64,000 bases of DNA from Andalucia godoyi And28 (lineage: Eukaryota; Protista; Jakobida): the NCBI GenBank assembly GCA_009859145.1, contig VRVR01000014.1:269351-333350 (forward strand), read 5' to 3'. Below, one piece after another: positions 1-64,000 of this stretch. Each line of letters begins with the position of its first letter. The first letter of the stretch is position 1. The translations under genes and the position numbers were made by a program. Under the pieces are notes generated by a model, which did not search any database, was not told where the DNA came from, and was given only the letters and a program-made list of their open reading frames with translations.

Positions 1-134
1 AAAAAAAGGACTTGAGAAATGAGTTACCTACAAACCGGACGAAACAAAAGGTCGGCAAAAACGACACCAGCCAGTGATGTGAAGCGTTCTGCCCAAGGGT
101 CCACTTCCAAGAAGAACAAGCACACAGGACATCT

Positions 135-242
135 TTAGGATGATTGGGAGCGCTTTCTGGAATAGGCTCCAAGACCTGCAAAGATCATGACGAGGCCAAT
201 AAAAATACCAACAACGATTGCAATAGCGTCTCCGGCGTCCAT
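135..242 (-). CDS. SMIM30: SMIM30-like (DUF4730) 35-aa membrane micropeptide
   Basis: Manual translation MDAGDAIAIVVGIFIGLVMIFAGLGAYSRKRSQSS* (ATG 242, TAA 135-137). Matches the recalled human SMIM30 core EAGDAIALLLG...ACLGVYARKR. Below the ORF-track cutoff; an upstream exon is possible. Confidence 0.75.
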   Translation of the reverse strand: MDAGDAIAIVVGIFIGLVMIFAGLGAYSRKRSQSS

Positions 243-687
243 GGTGTTATAGCAGTCCTTTGGGGGATACACTGTGAGATACACTGTGAGAAAGATGCAG
301 AAAAACCAAAATGAAGTAAAAACAGAAAGCTAACAACAATAAAAAAATAGGGGAAATTCCCTCCAGAGTTTTTGGAAATGCTCTCGGTTTCTTCTGGAAC
401 TTGGGCTTTTTGCAAAATCCGCTAACCCTTGCTGCAACCCTCAACAGTGTCCGTCCAATTCCTGAGGGTCTGATTGTTCAACTACAGCCGATTCCTCCTG
501 TCTCTCCCACCCAAAAGATAAATGTCTTCCTGGGGTCGGAAATAAGGGAGAAAGAGGGAAGGGGGGTGAAGGGGGAAGAAAGATGAGATATGCACAGACA
601 TACTTTGCGTGATAATATACATCATAGCATATAGAGTACAGAGGGATATTCATCCGAGGAATAAGTGACAGCAACGAGTAAAAAGAG

Positions 688-1815
688 CTACCTCACTTCT
701 TGGTGAACAGCCGGGTTGATGACAGATATTGGCATCGAAGCTCTTCTTGACATGTCGACGGGGCAATCCAGTGCTTCGAAGAACAACAAGTAGCCGGTTT
801 CTGTAGTTCCTGTCGTTTCGTGCGGAAGTCCAAACACTGATTCAACTTCGCTTTCATCGATCAGTTCTGCGGATCCGTCATCGAAAAGGATCCAGTGATC
901 TTGAGACTTAATCATTGAAATGTAGTGTCCATGGTTCGGACCAGACCCAATGTGGACCACAACAGCAAACAGCGAATAGAGAATGTCGTCGGCACTGTTA
1001 AAATCTGGCCCGCCCCCATCTGTTTCAATCGTGTTCACAAGTCTCAGTTCGTGCGGAAACACAACCCTGTAAGACAGTTTTTTGAATCTCTGAAGCTGTT
1101 CTACATACTTGAAACGCTTCAAATGAATCGCAAGGATTTTTGGGAGCTTCTTCACACATATTCTCTTCTGAGCTTCTTGAAGAGACGCACATTTGTCACA
1201 ATGAAACTTGTTGTTTCGAGCCAGCATTTCCACCGAAGAAAACGATCTCAAGCAGGCGGTTAGAGAGCAATTCTGCTGGACATCGACGGAAAGATCAAAG
1301 CACATTTCATCTCGAGAAGTGACTGTTTCACAGGTAAGGCACTTCGTTTCCGAGGTCAGCGTCCCTGCAAACAGATCGTGCACCCACGAACGGATTTCCA
1401 GCAGACTCGCTGTGTTTCCATTTGCCTTTTCCTGCTTCTGAAGATATTCAGCAACGTCGTTGATCAAGAAATTAAAAAATTCATGAGCATCTTGCTGAGC
1501 ATATCCACGGAAAAGCTCGTTTTCTTTCCGGAGTTTTTGAACAAACTTCCGTGGAGCAACAGACCCCGTCTTTTTCTTTGAAGAGTTAACTTGAACAAAT
1601 AGATCTGCAAGACACCCAAGCAGCGTTTCGTCGTCCGATGGATGACGGTGTGCATACTCCAGGACTTTGTTGCGAAATGGGGCGCAATAATAAAGAGCTT
1701 GAAGGACAGAATTGCAGTAGCAAGTGTTCCCAAAATTCTCGAAGCCAAGGTAGTGTTCGTTTTCGGGAAAACTGGCCCCTAACGCCTTTTCTAGTTTAGA
1801 TGGCTGTCCGCCCAT
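688..1815 (-). CDS. USP12: Ubiquitin-specific protease, USP12/USP46 (plant UBP3/4) type
   Basis: [13 protein letters not shown] start, Cys box [25 protein letters not shown], His box [16 protein letters not shown]...WILFDD; intronless. Confidence 0.95.
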
Positions 1816-2265
1816 GCGATTTTCTCAAATCTAAATTCACCAGGGAAAACAGGTCCAAAGTATTGTGCTGTAGGAATACACATGTCCATATCCTTGCGCT
1901 CATCATTAAATACCCAGACTTTTTGCTCGTGTTGAAAGATGTGTTGCGATGGTTGCTCATACGTTGTTTGCACTACAGTAGGTGCTGCGAATCTCGACAG
2001 AAAACCGAGAAGGTCACTCAAAAATGCTTCATTCATTCATTGTCGAGGCAACTCTTCTTTAAAAAAAGTAGCGTTTGTTATTTTTCGATCTGAGATGTTT
2101 TATAATATATAGAGGAACCACATGAGATGCAAAATTCGGAACCCCGTTTAATTAATTTAAAAAAATGCATCTCGAAGCGAGCGCGGTTAAAGCCAAAACA
2201 CTTTGATTTCTCTTCCACGACGCTCAGAAGATGATGGGGCTTCCTCTGGAAAGATCGAGTAAATC

Positions 2266-2808
2266 GTGGACGCCTCTACTCCGTCGAATCCATCCAAAAC
2301 TACCTCGCAAGCCGCTCCGTCACCACTGCCACGGAAAAAAAGAATGCAAAGAGAAGACGATCTGTTGCGCGAGAGTTCTCCAGCGATCATCAACGGCCCG
2401 ATCTCGAAACGACAAGTCCAAGACCCTTCAAACGACAATATCGCGTCCGGGAGCAACTTCAACCGCCCCGGTCTTAAAGACGATGCCGTAGCGGAAACGT
2501 CGAAGAAGCTGTGGTTGTCCACAAAGACCGTGTCGCTCGATTCGGTTTCGATCTCCTCAGCTTGGATTTTCCCAGACGTTTGCTGTTCGACTCCGATCAT
2601 TCACACGGACACGACGAGCAGCGTTGACCTGTTGTGGTCCACGACGAAGCAACTGAAGAGTACAAACATTGTGGAGTTCGAAGTGGATCGCGATTGGCTT
2701 TGGTGCTCGAAATGCATGTTTGAAGCATTATTCAATCATTCTGAGCGCCTTTGCTTTAAGCGAAGTGCGCGATGGGTGCCTCGGCGCTTCTCGTGTACGG
2801 AGTTGTAA
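2266..2808 (+). CDS. Hypothetical protein (start and splicing uncertain)
   Basis: 180-codon open frame with a GTG start just after a stop; first ATG at about 2344; no recognisable motif; a competing minus-strand ORF lies at 2187-2600. Confidence 0.3.
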   Translation: MDASTPSNPSKTTSQAAPSPLPRKKRMQREDDLLRESSPAIINGPISKRQVQDPSNDNIASGSNFNRPGLKDDAVAETSKKLWLSTKTVSLDSVSISSAWIFPDVCCSTPIIHTDTTSSVDLLWSTTKQLKSTNIVEFEVDRDWLWCSKCMFEALFNHSERLCFKRSARWVPRRFSCTEL

Positions 2809-3097
2809 GCATAAATCTCATGAAAGCGAGGCGAGTGTTGTTGCCAGTACTGATCAACACTGATTAGTATTGGAACGAGGCGAGAGAAACTAAATACATA
2901 CCCCAAACAGCAGAGTGACGGATGAAAATGCGGGACACGGTGGTGAAGAAACCGAAAAAGGGCTCACAGATGAATGCACAACCATGATTTTTATCCTTGT
3001 CAATCCACGGACTCCCCTCCGCCTTCCTCCCCCCGGCGATCAACCCCCTCTTCAGAATGGGGGCGTCTTGAATTCCGAATGGCAAAATTTGTCAATG

Positions 3098-5442
3098 TCA
3101 AGACATAGAGGATGCCACGTTTCTGATGAACAGTACGTCGTCCTTATCAATTCCCAGCGTCTCTGCAACACTGTCATCAAACAATGTCGACGATTCGGAT
3201 GAACTGCGATTCATAAAAACCGAGTCAACAGCCAACCCTCTCACAGCCCGAGCCTGGTAAGCTACATTCTGGAGATACCCGTGAATATAATTCACAATCA
3301 ATTCCGCTGGCATGTTACTCTTACTCATGCTGACGGCAGAATCCAGCATTTTCGAAAATGACGGAGGACATCTCCATCGGAAACGCTGAATGCCCTGCAG
3401 ACTCTCCATGCTCGCTTCCGAAAACGCAAGATGATCCATGGATCTGATTGAATCAGCATCAGAAGAGGACAGTGCAACCACTTCCACAATCTGCTTCGAG
3501 ACGTCCACTAGTATCGTGTACACAACAGACGGGTAAACATCCATCTCCAGGAAGGGTTGTTCGATCAGTAAACGCATGTCCGCAAACACGGAGTTCAGAG
3601 AAAACCTGGCACGATTGACTCTTTGCATGACAAAGTCACCGCAAAACCGTTCCGACCATTCAGCAAAATACATTACCGACGATGATAGCGATGCTAGCTC
3701 TGATTCAATGTTTGACACATCCAGACTGTTGTTTAACTGGTGGTTTTGTTCCGCAACAGCAGGCAGAAGAATCGAGTGCTGGTTTGTGTCAAGTTCTGCG
3801 CCTCGTAAAAAGAAAGATGCACAAGACATCAAAGCCTGTCCGACGGAGTCAAAATCCGGACCTGCATGTCCATTCTTATGCAGATGTGGAATAACTTGCT
3901 TGTGGGACCTCGAGTCCTTGAACACTGGAGCATCCTCAATAAACACAATACGACATAGTTTCAGCTGTGGTGAGGCATCAATATACCGGCAGAGATCGGG
4001 TAGATCAGTCGCAGTGGAATCCAGAGAGCCGTGGCGGACTGAATCAATTAGCCATCGAAGAAACGGAACACCACCGAGAACAGAGAGTCTGTGATGGCCA
4101 ATTGGGAACCGCACAACGCTGCTGTTGTCAGCAGACTTGACAGAACAACCGCTAGAGCTGAAGTGGTTCCCTGCAACAGTGTCAATCCAAGACACATGAT
4201 GGCCAAGAATACAAGAAAGGACAGTAGCAGAAAACGGTAGCTTTGCATCATGCTCAAGAAATGCCAATCCATCCATAAGGCAACGATACGCAGCTTGGGC
4301 GTGATCCACGCTTTGAATGGAGTACGGCCACAGAGGATATCGTAGCAGTGACGCAGATAAAAACGAAAAAACGGTGGATTTGAAATCTTGGACGGCAGCA
4401 GCTAAAACCGCATTGTTCGACAGAGATTGAGGCACGAAGTTCACGGAAAGATTACAGGGAGGAGAAATTTTGTCAGACGATGCTCTCTGTGCGCACTCCT
4501 TTTGGACCCTTCTCACCAAATGATCAGACAGGAGCTTTCGGCAGATTCGCATTAGTTTGCGAATGCGATACTCCACGACAACAAACACGCGTTGCAACAC
4601 CTCAAAAGAAACTATAGGAAACACCACTCCAAGAGCACATTGCACTCGGCAATTGATGAATGGTTTGCCTTTTCTATCCACCGCAGTCGATTGAATGCAG
4701 TCACGCGCAGGAGAAAAACCCATGGAAGATGAATTTGCACTGGCATGGAAATCTCGGAAAGCAGCGACAGAACTGCGACCGATCAGCCGGTCTTCGTCAA
4801 TCAGGATTTGTGACGACCCATCAAATGAAGTCATCCTACGCATGACGTGGGCTCTAATTTCGCCGTCGGATTCTTCGATTTCAAACGAAGACTGACCCGT
4901 CACCGACCACCGAGGCGCATGGGATCTCCTGCTTGCAGATGTTCGGTCTTGAAGGTCGTCGTCTGCTCTGGTCTGTTGTTGCTGTGCAGCATGTTCGTTC
5001 ATTTTTTCAATCTGGGCCGAATTTGAACTCACGGCGAAAATTTTTGAGATCACCAAAGACTCCATGGATTGAATGAGATGAACCTTTGTCTGATCTGTGC
5101 GAACCTTGAATGGAAGTGCCCCAAACATGATTTCCCCAAAGACGTCGATCGATTTTGAGGGAGTGACGGAGTCATACAGTAGAGTATGAGTCCTATTGGA
5201 CCTGTTTTCTTGCATCAGCTGTTTCCCCCCCAAAAAATACAATAAATAAATGAAAATTAGAACATCGCCGACATCACGAAGCAATTCAAAAGCGAGGAAA
5301 GAAAAAAACATACAAAGATTCGAATGGGAAATTCATGAGTCGAAAACAGATGCAAAGGCTGCGATCCCTGCAGCAAATGAAGAGGAGCTAAATCAACGCT
5401 GGGGACAGAGACGTGATCGTCATGCGAGTGCTTGTTCCCCAT
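3098..5442 (-). CDS. FNIP: Folliculin-interacting protein (FNIP/Lst4 family), 2 exons
   Basis: Exon 5442-5314, GT-AG intron 5313-5219 (95 nt), exon 5218-3098. The spliced product reads IRIFLMQE...TLLYDS...EIMFGALPFK...TKVHLI...LVISKIF (FNIP_N) and VLSCILGHHVSWIDTV (FNIP_M). Confidence 0.85.
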
Positions 5443-5868
5443 TCATGAACTCTAGCAGATCTGCAAAACCACAAACCGAGACAAGTAGTATTTTTTTTCT
5501 TCTTCTTCTTCTTCTTCTTCTTTTTCTTCTTTTTCTTGTTGAACAGAAACAGCACCCAAATAGACGGAAAAATTGTGATAACCAATCAAGGATTCCCAAC
5601 TTCAAAGTTCAGAACCCATAGCTCGCATATCGAGCGCATTCCTCCTCATAGGGCGTTTTTCCCCCCCAGAAGCTTCCGCATTCCGTGCTCAACGATGAAA
5701 TCTCAATTGATGCCGGGATGGAGAGACCCCGCCTTGCTCGCGCCAGATGGGAAAATGGACTGTTGTTTTTAATTCTTTGATTTATTAATTCTTTATTAAT
5801 TCTTAGTTTTTATCATTGTTGTTGTTGTTGCCCTTCATGGCAACATTGATATATTGAGAAACGTTGCA

Positions 5869-7412
5869 ATGTCTCAAGTCGAATACCGCGTTACAAACAT
5901 TGAGCCTTTGGAATCGAACTTGTTTCCGTTCGGAAGTGTTGGAATCCGCGTCTTGTCGAACTGCGGCTTCGTTCACAGCTCTGTTTTGGATCTGGCATCT
6001 CTTCGTCGTTTCGGTTTGTTTGAAGGCTGTGTTTTTCAGCTTGAGCAGGAATTACCCAAGGACAACTTCAGCTTGTTCTACTTTTCTCCGACTGCAAAAG
6101 TATGCATTTTTTGGTTTTCATTTTTAATACATACATTATGTTGGATGCACATCCCTCGACACAAAGCGATTCTCACGTGCAAGCGTGTTGCATTCGATTC
6201 TTTCTAACGTTGTAGATCAGAATCGTTCGCGAAAGCCAGCGTGATCTGTTTCCGTTTCCTGTCCACAGGGACATCCACCCATCGAGCACGTCTTTGAAAT
6301 CACTGCGGGATGCCCAGGAAACATTGGAGCTGACTTCAGGGACCTCGACACCCCCACGAGAACCGCCCCTTGCGAAGATTCGTATATCGTCTGCCAATTT
6401 CTATTCCTGGGATCAGACAGAAGTCGAAATGCGCAAGCAACCGCCAGCAGAGTGCATTGTTTGGATCCCCTTGAGAGATTTTGAAGATTTTCCTGAAGAA
6501 GAGCTGGTTGCGCAATCCCTGAACAAAGAATTGCATCGACGGGACCTGGTGGATTCCGATGACGGCGAGTCCCCTGCAGGCATTGTCCGGATATCCAAAT
6601 CAAAAGAAACCATCCGCTTTCCCAAGAAATCAAGCGGCTTATTCTTGTCGACCATCGGTTTCAAGAAGAAGCAGCACCCGAAATTGCTGTTCTCCGTTGC
6701 TTCCGACTTTCAGTCACAGCCTTCAAGAAAGGTTGAACTCCAGTCTCGCGCAAAGAAGTATCTGCAAAAAGTCAAACAAGTCATTCAAACACTGTCCCCG
6801 ACCGCTTCGGTGCTTGCTCCTGCAACACAGATGCATCCCGTGTCGCCATTTTCACCAGCACCCGAGGCTGCGACGATAGCGGCGGACAATTCGCAGCTTG
6901 ACGCATCTCAGATGTACTGTTCGCAGATTGCAAGCGCCGATTTCCAGGAGTTCCCAGATGCGAATTCCGATCATGTTCTGGTCACGCAAGCTAATTCGGT
7001 TGTCGTGGCTGCGGCTCACGGCAGTTCAGATGTTTCTCAGTCGTCGATGGAACTGCATGATTCAAGCGGTGAAGCGGAAGAAGCGTGGGAGCAAAACCTG
7101 AAAACATCACCGATTGACGACGACGTAGACAGTGATTCTGCTGAAGTGGATCCGTTCGCGTTTCCGATATCTCCGGCGAATCATCACCATCGTACCGCCG
7201 TTCAGAGAAGAAGCTTGGCAGAAAACCGGAAAGAGGACACTTCCGAAGAAGTTGACGTATTTTCCGATGTAATCTCCCTCCCAATTCTCTCCCGCACGTT
7301 GACGTCATCACTTCGGACGATGATGACCCGTGTTCTTCCGCAGGATCGCAATTTCTCCAACGATGAGGATGAAATCGAGATCTTTACTCAGCAAGACTCC
7401 AACGATGATTGA
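5869..7412 (+). CDS. Hypothetical protein: OB-fold-like N-terminus and acidic SQ/TQ-rich tail, 2 exons
   Basis: Exon 5869-6099, intron 6100-6215 (GTATGC...CTAAC...TAG), exon 6216-7412 in frame with ORF 6294-7412. The N-terminus weakly resembles RPA70N/TPP1-type OB folds. Confidence 0.65.
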
Positions 7413-7603
7413 GCATGAAACAATCTGCCGCAGCGTCGCCACAACAAGCATAAAATCTGTACATAAGGCCGTGCGAAACTTGTAAAATAGAATGGATTGA
7501 CAGTATGCAGTGATAATTTAATTTTTAATATAAAAAAAAAAGACTCCAGACTCCAGACTCTAGACGAAAAACCTAAAGCAAATTTGACCGATTTTCGAAC
7601 CAG

Positions 7604-8908
7604 TCAGTTCGCGAAACGCAGCACACCGATTCGCTCCAGAAAGATCAAGCGATCCTGGGTGGGCAGCAACGTAACCACTTCGGCAAGAAAAGAGATGTCT
7701 TCCACAGTACGGGAAGCCGGGGGTTTGGCAAACACAATCGAGCCTCCGATCAGAGAAAACTCCACTGGCGACTTTGCCTCGCGTTCCATTTGCGTAATGT
7801 TCTCAGCAGTGGATGTCAGGGAAGCGACGTAGTGGATTTCATCTGCTGTTCTCTCCTCTGGAGCTTTCACAAACACGCGCATGGATTCGATCAAAAATTG
7901 CTCCTGTTGCCGGATAAGCAACCGCTGTTCCTGGACCAGGGCAGCAAGCTGCAACTCAATCTCCATCACATACTCCCGTTCTGCCTCCGTCCGTTGCTCA
8001 AATGGAACAGCGAAGGCGTACGTCCCCGTCGCGAGTTCCAGCACAACTTCACCGCGCCCGTCGGGAACAGCCTCCTTGCAGAGTCTTTTGACTTGTGCCG
8101 CGAAGTTCCGCAGAGCAAGCACGTACACTTGCTCCTCCTTATTTCGATGTTCAGGGCGCTTGGAAAACACTTGTGCACAGCCAATGGCCAATTCAAATGC
8201 ATCATCATCCGCAATGGCTACTGGAGTGTCCCCCCACGCGCGATCGCTCGTTGCAACAGCAGAGCCCGGAAACTGCAGTTTGATCCTAGCACTTTCCGCA
8301 GCGATACGGGCATTTTTCGACTCCAGGACATTCAAATCCGAAAACGATGTATTCCGAATCAAAGACTGGGTCCTATATGCTCTACTTTGCTGAGCAATCG
8401 AGTCACGCCGGCCACAAAGCGTCTGAGATGCCTTCAGTCCTGCAGCTTCCGCAGAAGCAGCGGCCTTCTTTGCATGCTCCGAAGCTTTCGAGTCAAAGGA
8501 TGATACATTCTTGGAAGCATTGCTCGATTTGCGCAAAGCGGGAGCAGAAGAAGAACGCTTCTCTGTAGTTTGATCGACGTTTTCATTGGAAATCCGAATG
8601 GACTTCTTGACCGCACTAAGAAACACGTCCAATTCTTCCGACGTCTCAAACGCAATGTAGAATGCCTTTTCATTTGCAGTCAGCTTCAGGCAGAATGGCC
8701 GGTTCTGAGAGGCCATCTCAGAGGACCGTCCACATGCGCAATTCGTCAGCGAGATCGTCCCAACGACCGCAGCAGGAGACGCATGGTCGCTCTTATAGAA
8801 GGACAGTTCGTTTCTCGACACAATGAAATATCGCCTTTTCCATTTCCTCAGAAACGATCCAGAGAACAATTGACCCCAACCCCGTGTCACTACATTATCT
8901 CGTTCCAT
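7604..8908 (-). CDS. PH-domain protein
   Basis: ATG at 8908: MERDNVVTRGWGQL...LRKWKRRYFIVSRNELSFYKS...VGTISL...FCLKL...FYIAFETSEELDVFLSAV is a canonical PH signature. An upstream exon cannot be excluded. Confidence 0.8.
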   Translation of the reverse strand: MERDNVVTRGWGQLFSGSFLRKWKRRYFIVSRNELSFYKSDHASPAAVVGTISLTNCACGRSSEMASQNRPFCLKLTANEKAFYIAFETSEELDVFLSAVKKSIRISNENVDQTTEKRSSSAPALRKSSNASKNVSSFDSKASEHAKKAAASAEAAGLKASQTLCGRRDSIAQQSRAYRTQSLIRNTSFSDLNVLESKNARIAAESARIKLQFPGSAVATSDRAWGDTPVAIADDDAFELAIGCAQVFSKRPEHRNKEEQVYVLALRNFAAQVKRLCKEAVPDGRGEVVLELATGTYAFAVPFEQRTEAEREYVMEIELQLAALVQEQRLLIRQQEQFLIESMRVFVKAPEERTADEIHYVASLTSTAENITQMEREAKSPVEFSLIGGSIVFAKPPASRTVEDISFLAEVVTLLPTQDRLIFLERIGVLRFAN

Positions 8909-9655
8909 TCGAGAACAACCATTTGTGCTGCAGATTGCTGCTGCTCGGAAAGAATAATGTAAAATCAAAGAAAAATACAGCAACAAAAGACAACGAACAA
9001 CGAGAAATTAAAAGTCTCCATGGAGAAAAAAAAACACGGCGACTGTAGTCGAACGAAAAAGCAGAACTACAGGAGGAGCCAAAAGGGGAAAAAAAAAGGA
9101 GTCTGTGCGGAGTGATGCATCTGTGCTGGCGGCACGAGGAGCAGATCCCTCGACCGAACACTGGGGTCGGTTTTGACTGCTCTGTTGCCAGCCTCGTCCG
9201 TTGCCCAATCTCTTTAATCGCCGTGATGCCAAAGCCGCTTACGCAGCAGCACCCCTGCAAACAGCGCCCTTCGAGCGGTGCTCAAAACCCTAATCCGCCA
9301 GCCCGGAACACCCGCGCCCATTCTCCAATCTCCACCTTCTCCCAGTCGCAAAGAGTCACAGCCGGTGCCGCCGGCCAAGGCTAAGCACACAGCGCAGCCA
9401 AGGTTGCTTTTCAATGTGCGGCACTCTCACTACTTTCATACTTGTGGGTGTGGTTGCGAGCTGGACTGGTTTTAATTTTGGCAGATTTTTTGTTTTTACG
9501 ACCAGTTGTTTTCTAGGGGCGAGAGTCGATGTCTTTTGGTGACCTCGGACAGGAGAGGCGTATCAGAACGAACATATCGGCGCCTCGGGAGGCACGGCAA
9601 TGCGCTGCAAATAAACAGAAAAAGGAAGAGAAGGACATGGATGATGGGTACTGTA

Positions 9656-11182
9656 CTAGTCGAGATCGAGGATTCCCATTTGGTCATCAAGTTCTTCGAT
9701 GAGTGGTTGTTCTTCTTTCGGCACAGGCATCGGGACGTCGTATTTCACATCGTCGGTTCGCATAGCCTGCATTCCTACTGGAGTCGAGATTGAGCCGAGC
9801 ATCTTGGGCGCCTCTCCCTCTGCTGCAAACTCGAGCTTCATTTCTCCATGCTCATCCACCTGCTCCGCAACGCGCTTCACAACGTCCAGCAGCTGCTGCA
9901 GAACCGTCCGCAGCGCAGACGAGGATTCGCTCGTTGAAGATCCGGAGGCGGAAGATGCAGAGGATAAGAGCGACTCAACATGCTGCGTAAGCGATGGAAC
10001 TACGCGACGGAAATACAGCTCGCGGTTGCATAGAGAGCTGTTCGTAAGCCGCAGCAAGGCTTCTGCATATTTTATCCTGATCTGCAGGCTTGGCTCCTTT
10101 TCAAACCCGGCGTAGTGCTTCGCGATCTTGACAGTCGATTCGTCTTCGCTCTCCTCAACCCACTCCGCTTCGTCTTTTCCCTCCATTTCAGCTCCATCCT
10201 CCAGCTGCGCCTCCTTTGATGGAGCTGCTGGTGTGACTGCAGACGATGAGACGAGCGTGCCTCCGTCTTGCGTGGCAGAGCTGCTCTTGTTCTTTCGGAC
10301 AGTCTTTGGAGGCAACTTAGAGCCCACAACGAGTGGCCATAAACAGTGTAAAATCGCAGCCTTTTTGATAAGCTCATCGTGCAGATCCTCGTTCACGACG
10401 CAGTTTCGAATGGTGGTGGCAACACCGACTCGGCGGACCGTGTCTGCATCATTTGCGTATCTTGCGAACCGCGCGAGCAAACACGCATCGTCGTCTGCAG
10501 AGTCAAGAAGCGAGAGCTGAAATGGACGCAGAACTGAGAGTGACCCGGCGACGCCAAAGAGCCATCGATGCGCATCGGCCGTGACCATTTCGTCTGTCTT
10601 TGCGCGCAAAGGAGGCATTTCAAACGCTCGCAGAAGCACAGGAGGCAGCAAACTCTCGAAAAACGCACCACCGTCCGCTGTCGAATGGTGGTTGGCCACA
10701 AGATGGGTGTGGACCGGAACTGCAGTCGTGATGTTCAGCAGCAACAGTGCATTCAGCGGCGCAAATGCCTTTACGGATGACGCATTCTTCGCTGTCGTCG
10801 TCGTTGTTGTTGTTGTTGTCGATGATGATGAAAGAAGGGAAAGAAGACGTGGGAAAAGTCGAAATGTAGAGGCCATTGCAAGAGCAGCATTCGGATCCGT
10901 AGCGAGGTTTACGAGTGCTTTGAGCGCATTGGAGGCAGTGGCGGGATCTGCCGCTGCAGAATCGGACCACGCAATTGTCGCCAACCGTCGAATCACGTCG
11001 GTGTGTAGCGCCAGAGCCGAAAGTGAGAATGATTGTGAATCATCCGATGATGACGTGGATGATGAGGTTAGCGATAGCACATGAGACACAGCAGTCGCGC
11101 GAACAGCTGGGTTCGAATGCGAAAGAAACGACACGAGCTCAACGATCGTTGGGTCAATCCCAGCTGGTGATGTCTCCGCCAT
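9656..11182 (-). CDS. HGH1: HGH1/FAM203 eEF2 chaperone
   Basis: ELVSFLSHSNPAVRATAV and RRVGVATTIRNC match recalled Hgh1 motifs; armadillo-like body with an acidic C-terminus. Confidence 0.85.
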   Translation of the reverse strand: MAETSPAGIDPTIVELVSFLSHSNPAVRATAVSHVLSLTSSSTSSSDDSQSFSLSALALHTDVIRRLATIAWSDSAAADPATASNALKALVNLATDPNAALAMASTFRLFPRLLSLLSSSSTTTTTTTTTAKNASSVKAFAPLNALLLLNITTAVPVHTHLVANHHSTADGGAFFESLLPPVLLRAFEMPPLRAKTDEMVTADAHRWLFGVAGSLSVLRPFQLSLLDSADDDACLLARFARYANDADTVRRVGVATTIRNCVVNEDLHDELIKKAAILHCLWPLVVGSKLPPKTVRKNKSSSATQDGGTLVSSSAVTPAAPSKEAQLEDGAEMEGKDEAEWVEESEDESTVKIAKHYAGFEKEPSLQIRIKYAEALLRLTNSSLCNRELYFRRVVPSLTQHVESLLSSASSASGSSTSESSSALRTVLQQLLDVVKRVAEQVDEHGEMKLEFAAEGEAPKMLGSISTPVGMQAMRTDDVKYDVPMPVPKEEQPLIEELDDQMGILDLD

Positions 11183-11599
11183 GGCGTTCTGCAGCCCTTC
11201 TTTTCCTTTTTTTAAAAAAAATTAAAAAAAGTGATATACAATAAATAAACAAATCTAACATTTAAAAAAAGGTTTCTTCTTCTTGTCAGCAATGCGCAAT
11301 CATTAATGATCGCGTCTTTTAATGTGGTGACGATTTCGGCATTTCGGAATTATCGGATTTTGCCTCTGCTTGGAAGCAACAAAAACAAAGGGGGGAATTG
11401 AGCGAAATGAAACTGCCGGATCTTTTACGATTCCTTGCATCAATGTGATGCAACCGCACGTTTCCTTCCTTTCGGATTATGATGGAACGAAACGAAGCGA
11501 AACGAAGCGAAACGAAGCGAAAGAACGAAACGAGAAAAGCAAGAAAGAGAGAGAGAGAGAGAACGAGGGAGGGAGAGAGGGAGAGAGGGAGAGAGAGAG

Positions 11600-12766
11600 A
11601 TGTACGTGGCGAGCAAGAGTGTGTGGAACAGCCATCAAGTGTCGGACGAGTGTTATGTGCTTGACATGGATCTGAACAGCGATCACAGCGTGCTGTCGGT
11701 TGCATCATCTTCGCATGTGATTAAGCAGTATGCGGCGGACAGCGACTTGTCGTTTCGCAGCGAGCTGAAGGGGCACACACAGCGGATTCACCAGATCCGG
11801 CACGACCAGAGCTCAGCTCCTCATGTGGCGTCTGGTTCCGCAGACAGCACCGCGCGTCTCTGGGACCTTCGCTCGGGCCGCAGCGAGCGCACGTGCTCGT
11901 TCCCACGCGGACAGGAAGTCTACGCAGTTGACGTCTCTATACAGCGGAGCGTTATGGCAGTCGGAGTTGATTCTAGAGTGGTCCTCCTGGACTTGTCGAC
12001 AGGACGCACGATCCACGCATGGGACGACGCGCACTCGAACGAGGTGTCCCAGGTCGCTTTCCATCCGTCCGTGCCCAACATGCTGTTCTCGGCCTCCGTC
12101 GATGGCTTCATCAACCAGTTTGATCTGCTATCCTTGAACACCACCAGCAGTGGCAGTGGCGGAGTAAAGAAGGAAAAGAGTCGGAAAAAGAACGCCGGGT
12201 TCGACGACAACGACGACGACAACGACGAGGATGAGCAGGGAGAGGGAGAGGAAGATGAGGACGGACTCCAAGCGACCATGAATGTGCAAGATGCAGTGTC
12301 CAGAATTGGGTTCTTCGGACGCCAAAATGAGAATTTATGGGTGACGACAACGTCAGAAAGGCTTTCGCTATGGAGCCTAGAGTCTGCCTCGCGAATCGCG
12401 GACTTTGATCAGACCGTCCGAGAGACCTGTGTTGCCGATTACCTTGTGTCGTGCGTGTACGACTCGGATTCAGATGCGCTGGTTGTGGCAACAGGCACAT
12501 TCGACGGAACCATCAGGCTTGCTGCAGTCTCGCAAACTGCAGTCCAGCAGCCGTTTGCGGAGCTGTCTGGCGCCCATTCGGCTCTTGTCAGATCGTGCCT
12601 TGTGAGCTCGGCTGGAAATGTCATCTACACGGGCGCTGAAGACTCGAAAATCACAATGTGGACTAGAAATACCGGAGCTGCTGCACACCCGTCTGCAAGC
12701 AACTCTCCTCTTGTGGACGATGAGCGACGCGCCGAAAGGGAAAAGAGAAGGTACAGTCCGTACTGA
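11600..12766 (+). CDS. WDR89: WD40-repeat protein, WDR89-like
   Basis: WD repeats (LKGHTQRI...SGSADSTARLWD). DAHSNEVSQVAFHPSVPNMLFSASVDGFINQFD matches the recalled WDR89 repeat. Confidence 0.8.
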   Translation: MYVASKSVWNSHQVSDECYVLDMDLNSDHSVLSVASSSHVIKQYAADSDLSFRSELKGHTQRIHQIRHDQSSAPHVASGSADSTARLWDLRSGRSERTCSFPRGQEVYAVDVSIQRSVMAVGVDSRVVLLDLSTGRTIHAWDDAHSNEVSQVAFHPSVPNMLFSASVDGFINQFDLLSLNTTSSGSGGVKKEKSRKKNAGFDDNDDDNDEDEQGEGEEDEDGLQATMNVQDAVSRIGFFGRQNENLWVTTTSERLSLWSLESASRIADFDQTVRETCVADYLVSCVYDSDSDALVVATGTFDGTIRLAAVSQTAVQQPFAELSGAHSALVRSCLVSSAGNVIYTGAEDSKITMWTRNTGAAAHPSASNSPLVDDERRAEREKRRYSPY

Positions 12767-12858
12767 ATAAAAAAGAAACGGGAAAAAACAACAGCAAACA
12801 ACAACAACAACAACAACAACAAAAAGCTAAAAAAACTTGTATCCACGGCATGCGCCCT

Positions 12859-13755
12859 TCAGCATGCTAGTGGACGCGCATCCGCTCCGGTTTGTTGCAT
12901 TCGAATGGCAGCTGCTGTCGCTGTTTGGGGGTCTTGGGGTGACGGTTTCTGGTGCGTTTCGATTGAGAGAATCTTGACGACGGTGGCGGACAGGCCGTGT
13001 TGCTCGAGATGGCGCTTGAATTCAGTGCAGTAACAGTTGCATTCTAAGATGAAGCGGAAACGGCACGCGGCACATTCCGAGTTCATCTGAAGATAGGAAA
13101 ACGCCTCTGTGATCGTTTCAAAAGGGACCATTTCCTGCGCAGAAGAGATTTCTCGATCGAGACTTCCGTCCCACAATCGTTCGAAATCGGGCGGATTGTC
13201 CGTCGCCCATACCGCACAGCACGTGGATGGTTCATGTTCGTACAGATTGCCAATAGTGAGGCAAACACTTGGTTCTGCCGATGCAGAACTCGCGGTGGTA
13301 TAGCTGGCCGTTTGGCGGACGTGGCCTGGGGTGTCAACCGGATGGCCCGTGCCTTTTACGCTGTCATCCTCGGTCGACAAACGACGGCATGCTGGAGACA
13401 CATCTTGGACCTTCCCCGAACGGAAATCCACGGCTACGACCATTGGGCGCCCATTGAGCACGTCGGTTGCGCCGATGCTGGACATCGCACGAACCAGGAC
13501 CTTGATGCACACACGATAGTTCGACAGCGTCTCTGCTGGCTCCAGACCGTAGATCAAAAGACACTCGTCCTTGTTACAGATCCGTTCTTTCCTCACCGCG
13601 TCATCGAGAAGAGCAATCAGTCGCCCAATCTGCGGTGCGTGCTCGTCCGAGAGGGTTCGCGACGCAGATGCGTACCAAGCACCATCGAACACTTGAACTC
13701 TTTCGGACTTGCTGCAACAAGCTCTCAGCGTCAGCAGCAGCTCCGTATTCTTCAT
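12859..13755 (-). CDS. Unknown-family protein, paralogue A of the head-to-head pair
   Basis: ATG 13755 (MKNTELLLTL), 298 aa; aligns by eye along its length with ORF 14352-15437. Confidence 0.75.
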   Translation of the reverse strand: MKNTELLLTLRACCSKSERVQVFDGAWYASASRTLSDEHAPQIGRLIALLDDAVRKERICNKDECLLIYGLEPAETLSNYRVCIKVLVRAMSSIGATDVLNGRPMVVAVDFRSGKVQDVSPACRRLSTEDDSVKGTGHPVDTPGHVRQTASYTTASSASAEPSVCLTIGNLYEHEPSTCCAVWATDNPPDFERLWDGSLDREISSAQEMVPFETITEAFSYLQMNSECAACRFRFILECNCYCTEFKRHLEQHGLSATVVKILSIETHQKPSPQDPQTATAAAIRMQQTGADARPLAC

Positions 13756-14351
13756 TGTTCCCTCCCGCTTCCTCCTTTTTCTTCCCCGCAGCACTGCAGA
13801 GTGTGGTCGTTCAAACGGGAAAGACAACACAATTTTTTTTTTGTTGAAAAAACGCGCAAGTGCCGACAAACGGGTGCTTGTCAGGTTGTCGCTGGTCTGC
13901 TAGCCAGCAGACAAACATGTCGGGGATTGGAGGGCTTTCGAATGCGACCGGGGGGAAGGGGGGGGGGGAATATAGATATAAGTGGAAGTGGTTTTCGGAG
14001 GATTGCACACACACAGGACGGCGTCGAGTTCGATACAAATGAACGTAGCGACTGAAACAAAGTGACGTCCTCTGAGAATACAACTTGGGGTGCAATTTGC
14101 ACAACAAATTCCCTTTTTGAGCGTCTGGGGCTAGTCAACTAACGTATCCGTTCCGTGTCGGGACCTCCCCCCACCCGTTCCGGAAAATGGAGCGGTCAAG
14201 GTTTTTGGGGGGCCCAACATGAACACAGAGAAGATGTTAAAGGACGGCGACTCCCGCACATCATTTCTTTCTCATCTGAATGTTTTGTTACGGTTTTGCA
14301 CTGTCTGATTCTTGAACCACACTGAGGAAAAAAAACCAACAACCAGATTTC

Positions 14352-15437
14352 ATGAGGTCTGAAGAGTTCGTGTTCCTGCTCACAGCAAGCGCCAACAAAA
14401 CAGCAAATATTCGAATATTTTCTGGCAAGTGGTATTCCGGATGCGATCAGATCGACACATCGATTGCACGCCAAATGGGGAGCTTGGTGGGTTTGCTGCA
14501 ACAGAACGTAGACAATGGAATACTTCCGTGCGATCCTCGGACCGAGTACCTGCTCTTGTACAATGTCCAAAAGAGTGCGATTTCTTCCGACTGGTTAACG
14601 GTGGACCTGCTTATTCGTTCGCAAGAAGGAAGCTGGATCACGAAATCGCATCTTCGGAGCGATACCCTTGTTGGAAAGCCTCTCAATCTCGCCGTCAACG
14701 CCGACACACTGGAGGTAGTCAACGAGACCGAAGCTCTACTTCGTATGGGTCTTATTGATGAAAGCGACGTTGCACCGGGGAAGCAGCCGTCGTCTTCCTC
14801 CTCCGGGAACTGCGAAGCCACTAGCCTGCCTCAGCCAATCGTCCTTGGAAGTTTGCACCATTCTTCAGCTCCCGTCACCTTCTTAGCGTGCAAAGCGCAT
14901 CGAGAGCAGTTTCAGCCGGAGGCCATTTTCAACGGATCGCGCGACTCGCACTTTGCGGATTTGTTCCGAGAAGGCCGCTTGCTTCCGTTTTCTATGGTTT
15001 CCGATGCGTACATGCACGTCATCTCCCCGGAGTCGCCGTCATCACAGCGAAACCGGTCGCAGAACGTTGGCCCGTCGGATACAGATGGTCCGCCTGACTG
15101 TGGCAAACAAGAGATGTCTGCAGAAGCGTCGAATAAACCCCGCGTTCCCGGCAACCTTCTGCCTGTTGTGGATGAATCCGAGGTGGATCACTCCGGTTTG
15201 TGTCACGGATTTATTCTCGAGATAAAAGGCCGGCGACGGGATGTACAAAAGATTGTGGATCAAGGAGTGGGTAAGATGACGAGCAAGGTGATCGAGATCC
15301 CCACAGGCGAGGTCACAGCGACGACAAACACGTCAGCTGCGCAGCCAGAGAACAACGTCATGGACCAGTTTAAAAGACTGAAGACTGCGTACCCCGGTTT
15401 TCAGGTTCCGGATGCGCCTCCTCCATCGAGCGCATAG
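14352..15437 (+). CDS. Unknown-family protein, paralogue B of the head-to-head pair
   Basis: 361-aa ORF. Shared blocks with paralogue A: F.G.WY, A.Q.G.L..LL, E.LL.Y, D.L.G.P...AV, GS.D, PF, FILE. Confidence 0.8.
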   Translation: MRSEEFVFLLTASANKTANIRIFSGKWYSGCDQIDTSIARQMGSLVGLLQQNVDNGILPCDPRTEYLLLYNVQKSAISSDWLTVDLLIRSQEGSWITKSHLRSDTLVGKPLNLAVNADTLEVVNETEALLRMGLIDESDVAPGKQPSSSSSGNCEATSLPQPIVLGSLHHSSAPVTFLACKAHREQFQPEAIFNGSRDSHFADLFREGRLLPFSMVSDAYMHVISPESPSSQRNRSQNVGPSDTDGPPDCGKQEMSAEASNKPRVPGNLLPVVDESEVDHSGLCHGFILEIKGRRRDVQKIVDQGVGKMTSKVIEIPTGEVTATTNTSAAQPENNVMDQFKRLKTAYPGFQVPDAPPPSSA

Positions 15438-15607
15438 ATCATGAAGCCCCTTCCCCCCCCCCCCCCACTGGATAAGCCCCGTGGAATATCTCTTTGGACG
15501 CCACCGATTAAAAAAACAAAAAGGAGAGTGCAAAACATTGGTTCGGAGAGGGCGTGAAGAACGGAAGGACAGCGATCGTTCCAAGGAGGAAAAAACAGAA
15601 ATCCTCT

Positions 15608-16339
15608 TTATTTTGACGATTTTTTCCAAAACTTCCACGAACTTCCTGATTTTTCCTTGGTGGTTTCCCCTTTGCTTGAGACGTCGCCGTCTCGAATCGA
15701 CCGCACAAGTGCAGCAAAGCAATTGTCCACATGTATGTTTGTTTTTGCCGACGTTTCAAAGAACGGAGACCGGATATCGGCCGCAAGCGCTGCTGCGTCT
15801 GACTCCTGCACCTGCCGTTTCGCCGCCGCCAAATCCACCTTGTTTGCAGCGACAACGCACGGAAACCACTCGACGTCTTTTGCGCGCAAGACCCGGTTCC
15901 GCATGGTTTTAATGTCCGCAAACGTCGCTGCGTTTGTCAGATCATACACAAAAATAAACCCGTCTCCAGTCCGATTGTACTGGTCACGAAGAACCGCATA
16001 CTCTTCTTGGCCAGCAGTATCAAGGATGTTCAGCGTGTACTCCTCTCCGTCCACAACAAGCGTCTTTCGATACGTGTCCTCAATCGTCGGATTGTAGTCT
16101 TCTTGGAACTTGTTCTCTGTGAACCGGATTGTCAGCGCTGCAAAAGTCATAACCCCCAAAATCCAAACGAACCGTGCCATATTAAAAAACCTCACAAAGT
16201 AAGAGTGAATTGTTACATTGTAGAAGCCGCACAATCACTCAAAATACGAGAACAAAAACAAAACAAACAAGCAAACCGACATACATGATTTCCCGACGCC
16301 GCCTTGTCCCACAATCACAATCTTCAAAGACTTTGCCAT
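15608..16339 (-). CDS. Ras-family small GTPase without a CAAX box, 2 exons
   Basis: Exon 16339-16285 (MAKSLKIVIVGQGGVGKS), intron 16284-16138 (147 nt), exon 16137-15608. Motifs YNPTIEDTY, DTAGQEEY, NKVD, ETSAK; ends WKFWKKSSK*. Confidence 0.9.
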
Positions 16340-16650
16340 TTTTCCAAAATGTTCTCAATGGCTCCCTTTCACCTCGCAGATCTTGTCGTTCGCGGTCCGC
16401 TTACTCTCACTCTCTGCAGCAGGATTGGAAGAGAAAATATAAATAAAATATGTCGGCCGGGCAGCTCTGCAAGGCAAAAACTAGGAAAGCTTTTGGAAAG
16501 CGGGAATTAGGTCACAGTAAATGTCCGATCGAGTCGGCGTTGGTGGTGCGGGGACGACTCCACCGTTCCATGTCAGTGTCAGACTGTCAGTGTCAGTGTC
16601 CGTTTCGTTCTGTCTTGCATTGACTTTTACGAGTTCCGAAAGAGAGACAA

Positions 16651-16736
16651 TGTGTGTGTGTGTGTGTGTGTGAGTGAGAGAGAGAGAGAGAGAGAGACAG
16701 AGAGAGAGAGAGAAGGTTGATTAATTCCCACGCGAT

Positions 16737-16768
<32 letters not shown>
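16651..16768. repeat. Compound (GT)n(GA)n...(CA)n microsatellite upstream of ERH
   Basis: Directly visible dinucleotide runs. Confidence 0.9.
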
Positions 16769-16771
<3 letters not shown>

Positions 16772-16790
16772 TAGAAGGAAAAAAAGAAGA

Positions 16791-16995
16791 ATGACACATA
16801 CAATTCTGCTTTTGCAGCTTGGGCGGCAACGCTCATCGCGCACGTTCCGCGACTACGAAGATGTCGCGCAGTGCATCCAAGGTATGCTTTCCATCCGAGA
16901 CAACAACAACATGTGCTACGACCGAGGACAGAGAATGCAACAAAAATAGCAATAACAAGCACAGAGAAAGGGGGACGAGGAAAAAAAAAGAAAAA

Positions 16996-17031
<36 letters not shown>

Positions 17032-17286
17032 CGTGTGTGTACTAATGCGACAATAGATATTGTGGTGATGTTTGAGGGCGAGCTGCGCAGACTGAATCCC
17101 AACGTTGGATCGCTGGCGTACCAGATCAGCGATGTTCAGAACTGGATTGATTCGCTTCCAGATATGGTCATTCTGTGTTTCAGTCCACAACGTGCTGCAT
17201 ATGATCCGCACGACAAGACATGGATCAAAGAACGCGTTCACACTCACATTGCACAGCTGTCCCAACGCTCCGGCTTCCGATCTTAG
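16791..17286 (+). CDS. ERH: Enhancer of rudimentary homologue, 2 exons
   Basis: Exon 16791-16881 (MTHTILLLQLGRQRSSRTFRDYEDVAQCIQ), intron 16882-17056, exon 17057-17286 (FEGELRRLNPNVGSLAYQISDV...YDPHDKTWIKER). Confidence 0.93.
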
Positions 17287-17371
17287 CAACACGAACAAGA
17301 ACAAGGAGGCAGAAGAGGAAGCTAGGTTAAAGATAATAAAGGAAAAGCTTTTGCAAGGTTAGCCGTCCGAA

Positions 17372-17989
17372 CTAGAGAATGGTGCTGGAGGATTTTTCAA
17401 TGTGCTTTGCGTGCTTCGAAAACTCGGATTCGACAATGAGGTGTTGAGTGGAGACTAGCCGGTCGATGTAGACGATTCCGTTGAGATGGTCGAGTTCGTG
17501 CTGGAACACTCGTGCTTCGAACCCTTGCAACGTTTCCGACTTTTGGATGCCATTGACGTCCAGGTACGACACCTTGATGTTTCGGAACCGAGGGACGTAC
17601 CCCAAAAACCCAGGGATCGATAAACATCCCTCCCAGCCCCACTCCTTCTCATTTTCCATTTCTGAGACCACTTTTCCCTTGACCGCCGCACTGGTGCCGC
17701 TGGTGCCACCTACACTGTTTGTGGAGGTGGTGATGACCGACTCGAGAACCGGATTGACGATGGTTTTGTACTCGGTTTGGCCCTCGTTGGACATGATAAA
17801 CACACGCAGCAGGGTGTTAATCTGGGGAGCTGCAATGCCGACGCCACAATGGGTCTTCATGGTGTTTGTCAGCTGCGTCGCCAGAGTCTTGACTTGCGCC
17901 CGATGATGGGAAAAGTCCACCGGCTGACACACCTTTCGAAGCGCTGGATTCCCAAGAAACGTCAGCTTGGCAACATTCGAAAACCTCAT
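17372..17989 (-). CDS. PDF: Peptide deformylase
   Basis: All three motifs present: GVGIAAPQI, EGCLSIPG, HELDHLNG. First ATG at 17989. Confidence 0.93.
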   Translation of the reverse strand: MRFSNVAKLTFLGNPALRKVCQPVDFSHHRAQVKTLATQLTNTMKTHCGVGIAAPQINTLLRVFIMSNEGQTEYKTIVNPVLESVITTSTNSVGGTSGTSAAVKGKVVSEMENEKEWGWEGCLSIPGFLGYVPRFRNIKVSYLDVNGIQKSETLQGFEARVFQHELDHLNGIVYIDRLVSTQHLIVESEFSKHAKHIEKSSSTIL

Positions 17990-18329
17990 CGTCTCCCACC
18001 CCCTCACTTCCACTCAGTTCAGACAAGGAAAGAGCCTGCAAAAAAGCAGTGCAATATATAAACAAACAAATAAATGAATGAACAAACCTGAGACAGTCAG
18101 TCATGGAAGAAATACAAACAAACAAAGCACATTCATCATACATGGGATGAATGGTGCGTCTGGTTCTGATGAACGTGCGTTGTATGGACTCATCTTTTAC
18201 TTGGGGGGATTCTTCTTCATTCATCCTTTTTTTTCTTCTTCTTCATCTTCGGGGAAAAAAAACAGGTTCACAACTGATTGCAAAGAGTATCTAATTTTGT
18301 TCTTCAAGGGGATGGGGGGAGGCGCGAAA

Positions 18330-18803
18330 TTAGTATGCTGCGAACTGCTTCTTTGCTGCCGAGGCGTGGGTGATGACCTTGAGGACGTTGAATCGGACAG
18401 TCTTGGAGAGCGGGCGGCATTCTCCGCAGATGACCTGGTCTCCCTGCTGGACACGGAAAGCTGGCGAGAGGTGGGCGGCGAAGTTCTTGTGGCGCTTCTC
18501 ATAACGGTTGTACTTGGGGATATAGTGGAGGTAGTCGCGGCGAAGAGTGACAGTGCGGGTCATCTTCGTGGACTTGATCACTCCGCGCATCAGACGACCA
18601 CGGATCGAAACGTTTCCGGTGAACGGGCACTTCTTGTCAACATAGTTACCCTCGATTGCGTCCTTGGGGGTCTTGAAGCCAAGGCCCACGTTCTTCCAAT
18701 AGCGAAGACCCGCCGACTTCTTCGACGAGCGCAAAAGCCGCTTTGAGCCAAGGAAGATAGGCTGCTGCTTCTGGAATGCCTTCTGGTCCTGAACGTCAGT
18801 CAT
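18330..18803 (-). CDS. RPS11: 40S ribosomal protein S11 (uS17)
   Basis: [13 protein letters not shown]...[32 protein letters not shown]...[10 protein letters not shown]; intronless. Confidence 0.97.
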
Positions 18804-19522
18804 TCTCGGTTCCCGCAATACTTCCAATCTCTGTCGAAATCAAGAATAAAGAAAACAAGAAGAGAGAGAAAATCCAAAAGGAGGAAAGGAAAAATAGAAC
18901 GAAAAAGAGGAAATAGAATAAAAAGAAAGGCAAAGAATTATCTGTGGCTCCTTGAAACAACCCTCGTCCGTCCCTCCTCCGAAAAACCAAAAGACCTCTT
19001 CAAAAGGGAAACCGAGGATTCCCAAGGAGGGGAACCCGAGAAAAGAGGGCTTGGGCTAGGGTTAGCGGTTGCACGTTGTCCGGCGCACCATATCTTTTTA
19101 TTTTCCGTAATGAACCCTCGCTAATTGCAGTCTGAAAAAAAAAGAAAAGAAAAAAGGCAAGCATCAAGGAGGAGAAATTTGTTGCATCAATTGCCGGACC
19201 TTTTTCTCCCTCCAAATTGGATTGTGGGCGTTTGCGAATTGCCAATTGCGGCTTTGCGTGCTTCCCGCAAGCGTGAAGAGCTTTCTGCTTTCTTTGACTT
19301 TCTGTTCCTTTCCACGATGTGGACGCTCACTGACCGATCTCCCGCAAGTCCAAAGAAGTACTGCATCCTTCCACGTTCACCAGCGAAGTTTTTCTATAAA
19401 AACAAAAAACAACAACCACATCAGCAACAGTAACGCTAGACTGTGGGGTTTTTTGCTTTGTTTCTTTTTTTCCTTTCCCCATATAGACATTTCGAAACAA
19501 GAGAACTTGACGGAGTACACGG

Positions 19523-19711
19523 ATGTCGTCTGCAGTGGCACTTCCGGATGATGTGATATGCTTTTCAGCTTCTGAAATGGAGTTTCTTGCTGAGGAAACC
19601 CGAGTTGACATTGAGCCTTCGATTTCGATTCCGGCCGAAGTCGTTCTCTTATCCGTACGTTCCTCGCTCTTTTCTCCACCCAAGCATGATGATGCGTTAC
19701 TCACAGAGTTC

Positions 19712-19743
<32 letters not shown>

Positions 19744-20466
19744 TAGGGCACATTGTCTGCGTTTCGACCTTCTCGGATAGTCCGTGATGTTCCGCTATGG
19801 CTTGCGGTGTCGCTTCGTCAGCAAGCAAAGTGTCGTATCCGGCCGCCGCAATGGCTGGATGTTGACTACTTGTCTTCTGCACTAAATCTTGAGCGCATGC
19901 GAGAAAACGATGACAAATTCACTGCGCTTCCATTCCACTATTTGGAAGTAGCAACGATTCTTTTGGATGCAGCAGAGTCGGACATCCCGGCAGCTCCAAG
20001 GCTAAAGTCCATTGTGTCGGACCTGTTCCAGTTGCGCCAGGGAAAGCTGCGACGATCACTGATGGCTCTCGATGGGTACGTCGAGGGCTTCGAAGTCACG
20101 AATCTCTCTGCAATGGAAATCAACTCGGCAAGACACCTTGTTTGCGGCGCGCTCAACGAACTCTACAAGCTCCACGTTGCGTCCTCGGGTCCTCAAGCGC
20201 CATCGCAGACCCAGCAGCCTCGGGACAGCAGCAGCACCCAGCAATCAGCGTCATCCGCACCAGCACTGCACACAACGAGCATAGCTACAGGTGCAGGGGC
20301 GTGGAGCTCACAGCCTGGAGCGGGTGGCGTGATGGGCAGATCCGAGGATTCGCAGTTTGAATCGCAGATTACAGAGGGCGATTCAGCGCTAGGAAGAATG
20401 GGGTTCATCGAGGAAAATATCACGCAGACATTTCCACACTCAGACTCTTCTTCTTTTGCTCCGTAG
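19523..20466 (+). CDS. GINS2: GINS complex subunit Psf2, 2 exons
   Basis: Exon 19523-19654 (EMEFLAEE), intron 19655-19746 containing a (GAT)n run, exon 19747-20466 (VPLWLAVSLRQQAKCRIRPPQWL...LPFHYLE); low-complexity C-terminal extension. Confidence 0.92.
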
Positions 20467-20795
20467 TTATCTCTCCTTGTTGAATACTTATTTTTTAAAA
20501 AGCATACATGCGAAGCAAAACACGAAAAGATTGTTGCGTGCTTTCCAGTTGCCCACGTTGCAGGTACGTCATGAATGCTCTATTCTTCGAACGAGCTTGT
20601 CGTAGACGCATTCCGTTAAGTCTTAATATTATTATTCTTCCGCGTGTTGCGTCCTTTTCCTACTTTTCCCTTGCATTTCCCCTGCATTTCCCCTTCATTT
20701 TCTTCATTTTCTTTCATCTTTTCTTCTTCTTTCCACCGTAGAACTGGAGAGATCCGAAGAAAGCAGATAGAAGCAAGGAGTAGGGGAGAGGGTGA

Positions 20796-21635
20796 ATGAT
20801 GCAGACGCACGATCGAGTGTGGGAGAAGTTCCGCAGCAAGCCTTCGGACCGATCACAGCTCTGCGAAATGGAAGCACGGATGACGAACCGGCTGAGTTTT
20901 GTGCGGTCGACGTGCTATTACGATCCTTTGTTCACGCATTCCTCTGCGGTACTTGATCGTGGAGCTGATTTTGCGGCTTCCCCATCGGTTATGCAGCAAC
21001 AGCAGCTTTCCGACGCGCCGTCTTCTCTTACTTCGTCACCACATCAGTACCAACAAGGAGAGCATGACCAGCAGGAGCACGATGTGGAGGAGCAGCAGGA
21101 GGACGAGCAAGACAGGCAGAGAGATGTGCGGCGTATAGAACGGCAGTTTTCTGGATTCTCGCGTGCGCACAGCAGTACTGCATCGGATGTGAGCTCTGAG
21201 GAATCGGAAAGTTCCACAACGTCGTCCTCAGAGGACTCTGCGTCAAGCTATGAGACAGCGCAAGACGAATGCGTGGACTCAGACGCGGTCACCGAGACCA
21301 GCACACATGCTTTTGAAGCGATTGCTAGAGAATCAAGAATCCCAGTGCACATTTCGCATCGCACGCTTTTCGGAGTCCGTCGACGTCAGGACCAGGAAGA
21401 GGACGTCCAGGATGGTGATGGTGATGGTGATGATGATGGTGATGATGCTGATGTTGAAGAAGAAGAAGAACAAGAACAAGAACAAGAACAAGAAGAAGAA
21501 GAAGATGATGATGAGGAGGAGGAGGAAGAGATGGGCGAGGTGGAAGTAATTGAGGATGCCGAGTATGACGAAGAAGCAGAAGACGAGTTTGAGGCACAGC
21601 TTCAGCTTGCTCTTCGTCTTTCGATGCAGCCATAG
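20796..21635 (+). CDS. Acidic low-complexity protein with a C-terminal ubiquitin-interacting motif
   Basis: Ends DEFEAQLQLALRLSMQP (UIM consensus E..L..AL.LS); long D/E tract before it. Confidence 0.65.
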   Translation: MMQTHDRVWEKFRSKPSDRSQLCEMEARMTNRLSFVRSTCYYDPLFTHSSAVLDRGADFAASPSVMQQQQLSDAPSSLTSSPHQYQQGEHDQQEHDVEEQQEDEQDRQRDVRRIERQFSGFSRAHSSTASDVSSEESESSTTSSSEDSASSYETAQDECVDSDAVTETSTHAFEAIARESRIPVHISHRTLFGVRRRQDQEEDVQDGDGDGDDDGDDADVEEEEEQEQEQEQEEEEDDDEEEEEEMGEVEVIEDAEYDEEAEDEFEAQLQLALRLSMQP

Positions 21636-21693
21636 CCCACGCTCTTTGCCGTTCTGTATTCTTTATTATAACCATGGAAGCAGCACGCATCGA

Positions 21694-22497
21694 CTATTTT
21701 TGCGTCAGAATGGCTCGTCTAAGGATGTCCTCGATCTTGTGTTTGACCTGTTCTCGCGACGTTAGACGCTCATTCGTCGCCCCTTTTGTCCACACAAGCC
21801 TCTGGGTGATCCACGTGCTCTCATCCTCAAACATCGCCATGACATCCATCCCATGCTCGTCGACATGCGCCACGAACGCATCGAGAACCTCTCTGCTTTC
21901 ACCGTTCCACGATCGCATCATCTGTGCAAGCTGCACTGCATCCAGTCCCGTGTTCAGATCGTCCATCAGCGGCCCATACACACTCGTCAGCGCATCTTCG
22001 CGCGCCTTGCATACTTCATTCAGCGACGAGGTGTGCATTGCCCCGAAGCCGTCAATCAGCAGCAACGACCGCACCTCCAACCCATGCACCACCGTGTTCT
22101 TCTCTTTTTCAGCCCCTCTCTCCGTGTCAGCGTCCCTATCAGCGTCTGTGCTCGGAGACTTGGAGTCGGCGGTGGAAAAGAGGTCGGCAGGCCGCGGATG
22201 CCGACTAGAAGCAGGAACAGGCACTCCCGCGACCGAGACGCGTTCCGGGGCCCGCTTGGCCTGGAGAAACAGCTTGACGACCGAGACAGGATCGATGTGT
22301 CCCGTAGTGAGGCTGACTACAGCAGTTGAGGTCTCAAACTGCGCCGGACCCCGAAAGTGGAAAGCAGGTTTCGACGCCGGCTGGAATGATGCTTCCGTCA
22401 AGTGAGACACGAACCCAGCCGAGGATGTAGGATACGTGAGCTGCACGCGCGGCGATCGCAAAAGGATCGACTTGATCCGACTCGCCACACTCGACAT
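21694..22497 (-). CDS. Hypothetical protein with a possible mitochondrial presequence
   Basis: 267-aa ORF with an Arg/Ser-rich, acid-free N-terminus. Weak resemblance to the pyrimidine 5'-nucleotidase cap region, but no HAD DxDxT motif. Confidence 0.55.
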   Translation of the reverse strand: MSSVASRIKSILLRSPRVQLTYPTSSAGFVSHLTEASFQPASKPAFHFRGPAQFETSTAVVSLTTGHIDPVSVVKLFLQAKRAPERVSVAGVPVPASSRHPRPADLFSTADSKSPSTDADRDADTERGAEKEKNTVVHGLEVRSLLLIDGFGAMHTSSLNEVCKAREDALTSVYGPLMDDLNTGLDAVQLAQMMRSWNGESREVLDAFVAHVDEHGMDVMAMFEDESTWITQRLVWTKGATNERLTSREQVKHKIEDILRRAILTQK

Positions 22498-22509
22498 TCG
22501 CAGCTTGGA

Positions 22510-22540
<31 letters not shown>

Positions 22541-22754
22541 GTCTGTGTCTGTGTGTCTGTGTCTGTGTGTCTGTCGATCTGACTCTGAGGGCTCGTCGAT
22601 CAGTACCGCTGTTGCCGTGATCTTTGCGATTCAATGAATGGGAACGGTACGAAAACGAGCTGAAGGCTCATGCATTCAACAAAAAGGAATGGGGTAGAAT
22701 CAAGTGATGCAGAAACAAATGCGTCGGGCTTTTTTTGGTCCAGTCCTGCATTTT

Positions 22755-22890
22755 CCCTCCGATTTCTCTACAGCAGATAGCAGCATTAGAAGCAAATGTG
22801 TGAGTTCTATTCAGAAAGGAGGGCAGGGCCCAGTACACCGAGGCGTTTCTTCCAATAGATGTTGCGCGCACCATTCCATCCTCGATCCAG
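22755..22890 (-). mobile_element. Diverged Fanzor/TnpB 3' remnant (copy C); boundaries uncertain
   Basis: Frame 22890-22807 reads LDRGWNGARNIYWKKRLGVLGPALLSE*. The DNA resembles copies A and B over this motif, and a CCCTCC..TTTCT / AGAAAGGAGGG stem spans 22755-22823. Confidence 0.6.
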
Positions 22891-23308
22891 ACGTGCCGGA
22901 GATTCAGAACTGTGGGCGCGAGGACTGAGGAGGGGTCTTTTTTCTGTGGGGTGAAATAAATAAAATACAAAAAAAAATAAGTAAATATTTAAATATAAAA
23001 CCTTTCCCCGAACGAAATGTCAATGGACTGGCGTGAATGAAAAAAGTCGACTGGAAAAGCATTGTCTGAAATTTCTGGATGAGCGGGGTAAGGTAGGGTA
23101 AAGAATGAAGTACCCACTTGCCAAAACGAAACCCAAGCTGAGAACCATTGAGAAAGCGAGATGCGGTTTTGCTTATTTGCTTGCTTATGGATTGTCAATG
23201 GTCCACGGATGAACCGCAGGGTTTTCGGTTCTCCGCGCGTCATTTATCACTCTTGTTGTGTTTTTTGCCTGTTTTTGCAAGTGTTGGATGCTTGTCTGTT
23301 GAGGGGAG

Positions 23309-24775
23309 ATGTCCTTGTTGGAAGGCACGTTTCTGCTGTATGCTGGTGAGAACGAGTATGAGACGGTGGATGCAGTTCTTTCGTCCACTGCGCTGATTCT
23401 GCGGCTTTCTGCAGCGCCGACAGACTGCATATCGATTGCACTTGGTCCCTTTTTCACGGTTCTTGCCACCCAAATCCCACAATTGCCTGGGCCTATGCCT
23501 AAGTCGCCCGCGTCGTTGGGCCCCTCAATGAAAATAAGCTCTGCAATCGAAATCGTGACGCCGGAAACCTCGGTTTTGCTGTGCGAAACGGGGGATTCTC
23601 ACGAGCTGCACACAACTTGGACGCTGTTTCTTACCCAGGCATCCGTGCTGGTTACCCAGTCGCTCTTTCCTCTGAGCTCCGAGCACCTTTTCTTGTGGTT
23701 TTCACCGCCGGAAGAGGCGCTATTCGACGTTCTGAGTGCCGCAAAGAAGGAACGCGGAATCCCTGAAGACGTTGCGGTTCTGCTGACGCAGTTCAACGTG
23801 TCGCTCGTCCGCTTGTCCCTTGTCCCAAGGACTGCAGAGCAGAATCGGCGATCGCTGATTGTGTTGAATCCGTATAATGGAAAGGAGCTATACGGGTTTT
23901 TTGGGTCCAGCAGTGGCGGCGGTGCCGTAACAGAGACCAGAGCCGGGACTCGGACAGGAATTGGAGACGACATCGCAGTCGAGGAGGTTTCAATCGTTGA
24001 GCTTTCTGGATCGGCGGTTTCGGTTGTGGTGAACGATAGTGAATTATTTGCTGCGTTCGATGAGAAAGCCCGGTCGCGGCTTTTGAAGGAGTTTTACGGA
24101 CAAGAGCGAAAGCGGCGAGAGGCGGTGACGAGAGACCGGACGGACACGACGAAGCGAGCTAGTATCACTGGTCGAAGCGCGGAGATTGCAAACGGGTCGC
24201 TTGTGTTTGGCGAGCGATTTTCGTTTTCCAACTCGGGATCAAATTCCACTGCGAGTTCGTCCGAGTCGGGCTCCATTGCAAATAGCAGGCCGAGCAGCCG
24301 TCAGGATTCCGGGCGACCTGCGGCAGCTGCGAGCGTCAATAGCAGAGTTTCGTTTGCAGAAGAAGTGCAGGTGATTCCCGAGCGAACTGCACCGATTGCT
24401 GCAACTTCCGAGACTGTCACGGATTCCATGGATTGGAAGGTCGAGTGCGTAAAGCTGTTGACGAAAGTTCAGGTTCTTAGCGACGAGAATGCTGTTTTGG
24501 TGACACAAGTCAGTGCGATGCGAGGGCAATTGAACGAGGCGCATAACCGGATTCGAGAGCTCGAGCTCAAAATAGCGCAGAACTCGACTGGAGTTCACCA
24601 GCACCGTGATGCACCACTCTCCATGAATCATCACGATTGCCAGCTTCCTCAACAGCAGCTGCAGCATGGGACAGAATCTGCACAAAGGACATTGAGCCGC
24701 AGCAATTCCCTCACGCAGTCGAGCGATTCCCCATCGACGTTTTCTCCAAAATCAAGGTTCCTTGCGAAGAAGTAA
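23309..24775 (+). CDS. Hypothetical protein with a coiled coil and an RVxF-like motif
   Basis: 488-aa ORF; SRVSFAEEVQVIP followed by a heptad coiled coil (WKVECVKLLTKVQVL...IRELELKI). Confidence 0.75.
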   Translation: MSLLEGTFLLYAGENEYETVDAVLSSTALILRLSAAPTDCISIALGPFFTVLATQIPQLPGPMPKSPASLGPSMKISSAIEIVTPETSVLLCETGDSHELHTTWTLFLTQASVLVTQSLFPLSSEHLFLWFSPPEEALFDVLSAAKKERGIPEDVAVLLTQFNVSLVRLSLVPRTAEQNRRSLIVLNPYNGKELYGFFGSSSGGGAVTETRAGTRTGIGDDIAVEEVSIVELSGSAVSVVVNDSELFAAFDEKARSRLLKEFYGQERKRREAVTRDRTDTTKRASITGRSAEIANGSLVFGERFSFSNSGSNSTASSSESGSIANSRPSSRQDSGRPAAAASVNSRVSFAEEVQVIPERTAPIAATSETVTDSMDWKVECVKLLTKVQVLSDENAVLVTQVSAMRGQLNEAHNRIRELELKIAQNSTGVHQHRDAPLSMNHHDCQLPQQQLQHGTESAQRTLSRSNSLTQSSDSPSTFSPKSRFLAKK

Positions 24776-25126
24776 TTCGCAGAGTTACGCACCGTGTTGC
24801 TGTTCATTCCACAAGCCCAGCAAAAAAGCAAACAAATGTAGGTATGTACATAAATGATGTTAAAATGTAAGTCCACTCGACTGTTTTCTTCAGCAAAGTG
24901 GTGTATCGTCCGTGTCTACTTCTCGTCCTCTCCCCGAACTCCTACGAGATTTTTGCAGGACCGACGTGGAACGGGAATCTCGAGTAGACGAAGATTTCGT
25001 TTGCCCTCTCCCCCTCCCTGCTAACAAAGGCCCAAAACAAGCCCTCGAGAACTGAGGAAAGAACGAGAACGTTCTTCCTTTTTATACATAATACTATACA
25101 AGATGGGAAAAACAGTGCGAATGGAG

Positions 25127-26255
25127 TCAGCTGAATCGGCCTCCAAGGCCATCGGCGTACTGCTGCTGGTGTTGCGGATGATGATATGACCCCATTTCAT
25201 CGTCGCTCAGCTCATCATGCTGAACTGCAGACCCGTATCTGTTTCTTGCGCCGGCACTGCCAGGTCGCCCACTTTGTACGTTGTTTCTACTGGACGGGTT
25301 CAGCGCCGCGTAATTTGAATTTCTCGCGAATCCAGAGACCGACATAGACGACGATGCCGAGTCACCCGCTCCATTCCAAGCGGACTTTCTAATTCCATCT
25401 CCGTTGCTGCTCGTCGCCGGTGGTTTGCCAAGCATGACTGGTTCTGCATTTTCCATTTCTGCGACCCGTCCAAACCAGGTGTTGCTTGCAGTTCCTTTGC
25501 TCAGCAGTGTGGACACCGCTTGCTGCACCAGGTCTTCTTCCGACCCATCGAATTCAATGTAGGTCCTGCTCTTCCGCTTTGGACTGCCAGGTCGCAGAAC
25601 CTCCACGGCGCCCTGGGGCACAGGCTGGGTGTGCAGTCGCGGATCCAGCAACATTCCCTGCTCTGCATACACGGACGCCTGCGAAGGGGGCCGCGACATA
25701 GCAGGCAACGGAGTTCTTCTTACCGGGCTTGCCGGGCGTTCACGCTCCATCGAAAGCGAGAGCGCCGCAGCAGACGGCCGACTCGCGATTGATGTCGGTG
25801 GCTGTACAACAGTCGGAACCGGATTCCACGACACCTGGGGATGATGGTGCCTTTCAGCGTTTGCATGCTGCGCCACAACCTGAGTCGGCACCAACGGCTG
25901 CGGCTCTGAAGCGGGCACTTGCAGTGGCTTTTGGTCGATGCGAGACTCGTCTGTTTGAATGACAATCGAGTTCTTGGCGACTCGTTTGAGCTTGCGTCTC
26001 AGCTTTCGTGCCAGATAGCCCTTCCAAACCGCCTGAATCTTTCGAGCAGCCACAAACTCGCGAGTGTCGATCTTCTTCTCCACTACATTTGCGCTCACAT
26101 TCCCATTCTCGTCAATCGAGATCGTAATGTGGATGTTCCGGCGCCCAGATGCCAGTAGCGCCCGAAGATCAATCCCTTTTGGTGCACTTGCCTCTTCCGC
26201 CTGTTTCGTCTTTTCCCGTGAATCATCAGCAGAGCCATCGGAGCCGTCATCATCA

Positions 26256-26290
<35 letters not shown>

Positions 26291-26476
26291 TCCATCGTCA
26301 TCGTCATCGCCCGAGTCATCGCCCGAGTCATCGCCCGAGTCATTGTCCGAGTCATTGTCCGAGTCATTGTCCGAGTCATTGTCCGAGTCATTGTCCGAAT
26401 TCTCTTCTTCAGAATCGTCGGAATTGTCGTCGCTGCTTGCATTGGAAGACCCGTCATCATCGGAATCCGAAGCCAT
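25127..26476 (-). CDS. IQ-motif protein with an Asp-rich N-terminus
   Basis: ATG 26476 (MASDSDDDG); AARKIQAVWKGYLARKLRRKLKR fits the IQ consensus. Confidence 0.8.
26310..26399 (-). repeat. 12-bp coding tandem repeat (DSDN x5, DSGD x3)
   Basis: GACTCGGACAAT / GACTCGGGCGAT units in tandem. Confidence 0.85.
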
Positions 26477-27013
26477 TGTATTCTTCGATTGCACACGGAA
26501 CACTTCAAAACAAAAACAAAAACAAAAACACTCCAAAAACAAAAACAAAAACACTCCAAAAACAAGAAGAGAAGCACGAAAAACAAGAAGAGAAGCACGA
26601 AACGAAAATTTAAAATAAGGAGATTAACGGCTTCGTCGCCGACTGTAGCTGCATGTTTTCATCCCGCATCACCTGCCGTAGATGCACCCCTGCGTCGGGA
26701 CAACAGACCCAAAGAGACCCAAAGCAACGTCCGGGTTTGCGCATGCATTTCTGCTTCATTTATCTAATTGCTTTTGGCCTGTGGCTTTGCGGTCAAGTGT
26801 TGTTGATCAAAAGAACGTATTATAACAACAGAGTAAGCTCTCCTTTTTCTTTTTTCTTTTTCTTTTTTCTTCATTCCCTTTTCTTTCTTCTTTCTTCTTT
26901 TTCTTTTTCTGATTTTGTTTTGGTTTAGTTTAGTTTTTAAAAAAAGAAAAAATAGTATTACTTTAGTTTGGCTGGTGTTTTGTCTTGGGGAGACGGACAC
27001 GAAGAATAGAAAA

Positions 27014-30000
27014 ATGCTGTCTTCTGCGTTCAGGAATCTTGATCCTCAGCAAACCGGGCGAGTGTCTGTGCAGGATTTTCAAAAGGCACTTGGGCAGTTT
27101 GGCATAAAGTCGGGGATCAATCCGATTCTGCGCAAGTTTCAAACTGAGCAAGGCTCAGTTGCTTATGGAGACTTTCTGAACTACTTTGATTCGGTCCGCG
27201 GCGAGCGCCGAGCAGTCTCCTCCAACAGACCCGCTCAATCTGCTAATCAAATCGTACGTTTTTCTCAACACGATCCTTCTTTTTGAAATTTGTAATTTGA
27301 ATACTCCGACTGTTTACGGTAACACTAATGTGACAACGACGACGATGTTGGTGATAACTGTTGATCTTCTGTAGAATGCGCGGCTGAAGGAGATTGAAGC
27401 GACGATTCCAGAGGCGGCGGAAAGCTCTCCAAGCGCAAACTCGACTCCTAGCAAGCTGCATCGTGTGCAAAAGCTCTATTCGGACTTGCGGATTGCTCCG
27501 GATAGTCCGACTGCCCTCCAAGCGCTGTTTGCGGTGCACGTGTCTCCTTCTCCTTCTTCTTCTTCTTCTTCTTCAGCTTCAATTCCTCCCCCTCCCCATT
27601 CTTCTTCCGGGAAGCCTGGGTCTGAGGGCGCCAATGGGAATGGCAATGCATCGCTCAGTGTGCACCAGTCTCAGTCGGCAAACTTTGCCTACTTGTCTAC
27701 GGGAGCAACACCGAGCGTAGATCCATTGGTTGCAAAGAAGCAGCGGATAGGGAATCTTCTGCGGAACATGGACGCGGAAGGCACGGGATCGGTTCCAGTG
27801 TCTGAGTTCAAGATTTCCCTCGAGACGGTCGGGATTGACCCGTCTTCAGAGCGCGTGCAGCGCATGATGAAGCAGTCCATCGAGCCGAGCATCGCTGCCG
27901 CCTTGCCCTCATCCTCCGCCTCGCCGTCGTCGTTGTCGTTGTCGTCGTCCTCATCGACAAGAAGTAATGTTGACTATGTCAAGTTTCTTGCGTTGGTGGA
28001 TTCGGCATCGGAGCTGGAAGACACTTCGATCAGAAGACCTGTTGCCAAGCACAACATCGAGTCTGTTGAAGAGCGTGTGCCGGGAAAACCCCGACGACAC
28101 GGTTCTGCGACACCGCTCTCGTCTCCAAATCCGCTCAATGACGAAACTCCTGTCGTTTTCCGGCCGTCGAGAAGGCTTGTGGATGTCGAGGGGTATGCAG
28201 CAGAGAGTTGCGAAGAAAGGGACGTATTTCAGGGCGCTCATAGAAGAAAGATTCCGCAAAGCCAGTCCTCGACGCTAGAAGGAGATGATCATGTGATTCG
28301 CACTTCCGGAAAGCGTGGTGTAGTGAGAGCGAACTATTTCAAGTTCCTTGACTCGGAAGATTCGCCGTGGAATGTTCCAGATGCAATTCATGAAGACATG
28401 GAGATTCGCAAGGTGCGTGAGATTGTTGCTTCCAAGCTTGATTATTCCAAAGCCAATATCAGCAATCTGTTCCGAGAATTTGACGAAAATGGCGATGGCG
28501 TGATCTCTGTGGATGAGTTTAGAAACGGACTGCAGTCTTTGGGAGTCCACCTGCCGGAAGACAGGTTTCAGGTGCTTGTCAAGAAGACCGACAGAGACGG
28601 TGACGGAGAAATTGATTTTGGCGAGTTTGTGCAAGTGATGAAGTACCACGGTGGCAGTGGCGGTGAGATTTCAGAAGACCCGTTCGCAAAGCAAGCTTCC
28701 TCGCTGAAAAGACAGGCCTCGATTCGCATCATGCAGCGAGAGTCCAGCATGAAGGACATCATCCAAGGAAAGCCAGTGGAAGAGCTTGCAAACGGTTCCG
28801 ACGCCGACTATGGTACTAATGATAACGATTCTGCGGCCCCGTCTGGCACATCTGGCGCTTCTGTTGTCCGAAGAGGGCCTGTTTCAAAGACATTTGCGAC
28901 TTCCACATCCGATGTGCAAGATAGAAAGGAACTAGAGGCCTCTGTAAGAAGAGATCGCCGTCTGCGAGACAAAATTTGCAAGGCAATTTTCGAAAAGAAC
29001 CCCGGCACGTCCATCCGCGATCTGTTCCGTGCATTTGATGCTGACAAGAACGGACTGATTGATCATGAGGAATTCCGCAGGGGATTGAAGAGCGCAGGAG
29101 TCGATTTGACCATTAATGAGTTCGAGCGATTGGTTCACAATGTGGGAAAGCAAGAGCGCGATGGTGAAATCAGCTACACGGAATTTGCGTCATTAATGGG
29201 TCTTGATGAAGTGCCTGCGGGTGCCACGCTGAATGCTGGAGATACTAGCGAGGATGCTGTTAGCAATGGGTACCGCGGAGTCAAGCATTTTGGCAATACA
29301 CCAGACCATATGCAGTCTTCCATCTACGAGCATCAGGAGGTGCAGCGGCTCACTCCTGCACAGCGACACGGTATTGTGCTTCGCAAGAAGTTGACTGAAA
29401 AGCTGGATGCTTTGGGGAAAACGGCTACGGAAGTCTTTTTGGAACTGGATGCCGACAGGTCGGGCCTCTTGTCTGCGGAGGAAATCACCAGTGGATTTGG
29501 CAAGTACGGTCTCAAACTGTCCCATGAAGATGTGGATCAAATTGTGGAACGCTGCGATCCAGAGGGTTCTGGAAAGATTACTGTGTCTGATATTGCAGCA
29601 TATTTGGCCCTTGAAACGGCTGGCCCTGCGACTGGGACGAATCCCTCGAAGCTTCAACGCTCATTGTCGAACATGCACCGTATTTCCAAAGAATCTTCCG
29701 AAGTTCAAAAAGAGCGTGGTTTGTTCAACCAGATCCGCCAAAAATTCTCCGAGCGTTCCACATCTGCTCGCCGACTGTTCATGGACCTGGACATAAATCA
29801 CGATGGAGAGCTTTCTCGGGAGGAGTTTGCGGATGGTCTGTTGCGCCAGGGTCTGAATTTGTCCAGTGCTGAAATCGATTTTGTGTATCGACGCTGCGAT
29901 GCAGACCAGTCCGGTACCGTTGATCTTTCGGAATTCCAACGAGTGTTCGACGGAGTTGTTAGTGGCGAGTCCGCGAAATCAAGCACCGTCAATGCTGCGG

Positions 30001-32144
30001 GTGGGAGTGTAGACTACTCACGGGTTCCTTTACAGATGCGATCGCATTTTGACAATGGCGGCTGGACGTCCGAGATGGCTACTCCGATGGTCCAGAGTCG
30101 ACACGTTGACACGCGGCTCTTTGAGAAGCGAATGTTTGGGGATGACGACGACGCAGCGTCGTCGGTGGACATGTCTTCGGACCATGGCGGTCCTGGTGGT
30201 GACGACAGTCACTCAGTGGTGTCTCAAGAATCACGGTCGACTGGTTCAAACACTTTCCACCAGTTTTTGCAGCAACCGCTGTCTTCCGGGGATGCAAGCT
30301 TACCTTCATCGTTTGCTTTCAAGCCTCGCTCGAGTTTTAATCCGGACGTGAATAGTGAGGATGCGTCGCATGGCTCGAACTCCCAGCACAACAACAGCAA
30401 CAGCAACAGCAACATCAACGACAGCATCAGCAGCAGCAGCGGCGGCTTGAATATGAGTACGAGTGGCAGCCGACCGGCAGTATCATGGAACGAGCCTGCA
30501 GGACGTGCGCTTCGTTCGTCTCTATTGGATCTTCATTCTGCAGCCCAAATTCGGGAAACGTTTCGCATTTTTGATCGCAATCGAAACGGCAAGATTGCAA
30601 GAACTGATTTTGAGGCTGCGGTTCGCTCGCTCCTTCACAGTGCGACGGGGCTCACGGACCGCAAGTCCAAGACGGACAACCTGCTTGTCGAGCGTGCGAC
30701 GCAGGCGTTTTCGGAAGGACGAGAGGGCGTTGTTGTGGACTATTCCAAGTTTATGCACGCTCTTGATCTTTCCAAGCAGCTTTTCGAAGACTCTGCAAGT
30801 TTCCAGTCAGGAGCAAACGAGAAGCCGATTATTGACGCGCACCGTACCACTACTGCAAACAGCATCATCGCTCACGAAGAGTTTGCAGCTCCCTCTGAAC
30901 AGGTCCGTGCGCTTGTTTCACCGATGAAGCCTCGTCGGGGACACGACGACCACTTTGACATGCTGCATTTCCCATCGGAACGCTCCGAAGTCGATTCGAA
31001 CCAGTCTCCCAAACCTCAGCGGACCGGGCGTCGAATGGTCACTGCGCCCCGGCAAGACTCCCTTCTTGGAACCACATTCAAAGAGCTACCGTCAAACTCA
31101 TCCTCTCCTCCGCCACCACTGCCACCTCCTACTCATAGCCGTTCCAATGCCCAAGCCTCACCGTCCCAGTCTCTCGGGGTTTTGCCTCTTGCTCCCGAGC
31201 AAGTCCCGCGATCGTCGATCCGGGTCTATCATTCCTCTTCTCCTTCTCCTTCTGCGTCTGCGTCTGCGCCCCGGAATGGTACAGAGTCGCCACGGCCGAC
31301 GACGGGAACTGCGGGCCAGCAGTCTGCTGTTGGCGAGCAAAAGCTCTTTGCAGCCAAGCGCCGAGCTCCGATTCCGGACTCTGGTGATCTCTCTGTGAAC
31401 CTTGTTCGCGGCACAAAGCGAGTTTCGACAGCGACCTCTGAGCCCGAGTCGTCTCGAAAGCTGTTCCTCTCAAAGAAGCGCGTGGTAGATGCGCCGCAAG
31501 AGTCCATTTCTCTCGAGTTTGCAGAAAACACACCGCGAGAACCAGATCGAGGTTCTTCGTTGTCGTCGTCTTCGGCAATGCAGAAGCAACCGGAAAAGAC
31601 GCGCAAGATTGATGACCTGATCCGACAGAAGGTATACCAGAACTCGTCGTCGCCACGCCAGGCATTCAACCGTGTGATTTCCGATCCAAGAAAAGACCGC
31701 GTGTCCGTCGAAGATTTGCAACTTGCACTGCGCAACATGAATCTCGAAGTCTCTGCGGCCCAAGTGCGCCGGGTTGTTCGCGAAGCCAACCGCGGTCGTG
31801 CATCCGAAGGACTTACGTATGAGCAATTCTGCAATGGATTCCTCGAACCCACCACCACCACCACAAGAGGCGCAGGCTCTCCAGCCACTGAAACTGGAGA
31901 AAAGTCTCACGTGATGAGGTCCCCGAATGTGTCGCGCCAGGCAGCGTTTTCCGCGCAGAACCACGGAAACATCCTTGCGCATCACTCGGGGCCGGCAGAC
32001 CAAGCAGAAAAGACAGTCGAACCACTCAGGCCCGTCGGCCCGTACCACTCTCCCCACTCTCGAGGAACTGTCTACTCCTCTCCATCGGCTCGCGCCCGCG
32101 GTTCTCCACGCTCCTCGGGCGACATTATCGCATGGAGAGAATGA
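27014..32144 (+). CDS. Giant multi-EF-hand protein (about 1670 aa, about 8 EF-hand pairs), 2 exons
   Basis: Exon 27014-27253, intron 27254-27374, exon 27375-32144. Loops include DENGDGVISVDEF, DRDGDGEIDFGEF, DADKNGLIDHEEF, DADRSGLLSAEEI, DINHDGELSREEF, DADQSGTVDLSEF, DRNRNGKIARTDF. Confidence 0.9.
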
Positions 32145-32289
32145 CCAGCCCACCCCCCAGTCGTACTGGTCGTAAAAAACAATAAATTGTCAAATTTCTC
32201 GTTTCCTGAACGGTACAGCAGGTGATGACACCTTGTTTTGGTATTTTATTCTTTGAATTTATATAGTAATAATTATTAAAAAAAAAAGA

Positions 32290-32490
32290 CTAGGATGCTT
32301 CGGGCTTTGGCACGGCGAGAGGAGGACGGGGCGATGATTCAGGGGATGGCTTACGGCTTCGTAGGGAGTGAAGGTTGAAAGCATCTTCGAAAAAGATGCC
32401 AAATGAAGCAAATGCAACGCCGGAAAGACCGAGAAACAGCCTTGCACGTCTCGGAATCGCCCTATACCTGTCCCAGATGCCCGCCGCCAT
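32290..32490 (-). CDS. Small single-pass membrane protein
   Basis: 66 aa: MAAGIWDRYRAIPRRARLFLGLSGVAFASFGIFFED..., basic N-terminus plus one hydrophobic helix, flanked by AT-rich spacers. Confidence 0.55.
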   Translation of the reverse strand: MAAGIWDRYRAIPRRARLFLGLSGVAFASFGIFFEDAFNLHSLRSRKPSPESSPRPPLAVPKPEAS

Positions 32491-32643
32491 TCCAATCTAC
32501 TAGAAAAATAACTAGCTGTTGAATCGAACGAAGAAGCAAGAAGAAGCAAGGGAGAAGGGGGAAAAAAAAAATAAGAAAGAAAAGAGGAAAGAAAGGGTTT
32601 GAACGCGGAAGCCATTAGACAAAAAGAAAAGGCTTTTGGAAAA

Positions 32644-33255
32644 TTACAGAACAGACGAGAGAGCGACGGAGACTACGGTCGCGAGGCCCTGGGCCATGAG
32701 GACGAGGAGAATGGCGCGGAGCCAGGTTGAGGCATTGTTGAGTGCGATTCCGACGGTGATTGCAAGTGATGCTAGGACGTAGAGATGGACGAGCCTGCTG
32801 TACATTGCCTGGGAATAGTTCCAAATGAACGGGAGCAGCAGCGCGGACTTGCCGAGGAGTGCGACGGCGAACTCGCGGGGTGTGAACGACGGTCCGGCAA
32901 GGAACAACAGTGCGCCGAGCATGACAGCGTAGTGCGTCGCGTCCAGCGCAAATTGTAGCATCAAGTGCCGCGGGGAGGCAGAGAGTGCCGCTTCAAGCAC
33001 GCAGTTGAGTGCCACTGCCGCAAACAACAAGACCGGCGACGCACTGGTCGTAAACTCCGTGTTGCGCAGCAAATGCCGAAATGCCGCCGGTCGTAACAGC
33101 AGCACATCCAGAAGAATCACAATCAGCTCCAGCTCAATGTACGGGTCCGCGGGCTTGCGACACCCCGTGCAGTCCGTCAGCCGCAAGTCATCCTGCACAC
33201 GGACAGCCGTATACAAGTCTGGAACAGACGCTCCACAATGCACACACTGCGGCAT
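32644..33255 (-). CDS. ARV1: ARV1 lipid-homeostasis protein
   Basis: CVHCG...LRLTDCTGCRKPADPYIELE...LDVLLLRPAAFRHLLRN is the Arv1 homology domain, followed by TM helices. Confidence 0.92.
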   Translation of the reverse strand: MPQCVHCGASVPDLYTAVRVQDDLRLTDCTGCRKPADPYIELELIVILLDVLLLRPAAFRHLLRNTEFTTSASPVLLFAAVALNCVLEAALSASPRHLMLQFALDATHYAVMLGALLFLAGPSFTPREFAVALLGKSALLLPFIWNYSQAMYSRLVHLYVLASLAITVGIALNNASTWLRAILLVLMAQGLATVVSVALSSVL

Positions 33256-33570
33256 CGTTGTCCTTGCGCGCTCGAGTCAAGACAAGAAAAAAGCAAATCA
33301 TACTCGCTGACAGAATGCAATCCACCAAAAAAGTCGACAATGTTCAATCTTTCCGTCAAACAGACTTCCAAAAGAAAGAACGGAAGCAAAACCCGTTTTA
33401 GCATCACTTGATGCAATATTTTCTCTCCGCCCTGTTTTCCCCCCTTTTAGCTTTCGTCGCGTTTGATTGGCTTTGGATGGGAAAAATGGAAAGAAGGGGA
33501 ATATATTTATTTTTAATTAAAAGAAAAGAGAACAAAAAGCAGGGAAAAAAAGAAAGGGGAAAAAAAAGAG

Positions 33571-33999
33571 ATGTCAGGAGTTGGCCTGCGGTCGTCTGTG
33601 CTCGGGTCGTTTCGGCGGTTGCTGCGAGCGGCCGAGGCGACGTTCTCGCATGATTCGCAGATGCTCGTTTCGTCGCGCTCGGAGATCCGGTCGCACTACG
33701 ATTCGAATCGACAGTTGTCGAACAGCGGGATGATACGACAGGCGCTTGAGATGGCGGAGGAAGCGGCGCGGTTTGTGCGTCAAGCGGTCGTACAGACGGA
33801 TGGAGCGCGTCTGCGGATGTCCGCGGAGCAAGTACAGCTGGCGAACGGATATGTTGAGATTGAGCAGGTGAATGCGGATCTGCTGCGGGCGGTGGACGAC
33901 GAGGTCAGAGGAGTGGCCGTGGAGAAGAAAGTATGCGATGGATCGTCGTGCAAGTCATGCTCCTGCGGCAAGGTCGCCCGCACTGCTTGCTCGTCGTGA
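33571..33999 (+). CDS. LYRM7: LYR-family protein, Mzm1/LYRM7-like complex III assembly factor
   Basis: VLGSFRRLLRAAEATFSHDSQMLVSSRSEIRSHY matches the recalled LYR/Mzm1 pattern. Confidence 0.75.
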   Translation: MSGVGLRSSVLGSFRRLLRAAEATFSHDSQMLVSSRSEIRSHYDSNRQLSNSGMIRQALEMAEEAARFVRQAVVQTDGARLRMSAEQVQLANGYVEIEQVNADLLRAVDDEVRGVAVEKKVCDGSSCKSCSCGKVARTACSS

Positions 34000-34064
34000 G
34001 TCTGTACAGAAAGTAAGTCAATCAGAAATAAAAATGTGTTGAGCGGTTTAATGTCCGTTTGCAG

Positions 34065-34892
34065 CTAGAGTTTGGAGCGTTGGGTAAACTGCAGGGCGCC
34101 GTGGATGCCTTCGGAGTGGACGATTGGGGCCGACGCGGTGATTTCGCGGACGAGGGCTTCGTGTTCAGGGAGGTGGAATGCGAGCTGTATGGCGTTCTGC
34201 CTGTCGCGTCTCATGCAGAGCTGAGGCATGGCTGCGATGTCGCGGGCGATGCGCAGGGCCTCGGCGAGGGGGTCGTTGGCGATGCGGTTGACAAGGCCGA
34301 TAGCGAGGGCTTCTTGTGCCGAGACTGGGCGGCCTGTGAGGATGAGATCTAGTGCGCGACTCAGCCCGAGGAGCCGCGGGAGGCGGATGGTGCCGCCGTC
34401 GATCAGTGGGACGCCCTTTGAGCGACAGTAGACGCCAAACACAGCGGCTGGCGAGCACACGCGTAGATCGCACCAGCACGCAAGCTCCAGGCCGCCGGCC
34501 ACCGCATGGCCCTCGATCGCTGCAATCACTGGCTTCGACAGCTCGAGCCGCGACGGGCCCATCGGTGCGTATCGCGTGTCGTCGTACGGCGGTTGAAGGT
34601 CGTTGATGGCGACAGACGGATCACAGGCTGTCGATGCAAGCGCCTTCAGGTCCGCACCCGCACAAAATGTCTGGCCGGCGCCATGCAGAATCGCAACACA
34701 GGACTTTTCGTCCCGCTCGAACGACTGGAAGGCATCCGACAGCAGCCGCGCCGTCCTCCGGTCCACTGCGTTCTTCCGCTCCACACGGTCAATGGTAACC
34801 ACCCATACTTTTCCAGCTTCGTGAACAGACACAGACACTGACACCGGCTCTTCATTGCGTGTCGAGGGTGCCATTGGAGCCATCCCAAGCAC
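34065..34892 (-). CDS. Enoyl-CoA hydratase/isomerase (crotonase)
   Basis: FCAGADLK, KPVIAAIEGHAVAGGLELACWCDLRV, GVPLIDGGTIRLPRLLG, ALAIGLVNR. Exact start uncertain. Confidence 0.92.
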   Translation of the reverse strand: MLGMAPMAPSTRNEEPVSVSVSVHEAGKVWVVTIDRVERKNAVDRRTARLLSDAFQSFERDEKSCVAILHGAGQTFCAGADLKALASTACDPSVAINDLQPPYDDTRYAPMGPSRLELSKPVIAAIEGHAVAGGLELACWCDLRVCSPAAVFGVYCRSKGVPLIDGGTIRLPRLLGLSRALDLILTGRPVSAQEALAIGLVNRIANDPLAEALRIARDIAAMPQLCMRRDRQNAIQLAFHLPEHEALVREITASAPIVHSEGIHGALQFTQRSKL

Positions 34893-35152
34893 ACCGTGTT
34901 GCTTTCTTTTTTTTTTTGTAAGGTTTGCTTTCGGACACGCTTGCTTTTATTCTATTTAATAATAATAAAATAATCATGTAAATTCACCCAAAACAACGGA
35001 AGCTGTTCAAGCAGTTTGGGGCAGCTGACGCGCATGTAAGTGTCGCTGAGCGCCAGAGTGGAAGGTTGCATGTGCAAGCTGATCCACTGGATCTTCTTGC
35101 ACGGCATACAGCGGATTACAACGCAAGCTTTGCAGACGGCAGCGACAGCGAA

Positions 35153-35463
35153 CGCCTACATTATACCCTGAACATGCATATCTACGAATAGACGTGCATA
35201 TTCAGTCTTGCATCCCGTTGGCTGGAAGGGGATAGGCCCCAACACACCTCACGGCGCTCTTCAGATAGATGTTCCACGCTCCGTTCCCACTCTCGATCAA
35301 TCTGCGAGCTACACGCGGGACACGCAAACATTTTGCTTCCGCCGCTCGCGATGCTCGGTCGCCTTATGGAACAAACGTTGCAAAAAGTGAAACCATAAAA
35401 CCAAACCAACGAATGATAGAATAGATGGCTACGGATGCTGCCTTAAAGAGTGTCGAAAATGCG
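35153..35463 (-). mobile_element. Non-autonomous Fanzor2/TnpB-derived element, copy A (311 bp)
   Basis: Left end shared with copy B (35463-35408). Zn-finger/RuvC-III remnant FCNVCS...GGSKMFACPACSSQIDREW[+1]NGAWNIYLK. Shared structured right end; CG at both boundaries. Confidence 0.85.
35168..35205 (-). ncRNA. Putative omegaRNA scaffold hairpin, copy A
   Basis: CTGAATATGCACGTCTA-TTCG-TAGATATGCATGTTCAG: 17-bp stem (one mismatch, two G-U) with a UUCG loop. Confidence 0.55.
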
Positions 35464-35699
35464 AAGCCTGTGCCACAGGCTGAATTTTGGCCGAGCGTGC
35501 GAAAGCACGGATTCCTGTGAAACAAGCGTGCCAGTGTCGGCCAGTATTGACCGTGTCTGTTTATGGATGCTTCCGAATGCATGACAATGACGTGTTGTTA
35601 TTCAGCGGTAAGATACGCCGTTCTTTTTTAATATACAAAGACAGAAGCAGCAGCATAAGAAGAGTAGAAAGAAGACGAAGAAGACGAAGACGAGTTACC

Positions 35700-38600
35700 C
35701 TAGCTTCGGTATCGAGAAGATCGACCTCGATAATCGGAACGGTAGTCTCTTCGGTCGTCTCTCCGATCTTCGTTTCGTTCATTCCGGCGATCCTCCTTTC
35801 GCTCCTCTGATACTCGATCACTTCCACGGTGATCATCCTTCCGGTCGTCCTTGCGGTCGTCTTTGCGGTCATCCTTGCGGTCATCCTTGCGGCCGTCCTT
35901 GCGGTCATCTTTCCGGTCGTCCTTGCGGTCATCTTTCCGGTCATCTTTCCGGTCGTCTTTGCGGTCATCCTTGCGGCCATCCTTGCGGTCATCTTTCCGG
36001 TCGTCCTTGCGGTCGTCCTTGCGGTCATCCTTGCGGTCGTCCTTGCGGTCATCCTTGCGGTCGTCCTTGCTGCGATCATCTCGGCGGTCATCTCGGCGGT
36101 CATCCCTGCCACGATCACTGCGTCGCTCTCGCTCTCGCTCAGTTTCGCGCTCGGCCTCTCGGGGTCTTTCAGGTTCACGGTAATCGGTTCGTCGTCGTTT
36201 GGCAGCTCGATCCCCTGCATCATCTCGATCACGTTTTCGCGATGCAGTATCGTCTCCACCGGCTTCACGACTGTCTGTTTCACGTCGATCACGATCACCA
36301 CTACGGTCACGATCACGGTCGCGAAAAGACGACTCGGTTGAACGATGGTTACGTATAGATCGCTTTTCCGCATCCGAACCAGCCGCAGAAACAACAGGAA
36401 CGGGAGCAGGAACAGGAGTGGGAGCGGGAGCGGGAGCAGGAAGGAGCAGGAGCGGCACCCGTAGCCGAAGCTCGTGTGGACGAGATGGAGGATGAATGCA
36501 CAGGCTGGTCAAACTGATGGCTCTTGGGAGTTTCCAAGGAGACACCCAGGAGCTGCAAACAGCGTTCTGCTGCGAGTTGGATATCTCGAGAATATGCGCC
36601 CTTGGAGGCGTCGTGACAGCAATGCCGAACCGCAGCATTCAGCTCGCCAAACACGGACCCACAGTGTACCCAGACAATGTTGGGAGGGAGGGCTGAAGAA
36701 CTTTTCAGCACTCCTGAAGCCAGTGGTTTCGTTCGGTCGCGATGGATGGTCGTCTGAACGTCCCGAACCGCTTCGGCAAGGCCTGCAAGCACATGCGTCG
36801 CGGCGCGCACTCGAGGCCATCCTGCAGAAGAGTGCAAGAAAGGGACCAATACTGCTGCAATGCGAGAAACTGCGAGAACTCCAAGCAGAAAGTTCGAAAC
36901 TCCGCAATGGGGGCTTGCATTCTCGGAGAGCTGCTCCTCTTCCTCTTCCAGAAGAGCAAACACGTCGTCATGCGACTGCGATGCCATATCTTGCCAGTCA
37001 TCTCGGCCGAAAGCACACAAAAAGGCCTGCGTCTCCCATCGGCCACCAAAGATGCCGCGAACAAACTCGCCAGCAAACCAAGAAAGAGCACGCGCCTCGT
37101 CAGGAACGGCAACTTGAATACCGGCGCCCACTACATAATGAGCTACCGGCTCAATCATATTTCGCAAAACACGCAACAGGGAAGACTTTTCCCAAGAAGA
37201 CTCCCGCCATCCAGCGAGCAAGAAGCGGGCCGAAAACACTGCGTCTGCAACCGAAAAGAGGGCACGAAGAAGGATGTGCCTTCCGTAAAACTGAGGTTTA
37301 AGTACCATGCCATTATGCACCGAGAAGAACGAACCGAGCATCGAGTATCGTGTGCGGATACGAATCGTGTCCATCGCAACAGTCTTCCCCATTCCAGCAA
37401 GAAACGAATGGGACGTGGCCCCATCCGAAAGCACAACATCGGATGTCTTGAAGCGCCAAAAAACACGAATGATTTCCGCAAGAGACGCATCAACACCAAG
37501 AACCTCTGCATCCGCATCGGCAATCTCCGTGGATGTCCAACTGGCAACAAGATCGGCATTCTTGTCTTCCAGGCGACCCGACAGGCGAACCTGTTCCATT
37601 GCAGCGCATATGACAAGCACAAGTGAATTCGCCAGTGCATTCAGTCCATTCAGGGAGACTGTCGATGCTGATTCAGACGACTGTACTATCGCAACCTGGT
37701 GCTTGGCAACCAGCTGGGAATCCAGGGACGGTGAAATGGCTCCGAATGCCTTCTCCGTCATGGCACTTGAAAATGCTTCACGGATGGATTCCATGGTGGA
37801 AGCATTTTCATTGAGCGCGTAGATAGGAGCTATGGACGTCAGCAAGAATGGTCCAAACCTCACCCACTCTTCCACAGTCATGTAGAACGTCAAAAAATCA
37901 ACCAATACGTGAATTCCCGAGCGAAGCTCGTCAATCTTGAGACACACACTATGGGCAAGAGAGGAGCCACCGCGATCCAAAAGAGAGGTGATGTGTGCAC
38001 GATAGCTGAAGATCCACTCGGAGAGAATGCGAAATCCAACACCTTTTGTCCACTGCTGCACCAGAATATTTTCCGCTGTTGTGGAATCCACATTTTCACG
38101 AGGACCTGCATTGGCGGCACCAGCAGCAGCCGCCGCCGTCACCGCCTCGGCGGACTCCTCAGCGATGCCGTTCTCCGTTTCCGTATTCTTAGTATCGCCA
38201 TCCCCACCTTCTTCTCCATTTCCCGCCATTTCTGCATCCTTCGCTGCCTCATTTCCCTCTTCTACTATGGCCTCTGCTTCTGCGTCGACTTCTGCGTTCT
38301 CATTCTCCTCATCTTGTCCGTCATCATCCTGATCCTGATCATCGTCTTCAGCTTGCGCGCCAGCCCCAGAATCGTCGTCAACGTCGACTGTTCGAGACTT
38401 CCGCGACGAAAATGCTGAAGACAACGATAACTTGCCAACCGAAGAAGAAACGATCTGCGCTCGGTGGTCCGCATACGCCTGGACTCGATTGAGAGTCTCC
38501 ACATGTTCCAGATGCGCCAGCATCCGGATACACGCGGTAATCAACGGCACTTGTTTCGCCGCATCCGATCTCCAAACTTGATGCAAGGTCACGTCAGGTC

Positions 38601-40431
38601 GTTGCTGAACCAGACAAGCAACAAACAGAGAGGCATTGCGTCGGCGATCGTCATCCTTTTGGCTGCCACTGGACGCTGGACTCCACAGAGGATCATGAGC
38701 AACCAGGTGGTCCATCATCGAAACTACATATGATGGCAGGTACCGAAACAGAATGGGCATGGTTTGAGCAAGCGTTTCACCGTACGCACAAGCATGCGTC
38801 CAGACAGCTTGACAGAACGAACCGGGATGCGCGACCGCAATGCCAGTGGTCCACACTTTTCGAGCCACCGACAAGGCATCAGGCACAGTCAAAGTCTTCA
38901 GCATTTTCCGGATCTTCGAATGCGCAGACGCCAGCATGAACGGAACCATGGGAAACGAAACAAACAGCTTGTGATAGACAGACAGAAGAGTATCCGTCGT
39001 TGTGTCTCGCGAGGCAATTGCAGACATCAGTATTTTAGGATTGCTGGAGACGACCAGCGCGGCGCTGGACAAGCCAAGAAGCCATTCCACTGTTTTGCCG
39101 TCGACTGCCTTCACCGACTCGTGCAGAACTGGAGACGCACCGTCGAACAAGGGTCGCAGAACCACGGGGAGATTTGAAATTCTCGTCGAGACCATCTCTG
39201 GATGGAAAGATGCAGCGACTTTCCAAACAGGATGCATCAGCAACCGCGAAACGATGAGCAGAAATCTCTTTTCGTCCGCATCGTCTTCCCACGAAAGCGT
39301 ATTCATCGACTTCATCGCGGGTAACGCATGATGGATCAAAGCAAACAGTACTCTTAGCTGACGATCAACGGAAGAGTCTTCCAAAGCGAAAGCGTTCCGG
39401 ATAGATGCAGCAACACTCTCCAAACCCTGCGGTGCTGGATTCTCCATGAAAAGCGCTACGGAACGATCGAGCACCAAAGCAGCGCGATCGTCTGTCCATT
39501 CTAGCCAGCTTGGCATCGCCTGCTTCTGCCCTTCGCTGGCCTCCAAGACAACAGGAATGCACCCGGAGATCAGACCCAGGGCAATCTGATCTGCGGAAAC
39601 GGGCTTTCCACTGATCAACAACGCGCTGTGAGCGCACTCCAAAGCAAATGACGGTGCATACGTTTGCAGAGACCAAGCGCTGACACACTGCACAAACAAG
39701 TTACATCGCAGCAGGACATTTTCCATTACTGCAAAGGGAACTCGGTATTTTGACATCCATTCGAGGAGAATAGAGCAAACCACGTGTACATCACCGTGTA
39801 TTCCTCCTTTTTTCAAAGTTGCACTTGCCAGAGAAAGCGCCACAGCGTTCGAAAGCGACGCAAACCCTCCTCGTGGTAGCGACAAGATGGACTTACTTCG
39901 CAGAGCCGCAAATCGACTGGTGCTCTTCGCGATTAGCTCGGACGCTGTTCGAAGTCTGTCCATCAGCACTGCTGCAACTTGGTGGTCGGATCCCAGCAAC
40001 AAATGGCTGGCCTTCACAAAGTCCATTAGCATGACAAGCAGCAGCTTGTGTGTCGCATTCTGTTCGGAAGACTGTGTCAGAAACGACGTCAATATGGGCG
40101 AAATCGATCGGATCGCCGCAATCGCAGTCGAAGCAGGGACAAATGAAAGGAAGCTGTCCAGCGACTGGTCCGCCCGGCTCGCGTCCAGCTGCACAGTCGC
40201 CAAGATCACAAAGGACAAGATGACGGACATGCTTGGAGTCTGTGAAGCTACGGGAGAAATAGGAATCAGACTCGCAAGCAGTGAAAACAGCGACTTCGAA
40301 GGCTGAAGCACTTGACGCAAGGAGACCACATCGGCATCGGTCGCAACTGCGGTGCTTGAAAACAACGACTGCAGCAATGCCGCTTGCGCCTTGAAGCTTA
40401 TCACGCTCTCCACACTCGCCGTCTCACGCAT
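35700..40431 (-). CDS. THOC2: THO complex subunit 2 with an RD-rich tail; apparent +1 frameshift near 36441
   Basis: AHPGSF...AYG..LAQTMPILFRYL, NASLFVACLVQQRP and ALFSVADAVFSARFL match recalled THOC2 blocks. ORF 40431-36442 (1330 codons) joins the RD-rich frame 36440-35700 if one base is removed. Confidence 0.75.
35832..36102 (-). repeat. 12-bp coding tandem repeat (DDRK/DDRR)n
   Basis: GATGACCGCAAG / GACGACCGGAAA variants in tandem, about 20 units. Confidence 0.9.
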
Positions 40432-40630
40432 GAAAATTACTGAAAAACAAAATTAATACATATATATGTAATATAACCAAAAACAAAAGAAAAAAAAAAA
40501 AGAAAAGGACGAAGAGTAATAATGGGACGAGCCTTTCCTTTCTGTGTTATGCTTTATTGTGCATTTGAGGGATGCGAGAAAGCCTCAAGTAGGCAAAGAG
40601 GGGGAGTGAAAGAGGATCTACGGTGGATGG

Positions 40631-43600
40631 TTACGACAGTCCCGAGAGGGATTGAAGAGCGTCACGGAGGGCACTCACGGCGTCATGGGGCAGGGCGAGG
40701 TCCGAGTCGTTCATACAAAACTCGCATGCATGCACAAAGCGATGGACGTGAACTGCCCGGACATGGTCGTGTTGCAACACCGCCAAGCAGTAATCACCAC
40801 CGACGGCGTTCTTTTGTCGAATGACGAACTTTAGGTCCTGGTTGATTTGCCTGAACTTCTCATCGTGCCGAAACAGACGCTCCAGAACAGCAGTCACAAA
40901 ATCCTGATAGTCTCGTGCAGCAGAACAGAACCGGCGCAGCGATCCCGTGTACACGTCTTTCATCAATGCACCGGTAGTGCTCTCCGACTGTGATTCTTGC
41001 GGAGGAGGGACGGGTCGGGACCGCTTCGCCATCGGCATGTCGAAAGTGTCGTTCGGATCTTCTAAGAAGAAGAAGAACGCATTTCGTTCCTTCACAAATC
41101 GCTCTCTCCCCCTTTTCACACAGACTGAATCTCGTCTCATGGACGGCGAGTCGCAGTCGACAAAGGTCTGTGCATTGGCCATGAAGCCTACGCGGGTGCA
41201 GCACTGTTTTGACAGCGGATCCTGTTGCAAAAACTCGGAAAATAGGCGCAAAAAGTCACAAGGAGCACTGTTCCTGGGAGCAGTGCACTGGAATTCGAAA
41301 CGCTGAACATCCGTATCAAACGCCCACAACAACTGAATGGTACACTCTTCGCGACACCGATCTCCCTCGCCAAAGACGGTGACCCTCGTTCCAGTGATTG
41401 GATCGGAATCCTTGGATTTCAAAATCCAAAAAGGTGTCTGTGGATGTCGAGCGAGAAAGCTGATGAATCTCCAGAAGTGATTTGGAGTAAGTACTGCATC
41501 CTGCAATTCCACAGTCGCCGACTTGCTTTGGACGATGCCGACACAGCGAACACAGAATGTCCACTCTACGAACTCGGTCGATACGCTTGACGATTCCCAA
41601 AAATCCTCGAATAAGGAAGTCGGATAGCAATGCTCGCGATGTTGTTTGGGCTTGGGCCTTGCACTTTCCACGGACCACTGCGGAAAGAAGAACCTATCCC
41701 CAGGAACAGAGTCGCTGCGCACAGGAACAAGAATCCCAAATGATTCTAAAATGTTAAATACACGGTCGATATCATCCTCAACTTGCTTCTGCTGGGCCGG
41801 GGATTTAGAGGACCACGCTGTATCCGAGGCCGACAGCTGAAGATGCCACCACAGGCGCAGCATGTTCTTCGCACGACATGCGAGCATAATGCCATGGTTC
41901 TGCCACAGCGACGCCTCGCTACGAAGCCGCGCAACTTCATTAACCACTTCCCTGGACATGTTCGAAAAGTCAGCAGCCACAAAATGCGCACAGGCACGAA
42001 CGAAGGCGTCAGGTCGGATGACAATGACGGATTTGTCTCCGGGGAGAGCAAAGAAGGAACCCAAAGAAACAAGTTCGTCAAACGACTCTCGTGCTTCCGT
42101 TGTATCCTTACAAAACATGCTGAGACCCGGAAACCTTGTGAAAATATCGGACGACAGGACTGTCATCAAACCTCGTTCGTGCTGCACCACAGATTCGACT
42201 AGCAAGTTCTTAAGCCGTATCTTTGGCAGCTTTTTTTGAAAATCTTGAATACAGCCCAGCAAGCATTTGGCAAACGTTGTGTTGTCCGACAGTTTGTGAT
42301 TGCACCGTTCCGCCGGGTTGTTTTCCACCATCAGAAACGAATAAGTCGGAGAGCCAACGGACGTTGCCAGCCGCGGCACATCGATAAAGTTGAACTGCAG
42401 CCGCGCAATGTGCTCCAGCAAGATATCCTCCAGCTCTTTCAAAAAGGACGACGCGTCGCAAACCTCACTGTTGGCGTGCGTGCCGATGAGCAAAACAGTT
42501 GACAGGCACTCCTGTCGTCCGTCGGAGATCTTGGACGATGTGGCGGCTACTGTGGGGGTGTGAACGTTAATTGCGTGTACTGCTTCGATTTGCTTCAGCC
42601 ACGAGAGAATCTGTCTGTCGACTGCCGCAGAGAGGGTCCTCTGCTTCCAGGCATCGTGCAAGGACTGGAGATTGAAGACACACAAGTACATGCACTGCTT
42701 GCCAAAAAACAGCGGATCAAACGCTCGAAACACGTTTTGTCCAGCGAAATCGAACACAGACAAAGACACGGTCTCATTCAGCAGTTCTGCCAAGGCAGAC
42801 TCGACGATGCTGACTGGCTCCGAGTGAGTCACCATCGATGGCCCCGCAGCATATTCTCTGAACGAGCTTTTTTGTGAATCAGGATCTTGCTCGGCAGTCG
42901 ACGAAAAGATGGGAGAAGGCTTCGGGGCACGCCTCTTTTGCATGTCTTCCACCAGGGCCACCGGATCGTCGCCAGTCATCAAGGAGAACGTCTCGTGATG
43001 CGCATAACTGTGGTTCCTCGGGATGGCCAGTGCGGCACGGGAGGCCACTCCATTGGCACTCATTCCACCGTCACCGTCGCTGCAGTCGTTCGAGCCAGTC
43101 TGCTGGTCGTTTTCAGCCCGTGAAGCGTCCAAACTTTCTTGCAAGACTTTCTGATCTGCAAACTGTCTTCGCACAATCTTGGAAATCAAAGGCTCGCGTG
43201 AGTGAATCGGATTCCAAAATGGAGACTCGCTCTTGAGAGACACGTCTACTACGATAATATCGCCCACTTCGGTTCTCGAGATTGTCAAGAGAAAGTCGCT
43301 ACCTCCAGAAGAAAGATTCCGAATGAGACTGGATTTGCCAGCCTCGCTTTCACCCACGACCAGCACGCGAAACCGCGACGGTCTGCACACTGTCTTCCTG
43401 TCAATATCCAGCTTCTCTATGGTTAGTGGCATATCCGCGTGAACGACTGGAAATCCGATCGGTCTAGCGAAATTCAGAGTCTTCCAAAAATTTGCGTTTG
43501 AGTGCTGTCGAATGCCAGGCTCGACAGCCAATTGAACCTCGCGGTTTCCAACGAAAAACCTTGCCTTTTGAATTGTCAGATCGAAATCAGGTCCAATGGG

Positions 43601-44800
43601 GTGCTCATGAAGCCGCCTGGATTTTGAGGACGTTACCGGAAAAGCTCTGCAGTCGAGTCGAACGGAGCACACCGCAGGCGGAACAACATCGACGACATCC
43701 ACATCCGGTCGATTTTGCGACCCGCCGATTCCATAAATTCTGTTTTCGTAAGCAACGCATCCAAAGTCCTTTCGACTCTCAAAGTTCTTATCGTCAAGGA
43801 ACGGTACGTCAACGGTCCGCCAGGCATCGACTCGCGGCTCATAGATTTCAAACCACGAATCTCGAGCAGTTCCACCGACGCAGTAGATGAGATCCTGTAC
43901 AACCACGGCGGAGTGCCGCATATTTGGCTGATTCAACGGACAACACTTGGCCCACCTCCGCGTTCGAACATCCCACCTCTCCACGGACGCCAGTGGAGAC
44001 GATCCACTCCCAGACGCCCCGCCAATCGCATAAATCGAATCGAGAGAGTCGATCGCAACTGCAGCGAAATGTTCTCTGGGTTCCAGCATGGATGGGCATT
44101 CCTGTCGCGATCGAGACGATGGCAATATCAGGCACTCCACAGAGGAATCTGCCGAATCCAGCTCCAGATGTGTTCGTCCGCCAAGCACAAGCAAATGGTC
44201 CATTCGCTTGAGCACGACGGTGGAGTGACCAGCTCGCGGAGAAATTGGCGAAGAGAAGCGGATGGGACGCAACATATTTCCAGAACTCATGTTTCCTGGT
44301 TGGAAGTCCTGCAGGAACGACCATGCCTCCACGATTGGCGTAAGCGACGGCGCAGAATCCGGAAGCGAAACGATTCCACCGCAGCACACAATCTGGTTCC
44401 TGAACATGGTGACCGAGTGGTCATACCTGGGAAGAGTGGACGAGGGATCGCTTGGCACGACGACTTTCCACCACTGCGGGTGTGACTTACCGACCTGCAG
44501 GCATTCAATGCTCGAAATCGTCCGGCCTTTCGCTTTGCCACCGACCACGAAAACATTGCCTACGTCATCCACGGCGGCACCAAAGTTGGAGCGGCCATAA
44601 TTTAAAGACGGACCGATTCGAATCCTTCCGTACTCTGCACCCTGAACGCTATCCCACTCCGTGGCGATGCGGTCCGTACCAAATGACATGACTTCTGTCG
44701 CATGCAGCCGGGACCCGGCAAAAGCAAAAGACAAACACAGCAACGAAAATGTCGATCGTCGACGTTGCCAATGCACTTGTCTTTTTGATGTCTGTTGCAC
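40631..44800 (-). CDS. Roco-type protein: Kelch repeats + Roc GTPase + COR, no kinase
   Basis: Kelch repeats (FGAAV...VFVVGG; IYAIGG...VERWD; IYCVGG; IYGIGG). P-loop VVGESEAGKSSL, G3 SVFDFAGQ, G4 IGTHAN, then a COR-like region. Start could be 44689 or an upstream exon. Confidence 0.8.
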   Translation of the reverse strand: MQQTSKRQVHWQRRRSTFSLLCLSFAFAGSRLHATEVMSFGTDRIATEWDSVQGAEYGRIRIGPSLNYGRSNFGAAVDDVGNVFVVGGKAKGRTISSIECLQVGKSHPQWWKVVVPSDPSSTLPRYDHSVTMFRNQIVCCGGIVSLPDSAPSLTPIVEAWSFLQDFQPGNMSSGNMLRPIRFSSPISPRAGHSTVVLKRMDHLLVLGGRTHLELDSADSSVECLILPSSRSRQECPSMLEPREHFAAVAIDSLDSIYAIGGASGSGSSPLASVERWDVRTRRWAKCCPLNQPNMRHSAVVVQDLIYCVGGTARDSWFEIYEPRVDAWRTVDVPFLDDKNFESRKDFGCVAYENRIYGIGGSQNRPDVDVVDVVPPAVCSVRLDCRAFPVTSSKSRRLHEHPIGPDFDLTIQKARFFVGNREVQLAVEPGIRQHSNANFWKTLNFARPIGFPVVHADMPLTIEKLDIDRKTVCRPSRFRVLVVGESEAGKSSLIRNLSSGGSDFLLTISRTEVGDIIVVDVSLKSESPFWNPIHSREPLISKIVRRQFADQKVLQESLDASRAENDQQTGSNDCSDGDGGMSANGVASRAALAIPRNHSYAHHETFSLMTGDDPVALVEDMQKRRAPKPSPIFSSTAEQDPDSQKSSFREYAAGPSMVTHSEPVSIVESALAELLNETVSLSVFDFAGQNVFRAFDPLFFGKQCMYLCVFNLQSLHDAWKQRTLSAAVDRQILSWLKQIEAVHAINVHTPTVAATSSKISDGRQECLSTVLLIGTHANSEVCDASSFLKELEDILLEHIARLQFNFIDVPRLATSVGSPTYSFLMVENNPAERCNHKLSDNTTFAKCLLGCIQDFQKKLPKIRLKNLLVESVVQHERGLMTVLSSDIFTRFPGLSMFCKDTTEARESFDELVSLGSFFALPGDKSVIVIRPDAFVRACAHFVAADFSNMSREVVNEVARLRSEASLWQNHGIMLACRAKNMLRLWWHLQLSASDTAWSSKSPAQQKQVEDDIDRVFNILESFGILVPVRSDSVPGDRFFFPQWSVESARPKPKQHREHCYPTSLFEDFWESSSVSTEFVEWTFCVRCVGIVQSKSATVELQDAVLTPNHFWRFISFLARHPQTPFWILKSKDSDPITGTRVTVFGEGDRCREECTIQLLWAFDTDVQRFEFQCTAPRNSAPCDFLRLFSEFLQQDPLSKQCCTRVGFMANAQTFVDCDSPSMRRDSVCVKRGRERFVKERNAFFFFLEDPNDTFDMPMAKRSRPVPPPQESQSESTTGALMKDVYTGSLRRFCSAARDYQDFVTAVLERLFRHDEKFRQINQDLKFVIRQKNAVGGDYCLAVLQHDHVRAVHVHRFVHACEFCMNDSDLALPHDAVSALRDALQSLSGLS

Positions 44801-45143
44801 CTAATGTGTGTGCAGCCGGAGTCCTGTGTTTTCGTTTTGCGGGAGAGATTTAAAATAATAATAAAAGAGCATCCGAACGAAGCAAAAGGCTTGGAGACGG
44901 GTTATTTCGCAGTCGTGTGTGTGCTGCTGCTCTTGCAAATTGCTCCCACGCGCGTCTCCACCCATCACGGTATCTGTTATTATTATTATTATTATTATAT
45001 TTTTTTTTTGGCGCGCAAAACGACTGGAGAGAGCGGGGCGGAAAGCGCCGTGAAACCCGTAATGAGGGAACAACGTTCCTTGTCAGTTCAGATTCTTTAC
45101 ACTACGTAAATCAAAAAACGCAAAAGGAGAGCGCATCTCGGCA

Positions 45144-45809
45144 TCAAGAGTGTCCGATAAAAGGTACGAACGCAACAGCCCCCAAATCCTCCCGCGTGAC
45201 ACTCCACTTGTCGTGAGTTCCGTGCTTGGTGACGAGCTCGAGCCGCTGCCCAAGTATGCTGTCTCGATCACCAACTGGCATTATCAGTCGGCCACCGTCA
45301 TCTAATTGCTGCATCAGCGCTGTGGGCACCTTACGCCCGCCTGCAGCAATGGTGATCGCTTGGAAGGGAGCGTGCTCCGGCCAGCCAAGGCCCCCGTCTC
45401 CCTGCTTCACCGTAACATTACCGTATCCAAGCCGCTTCATCCGCGCAGCAGCGACCTCTGCAAGCACTGGCTGGTATTCGATGGCGTAGACCTCCTTTGC
45501 CATTAAGCTCATCACCGCAGAAGCATACCCGGACCCACACCCAACCTCCAGGACGCGGTCTGTCGGCTGGATACGGAGCGCTTCGTGCATCAGCGCAACA
45601 ATGTACGGCTGTGATATTGTCTGTCCTTCCTCAATTGGCAGCGGTGAATCTGTGTATGCGAATGGTTTCATGTCCTCTGAAACGAACTCTTCTCGCGGAA
45701 CTGCTCGCATTGCACTCAGCAGAGCCTTGTCCGTGATTCCACGAGCCTTAATTTGCTCATCCACCATCCTGCCTCGCAACAGAGCTGGATCTGTGGAACC
45801 GTGCCGCAT
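45144..45809 (-). CDS. pcm: Protein-L-isoaspartate O-methyltransferase, bacterial Pcm type
   Basis: AMRAVPREEFV, GQTISQPYIVALM, VLEVGCGSGY, GDGGLGWPEHAPF, GGRLIMPVG. Confidence 0.92.
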   Translation of the reverse strand: MRHGSTDPALLRGRMVDEQIKARGITDKALLSAMRAVPREEFVSEDMKPFAYTDSPLPIEEGQTISQPYIVALMHEALRIQPTDRVLEVGCGSGYASAVMSLMAKEVYAIEYQPVLAEVAAARMKRLGYGNVTVKQGDGGLGWPEHAPFQAITIAAGGRKVPTALMQQLDDGGRLIMPVGDRDSILGQRLELVTKHGTHDKWSVTREDLGAVAFVPFIGHS

Positions 45810-46321
45810 TGTGTTGCCGACTGTTGAAAGATTAAAATGAAAAAGATGATCGATTCACGCGGAGTCGATTCATCCAAATCAAATGATGCACAGTTCAGAA
45901 AGCAGGTATTATTTTTAATAATAATTAAAAAAAAGAATAGCACCCCCCGCTTCCCTCACGTCCACCCCTCCAGCCTCGGCACCCACCAAAACCGACCACC
46001 ACCACCACCACCACACAACAAAAGACACTTCCAAGACGGAAAACTTGCACTACTGTCCGCGGCTGCGTGCAAACCCTCTCTCTTCAACAACACACGTCGC
46101 AGCAAGCAGCAGCGCCCTCCACGCGCCCCTCAAACTCAGTCAGTTGAATTGACAGTGGAAGCGGCGGTGGGAGGGGGTGTTTAGTTTGCCAGTCGTACAC
46201 TAGCTTGTCTGGTCCCAACGTTCATAATTTTGCCACATTTGTTTTCGGGGTTTTGCACCCTTTCTGTTACGACAAGCAAATATCCATCAGCAACAGTACT
46301 TGTGCTGATGAGCGTCGTTTC

Positions 46322-46975
46322 ATGAAGTCATATGCACATATTCCTTCCGCGAGACACAGGCTGCCGCCATCTGCGAGCTCAAACGATGCCGGTGTCCCCA
46401 GCCCCTCGGTCGTGTCGTTTGAAGCTCCTTCTGCGATGCCAGCTACAGCAGTTGCCAGCATGACGACCAAGACACGTGGGTACGACAGGTCGGAGTCCAT
46501 GCTGTCGAGCAGAATATCGTCGATGCTTCCTTCGTTTAAGGGTTCTTCTGCCCTGCCATGCGGTGGTGATCCTGGCACTGCTGCAGATCCCGCTGCAGAT
46601 GCCGTCGTGTCGTCGTTTTCGTCGCGATCCTTCGTGGTCGGGGCCTACACTACAACCGCGCCGTCCAAAGTCGACATTACCACCACGTGTTTGAAGTACT
46701 CTGTGCAGCATCCACGAGACGGGAAAATCCATATGAAGATGCTGTACGCGGATATGGTGGATGTCACTGCAAAAAGGGTTGCGGTCAGCAAGTCTGTGTT
46801 CCGCGTGCGTCTGTCGTGGCGTGTCCAGAGAGCGCTCGAGTGGTGGGGAAGAGAGTACAAGCACGAAATCGACAGCCATCGGCTGGCCATTGGAATCGAA
46901 ATCAAGGAATGGGAGCCCGTCCGCCATGCTCTAAGCACGCATTTCCCGCATCTCTCCACTCTCGACTTTGCATGA
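46322..46975 (+). CDS. Hypothetical protein with a possible PH-like C-terminal domain
   Basis: ATG 46322; Ser/Ala-rich N-half and a beta-rich C-half (FVVGAY...KVDITTTCLKY...FRVRLSW). Confidence 0.55.
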   Translation: MKSYAHIPSARHRLPPSASSNDAGVPSPSVVSFEAPSAMPATAVASMTTKTRGYDRSESMLSSRISSMLPSFKGSSALPCGGDPGTAADPAADAVVSSFSSRSFVVGAYTTTAPSKVDITTTCLKYSVQHPRDGKIHMKMLYADMVDVTAKRVAVSKSVFRVRLSWRVQRALEWWGREYKHEIDSHRLAIGIEIKEWEPVRHALSTHFPHLSTLDFA

Positions 46976-47239
46976 GTGCTTTGCAATCCTTTTTTCTTTG
47001 TTGTGCCTGTCGTACTCGTCGCTTGCACAAAAAGGAGTCCCCCACTTCGGAAGGGAGGGTTCTGCCAGCTCATTGAGGCTGACGTCACTTGTCAGCGCCG
47101 CTCCAAACCTTGTGTCTCGGGTCTTCTTTCCACTATTTTGTTTTTTGCATTTGCTATTCTCCCATTTTTTTTTTGTTGCCTTTTTCATTTTATGTTTTTG
47201 TTTTTAGCGAGCTACTGAAGAATATTTGGACAGGGCACG

Positions 47240-48091
47240 ATGACAGAAGGTTCTGGGACGAATGTGATTGAGCGTGTAGAGCTTACGGCGGATGGCGGCG
47301 TTGTGAAGGAGATCTTTGTGCGGGGAACCGGGACAGCACCAAAGGCTGGGCAGCAAGTGACGACGCACTACACGGGGCGTCTTCTTGATGGGACTGTGTT
47401 TGACTCGTCTGTTGAGCGGAACTCGCCGTTTGACTTTACTCTTGGAAAGGGGCAAGTCATCAAAGCATGGGATTTGTGTGTCGCGTCGATGCTCATCGGG
47501 GAGAAATGCCGAGTCACTGCGACTGCGCCTTATGCATACGGAGCGAGCGGGTCTCCTCCGAAGATCCCTGCGAACGCGACCCTTGTTTTTGACCTCGAGC
47601 TTCTTGGGGCGGAAGACAAGGAGCCGAACTCGTGGGAGCTTACGGATGATCAGAAGCATGAGTTGTGTGTGAAGCGGCGTACGGAGGGCAACGACTTTTT
47701 TGCAAAGGGCGAGTTCCAGCGTGCAGTAGAGAGCTACAAGAAGGCCGTTGGGTACTGGGGAGAGTTCAGTGGGGCGGCAGCAGATGGAGATAAGCTGCCG
47801 TGCTATCTCAATGCGTCTCAGTCGCATCTGAAGCTAAAGCAGTGGAAGGATGCCGAGCGAGAGGCTTCCAGTGCTCTCAAGATCGATGGTGCGAACATCA
47901 AGGGCCTCTATAGACGTGCACAGGCATGGCTCGGACTCCATGAATACGAAAAGGCCAGATTGGATGCGGCGAAATGGATGGAGCTGGAGCCGCACAACGA
48001 CGCTGCTCAGAAGTTTGTCGAATCCGTCAATGCCATCGAGCGAGATGCAGAAAAGAAGGAAAAGCAGGTCTTTGCAAAAATGTTTGCTTGA
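47240..48091 (+). CDS. FKBP-type peptidyl-prolyl isomerase with TPR repeats
   Basis: HYTGRLLDGTVFDSS...FTLGKGQVIKAWD...AYGASGSPPKIPANATLVFDLEL followed by three TPR-like repeats. Confidence 0.95.
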   Translation: MTEGSGTNVIERVELTADGGVVKEIFVRGTGTAPKAGQQVTTHYTGRLLDGTVFDSSVERNSPFDFTLGKGQVIKAWDLCVASMLIGEKCRVTATAPYAYGASGSPPKIPANATLVFDLELLGAEDKEPNSWELTDDQKHELCVKRRTEGNDFFAKGEFQRAVESYKKAVGYWGEFSGAAADGDKLPCYLNASQSHLKLKQWKDAEREASSALKIDGANIKGLYRRAQAWLGLHEYEKARLDAAKWMELEPHNDAAQKFVESVNAIERDAEKKEKQVFAKMFA

Positions 48092-48580
48092 TTCAGCTGC
48101 CCGCACGTCACACCATGCCATACAAATCCAACACCCCATAAAAATACCAGTACACCTCGAAAGTATTTTTTCTCAAACATACCTGAAGCCCTCCAACCCA
48201 AGGGTCCGGGTGGACGGCTGGTATATATCATCGGACAGCATGGCTGAGTTGGCAGCCGTCGACATTGCTGTTGAATGAAGGCCGACCCTTTTCCCTGTGC
48301 AGATTGCTGTTACCGGTTGTCGTTGTCGTTGTCGTTGTCGTTGCGGCGGAGTTGGTGTGCAGGTCGAGGCCCCATGAGAGACGCTGTCGAATACCGACAA
48401 CCGATTCCTTGTAATCGATGATGGGCGCTGATGTGGATTGTAAAAGTCCCTTTTACGCCAAATAAACTGTTTTTTGAGGCGCAACATGTGAGCCGAATGC
48501 TTGGAGACGTTTTGGGTTGGAGGGTAAAAAATACCTAAAATAATAATAATTTTTTGGCAGTCGTACGTGTACTTTATCAA

Positions 48581-48612
<32 letters not shown>

Positions 48613-48687
48613 ACGCTGCACAGAGGCAGAAACAAGTCCTCAAATCTGCAATCTGCTTTATTCTGCGATCTTCTTGGTTCTGTAAAC

Positions 48688-50217
48688 ATGCGGCTTGGAG
48701 CACTTGGTGTGTACTTGCATTTTCCATACTGCAGCTCAGTATGTCCGTATTGTGCGTTTAACAAGTATGCTGCGTCCTCGGCGTCGCAGGCGCTGCCGTC
48801 CGAAACCATTGCCAGCGCGATGGCAAAGCAGGCAGTTGCCACCTTCCGTAGTTGGAGTACAGTCAGCCGCGTGGAGCAACAGATGACCTCGGTGTATTGG
48901 GGAGGTGGAACGCCATCGCTTTGCACACCCCGGGACGTGGGCCATGTCATGCAGTCCATTCGCAGCGAGTGTGACGCGCTCCAGATTGCATGCAATCTAC
49001 GGGAAGTGACGCTGGAGTGCAATCCGCTCGATGCCCGGAACGTGCAGTTCTTGCACGACTTGAAAACAGCGGGGGTTTCAAGGCTGTCGCTCGGCATACA
49101 GTCTGTGGATGCACACACGTTGAAGCTTCTGGGTAGGGATCACTCGCCGCAAGATGCGGTCCTTGCTGTGCAAAATGCCGTGCGTGTCTTTGGAGCGCGA
49201 GGCGTCAGTGTTGACCTGATTGTTGGTACTTGTGCGGTGCGCTCCAGTGCGACAGCTTCCTCAAAGCGGGATCGAGCCGCTCTGGAGGACGAGTTGGAGC
49301 GCGAAGCATCGTTGGTTGATCAGGCGCTGAAGCAAATTGGAACAGTCGGGCACGTGTCTGTGTATGAACTGTCAATTGAAAGAGGCACACCGTTTTTCAA
49401 GAAGGGGCTTTCTCCGTTGGAGGCGGACCATGCTGCTAGTCTCTTCGAAGCTTGCGGCGGGATCCTGCGACGGCATTCGTTTGTTCAGTACGAAGTGGGA
49501 AGCTGGGCGCACGAGTCCGAAGGCGCATGCGCGGTCCACAACTCCACATACTGGGCTCCGTGGATCCGCAGCTCTTCGTTTCAGACGCTGCTGAACGGAG
49601 ACGTCCCGAAGCCCGCTGCAGGAGAATCCGCACCAAGCACAGCGGATGGCGAGTCGGTCGTATGGACGAGCTATCTTGGAGTTGGACCGGGAGCGCACGG
49701 CCGGTTGGCGTTTCCGTCAAGTTCAGGGCCGTCGCGAGTGTCGACGGTGGAAATCCGCGAGCCGAAGCGATGGGCAAGCGCCGTTCTCGCGGTGCCCACG
49801 GATGTGCTGGTGGAGGAGTACACGAGTGTTCTTCGAACACTGGTCGCAGGGGATGCTCCAACCGTTTCACACGTTGGTGCGTTCGCGCGAGCGTCGGGCA
49901 TCGACTACGAGGGATCGCTAGCGGAGTACGTAGGAGCCTCCATCCGGACGCGCAGAGGAGTTGACTTGGCGGTTGCTCGTGCCGTGTATCGGCATCTCAA
50001 CACGGTCAAATCGTTTACGTCGTCCGAAGTGCAGGAACTGGTGGCGCTGTTCCAGAATGAAGTGTCCGCCGGGCTGATTTACCCAATGGACGCAACTCTC
50101 GGGACGATGCGCGGAACTTCACAGGGCTTGGCAGTCGCCGATGCATTGTACACTCATGTATGGGACCGTGTTCTTGGTGTATGCAAAAGCGGTTGTCCGA
50201 CTCCAGGAACAACGTAG
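48688..50217 (+). CDS. RSAD1: Radical SAM heme chaperone, HemW/RSAD1-like
   Basis: YLHFPYCSSVCPYCAFNKY (CxxxCxxC), SVYWGGGTPS, EVTLECNP, RLSLGIQS, YLGVGPGAHGR. Confidence 0.9.
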   Translation: MRLGALGVYLHFPYCSSVCPYCAFNKYAASSASQALPSETIASAMAKQAVATFRSWSTVSRVEQQMTSVYWGGGTPSLCTPRDVGHVMQSIRSECDALQIACNLREVTLECNPLDARNVQFLHDLKTAGVSRLSLGIQSVDAHTLKLLGRDHSPQDAVLAVQNAVRVFGARGVSVDLIVGTCAVRSSATASSKRDRAALEDELEREASLVDQALKQIGTVGHVSVYELSIERGTPFFKKGLSPLEADHAASLFEACGGILRRHSFVQYEVGSWAHESEGACAVHNSTYWAPWIRSSSFQTLLNGDVPKPAAGESAPSTADGESVVWTSYLGVGPGAHGRLAFPSSSGPSRVSTVEIREPKRWASAVLAVPTDVLVEEYTSVLRTLVAGDAPTVSHVGAFARASGIDYEGSLAEYVGASIRTRRGVDLAVARAVYRHLNTVKSFTSSEVQELVALFQNEVSAGLIYPMDATLGTMRGTSQGLAVADALYTHVWDRVLGVCKSGCPTPGTT

Positions 50218-50266
50218 TCCTCACTCTGCAGTACCGTTGAATAATAGCACGTCATTGTCATGCATA

Positions 50267-50774
50267 CGCATTTTCTACACTCTTTAAGCCAACATCCGTA
50301 GCCATCTATCATTCGTTCAGCGCACTGCCAAGAGGCGAACCTCCAAGACACGATCTCCAATCCCCAGCACGCAGCGTAGCCACCCCAAGCAGAGACCGTC
50401 TCTTGCAGAACTCTTGGTTTTCTGCTGCGATGCACCAGGCGCAGTCGCAGTCGCAGTCGCAGTCGCAATACCCCACCGTCTTCCTACCGCCTCTTCCTCT
50501 CGTATCTCCAGGTGCATCAATCGCTGCAACTGAGGACACGAAAGCGCCTGCTGCTAGGGCCGTCAGAATCAAAATGCACCCTTCTCAGGAACAACGTGCC
50601 ACGCTGAGAAATGTGGCTCACCGATTGACCGAGATTGGGGACGGAGCGCGGAGCATCTATCTGAAGAGCGCCGTGAGGCATGTTGGGGGCCTATCCCCTT
50701 CCCGGCAACGGGATGCAAGACTGGGTATGCATGTCTATTCGTAGACATGCATATTCAGTGTATAATGGCAGGCG
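50267..50774 (+). mobile_element. Non-autonomous Fanzor2/TnpB-derived element, copy B (508 bp)
   Basis: Left end 50267-50317 matches copy A. N-terminal remnant QNSWFS...RAVRIKMHPSQEQRATLR is joined to KCGSPIDRDW[+1]DGARSIYLK. Shared structured right end; CG at both boundaries. Confidence 0.88.
50700..50774 (+). ncRNA. Putative omegaRNA scaffold 3' part, copy B
   Basis: TCCCG-GCAA-CGGGA (GNRA hairpin, 50700-50713) and CTGGGTATGCATGTCTA-TTCG-TAGACATGCATATTCAG (17-bp stem, 50721-50758). Confidence 0.6.
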
Positions 50775-51695
50775 AACACACACCTTGCACCACTTCCTAG
50801 GATATTCTGAATCGGGTTGTGTTGTGGACTTTCGGCTCCCCTTCTGTTGCGGCGGTCACAACAAAGCCATCGTGCGTGACGGCAGATAGTCGAGTTGCCG
50901 GTGTTTGGGACTCTGAGTGTCTGCCTCCGGGGCTTCCCAGAACTGGTTGAAAAATACGAGTTGGTTACTTATGGAAACTCTACGTTCTCGTTAAAAGAGA
51001 TGTTTTGTTCGGAAAACATGTGCGTGTGCTGATACACCCGAGAACCGAGTCCGGACCGCCTCAGCAAATGTTGACAAAAGAGTGGAACACAATCATGAAG
51101 CATCAGCCATCCTTTGCTGAACCGTGACATAGCAAAGTCAGTCAGAGCACTCCTTCTGCTCATGCAGCACCAAATGGAGCCTCGGTACTTGCGAGGTACG
51201 TTTCTCGGTCGCAGCAGCTGTGATTTCTCTTTCGTGCTGTTCTGCTCGCATTCACAATCCGAGGTTGGGTACCATCCGTGCACGTTGCTAGCAACACTTG
51301 CAAGGGAAGGCGATCATACGTGTTTTGTATCCGTCCATTAGCGCTGCGCTCGTGTTCGCATATCCGCCAATACCGCTTCCGAACCAGGAATTCTCTGGGT
51401 CATTTTGCTCCTATCTGTGTCCGTGTCCAGCAGTCGAGAAGAGGGATTCGCGTTGTCCTTTTGGCACGTGCTGCAGAATGCCCGTGGGTGTGTGTTGCAG
51501 TGCCCGTGGACCTTTTCATTTTTCGCTTCCCTTCTCTCTCTCTCGCTTCCTCCTGTTTCGTTCCTACTCATTGGAGTTCCGCTGCATCCACAACAATCTG
51601 CTGCGTCATCGCACCAATTGTGATCATTTATTATTTTGCTTGTTTTGTTTTGCCTGAGACGCGCGCTTCTTCGTACGTACGAGAGACTCACATAT

Positions 51696-51698
<3 letters not shown>

Positions 51699-51774
<76 letters not shown>
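51699..51774. repeat. (CA)38 microsatellite directly before a start codon
   Basis: Uninterrupted CA run ending 1 nt before ATG 51776. Confidence 0.95.
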
Positions 51775-51775
<1 letters not shown>

Positions 51776-51776
<1 letters not shown>

Positions 51777-52504
51777 TGGGTTCAGGAAGCTCTTCTCCGA
51801 AAACCAAAGTCGTGCCTGTCAGCAAGCCAAGTGCGACGGCGCTTGGACAAAGACCTTCACAAAGCCGGAGCCAGCTGGCTCTTCATGCAGGCTCTTTCCC
51901 CCCATTCAAGAAGGCAGTCCGTACCGGGCCGTACGTGATGATGCAACAGAAGCCTGTCCAGCGCAAGCTGGATTGCCACTTGGCCATCTTTTCCCATCCG
52001 CAGTCGCGAGCATGCTCGAAAATGCAAAAGGACCAGGTCGCCGTCGTCAGTCCAGCAGCAGCGGAGAACGCGAGCACCAATGACGCAGACTCGGACGCAG
52101 ATTCACCGTCGCACCACAGACAGGAAATTAGTGTCGGGGTACCTCGTCCGCACTCCAAGTCGTCGACTGCGCGATCGTGGTCTCCGTTCTGCGCGTCTCC
52201 CGATGCGGACTCTTCGCCAGCTGTTAGCGACGAGTGCGATCAGCTATTCAATGTGGACGATCTTCAGCCTCGCGGGGCACCCTGCGTCATTCGACCTCGG
52301 ATACGGTCATCATCCGACGCCTCACTCATGTCCAACTCTTCAACTGCAACCTCGGTGTCGTCGTCCATGTCCAGTTCCCCGTCAATTAAGAACCGTGTAC
52401 GATTTCTGCAAGAAGACGGGTGCAATCAGGTTCGCACAAGCACCGTCCTGTACTCACCAGATGCAAGTCCGTCCGATATTTCCTCTTCGCGCGGTGGCTG
52501 GTAA
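51776..52504 (+). CDS. Disordered protein with a myristoylation motif and a C-terminal RVxF
   Basis: MGSGSS start; SIKNRVRFLQE...YSPDASPSDI near the C-terminus. Confidence 0.7.
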
Positions 52505-53893
52505 CATGAGAGAGCCGCGACCAGCGGATAGAATAGTATCATCGTCACTTTTATTAATTCGTCTTCTCTGCGTTCTTCCAAGCCTCCGCCTGCAGATTAA
52601 TTTGACGTGATTCCCTTAGAGAGCAACATTTTCAGAGTTCCCAGTCCCCACATTCCAGACGAAACGTCCTCCTTGCGCGCTTTGCTGTGACGATCTCTTC
52701 TTTTTTCTGAAGATAAAAAAGCATCAATATTATTGCAATAAAGCATTGTGGAGGCACATCCTTCGAGTTATTATTTTTCTTCTTTCTTTCGAAAACGGAC
52801 CTCTGCGGCGGCTGCGCTTTATTCGCCCGGCTCCTGGGTCTTCTTCGGCTCGTGTGCAGCAAGTCGCGCGCGCATGCTGCGCTCTTCCCGAGCTTCACCA
52901 AGTTCCAACCGATTCATGCGCGTGTTTCCGGATCTGTTCACATTTGAACCGGGGCCTCACACGAACACTTCCGCGCGTGCGCTCGGCGCACCGGAGAAAA
53001 CGGCGGATCACTTTGGATGAATGGCTTGACATAGTTTTTTGCGAATGCGGATCGCGTGGGAGCAGAAAATCTTCCAGAACCGGTATTCGTGCCTGCAGTT
53101 TTTAAACAGATGGGTTTTCTCAGTGCGAAGAGATGACAGATGCAGCTGCTAACCGCTCTCACGACCTTGAATGAGGTCTGGCCACACGCGCACGCTTCCG
53201 ACCAACGGCTCCACATTCTGCTCGTAGTGCGAAAGTGCGACGCTGCTTTTATCTGCTGGTTGTCCCCCGCAGTTTCGGCCGCACCGGTCGGTCCGAAAAA
53301 GGCATCCGTGCACAATCCAAGAAACTTCGGAGAGATGTAGGCCGGCGCGCCTGAGCAGGAAGCACGCCGTACCCTCCATTCGTGGAGCGGCCGCTCTGAC
53401 ATGAAACCCTTTCTTTACCGAGTGGTGACGGTCGTGCGTGGATGCCAGAGCAGACGCGGCCTTCACCTTTGCTCTTCTGAATTGGGATGAATGGCGATGG
53501 GTGATCGCGCCTAGTTGGCCATTCTGCTCAGATGGGGAATGTAAGAAGTTCGCCGCTGTGAATGCAAAAAGCAATTCGTGCTGCGACGCCGCCGTCAGAG
53601 ATTTTGTAAGATTTCGCTTTGTGCCCCGGCGTGCTCGCATCCCGGCAGAGGTTCCGCATCAGCCGACTTGCAGAAAAGCTTTTTCTCGATCTCCCTCTCT
53701 GTAGCCTCTGGAAGCAACAGCGATGCGGGGGACAACCATGAAGAAGAATCCTTGGACGATGTACCGTGGGGCCCTCCGTGAGAGCGATCGCTTCTTTGTT
53801 TTTCGTCCTCTTTGCCTTCCTTTTCCCTGCGCGTCGTGATCATCTTCTTCACTTTGTGCCTGTCGTTTGTTTTTATTGTTACTGCTACCATCA

Positions 53894-53924
<31 letters not shown>

Positions 53925-53995
53925 TGTCGTTGCTGTCATTGCTGTCGTTGCTGTTGTTGCTGTCGTTGCTGCTGCTGCTATTTAGTCAAAGGAAA

Positions 53996-54808
53996 ATGGG
54001 CTCGGCAAAATCAAAGCAATCAAGACCTTCTGTCCAACGGTCCTACAGTGATCCGAATCCGCTCACCAGTGCTGCACGAGAGGCGCTGGCTGCGTCAAGC
54101 AGTCCAGTGGAATTACCGGGCAAGTCGTCCGCGAAGCCGATCCGAAATCGCCTGGCTCCTGTGTCCATTCTCAAACAAAACTCGCCTTCTATGAGCCCTC
54201 ACAAGTCGTCGCGGCTGAACTTCCGGCTGTGGTCGAGCACCGTTCAAAACAACTCTGCGATTCCGGATGACTTCGACCTGGGCAGAAGGCGATATGCGTT
54301 TGGGGACAATGTGTCCAACGTCGATGCGTCTCCCTATGACTCCCCCATACCTCGCAATCACTCCAGTCGGGAAACCGCCCTGCGAGATTGCGTTCACTTC
54401 GACGCACAAGGAAACGTCATCCTTTCCAGCTCGGTCGGATTTGGCGGCTCTCAGTTGTTTTTCCCGGACTGTGATGGCGGGGTCCCAACCTCCACGGTGC
54501 TTGTGTCGTCGAATGACGGACTGTTCGATTCCTCGGATCAGGTCCTCACGATCAACCGATCTGCACCCCTGGACACACTGTACTCATCCAGCCCTCTTCC
54601 CAGCAACCACGTGACTCCGCGCGTTTCCTTGACAGAGATTCCTTTGCCCCACATTCCCGTCCGCAGCGGGTCCTCCAGAAGACGTTCGGGATCTTCGCGG
54701 GTGAGATTTTCGCAAGACCTCTGTCTCAAATTCTCCCCAGAAGATGCTCCACGTGACCTGCGGGGCCTCGCAGCACGCACCGAGTCTGACATTTCTTTCG
54801 TTTTCTAA
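53996..54808 (+). CDS. Disordered protein with myristoylation, SILK and RVxF motifs
   Basis: MGSAKS start; PVSILKQ; SSRVRFSQD...FSPEDAPRDL. Confidence 0.72.
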   Translation: MGSAKSKQSRPSVQRSYSDPNPLTSAAREALAASSSPVELPGKSSAKPIRNRLAPVSILKQNSPSMSPHKSSRLNFRLWSSTVQNNSAIPDDFDLGRRRYAFGDNVSNVDASPYDSPIPRNHSSRETALRDCVHFDAQGNVILSSSVGFGGSQLFFPDCDGGVPTSTVLVSSNDGLFDSSDQVLTINRSAPLDTLYSSSPLPSNHVTPRVSLTEIPLPHIPVRSGSSRRRSGSSRVRFSQDLCLKFSPEDAPRDLRGLAARTESDISFVF

Positions 54809-55094
54809 AGTTGTCGCTTCCCTGCAATTTCAAAATTCACATAATCCGGGAGCGAAACGGAAGTTCGGCCATGCTGGTTGTTTTTTCATGTCACTGTTGT
54901 TCGCAGCTTGACAGTTGTTATTTTTATTATTACTACTATTGTTGCTGTCGTTGTACTTGTTGTATGGTCGTCGTCGTCGTCGTTCTTCTTCTGATTGTTA
55001 TTATAGTATTCTACATCAATTCATAATCCGAGTCGAGCAAGAAATGCTCAGCGCACATTGTAAAGAACCTGTTAACCGCCTCCCGTCTATCCAT

Positions 55095-58000
55095 CTATAG
55101 TTCTTGAATGTTCTTGTCAGGGTCCTCATAAAATTCCAGTTTCAAATACCAATGCTTGTCTTCCAACGACGCAACTTGTCGCAGCATCTCCTTGAACAAC
55201 TGCTCATCGCCCTTCTTCACGCGACTCTTGAAAACGGCGAGGACATCGGCAGACGAAGCCCGCTTGCCAGGCTGCTTCCTGAAAAACGCACACAGGTCCG
55301 CAAGCAGAGTTCCCCTGTCAGGATCGGCAGCAATCTTCTCGACGCTCAACGAGTCTGCAGACATGTGTTTTTCTGCCGACGTTGTCTTTTCGTATCGAAT
55401 GGTGGACTGGGCGTCGGAAAGCACATACGACGCCGTTCTGTTCATTTCAAACTCTATAGATTGCTTGTGCCGGTCTTGGGCATTCTGAATAATGCGTGCC
55501 GACGCAGCCACGAGGGTGGTGCTGCCCGAGCCTTGCTTATTGCCAAGCATCGCACCACCCGAGCTCGGCATACCTCGACCAACCATGGTGGAAGCAGTAC
55601 CTCCAAAGCGTCTTGGCGGTGTCTTTGCAGACGACAGAGAGGCCCCAGCCATCTTCTTCTGCGACAACACCAACTGACGTGCCGCCCGTTTGGCAATGAG
55701 CTCTGCTTCAATGCCCAACAGATCTTTTGCATTTCCAAGTTGGTGTTTTTCCGTTGGATCATCAAAGATGGACCGCAGCATGGATGTGTCGGAGGTGGAG
55801 TCGTTCCTTTCCTGCTCAATGAGCCTCTCCTCCGTGCCTTCCATATCTTGCCGCCTCTCATCTCCGGCCTTGTACTGCTCAATCCGGTACTGCCCGTCAA
55901 GGAGATCGTGGTCACTTTTGCTCACAGCGTCGAGCATATCGTTCCCAACATACGACTTTTCGCTTGCAGCTCCAGAGGCAAAGGCAGAGGCAGAGGCAGA
56001 CTCATGAGAGGCACATGTGGCGCCAGGTTGCTTCACTGGAAGAGCTTTCCCATCTGGCCCATAGTATTCTTCCTTCAGCGTAAACAGCTCATGCAAATCC
56101 TCGCGGCGAAAAGAGCTGCGTAGTGCTGGATCCTTCAGAACACGATCCGTCAAATACTTCTTGAAGACTTGGCGATGATGGATTTTTTCTTCGATAGTCC
56201 CTGCCGTCATAAAACGAACGACTTCCACTGGCTTCTTCTGTCCAAGCCGCCAGCATCGCTCTCGAGCCTGTGCGTCCGTCGCTGGATTCCAATCCGGATC
56301 GAAAATGACGACACGATCTGCGCCAGTAAGATTCAGCCCTAAGCCTCCAGCACGCGTCGTCAATAGGAACAGGAATATATCTTCGTTGCGATTGAAGGCA
56401 TCGACGACATTCATCCGTTGCGGAATTGCAGTGCTTCCATCAAGTCGCACACAATTGTAGCCTTCGCAAAGCGCAACATGATGCAGAATATCCAGCATCT
56501 GACGCGTTTGGCTAAACAGCAGCACTTTGTGCCCACCTTCGAACCATTTTCTCAGCATCTGCAGCAGCAACTTGAGCTTTCCAGACGTTTCCACAAGTCG
56601 GCGATACGCTTCCGTCCCAGGACGGCAGATCAGCAGCTCTTGCCCCGCAAAAACAGATGACTGATGCATGAAGATACCGCCGCTGCCAGAAGCAGTGTGC
56701 ATATGCTCTTCTTCGTCTGCCAGATCGTGAACATGATCGTCCAGAAGACTGGGGTCCGAGTCCGAGTCCGAGTCATCGGATTCGAGATCGAGTCCCTCCG
56801 GCTTTTTCCGACTTGCAGACACAGATGAAGAAATTGTAGAGGATGATGATTTTCGGCCGATGTTTTGCCGCGTCTGCGCTATGTGCTCGTTACCATCAGG
56901 GGTATCATGATTGCTGGTCCTCATGTTGTCCGATCCCATACGAGAGGCAGCACGACCACCCGTCGTCTCGATTCCATTGTTTGCACAGTTCGTGTCAGCA
57001 GTAGGTACGGCACCCTCAATCGACGGATCACGCCGCGAGGCCCTCGTCTCTTTCTCTGCAGGGTCGTCCGAATCAAGCGTGTTCCTGTGAAGCTTTCGTT
57101 GCGATTTGGTGGAGACTGCTCGGGACGCAGACATCTTATATTTCAAAGTGCTCGACGCAGAGGTAGCAGCAGTAGCAGCAGCATCATACGAAGACATCGT
57201 TTGGGATAGATCGATTCCACTTTTTCGCATTTCCTGTTCTTCAAATAGCAATGGATGGTTGCAAATCTTTCGCAAGGTAATGATCGGACGAAACGGCATC
57301 GTCCCGCGCTCCAGCACTGCTTGAACATCTTCGGACGCGAGGACCCGCCTGTACATCTTGACCTGCATGGGAGTCAAGTAGCAGTACACAATCTGTTCAG
57401 TCTTCTTCGGAAGCTGCGTCGCAACCGACTTCTTGAGCCTTCTCATTATGTACGGACGAATCAGGTCTCGTAAGATGACGGAGCACTTGTATGCTGCTTG
57501 GACCGTAAGAGAAGAGGCCGACGAATAACCACCGGATTGAATTGGCTTCGCAAACTCGTCCAGGAACGTCTGAAGCGTGCCAAGCTTCCCTGGAAACACA
57601 AAATCGAAAAGCGACCACAATTCGGATAGCCGGTTTTGAATGGGAGTTCCCGTTAGAATGAGCCGATGGGGCGTGTTCACTGCCTTGCAAGCCATGGCAA
57701 CTTCGGTCTCTGGATTTCGTATCTTGTGTCCTTCATCCAGCACAATGTATTCCCACTGGCCTTGCGTGATGACTTCGCGGTGCGACCGCAGCGTTTCATA
57801 CGACAACACAAGAATATGGCCGTCGGACAACACTTTGCGCACAAGTGCTGCTCGCGCTCGCTTGGTCTCGCTCATCGGAAACAGGAAAACACGAAACGGA
57901 GGCCACCATTTGTGCAATTCACGCACCCACTGCCTCATGACCGAAGACGGACAGACGATAAGAGACGGGCCAAACATGTTTGAGTAATGCAATGATGCAA

Positions 58001-58778
58001 GAAACGAAATGATCTGGATGGTCTTCCCCAAGCCCATTTCATCGCCTACAATGCCTCCGACGTTCTGCGAATGCAGCCCCCAGAGCCACTCAACGCCCTC
58101 CTTTTGGTAGTCCAGCAAGTTTGCCCAAATCTCCGCAGGTATGTACAGTCCACCGTCGAGGACAACGTCTTTCTGCGACACGCGCCCCTCGACGTCAGCG
58201 CCCAGGCCGCCCATCAGCTCCTTTGAATCCGGTCTGAGAATCGGCATGCTGTACCCTTCATCCAGGTTTTCGACCTGTTCTAATGAAAAAATGGATGCCT
58301 CCGCACTCTGCGACTCCCTTCGCAAATCTTCCATCCGCTGCCTTCTCTTCAGATAGTCCGCGTCTCGATTGTCATTTCTCAATTCCGCTTCCAATTCTTC
58401 GCGATATCTCTTCCGTTTCACACTCGCCATACTTCCAGGTCTCAACAGGCTCGCAGTGGACGACGCAGACGAAGATGCTGGGGCAGCACTGCCTGAAAAA
58501 AGCCACTCAGCATCATCCTGCACAGCCTTCTTCTCGCCAGATTTCAGCTTCAGAATATCCCTTTTGATCAGCTTCTGCTTTTCAAGAAGAGGAATCAGTC
58601 TGTCCTCCAACTTCTGGATTTCAGACGCAGACGCAGAAGTCGTCATTTTATTCCGAATCAGCATTATCTCGCTGTTTTTCTGCTTCAGCTCATGCTGCAA
58701 AACTCTTGTTTCCTTCTCTGCAATGATCTGAGCCTCGAGATCTTCTGCCTCCACCGTTCTATATTCATCTGGATTCAT
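55095..58778 (-). CDS. ERCC6: ERCC6/CSB (Rad26) SNF2-family ATPase
   Basis: LLDYQKEGVEWLW...GDEMGLGKTIQIISFL, VLDEGHKIRNP, LTGTPIQNRLSELWSLFDF, LLTTRAGGLGLNLTGADRV, DPDWNPATDAQARERCWRLGQ and a C-terminal winged-helix-like domain. Confidence 0.93.
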   Translation of the reverse strand: MNPDEYRTVEAEDLEAQIIAEKETRVLQHELKQKNSEIMLIRNKMTTSASASEIQKLEDRLIPLLEKQKLIKRDILKLKSGEKKAVQDDAEWLFSGSAAPASSSASSTASLLRPGSMASVKRKRYREELEAELRNDNRDADYLKRRQRMEDLRRESQSAEASIFSLEQVENLDEGYSMPILRPDSKELMGGLGADVEGRVSQKDVVLDGGLYIPAEIWANLLDYQKEGVEWLWGLHSQNVGGIVGDEMGLGKTIQIISFLASLHYSNMFGPSLIVCPSSVMRQWVRELHKWWPPFRVFLFPMSETKRARAALVRKVLSDGHILVLSYETLRSHREVITQGQWEYIVLDEGHKIRNPETEVAMACKAVNTPHRLILTGTPIQNRLSELWSLFDFVFPGKLGTLQTFLDEFAKPIQSGGYSSASSLTVQAAYKCSVILRDLIRPYIMRRLKKSVATQLPKKTEQIVYCYLTPMQVKMYRRVLASEDVQAVLERGTMPFRPIITLRKICNHPLLFEEQEMRKSGIDLSQTMSSYDAAATAATSASSTLKYKMSASRAVSTKSQRKLHRNTLDSDDPAEKETRASRRDPSIEGAVPTADTNCANNGIETTGGRAASRMGSDNMRTSNHDTPDGNEHIAQTRQNIGRKSSSSTISSSVSASRKKPEGLDLESDDSDSDSDPSLLDDHVHDLADEEEHMHTASGSGGIFMHQSSVFAGQELLICRPGTEAYRRLVETSGKLKLLLQMLRKWFEGGHKVLLFSQTRQMLDILHHVALCEGYNCVRLDGSTAIPQRMNVVDAFNRNEDIFLFLLTTRAGGLGLNLTGADRVVIFDPDWNPATDAQARERCWRLGQKKPVEVVRFMTAGTIEEKIHHRQVFKKYLTDRVLKDPALRSSFRREDLHELFTLKEEYYGPDGKALPVKQPGATCASHESASASAFASGAASEKSYVGNDMLDAVSKSDHDLLDGQYRIEQYKAGDERRQDMEGTEERLIEQERNDSTSDTSMLRSIFDDPTEKHQLGNAKDLLGIEAELIAKRAARQLVLSQKKMAGASLSSAKTPPRRFGGTASTMVGRGMPSSGGAMLGNKQGSGSTTLVAASARIIQNAQDRHKQSIEFEMNRTASYVLSDAQSTIRYEKTTSAEKHMSADSLSVEKIAADPDRGTLLADLCAFFRKQPGKRASSADVLAVFKSRVKKGDEQLFKEMLRQVASLEDKHWYLKLEFYEDPDKNIQEL

Positions 58779-59082
58779 GCTCTCCCGTCTCCAGAGTCCA
58801 GAAGACCTCAGACCACCGCACAATGCACTCTCCTAGAAAAACAACAACAAAATAAACAACAAATAAAATCAAATAAATATAATAACAATAATAACAATAA
58901 TAACAATAATAATAACCAACTATATATTTTTTAAAATTTCGTATTCTGGAAAATCGCAGACTTCACGGAAACACAAGAACGAGTCGAGTATGAGGATGAG
59001 TGTGAGCCAAGTTGTTTGCATTTTACGGAGAGACACGACATACATGCGAAATTACGGACGGCCGTGGTTGAACGTTGAGCGT

Positions 59083-62000
59083 TCAGCGTCTCTTTTCGAC
59101 AAACATCTTGGAGTATCCACCAAGTTGTTTCTTTGGCTGCAACGGGGCGACGTCCGGTTTCGGAGGCTGCGCATACCTGAGTGGTTCTGGTGAGCCATCC
59201 GGTTGTTCCTTGTCCGCTGGTGGCGGTGCTTGTGCTTCCCATTTCTTGCGCAAGGCTTTGGGCGGTGGCCGGGACGACGGCACGGGATGCTCGGGAGACC
59301 CTTGCGCAGCGGGTTTCTGTGGAGGTGGCAACGGCTTCAGGTTCTTTGGAATGCCTGCCTTGGAGTGTTTGGAAGCCAGCCGGTTCGATGGCGGCCGTTC
59401 AGCAAAGCGTGCGAGGCAGCCGGAACTCATGATTTCGAGTGCTTCAACTGCGGTGAGGAACCAGGGGACTCGGAAAGAGGTCATCTGGGGCCTGCGGACA
59501 GGAGAAACACTGGGCACTGGCCCCTGAATGGCACATTCTGTAATGCCAGGTCCGTAGGCCTGCTGACACCATCGGTTCACAAAACTGATATACTGTGCAT
59601 TCAAGATATCCGCAGAGGTTGCGCACACGTTTGCGAGATCTTGCGCATCCGCGAGGTAGGCCTCTAGGTTCTCCGCAGGATCCGCTGCTGACTGTCTTGA
59701 GGAGTACATTTCCCGAGGAGAAAGGCTTTTCCCAAAGAGCATGCTCAGCCGCACGGCACCCTTTTGATCGAACCTTCGGCGTGCCAGCGCACCTTCTCGC
59801 TCTGTCAAGTCACCTGCTGTCGACGAGCGATGCGACAACTGTGGATTGGTCAGCTCATCCACCGACAGATGATTCAATCGGAAATCGCCAGTGACTGCAT
59901 CTTGGACGTAAAGAGGAAGGAACTGCAGAGCATTCTGAGAAATAAACTGAAGGACCTTCACGAGACGAGAAACAACCCGGTCAGTCATGGCAGGGTCACC
60001 AACGGACAGGGATAGCCAACACGCAGAAAATGACAAGTCGACATCGTCCACGTGCGTCAGGAAAGAATCCGAAGGCCTGGCATTCATACTTGCAGCGTCG
60101 CTTCGTCGATGCAGCGTAAAACTTCGAAGAGAACCGTACACTTCAAATGCGGACCGCAGAAGTGATGAAGAAAGCGTGCGGGAACTGCAGGAACGAACAA
60201 CCGCGATTCGTATTCCAAACAAGTCTCTAACAAGAGCAGAAACGAACTGCGGATGCAGAAGCCGCTTGGATGGCTCGTGGACCATCAAAAACGAAATAGA
60301 CGGCACATTCGTTAAGCAAACTTGCGCAGCAGTCGCTTCGTGACCAAAGTCCTGGATGCGAACAGAGCGAGGGTCGTAGTACGAGGCAATTCTGCGAACG
60401 GCTGGCTGGTCCGCGCCCGGTGCGTCTATCAGCAGAAAGGATGCATCTCGTTCGAACAGCGTCTCCAGGATTCGCATGGTATTGACATACGGTCGTAGGC
60501 ACAGGAAATGGAAAGATAGCGACTGCCTCCACTGCATCACAAGCCCTGTTCGAATGATGCCAATCCACTGCGCAGGGTTGCTCATTTCTGCTGCCTCCAT
60601 CATTTGTATGTGCTGCAGATACACGATCGCATCTACCAACTGCGACAACGACGGGACATTTTGATAATCGAGATCGCGTTCCTCTCCTTCGAACCCATTC
60701 GGTCGCGACATCTCCTGTCGTCGCTTCACCTTTTGATGAAGCACGCCCTTGTACGTCGTTGGGTTACTGCGCTTCTTCTCTGGGGATCCGACGCCAGCCG
60801 GGGAATCGGGATTGCGAAGCAGTCGATGTGAAACGACCAGCATGCCAGATGTTGACTGTCCGCCGGGACAGAAGGACAGATCACCAACAATTGCATCGCA
60901 ATTTCCGGCCGGAATCGAAGAATTCATCCACGAAGTCGTCTGCGTAAACGATGAATAGGGCATGGCATGCGTCGCATCCCAAATTGAAAGTGCAGAGTAC
61001 TGGTGCAGCAGAGCAGTGATGCGATCGACGTGTGCACCGCGACCAGAGAGCGGATCAACAGCCCGGAAGCATCCAATGCGAAGGGGACGATCTTGTGTGG
61101 ACTGCAGCAGACGCTCAAGATGCAGCTCATCAATGTAGGAGGAGTCGTAGCCTTGATTCGAATGGTCATCCTGCGAACGATGCGCGCCGCGGGGATTAGC
61201 ATTTTGGAAGGATGATTTGATAATGTCATCGGAGGACCGATGTAAGATGTGAGGCGAATAGGACACAGGAATAATCTCCACAACCGTTTCTTTCCACAGT
61301 GCGTACAACGGATCTTGAGAATCGGATTCCGACGACCCACTCTTCACTAAAAACACCACGGGAACCAGCGATTCTGCAGAAGACGTTCGATTTCCTCCAT
61401 CAGCCGCATTCATGTTTTCATGGACGTCGAAGCGATCTGGTAAGCGTAATGGTGGCAGCTGGCGACCCGTGAAGGCGTTTCCTTCTCTCATTCCAAGCGC
61501 AGAAGACGACGACGTGGAAGACGAACTTCCCAGCCGCACTTGTCTCAAATGCAGCATATCGATCCATCGGGAAAGTGCGTCCATAGAATTCTCCCCGACA
61601 AAGAACACACTATCACTTGCACTTTTTGCCCCAAACGTATCTCGCACAAGCTGCTTGGCGTCCTTTCGAAACGAATCGAGTTGTTTTTCTGTTGCAGGTG
61701 ACAGTTTCGACGACCCGAACAACGGAAGCACGTGTTTTCGAAGAAAATCTTCAATAACAGTAAGCGGTCTTCCAGGCTGAAAGGGATCCAGAAACAAGCA
61801 TCGTCTTCGCAGAACAGTTTCACAGGCCATTCCAGAAAAGATGCTGGTATCTTCTTCGCGATCATCTCCAATCCGCGCAAAATCTGACAAGTGCATTGAG
61901 GACAGCGACTCTTCGCGCCGGCCAATCAACGGCTCTCGTGTTGAATCGGGAGCGGTTTCCGATTTTGTACTTCTGGAGGAATCGGGAGGCGAGACGCGCG

Positions 62001-63726
62001 GGGATCGAGCACTTGAGAGGCTGGCGGGAGGGGGAGCTGGCATTCGGGCCGATGATCGCGCGGTGGTGGAGAAGGGCTCCGCTGGCTGCGAAGGCACCTT
62101 CGGAGATGCGGATACCGAAAGTGGCGGTGGAGCAACAAAGGAGGCAGAAGACTGTACAATCGCCATCCGATCCGAGTAAACCAGGTCTTGCTGATGGGAC
62201 ATCACAGATGCTTGGTCGTAGTCAAGATTGATATTCTGGGACTGGCGGCTGAACCCAAATGGCTGGCCATCCGTGGAAGGTTCTTTGGAAAGCACTTGCT
62301 GAGACTCGGATAGACCCTTGTTCGGTGGAGAAAATTCTTCAAACGGCGAACTGTCCGATTCCGTGTACATAGACGACAAGTGCAAATAGGCAGGCGTGTC
62401 ACCCAGGACCTCTCCGGAGCTGTCCGCCGGAATAGGAACTCGGTGACTCTGGGGAGACTGGGCAGAGGGAGAGGGCCGGTCGGTGGTGATCCACGGCATC
62501 GCCTTCGAATCGGATGATTCCGATAGTGTCTGTTGGGATAGATGTGCAGACGACCAAGGGTCCAGAGGGTCCAGTGGGCTCGATTCTTGGACTTGGGGTG
62601 TTTTCGCTGGGTCTTCCGCATACCCTGCAGACTCCCTTTCTCCGTCTCCATCCGCAGAATCCACGATGTCCACGACAATAAGCGGGATGGCAGCGGGAGC
62701 GGCAGCTGCGTCGCCCCCCAAATCAGCGTTGAATTCTGCTGGTTCCGCGTCCTGAACAGCGAGTTCTGGGGTCTGCTCCGCCGTCACATCAATGTCTGTC
62801 GAATGCTGTTCAATTAGACTCTGTTCCGCTTGTGAAACCTCTTGGTCGACGACACTTGACACCTCGTGCTGCGAATTCCCTGCAGCACCGCCAGCACCGT
62901 CTCTACAAGCATCTTCATCATCCAGAACACTTGTTGGGGGCCGCGGTGCGTCCCCCGATGCGCTATCGATGTGGGTGGAAACTTCATTGTTGATACTGGA
63001 CTCTTCGTCCGCAGCGGCAACACCAGCAGCGGGATTCTCTGCCGTGAAAACACCGCTGTTCTCCACAGATGCATCTGGGGCTGCGGCTTGCATCTGCGAT
63101 TTCGCTCCTTCTTGTGCATGTGCGTCTCCGTCTCCGTCTCCGTGGGCGCCAGCAGCGGAAAGCGGTACTTCAGCAGTTCCCTCACGATCCACAACAGGAC
63201 AGTCATCCGACGCCAAGGCTGCTTGACTTGCATCCTGACTGCTTGCCATGGGTGGCAATTCTGCGGGCTCGACGACTGCCGCAGATTCTGGAGGGCCAGC
63301 GATGTCCCGCTCTCTCTCAGCATAGCCAGCACTGTCCTCGGCATCATCCATCTTGTCCTGCTTCATCACTGCCCCCCCATCCGCAGAAGCAAATGGGTCT
63401 GCAGTCACGGAAGACGCATGATCCTCTGTGGCCTCTTGAGCGTAACTCTGTGCGCCATCAGCCACCGGGAACGATGCATTTGCAGGAGCTTCCATGTCTT
63501 GTTGTAAAGTCGGAGATGGGGCCTGCACACACTCGCCTTCCGGTAATTGTTCAGCACTCGGCGGCCGTGGACTTTCTGATAAACACGCTGGTTCCAAGTC
63601 TTGTTGCTCGGTGCTCAGCTCACTTCGATCACAAGTAAAACGTTCTTCCAAAGGCAAAAAAGACTCAACTGCTGCTGCTACTTGTGGCTGAGATTCTGGT
63701 GGCGGCGGCGGTTCCGGATCCGACAT
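59083..63726 (-). CDS. Large protein: acidic disordered N-terminus plus a degenerate class-V aminotransferase (SufS-like) domain
   Basis: AKQLVRDTFGA...VFFVG..SMDAL, RIGCFRAVDPLSG, ALSIWDATHAMPY, DAIVGDLSFCPGGQSTSGMLVV, WIGIIRTGL. The expected S.HK PLP lysine is absent. Confidence 0.8.
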   Translation of the reverse strand: MSDPEPPPPPESQPQVAAAVESFLPLEERFTCDRSELSTEQQDLEPACLSESPRPPSAEQLPEGECVQAPSPTLQQDMEAPANASFPVADGAQSYAQEATEDHASSVTADPFASADGGAVMKQDKMDDAEDSAGYAERERDIAGPPESAAVVEPAELPPMASSQDASQAALASDDCPVVDREGTAEVPLSAAGAHGDGDGDAHAQEGAKSQMQAAAPDASVENSGVFTAENPAAGVAAADEESSINNEVSTHIDSASGDAPRPPTSVLDDEDACRDGAGGAAGNSQHEVSSVVDQEVSQAEQSLIEQHSTDIDVTAEQTPELAVQDAEPAEFNADLGGDAAAAPAAIPLIVVDIVDSADGDGERESAGYAEDPAKTPQVQESSPLDPLDPWSSAHLSQQTLSESSDSKAMPWITTDRPSPSAQSPQSHRVPIPADSSGEVLGDTPAYLHLSSMYTESDSSPFEEFSPPNKGLSESQQVLSKEPSTDGQPFGFSRQSQNINLDYDQASVMSHQQDLVYSDRMAIVQSSASFVAPPPLSVSASPKVPSQPAEPFSTTARSSARMPAPPPASLSSARSPRVSPPDSSRSTKSETAPDSTREPLIGRREESLSSMHLSDFARIGDDREEDTSIFSGMACETVLRRRCLFLDPFQPGRPLTVIEDFLRKHVLPLFGSSKLSPATEKQLDSFRKDAKQLVRDTFGAKSASDSVFFVGENSMDALSRWIDMLHLRQVRLGSSSSTSSSSALGMREGNAFTGRQLPPLRLPDRFDVHENMNAADGGNRTSSAESLVPVVFLVKSGSSESDSQDPLYALWKETVVEIIPVSYSPHILHRSSDDIIKSSFQNANPRGAHRSQDDHSNQGYDSSYIDELHLERLLQSTQDRPLRIGCFRAVDPLSGRGAHVDRITALLHQYSALSIWDATHAMPYSSFTQTTSWMNSSIPAGNCDAIVGDLSFCPGGQSTSGMLVVSHRLLRNPDSPAGVGSPEKKRSNPTTYKGVLHQKVKRRQEMSRPNGFEGEERDLDYQNVPSLSQLVDAIVYLQHIQMMEAAEMSNPAQWIGIIRTGLVMQWRQSLSFHFLCLRPYVNTMRILETLFERDASFLLIDAPGADQPAVRRIASYYDPRSVRIQDFGHEATAAQVCLTNVPSISFLMVHEPSKRLLHPQFVSALVRDLFGIRIAVVRSCSSRTLSSSLLRSAFEVYGSLRSFTLHRRSDAASMNARPSDSFLTHVDDVDLSFSACWLSLSVGDPAMTDRVVSRLVKVLQFISQNALQFLPLYVQDAVTGDFRLNHLSVDELTNPQLSHRSSTAGDLTEREGALARRRFDQKGAVRLSMLFGKSLSPREMYSSRQSAADPAENLEAYLADAQDLANVCATSADILNAQYISFVNRWCQQAYGPGITECAIQGPVPSVSPVRRPQMTSFRVPWFLTAVEALEIMSSGCLARFAERPPSNRLASKHSKAGIPKNLKPLPPPQKPAAQGSPEHPVPSSRPPPKALRKKWEAQAPPPADKEQPDGSPEPLRYAQPPKPDVAPLQPKKQLGGYSKMFVEKRR

Positions 63727-64000
63727 TCGTTAGCATCAGTCCCTTTTTTTTTTTCCCTCTCCTCTTTTTTTTCTTCTCTATGCTCCGTTCTGTTAGGGCC
63801 GTGCTTGTATGTCCCGTTTGTTTGGGTTTCTGACAGCAACGACGCTTTTGTCAAGCAGTCTGAGCAAAAAAACAACGAGAGTGATTTATCGATATCAAAC
63901 GGATCCAATGCTACAGCCGTTTTCTGCTGCCCTGATTTCCCGCTTGAGGCTTGAGGCCCGACACGGCTGCGGCTGCTGTAGAGTCTCTGTGTCTCTGTAC

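Follow-up and report, generated by a model that had tools for sequence, protein, structure and literature searches.

Ds derived from Ac, deleted P elements and the bacterial palindrome-associated elements derived from IS200/IS605 have kept their ends, lost their interior and are mobilised in trans. Among Fanzor elements, the 134 'ghost' Spu-1 loci of Spizellomyces punctatus have one conserved structure of ~550 nt with clear 30-nt inverted repeats (Saito et al. 2023, PMC10432273), and their omegaRNAs work with SpuFz1, a Fanzor1 (PMC10432273). Fanzor2 elements of IS607 type that lack inverted repeats and duplications have been described as well (Bao & Jurka 2013, PMC3627910). For IS607 and IS605 it is established that TnpA, not TnpB, is the transposase (PMC3627910), and IS607-type elements have a matching GG crossover dinucleotide at both junctions (PMC10711439). 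The guide scaffolds of IS607 TnpB and Fanzor2 lie at the end of the ORF and right end of the element, with a length of about 150 nt in ISXfa1 and 205 nt in ApmFz2. Andalucia and the jakobids are absent from the main texts of four Fanzor studies (PMC3627910, PMC11832414, PMC10432273 and PMC10711439) and from the supplements of PMC10432273 and PMC10711439.

The window, that is, the whole stretch of 64,000 nt of Andalucia godoyi DNA analysed here, contains long housekeeping genes without introns, located on both strands (radical SAM, enoyl-CoA hydratase, PCMT, Kelch-Roc), a eukaryotic SRP RNA and microsatellites, with a G+C content of about 52%. Five of its proteins are present in the EukProt collection, and the window appears to be nuclear eukaryotic DNA. 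The A. godoyi genome is compact, with about 20 Mb and few introns, and its assembly left out subtelomeric scaffolds with 'transposon/viral-like sequences' (PMC7050145).

Two relics in the window, designated copies A and B, share both ends in opposite orientation, as the preliminary description had stated, and the similarity is resolved by blastn into three inverted blocks with E values down to 4e-51. The features of the two copies are as follows.

50232-50777, forward strand: copy B, whole relic, given by the limits of similarity to A (conservative right limit 50767), in the spacer after the radical-SAM gene 48688-50217
50232-50268, forward strand: copy B outer left block (LE1), beginning with TACCG and containing GTCATGCATAC, 89% identical to 35574-35610
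50267-50317, forward strand: copy B inner left block (LE2), 86-93% identical to 35408-35463
50352-50560, forward strand: stretch of copy B with a (GCAGTC)n microsatellite, which aligns to profile positions 79-155 of the relatives and is best taken as what remains of the tnpA 3' region together with the tnpA-tnpB junction
50400-50426, forward strand: LLQNSWFSA of copy B, within the preceding stretch
50565-50609, forward strand: copy B codons matching the TnpB/Fanzor N-terminal helix, RIKMHPSQEQRATLR, with the deletion junction next, at about 50610
50624-50666, forward strand: remnant of RuvC-III in copy B, IDRDW / DGARSIYLK, split by an extra G in the run 50637-50640
50612-50767, forward strand: copy B conserved right end, 87.8% identical to A over 156 nt, the place for a putative omegaRNA scaffold
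50720-50759, forward strand: copy B terminal hairpin, stem of 17-18 bp with a TTCG loop
35149-35610, reverse strand: copy A, whole relic, given by the limits of similarity to B (conservative right limit 35159), in the spacer between the enoyl-CoA hydratase gene 34065-34892 and a gene ending at 36349
35574-35610, reverse strand: copy A LE1, found with blastn and nhmmer
35464-35573, reverse strand: segment of 110 nt present in copy A only, between LE1 and LE2, with a TTCG direct repeat at its sides
35408-35463, reverse strand: copy A LE2, directly after which the large internal deletion begins
35311-35382, reverse strand: copy A zinc-finger remnant, CNVC-x16-CPAC
35259-35301, reverse strand: remnant of RuvC-III in copy A, IDREW / NGAWNIYLK, split by the extra G that copy B also has
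35168-35207, reverse strand: copy A terminal hairpin, with the ancestral stop codon (35202-35204) in its 5' arm

The right end is shared between 35159-35313 and 50612-50767 (156 nt, 87.8% identity, E 4e-51). LE2 is 86% identical over 56 columns and 93% over 43 nt (E 4e-13), and LE1 is 89% identical over 37 nt (E 3e-8). With nucleotide profiles of LE1 and LE2, copies A and B were the only matches in the window (nhmmer; E 1.8e-10 and 3.8e-13, respectively). The ends had been put at ~50 bp on the left and ~150 bp on the right, with 80-85% identity. Both blocks are real, at 86-93% on the left and 156 nt with 87.8% on the right, but the 37-nt outer left block had been missed. Since LE1 is shared, the real left boundary is at 50232 in B and 35610 in A. 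LE1 abuts LE2 in copy B, and in copy A they are 110 nt apart; as read from the sequence, this segment is bounded by a TTCG direct repeat, and copy B seems to have arisen from the A form by loss of the segment in a microhomology deletion. On the right-hand side the conservation is probably about 10 nt longer than the aligned block and continues to ...TATAATG(G)[CT]AGGCG at about 50777 in B and 35149 in A. Identity is uniform, 86-89%, over all blocks common to the two copies, so there is no sign of special conservation of the right end.

Outside the block limits and in the interiors no alignment was found between A and B, and the different interiors that had been reported for the two copies are thus real. 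The copies are about 12% diverged, each with private indels. Because neither flanks nor interiors align, A and B are separate insertions; they are independent insertions of one subfamily and not a segmental duplication.

The coding remnants belong to a TnpB-like gene. Copy A has CNVC-x16-CPAC-SSQIDREW in one frame and NGAWNIYLKSAVRCVGAYPLPANGMQD, closed by a stop codon, in the next. Copy B has RIKMHPSQEQRATLR, then KCGSPIDRDW in one frame and DGARSIYLK in another. All the peptides quoted in the preliminary description are present, but in neither copy do IDRE/IDRD and NGA.NIYLK share a reading frame, since the same extra G stands between them. Removal of one G from the run after TGG restores IDR[ED]W[ND]GA[WR][NS]IYLK in A and B, and against a profile of 121 full-length relatives the score thereby rises from 14.9 to 37.3 bits for copy A and from about 0 to 20.7 bits for copy B. 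The frame-corrected copy A peptide also matches Pfam PF07282 (E 1.7e-5; 25.3 bits, just below the cut-off of 26.3) and the NCBIfam TnpB models (E 9e-5). The profile check on the reconstructed remnants that had been proposed thus gives matches to PF07282 (just under its cut-off), to NCBIfam TnpB and to the relatives' profile, and derivation of the copies from a TnpB/Fanzor nuclease gene is well supported.

A HMMER scan of 1.84 billion proteins gave 17 matches, including proteins of TnpB size ending in ...EEYTSKTCGxCG...GGSKxFxCPxC..IDRDWNGARNIYLK and an 82-aa protein of A. godoyi, P0009 (ANDGO_01483). The latter joins MHPSQEQRATPRKW to EYTSKTCGRCG and continues with the same frameshifted tail as A and B; the C-terminal ...NGMQD of copy A, followed by a stop, is common to P0009. 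A, B and P0009 have an identical 1-nt frameshift in RuvC-III, combined with three different internal deletions. The zinc ribbon and RuvC-III are both found in copy A after removal of one G, while copy B and two further relics in the window, C and D, keep RuvC-III alone. An N-terminal helix of the HTH_OrfB type ([RK]-[ILV]-x-x-x-P-[ST]-x-E-Q...L..W) is seen as RIKMHPSQEQRATLR in copy B and as MHPSQEQRATPRKW in P0009; these stretches align to the start of the core in the relatives, although the stretch alone scores weakly (3.3 bits). A, B, C and D have lost RuvC-I and the greater part of the protein, the frameshift lies inside RuvC-III, the last aspartate is changed to E in A and to G in C, and no intact RuvC D-E-D triad is found in one ORF.

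The profile search gave 1170 TnpB-family relatives, and the matches listed carry HTH_OrfB_IS605, OrfB_IS605 and the zinc ribbon. The Fanzor fingerprint was defined as DPG in RuvC-I together with an alternative glutamate six residues before the first CxxC (PMC10711439), and the pattern DPG...E-x6-CxxC-x12-18-CxxC-x4-8-D is present in 115 of the 121 full-length relatives. The DPG region is deleted in the relics; at the site of the glutamate P0009 has A, and copy A no longer has the site. With these residues gone, Fanzor membership of the relics is by descent from their relatives. Among solved structures the best match of the relative P0022 is mimivirus L79 (ApmFanzor2, PDB 9b0l), aligned over the full length with E 2e-23, whereas the bacterial TnpB/Cas12f structures align to the C-terminal half only (E 1e-10 to 1e-13). 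P0091 shows the same pattern, with ApmFz2 (9b0l) as the best match. The start of P0022 is overlapped by a 224-aa MerR-resolvase ORF directly upstream, which is the IS607 arrangement. Complete tnpA genes are found upstream of P0091 and P0102. The relatives' loci with a TnpA before tnpB are L002, L003 and L005.

The relics probably go back to an IS607-type element whose nuclease was a Fanzor2 or pro-Fanzor, with the clade read from the relatives. The location in nuclear eukaryotic DNA, the sister copy in A. godoyi and the closeness of P0022 and P0091 to ApmFz2 indicate Fanzor2 rather than bacterial TnpB. The origin by internal deletion from an RNA-guided Fanzor2/TnpB transposon that had been proposed is upheld by the TnpB profile matches of the remnants and by the fingerprint, the ApmFz2 match and the IS607 TnpA of the relatives.

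Other close full-length relatives lie on contigs that resemble giant-virus DNA, with ankyrin-repeat genes, dense short ORFs and an intein-bearing gene. A word-index search with three short remnants found one 58-aa metagenomic fragment only. An exact scan of viral contigs with right-end words of 18 and 20 nt gave no matches, and a related-locus search of viral contigs with P0091 found none. Sixteen matches of metagenome contigs to the 18-nt right-end word were all due to chance, being 18-24 nt long.

The link to tnpA also explains a motif in copy B. QNSWF[ST][AT] occurs 55-80 residues before the core in 17 long relatives (470-650 aa), as it does in copy B, and NSWF had been taken as the N-terminus of a Fanzor protein. 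However, a shift to the frame one base upstream of this 'extension' reveals a complete TnpA in L005 and L003 (Pfam Resolvase E 6.9e-19, MerR 1.3e-5). In the metagenomic relatives an ORF of roughly 200 codons in the tnpB frame overlaps tnpA. 'KLWLPTKT' is a shifted reading of the TnpA sequence 'EVVVTYKDR', and 'QNSWFS' is a shifted reading of 'TKLVVL'. The idea that 'QNSWFSA' is a conserved motif of a Fanzor N-terminal domain is dropped, as these residues result when a conserved strand of the tnpA recombinase gene upstream is read in the +1 frame, and 50352-50560 in copy B is best read as what is left of the 3' part of tnpA and of the tnpA-tnpB junction. No TnpA-frame match was found in A or B themselves with a custom TnpA profile; B has the alternative-frame motif QNSWFSA only. 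A linked IS607-type serine recombinase, which the preliminary description had suggested looking for, is present next to P0022 and other relatives and, as a pseudogene, in relic D, but not as a TnpA-frame match in A or B, for which the link to IS607 is indirect.

When the profile of the 121 full-length relatives was run on the six-frame translation of the window, it matched exactly copy B, copy A and relic C, and no intact gene. A motif scan of the window for GA[RWK][NSD]..x[KMR] gave four places only: A, B, C and position 2702. The two further relics are as follows.

22816-22893, reverse strand: relic C, an older fragment with part of the right end, LDRGWNGARNIYWK in one frame (tblastn, blastn)
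2235-2760, forward strand: relic D, a divergent IS607-type relic, with a tnpA pseudogene at 2235-2624 and tnpB RuvC-III at 2686-2730

Relic C matches the relatives' profile with E 0.017 and the right-end nucleotide profile with E 1.3e-4 (nhmmer). In relic D the tnpA stretch RSGNVEEAVVVHKDRVARFGFDLLS matches the custom TnpA profile (E 2.5e-6) and the IS607 transposase model NF033518 of NCBIfam (E 4.8e-5), and the tnpA remnant is also found by tblastn (E 5e-4). Its RuvC-III reads VDRDW, then FGARNACLKH one frame over, with E 1.1e-3 against the TnpB profile when stitched, and there is a frame break at the RuvC-III codon that is also interrupted in A, B and P0009. There are thus four insertions of at least two ages within 64 kb. 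DFDRDW at about 18835 was rejected as a further relic, since it lacks a GARN partner and is a chance occurrence. A common deletion junction of B and C was also rejected; the 38-nt linker is ~45% identical, with p about 0.04.

The relics are probably dead fossils of a DNA transposon of ~2 kb and IS607 type that formerly spread in the nuclear genome of A. godoyi. Its layout would have been a left end, a tnpA serine recombinase, tnpB encoding a Fanzor2-type RNA-guided nuclease and a right end. The nuclease gene of the master element would have broken before A, B and P0009 were made, and spread with a broken nuclease is possible since TnpA, not TnpB, performs transposition. Each copy would then have shrunk where it sat by internal deletions, with selection in a compact genome removing those that reached neighbouring genes, and the copies would now be inert, with no working source of guide RNA. 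About 1.5 kb of interior has been lost in each of A and B, with different breakpoints. The junction in copy A runs from LE2 to just before the zinc finger, that in copy B from ...RATLR to the last Cys codon of the finger, and that in P0009 from ...RKWLGA to EYTSKTC, with a further private frame break. Deletion in place is favoured over deletion before the last move, with two or three copies to judge from, because no deleted form is seen twice, because in a compact genome only deletions that stay within the element are tolerated and because detection is biased towards pieces that keep RuvC-III. Speaking against decay in place, A, B, C, D and P0009 all keep the part from RuvC-III to the 3' end and none keeps the central 1 kb. 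This retention also fits a need for both ends in trans movement, but RuvC-III is the most detectable part, so that the sample is biased.

The alternative with most to be said for it holds that these are non-autonomous 'ghost' elements, deleted forms that were moved by TnpA in trans and whose right ends still give omegaRNAs for an intact Fanzor2; it is rather unlikely. The two copies that could be compared with both ends, A and B, do keep them. The shared frameshift means that copies were still being made once the nuclease had broken, and spread of this kind is already non-autonomous in one sense. Unassembled, transposon-rich subtelomeres exist, so an intact partner could exist unseen, and the Spizellomyces ghost loci with working omegaRNAs are documented (PMC10432273). 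On the other hand, the three known copies have three deletion structures, and no deleted form has been seen multiplied; the family of mini-elements described earlier is to that extent not borne out. The ~12% divergence and the private indels of A and B also speak against this alternative. An intact element elsewhere in the genome, which had been postulated as the source of mobilisation, was found neither in the window (profile scan) nor in the annotated proteome of the assembly without subtelomeric scaffolds (HMMER, and a word-index search with an A. godoyi chimera), where only the 82-aa P0009 was obtained.

The right end gives this alternative some support as well. A strong terminal hairpin of 17 bp, ATGCATGTCTA-TTCG-TAGACATGCAT, is conserved in A and B about 8 nt from the end of clear similarity, and a consensus fold, with its structure optimised on these two sequences only, has two compensatory pairs. 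The retained right end, 156 nt in B and about 250 nt in A, is within the size range of IS607 TnpB and Fanzor2 scaffolds; it overlaps the end of the ORF, with the ancestral stop inside the hairpin arm. The RNA fold has a z score of -2.86 in copy B, but with -0.58 the right end of copy A folds no better than shuffled sequence. Four of the five differences in the hairpin are transitions compatible with wobble pairing, a share that chance could equally give. At permissive thresholds Rfam yielded no family for either copy, with sub-threshold miRNA-like matches on the hairpin only, and the hairpin is not conserved at the right end in the relatives L001-L005. A functional RNA from the right end is at most faintly suggested by the predicted folds.

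The bases 5' of the left end differ between the copies (CTGCAG and GTATCT), giving no common TAM outside the conserved block, and in both copies the right side is ...AGGCG. A GG crossover dinucleotide is absent at the left junctions of the two copies (CAG/TACCG and TCT/TACCG, with boundaries uncertain by a few bases). As a lead only, the outermost left bases TACCG may recall the CCG TAM of the Naegleria Fanzor2 NlovFz2. No target-site duplication was found; GCAG is present on both sides of copy B, with nothing comparable at copy A. Terminal inverted repeats were rejected, as the left end and the reverse-complemented right end share the CATGCATAC core only, which was equalled in shuffled sequences in 29 of 2000 cases for B and 517 of 2000 for A.

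It is very unlikely that an intact IS607/Fanzor2 element persists in the unassembled subtelomeres and that the ORF-less relics are stand-alone guide-RNA genes targeting their own empty sites. If this were so, a Fanzor2 'ghost' system would exist in a jakobid, and the RuvC-III frame break that recurs at one codon in two diverged lineages, A/B/P0009 and D, would be a tolerated or programmed frameshift instead of decay.

That the relics are leftovers of an integrated giant-virus segment carrying IS607/Fanzor2 elements is scarcely probable. Close full-length relatives are found on giant-virus-like contigs, and viral-like subtelomeric sequences are mentioned in the genome paper (PMC7050145), but each relic is solitary, 0.1-0.55 kb long and situated in a spacer between ordinary housekeeping genes, with no other virus-like genes nearby, and the same element ends occur at two unrelated sites. 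A giant virus would serve better as the possible original source of the element than as an account of the copies. A segmental duplication of host intergenic sequence without any mobile element, although just two end-sharing copies lie in the window, 15 kb apart, is already refuted by non-homologous flanks and TnpB/TnpA content, homologous flanks having been named as a sign of it in the preliminary description, and the inverted orientation, the third copy elsewhere in the A. godoyi genome and the two older relics leaving virtually no probability for it.

The relics put IS607/Fanzor2 elements in the nuclear genome of a jakobid, a deep-branching lineage, and, read as fossils that decayed in place, would form a small natural decay series in which the nuclease broke first, the element went on spreading and the interior was lost later. 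For annotation, ANDGO_01483 and similar short 'hypothetical proteins' are transposon debris. The relics provide no new nuclease, no new mechanism and no sign of activity.

Compared with Fanzor2 and pro-Fanzor in IS607 elements (PMC3627910; Yoon et al. 2023, PMC10711439; ApmFz2, PMC11832414), the relics are alike in that they align to the N-terminal helix, the zinc finger, RuvC-III and the C-terminal tail. Their clade has DPG and the alternative glutamate, ApmFz2 as the best structure and an adjoining MerR-resolvase TnpA, and like IS607-type Fanzor2 elements they are without convincing terminal inverted repeats or target-site duplications. They differ in that the gene is destroyed, with about 1 kb deleted and the frame broken, in that the DPG and glutamate positions are lacking and the fingerprint is therefore unreadable in the relics, and in that no GG crossover dinucleotides are seen at their left junction.

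With Ds, deleted P elements and palindrome-associated elements A and B have in common that both ends are kept and the interior is lost. The likeness to the Spu-1 ghost loci is that these too are short, derive from a Fanzor element, have no ORF and retain the two ends, including the right end where the omegaRNA site lies. Unlike the Spu-1 loci, the relics number two or three copies, each with its own deletion and without clear inverted repeats, their ancestry appears to be Fanzor2/IS607, an intact nuclease was not found and the guide RNA is putative. ORF-less Fanzor 'ghost' loci have thus already been published, and what A and B add to them is a new host lineage and a decayed state.

With one mismatch allowed, the 64 kb contains six matches to the 11-nt motif G[TA]CATGCATA[CT], and all of them lie within copies A and B, the two internally deleted Fanzor2/TnpB relics; because these copies served to define the motif, its count there is not independent. 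Each copy has one site in its left end and two in its right end, where they form the arms of the hairpin. The sites are as follows.

35171-35181, 35191-35201 and 35575-35585, motif sites in copy A
50257-50267, 50725-50735 and 50744-50754, motif sites in copy B

The motif may be a recombinase-binding site. Copy B also contains a (GCAGTC)5 microsatellite (approximately 50441-50470), and the spacer adjoining copy A holds a tandem array of about 29 copies of a 12-nt GAAGACGAAGAC-like unit (35797-36144).

A third copy of the same element is found in Andalucia godoyi outside the window. It is annotated as an 82-aa 'hypothetical protein', ANDGO_01483 (P0009), which is a read-through of this copy, with a different deletion; the proper annotation is transposon pseudogene.

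Two older relics of related elements are present in the window.

22816-22893, perhaps to 22668, minus strand, relic C, an older fragment with an in-frame RuvC-III and a partial right end
2235-2760, plus strand, relic D, divergent and of IS607 type, retaining a tnpA pseudogene and a remnant of RuvC-III from tnpB

The RuvC-III of relic C reads LDRGWNGARNIYWK in frame and its distance to the ATGCAGGACTGG motif is about 50 nt greater than in copies A and B. No left end of this relic was found. The tnpA pseudogene of relic D retains the motif HKDRVARFGFD. In the tnpB remnant of relic D the frame is broken after DRDW, the codon at which copies A and B and P0009 are also broken, with a different inserted base. 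That the codon is shared could be coincidental, or could reflect a hot spot of slippage or a frameshift that is tolerated. Elsewhere the window contains a full-length signal recognition particle RNA (9095-9379, minus strand; Rfam RF00017, 90.5 bits), together with long stretches of (CA)n and (GA)n (51700-51775, 16650-16760 and 11540-11600).

In metagenomic relatives the tnpB/Fanzor frame is also open over the roughly 200 codons that precede the core, and this stretch fully overlaps an intact IS607 tnpA in the +1 frame. Of the 121 relatives, 57 have a length of at least 470 aa. Three metagenomic loci illustrate the region.

L005:5940-6700, overlapping open tnpB and tnpA frames
L003:5950-6600, overlapping open tnpB and tnpA frames
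L001:5900-6400, overlap region with the tnpA frame interrupted by stops and the tnpB frame open

Chance is an unlikely explanation for two open frames across about 650 nt. Either the part of the tnpB frame that lies over tnpA is an N-terminal extension that arose by overprinting, or gene calling has produced a systematic artefact.
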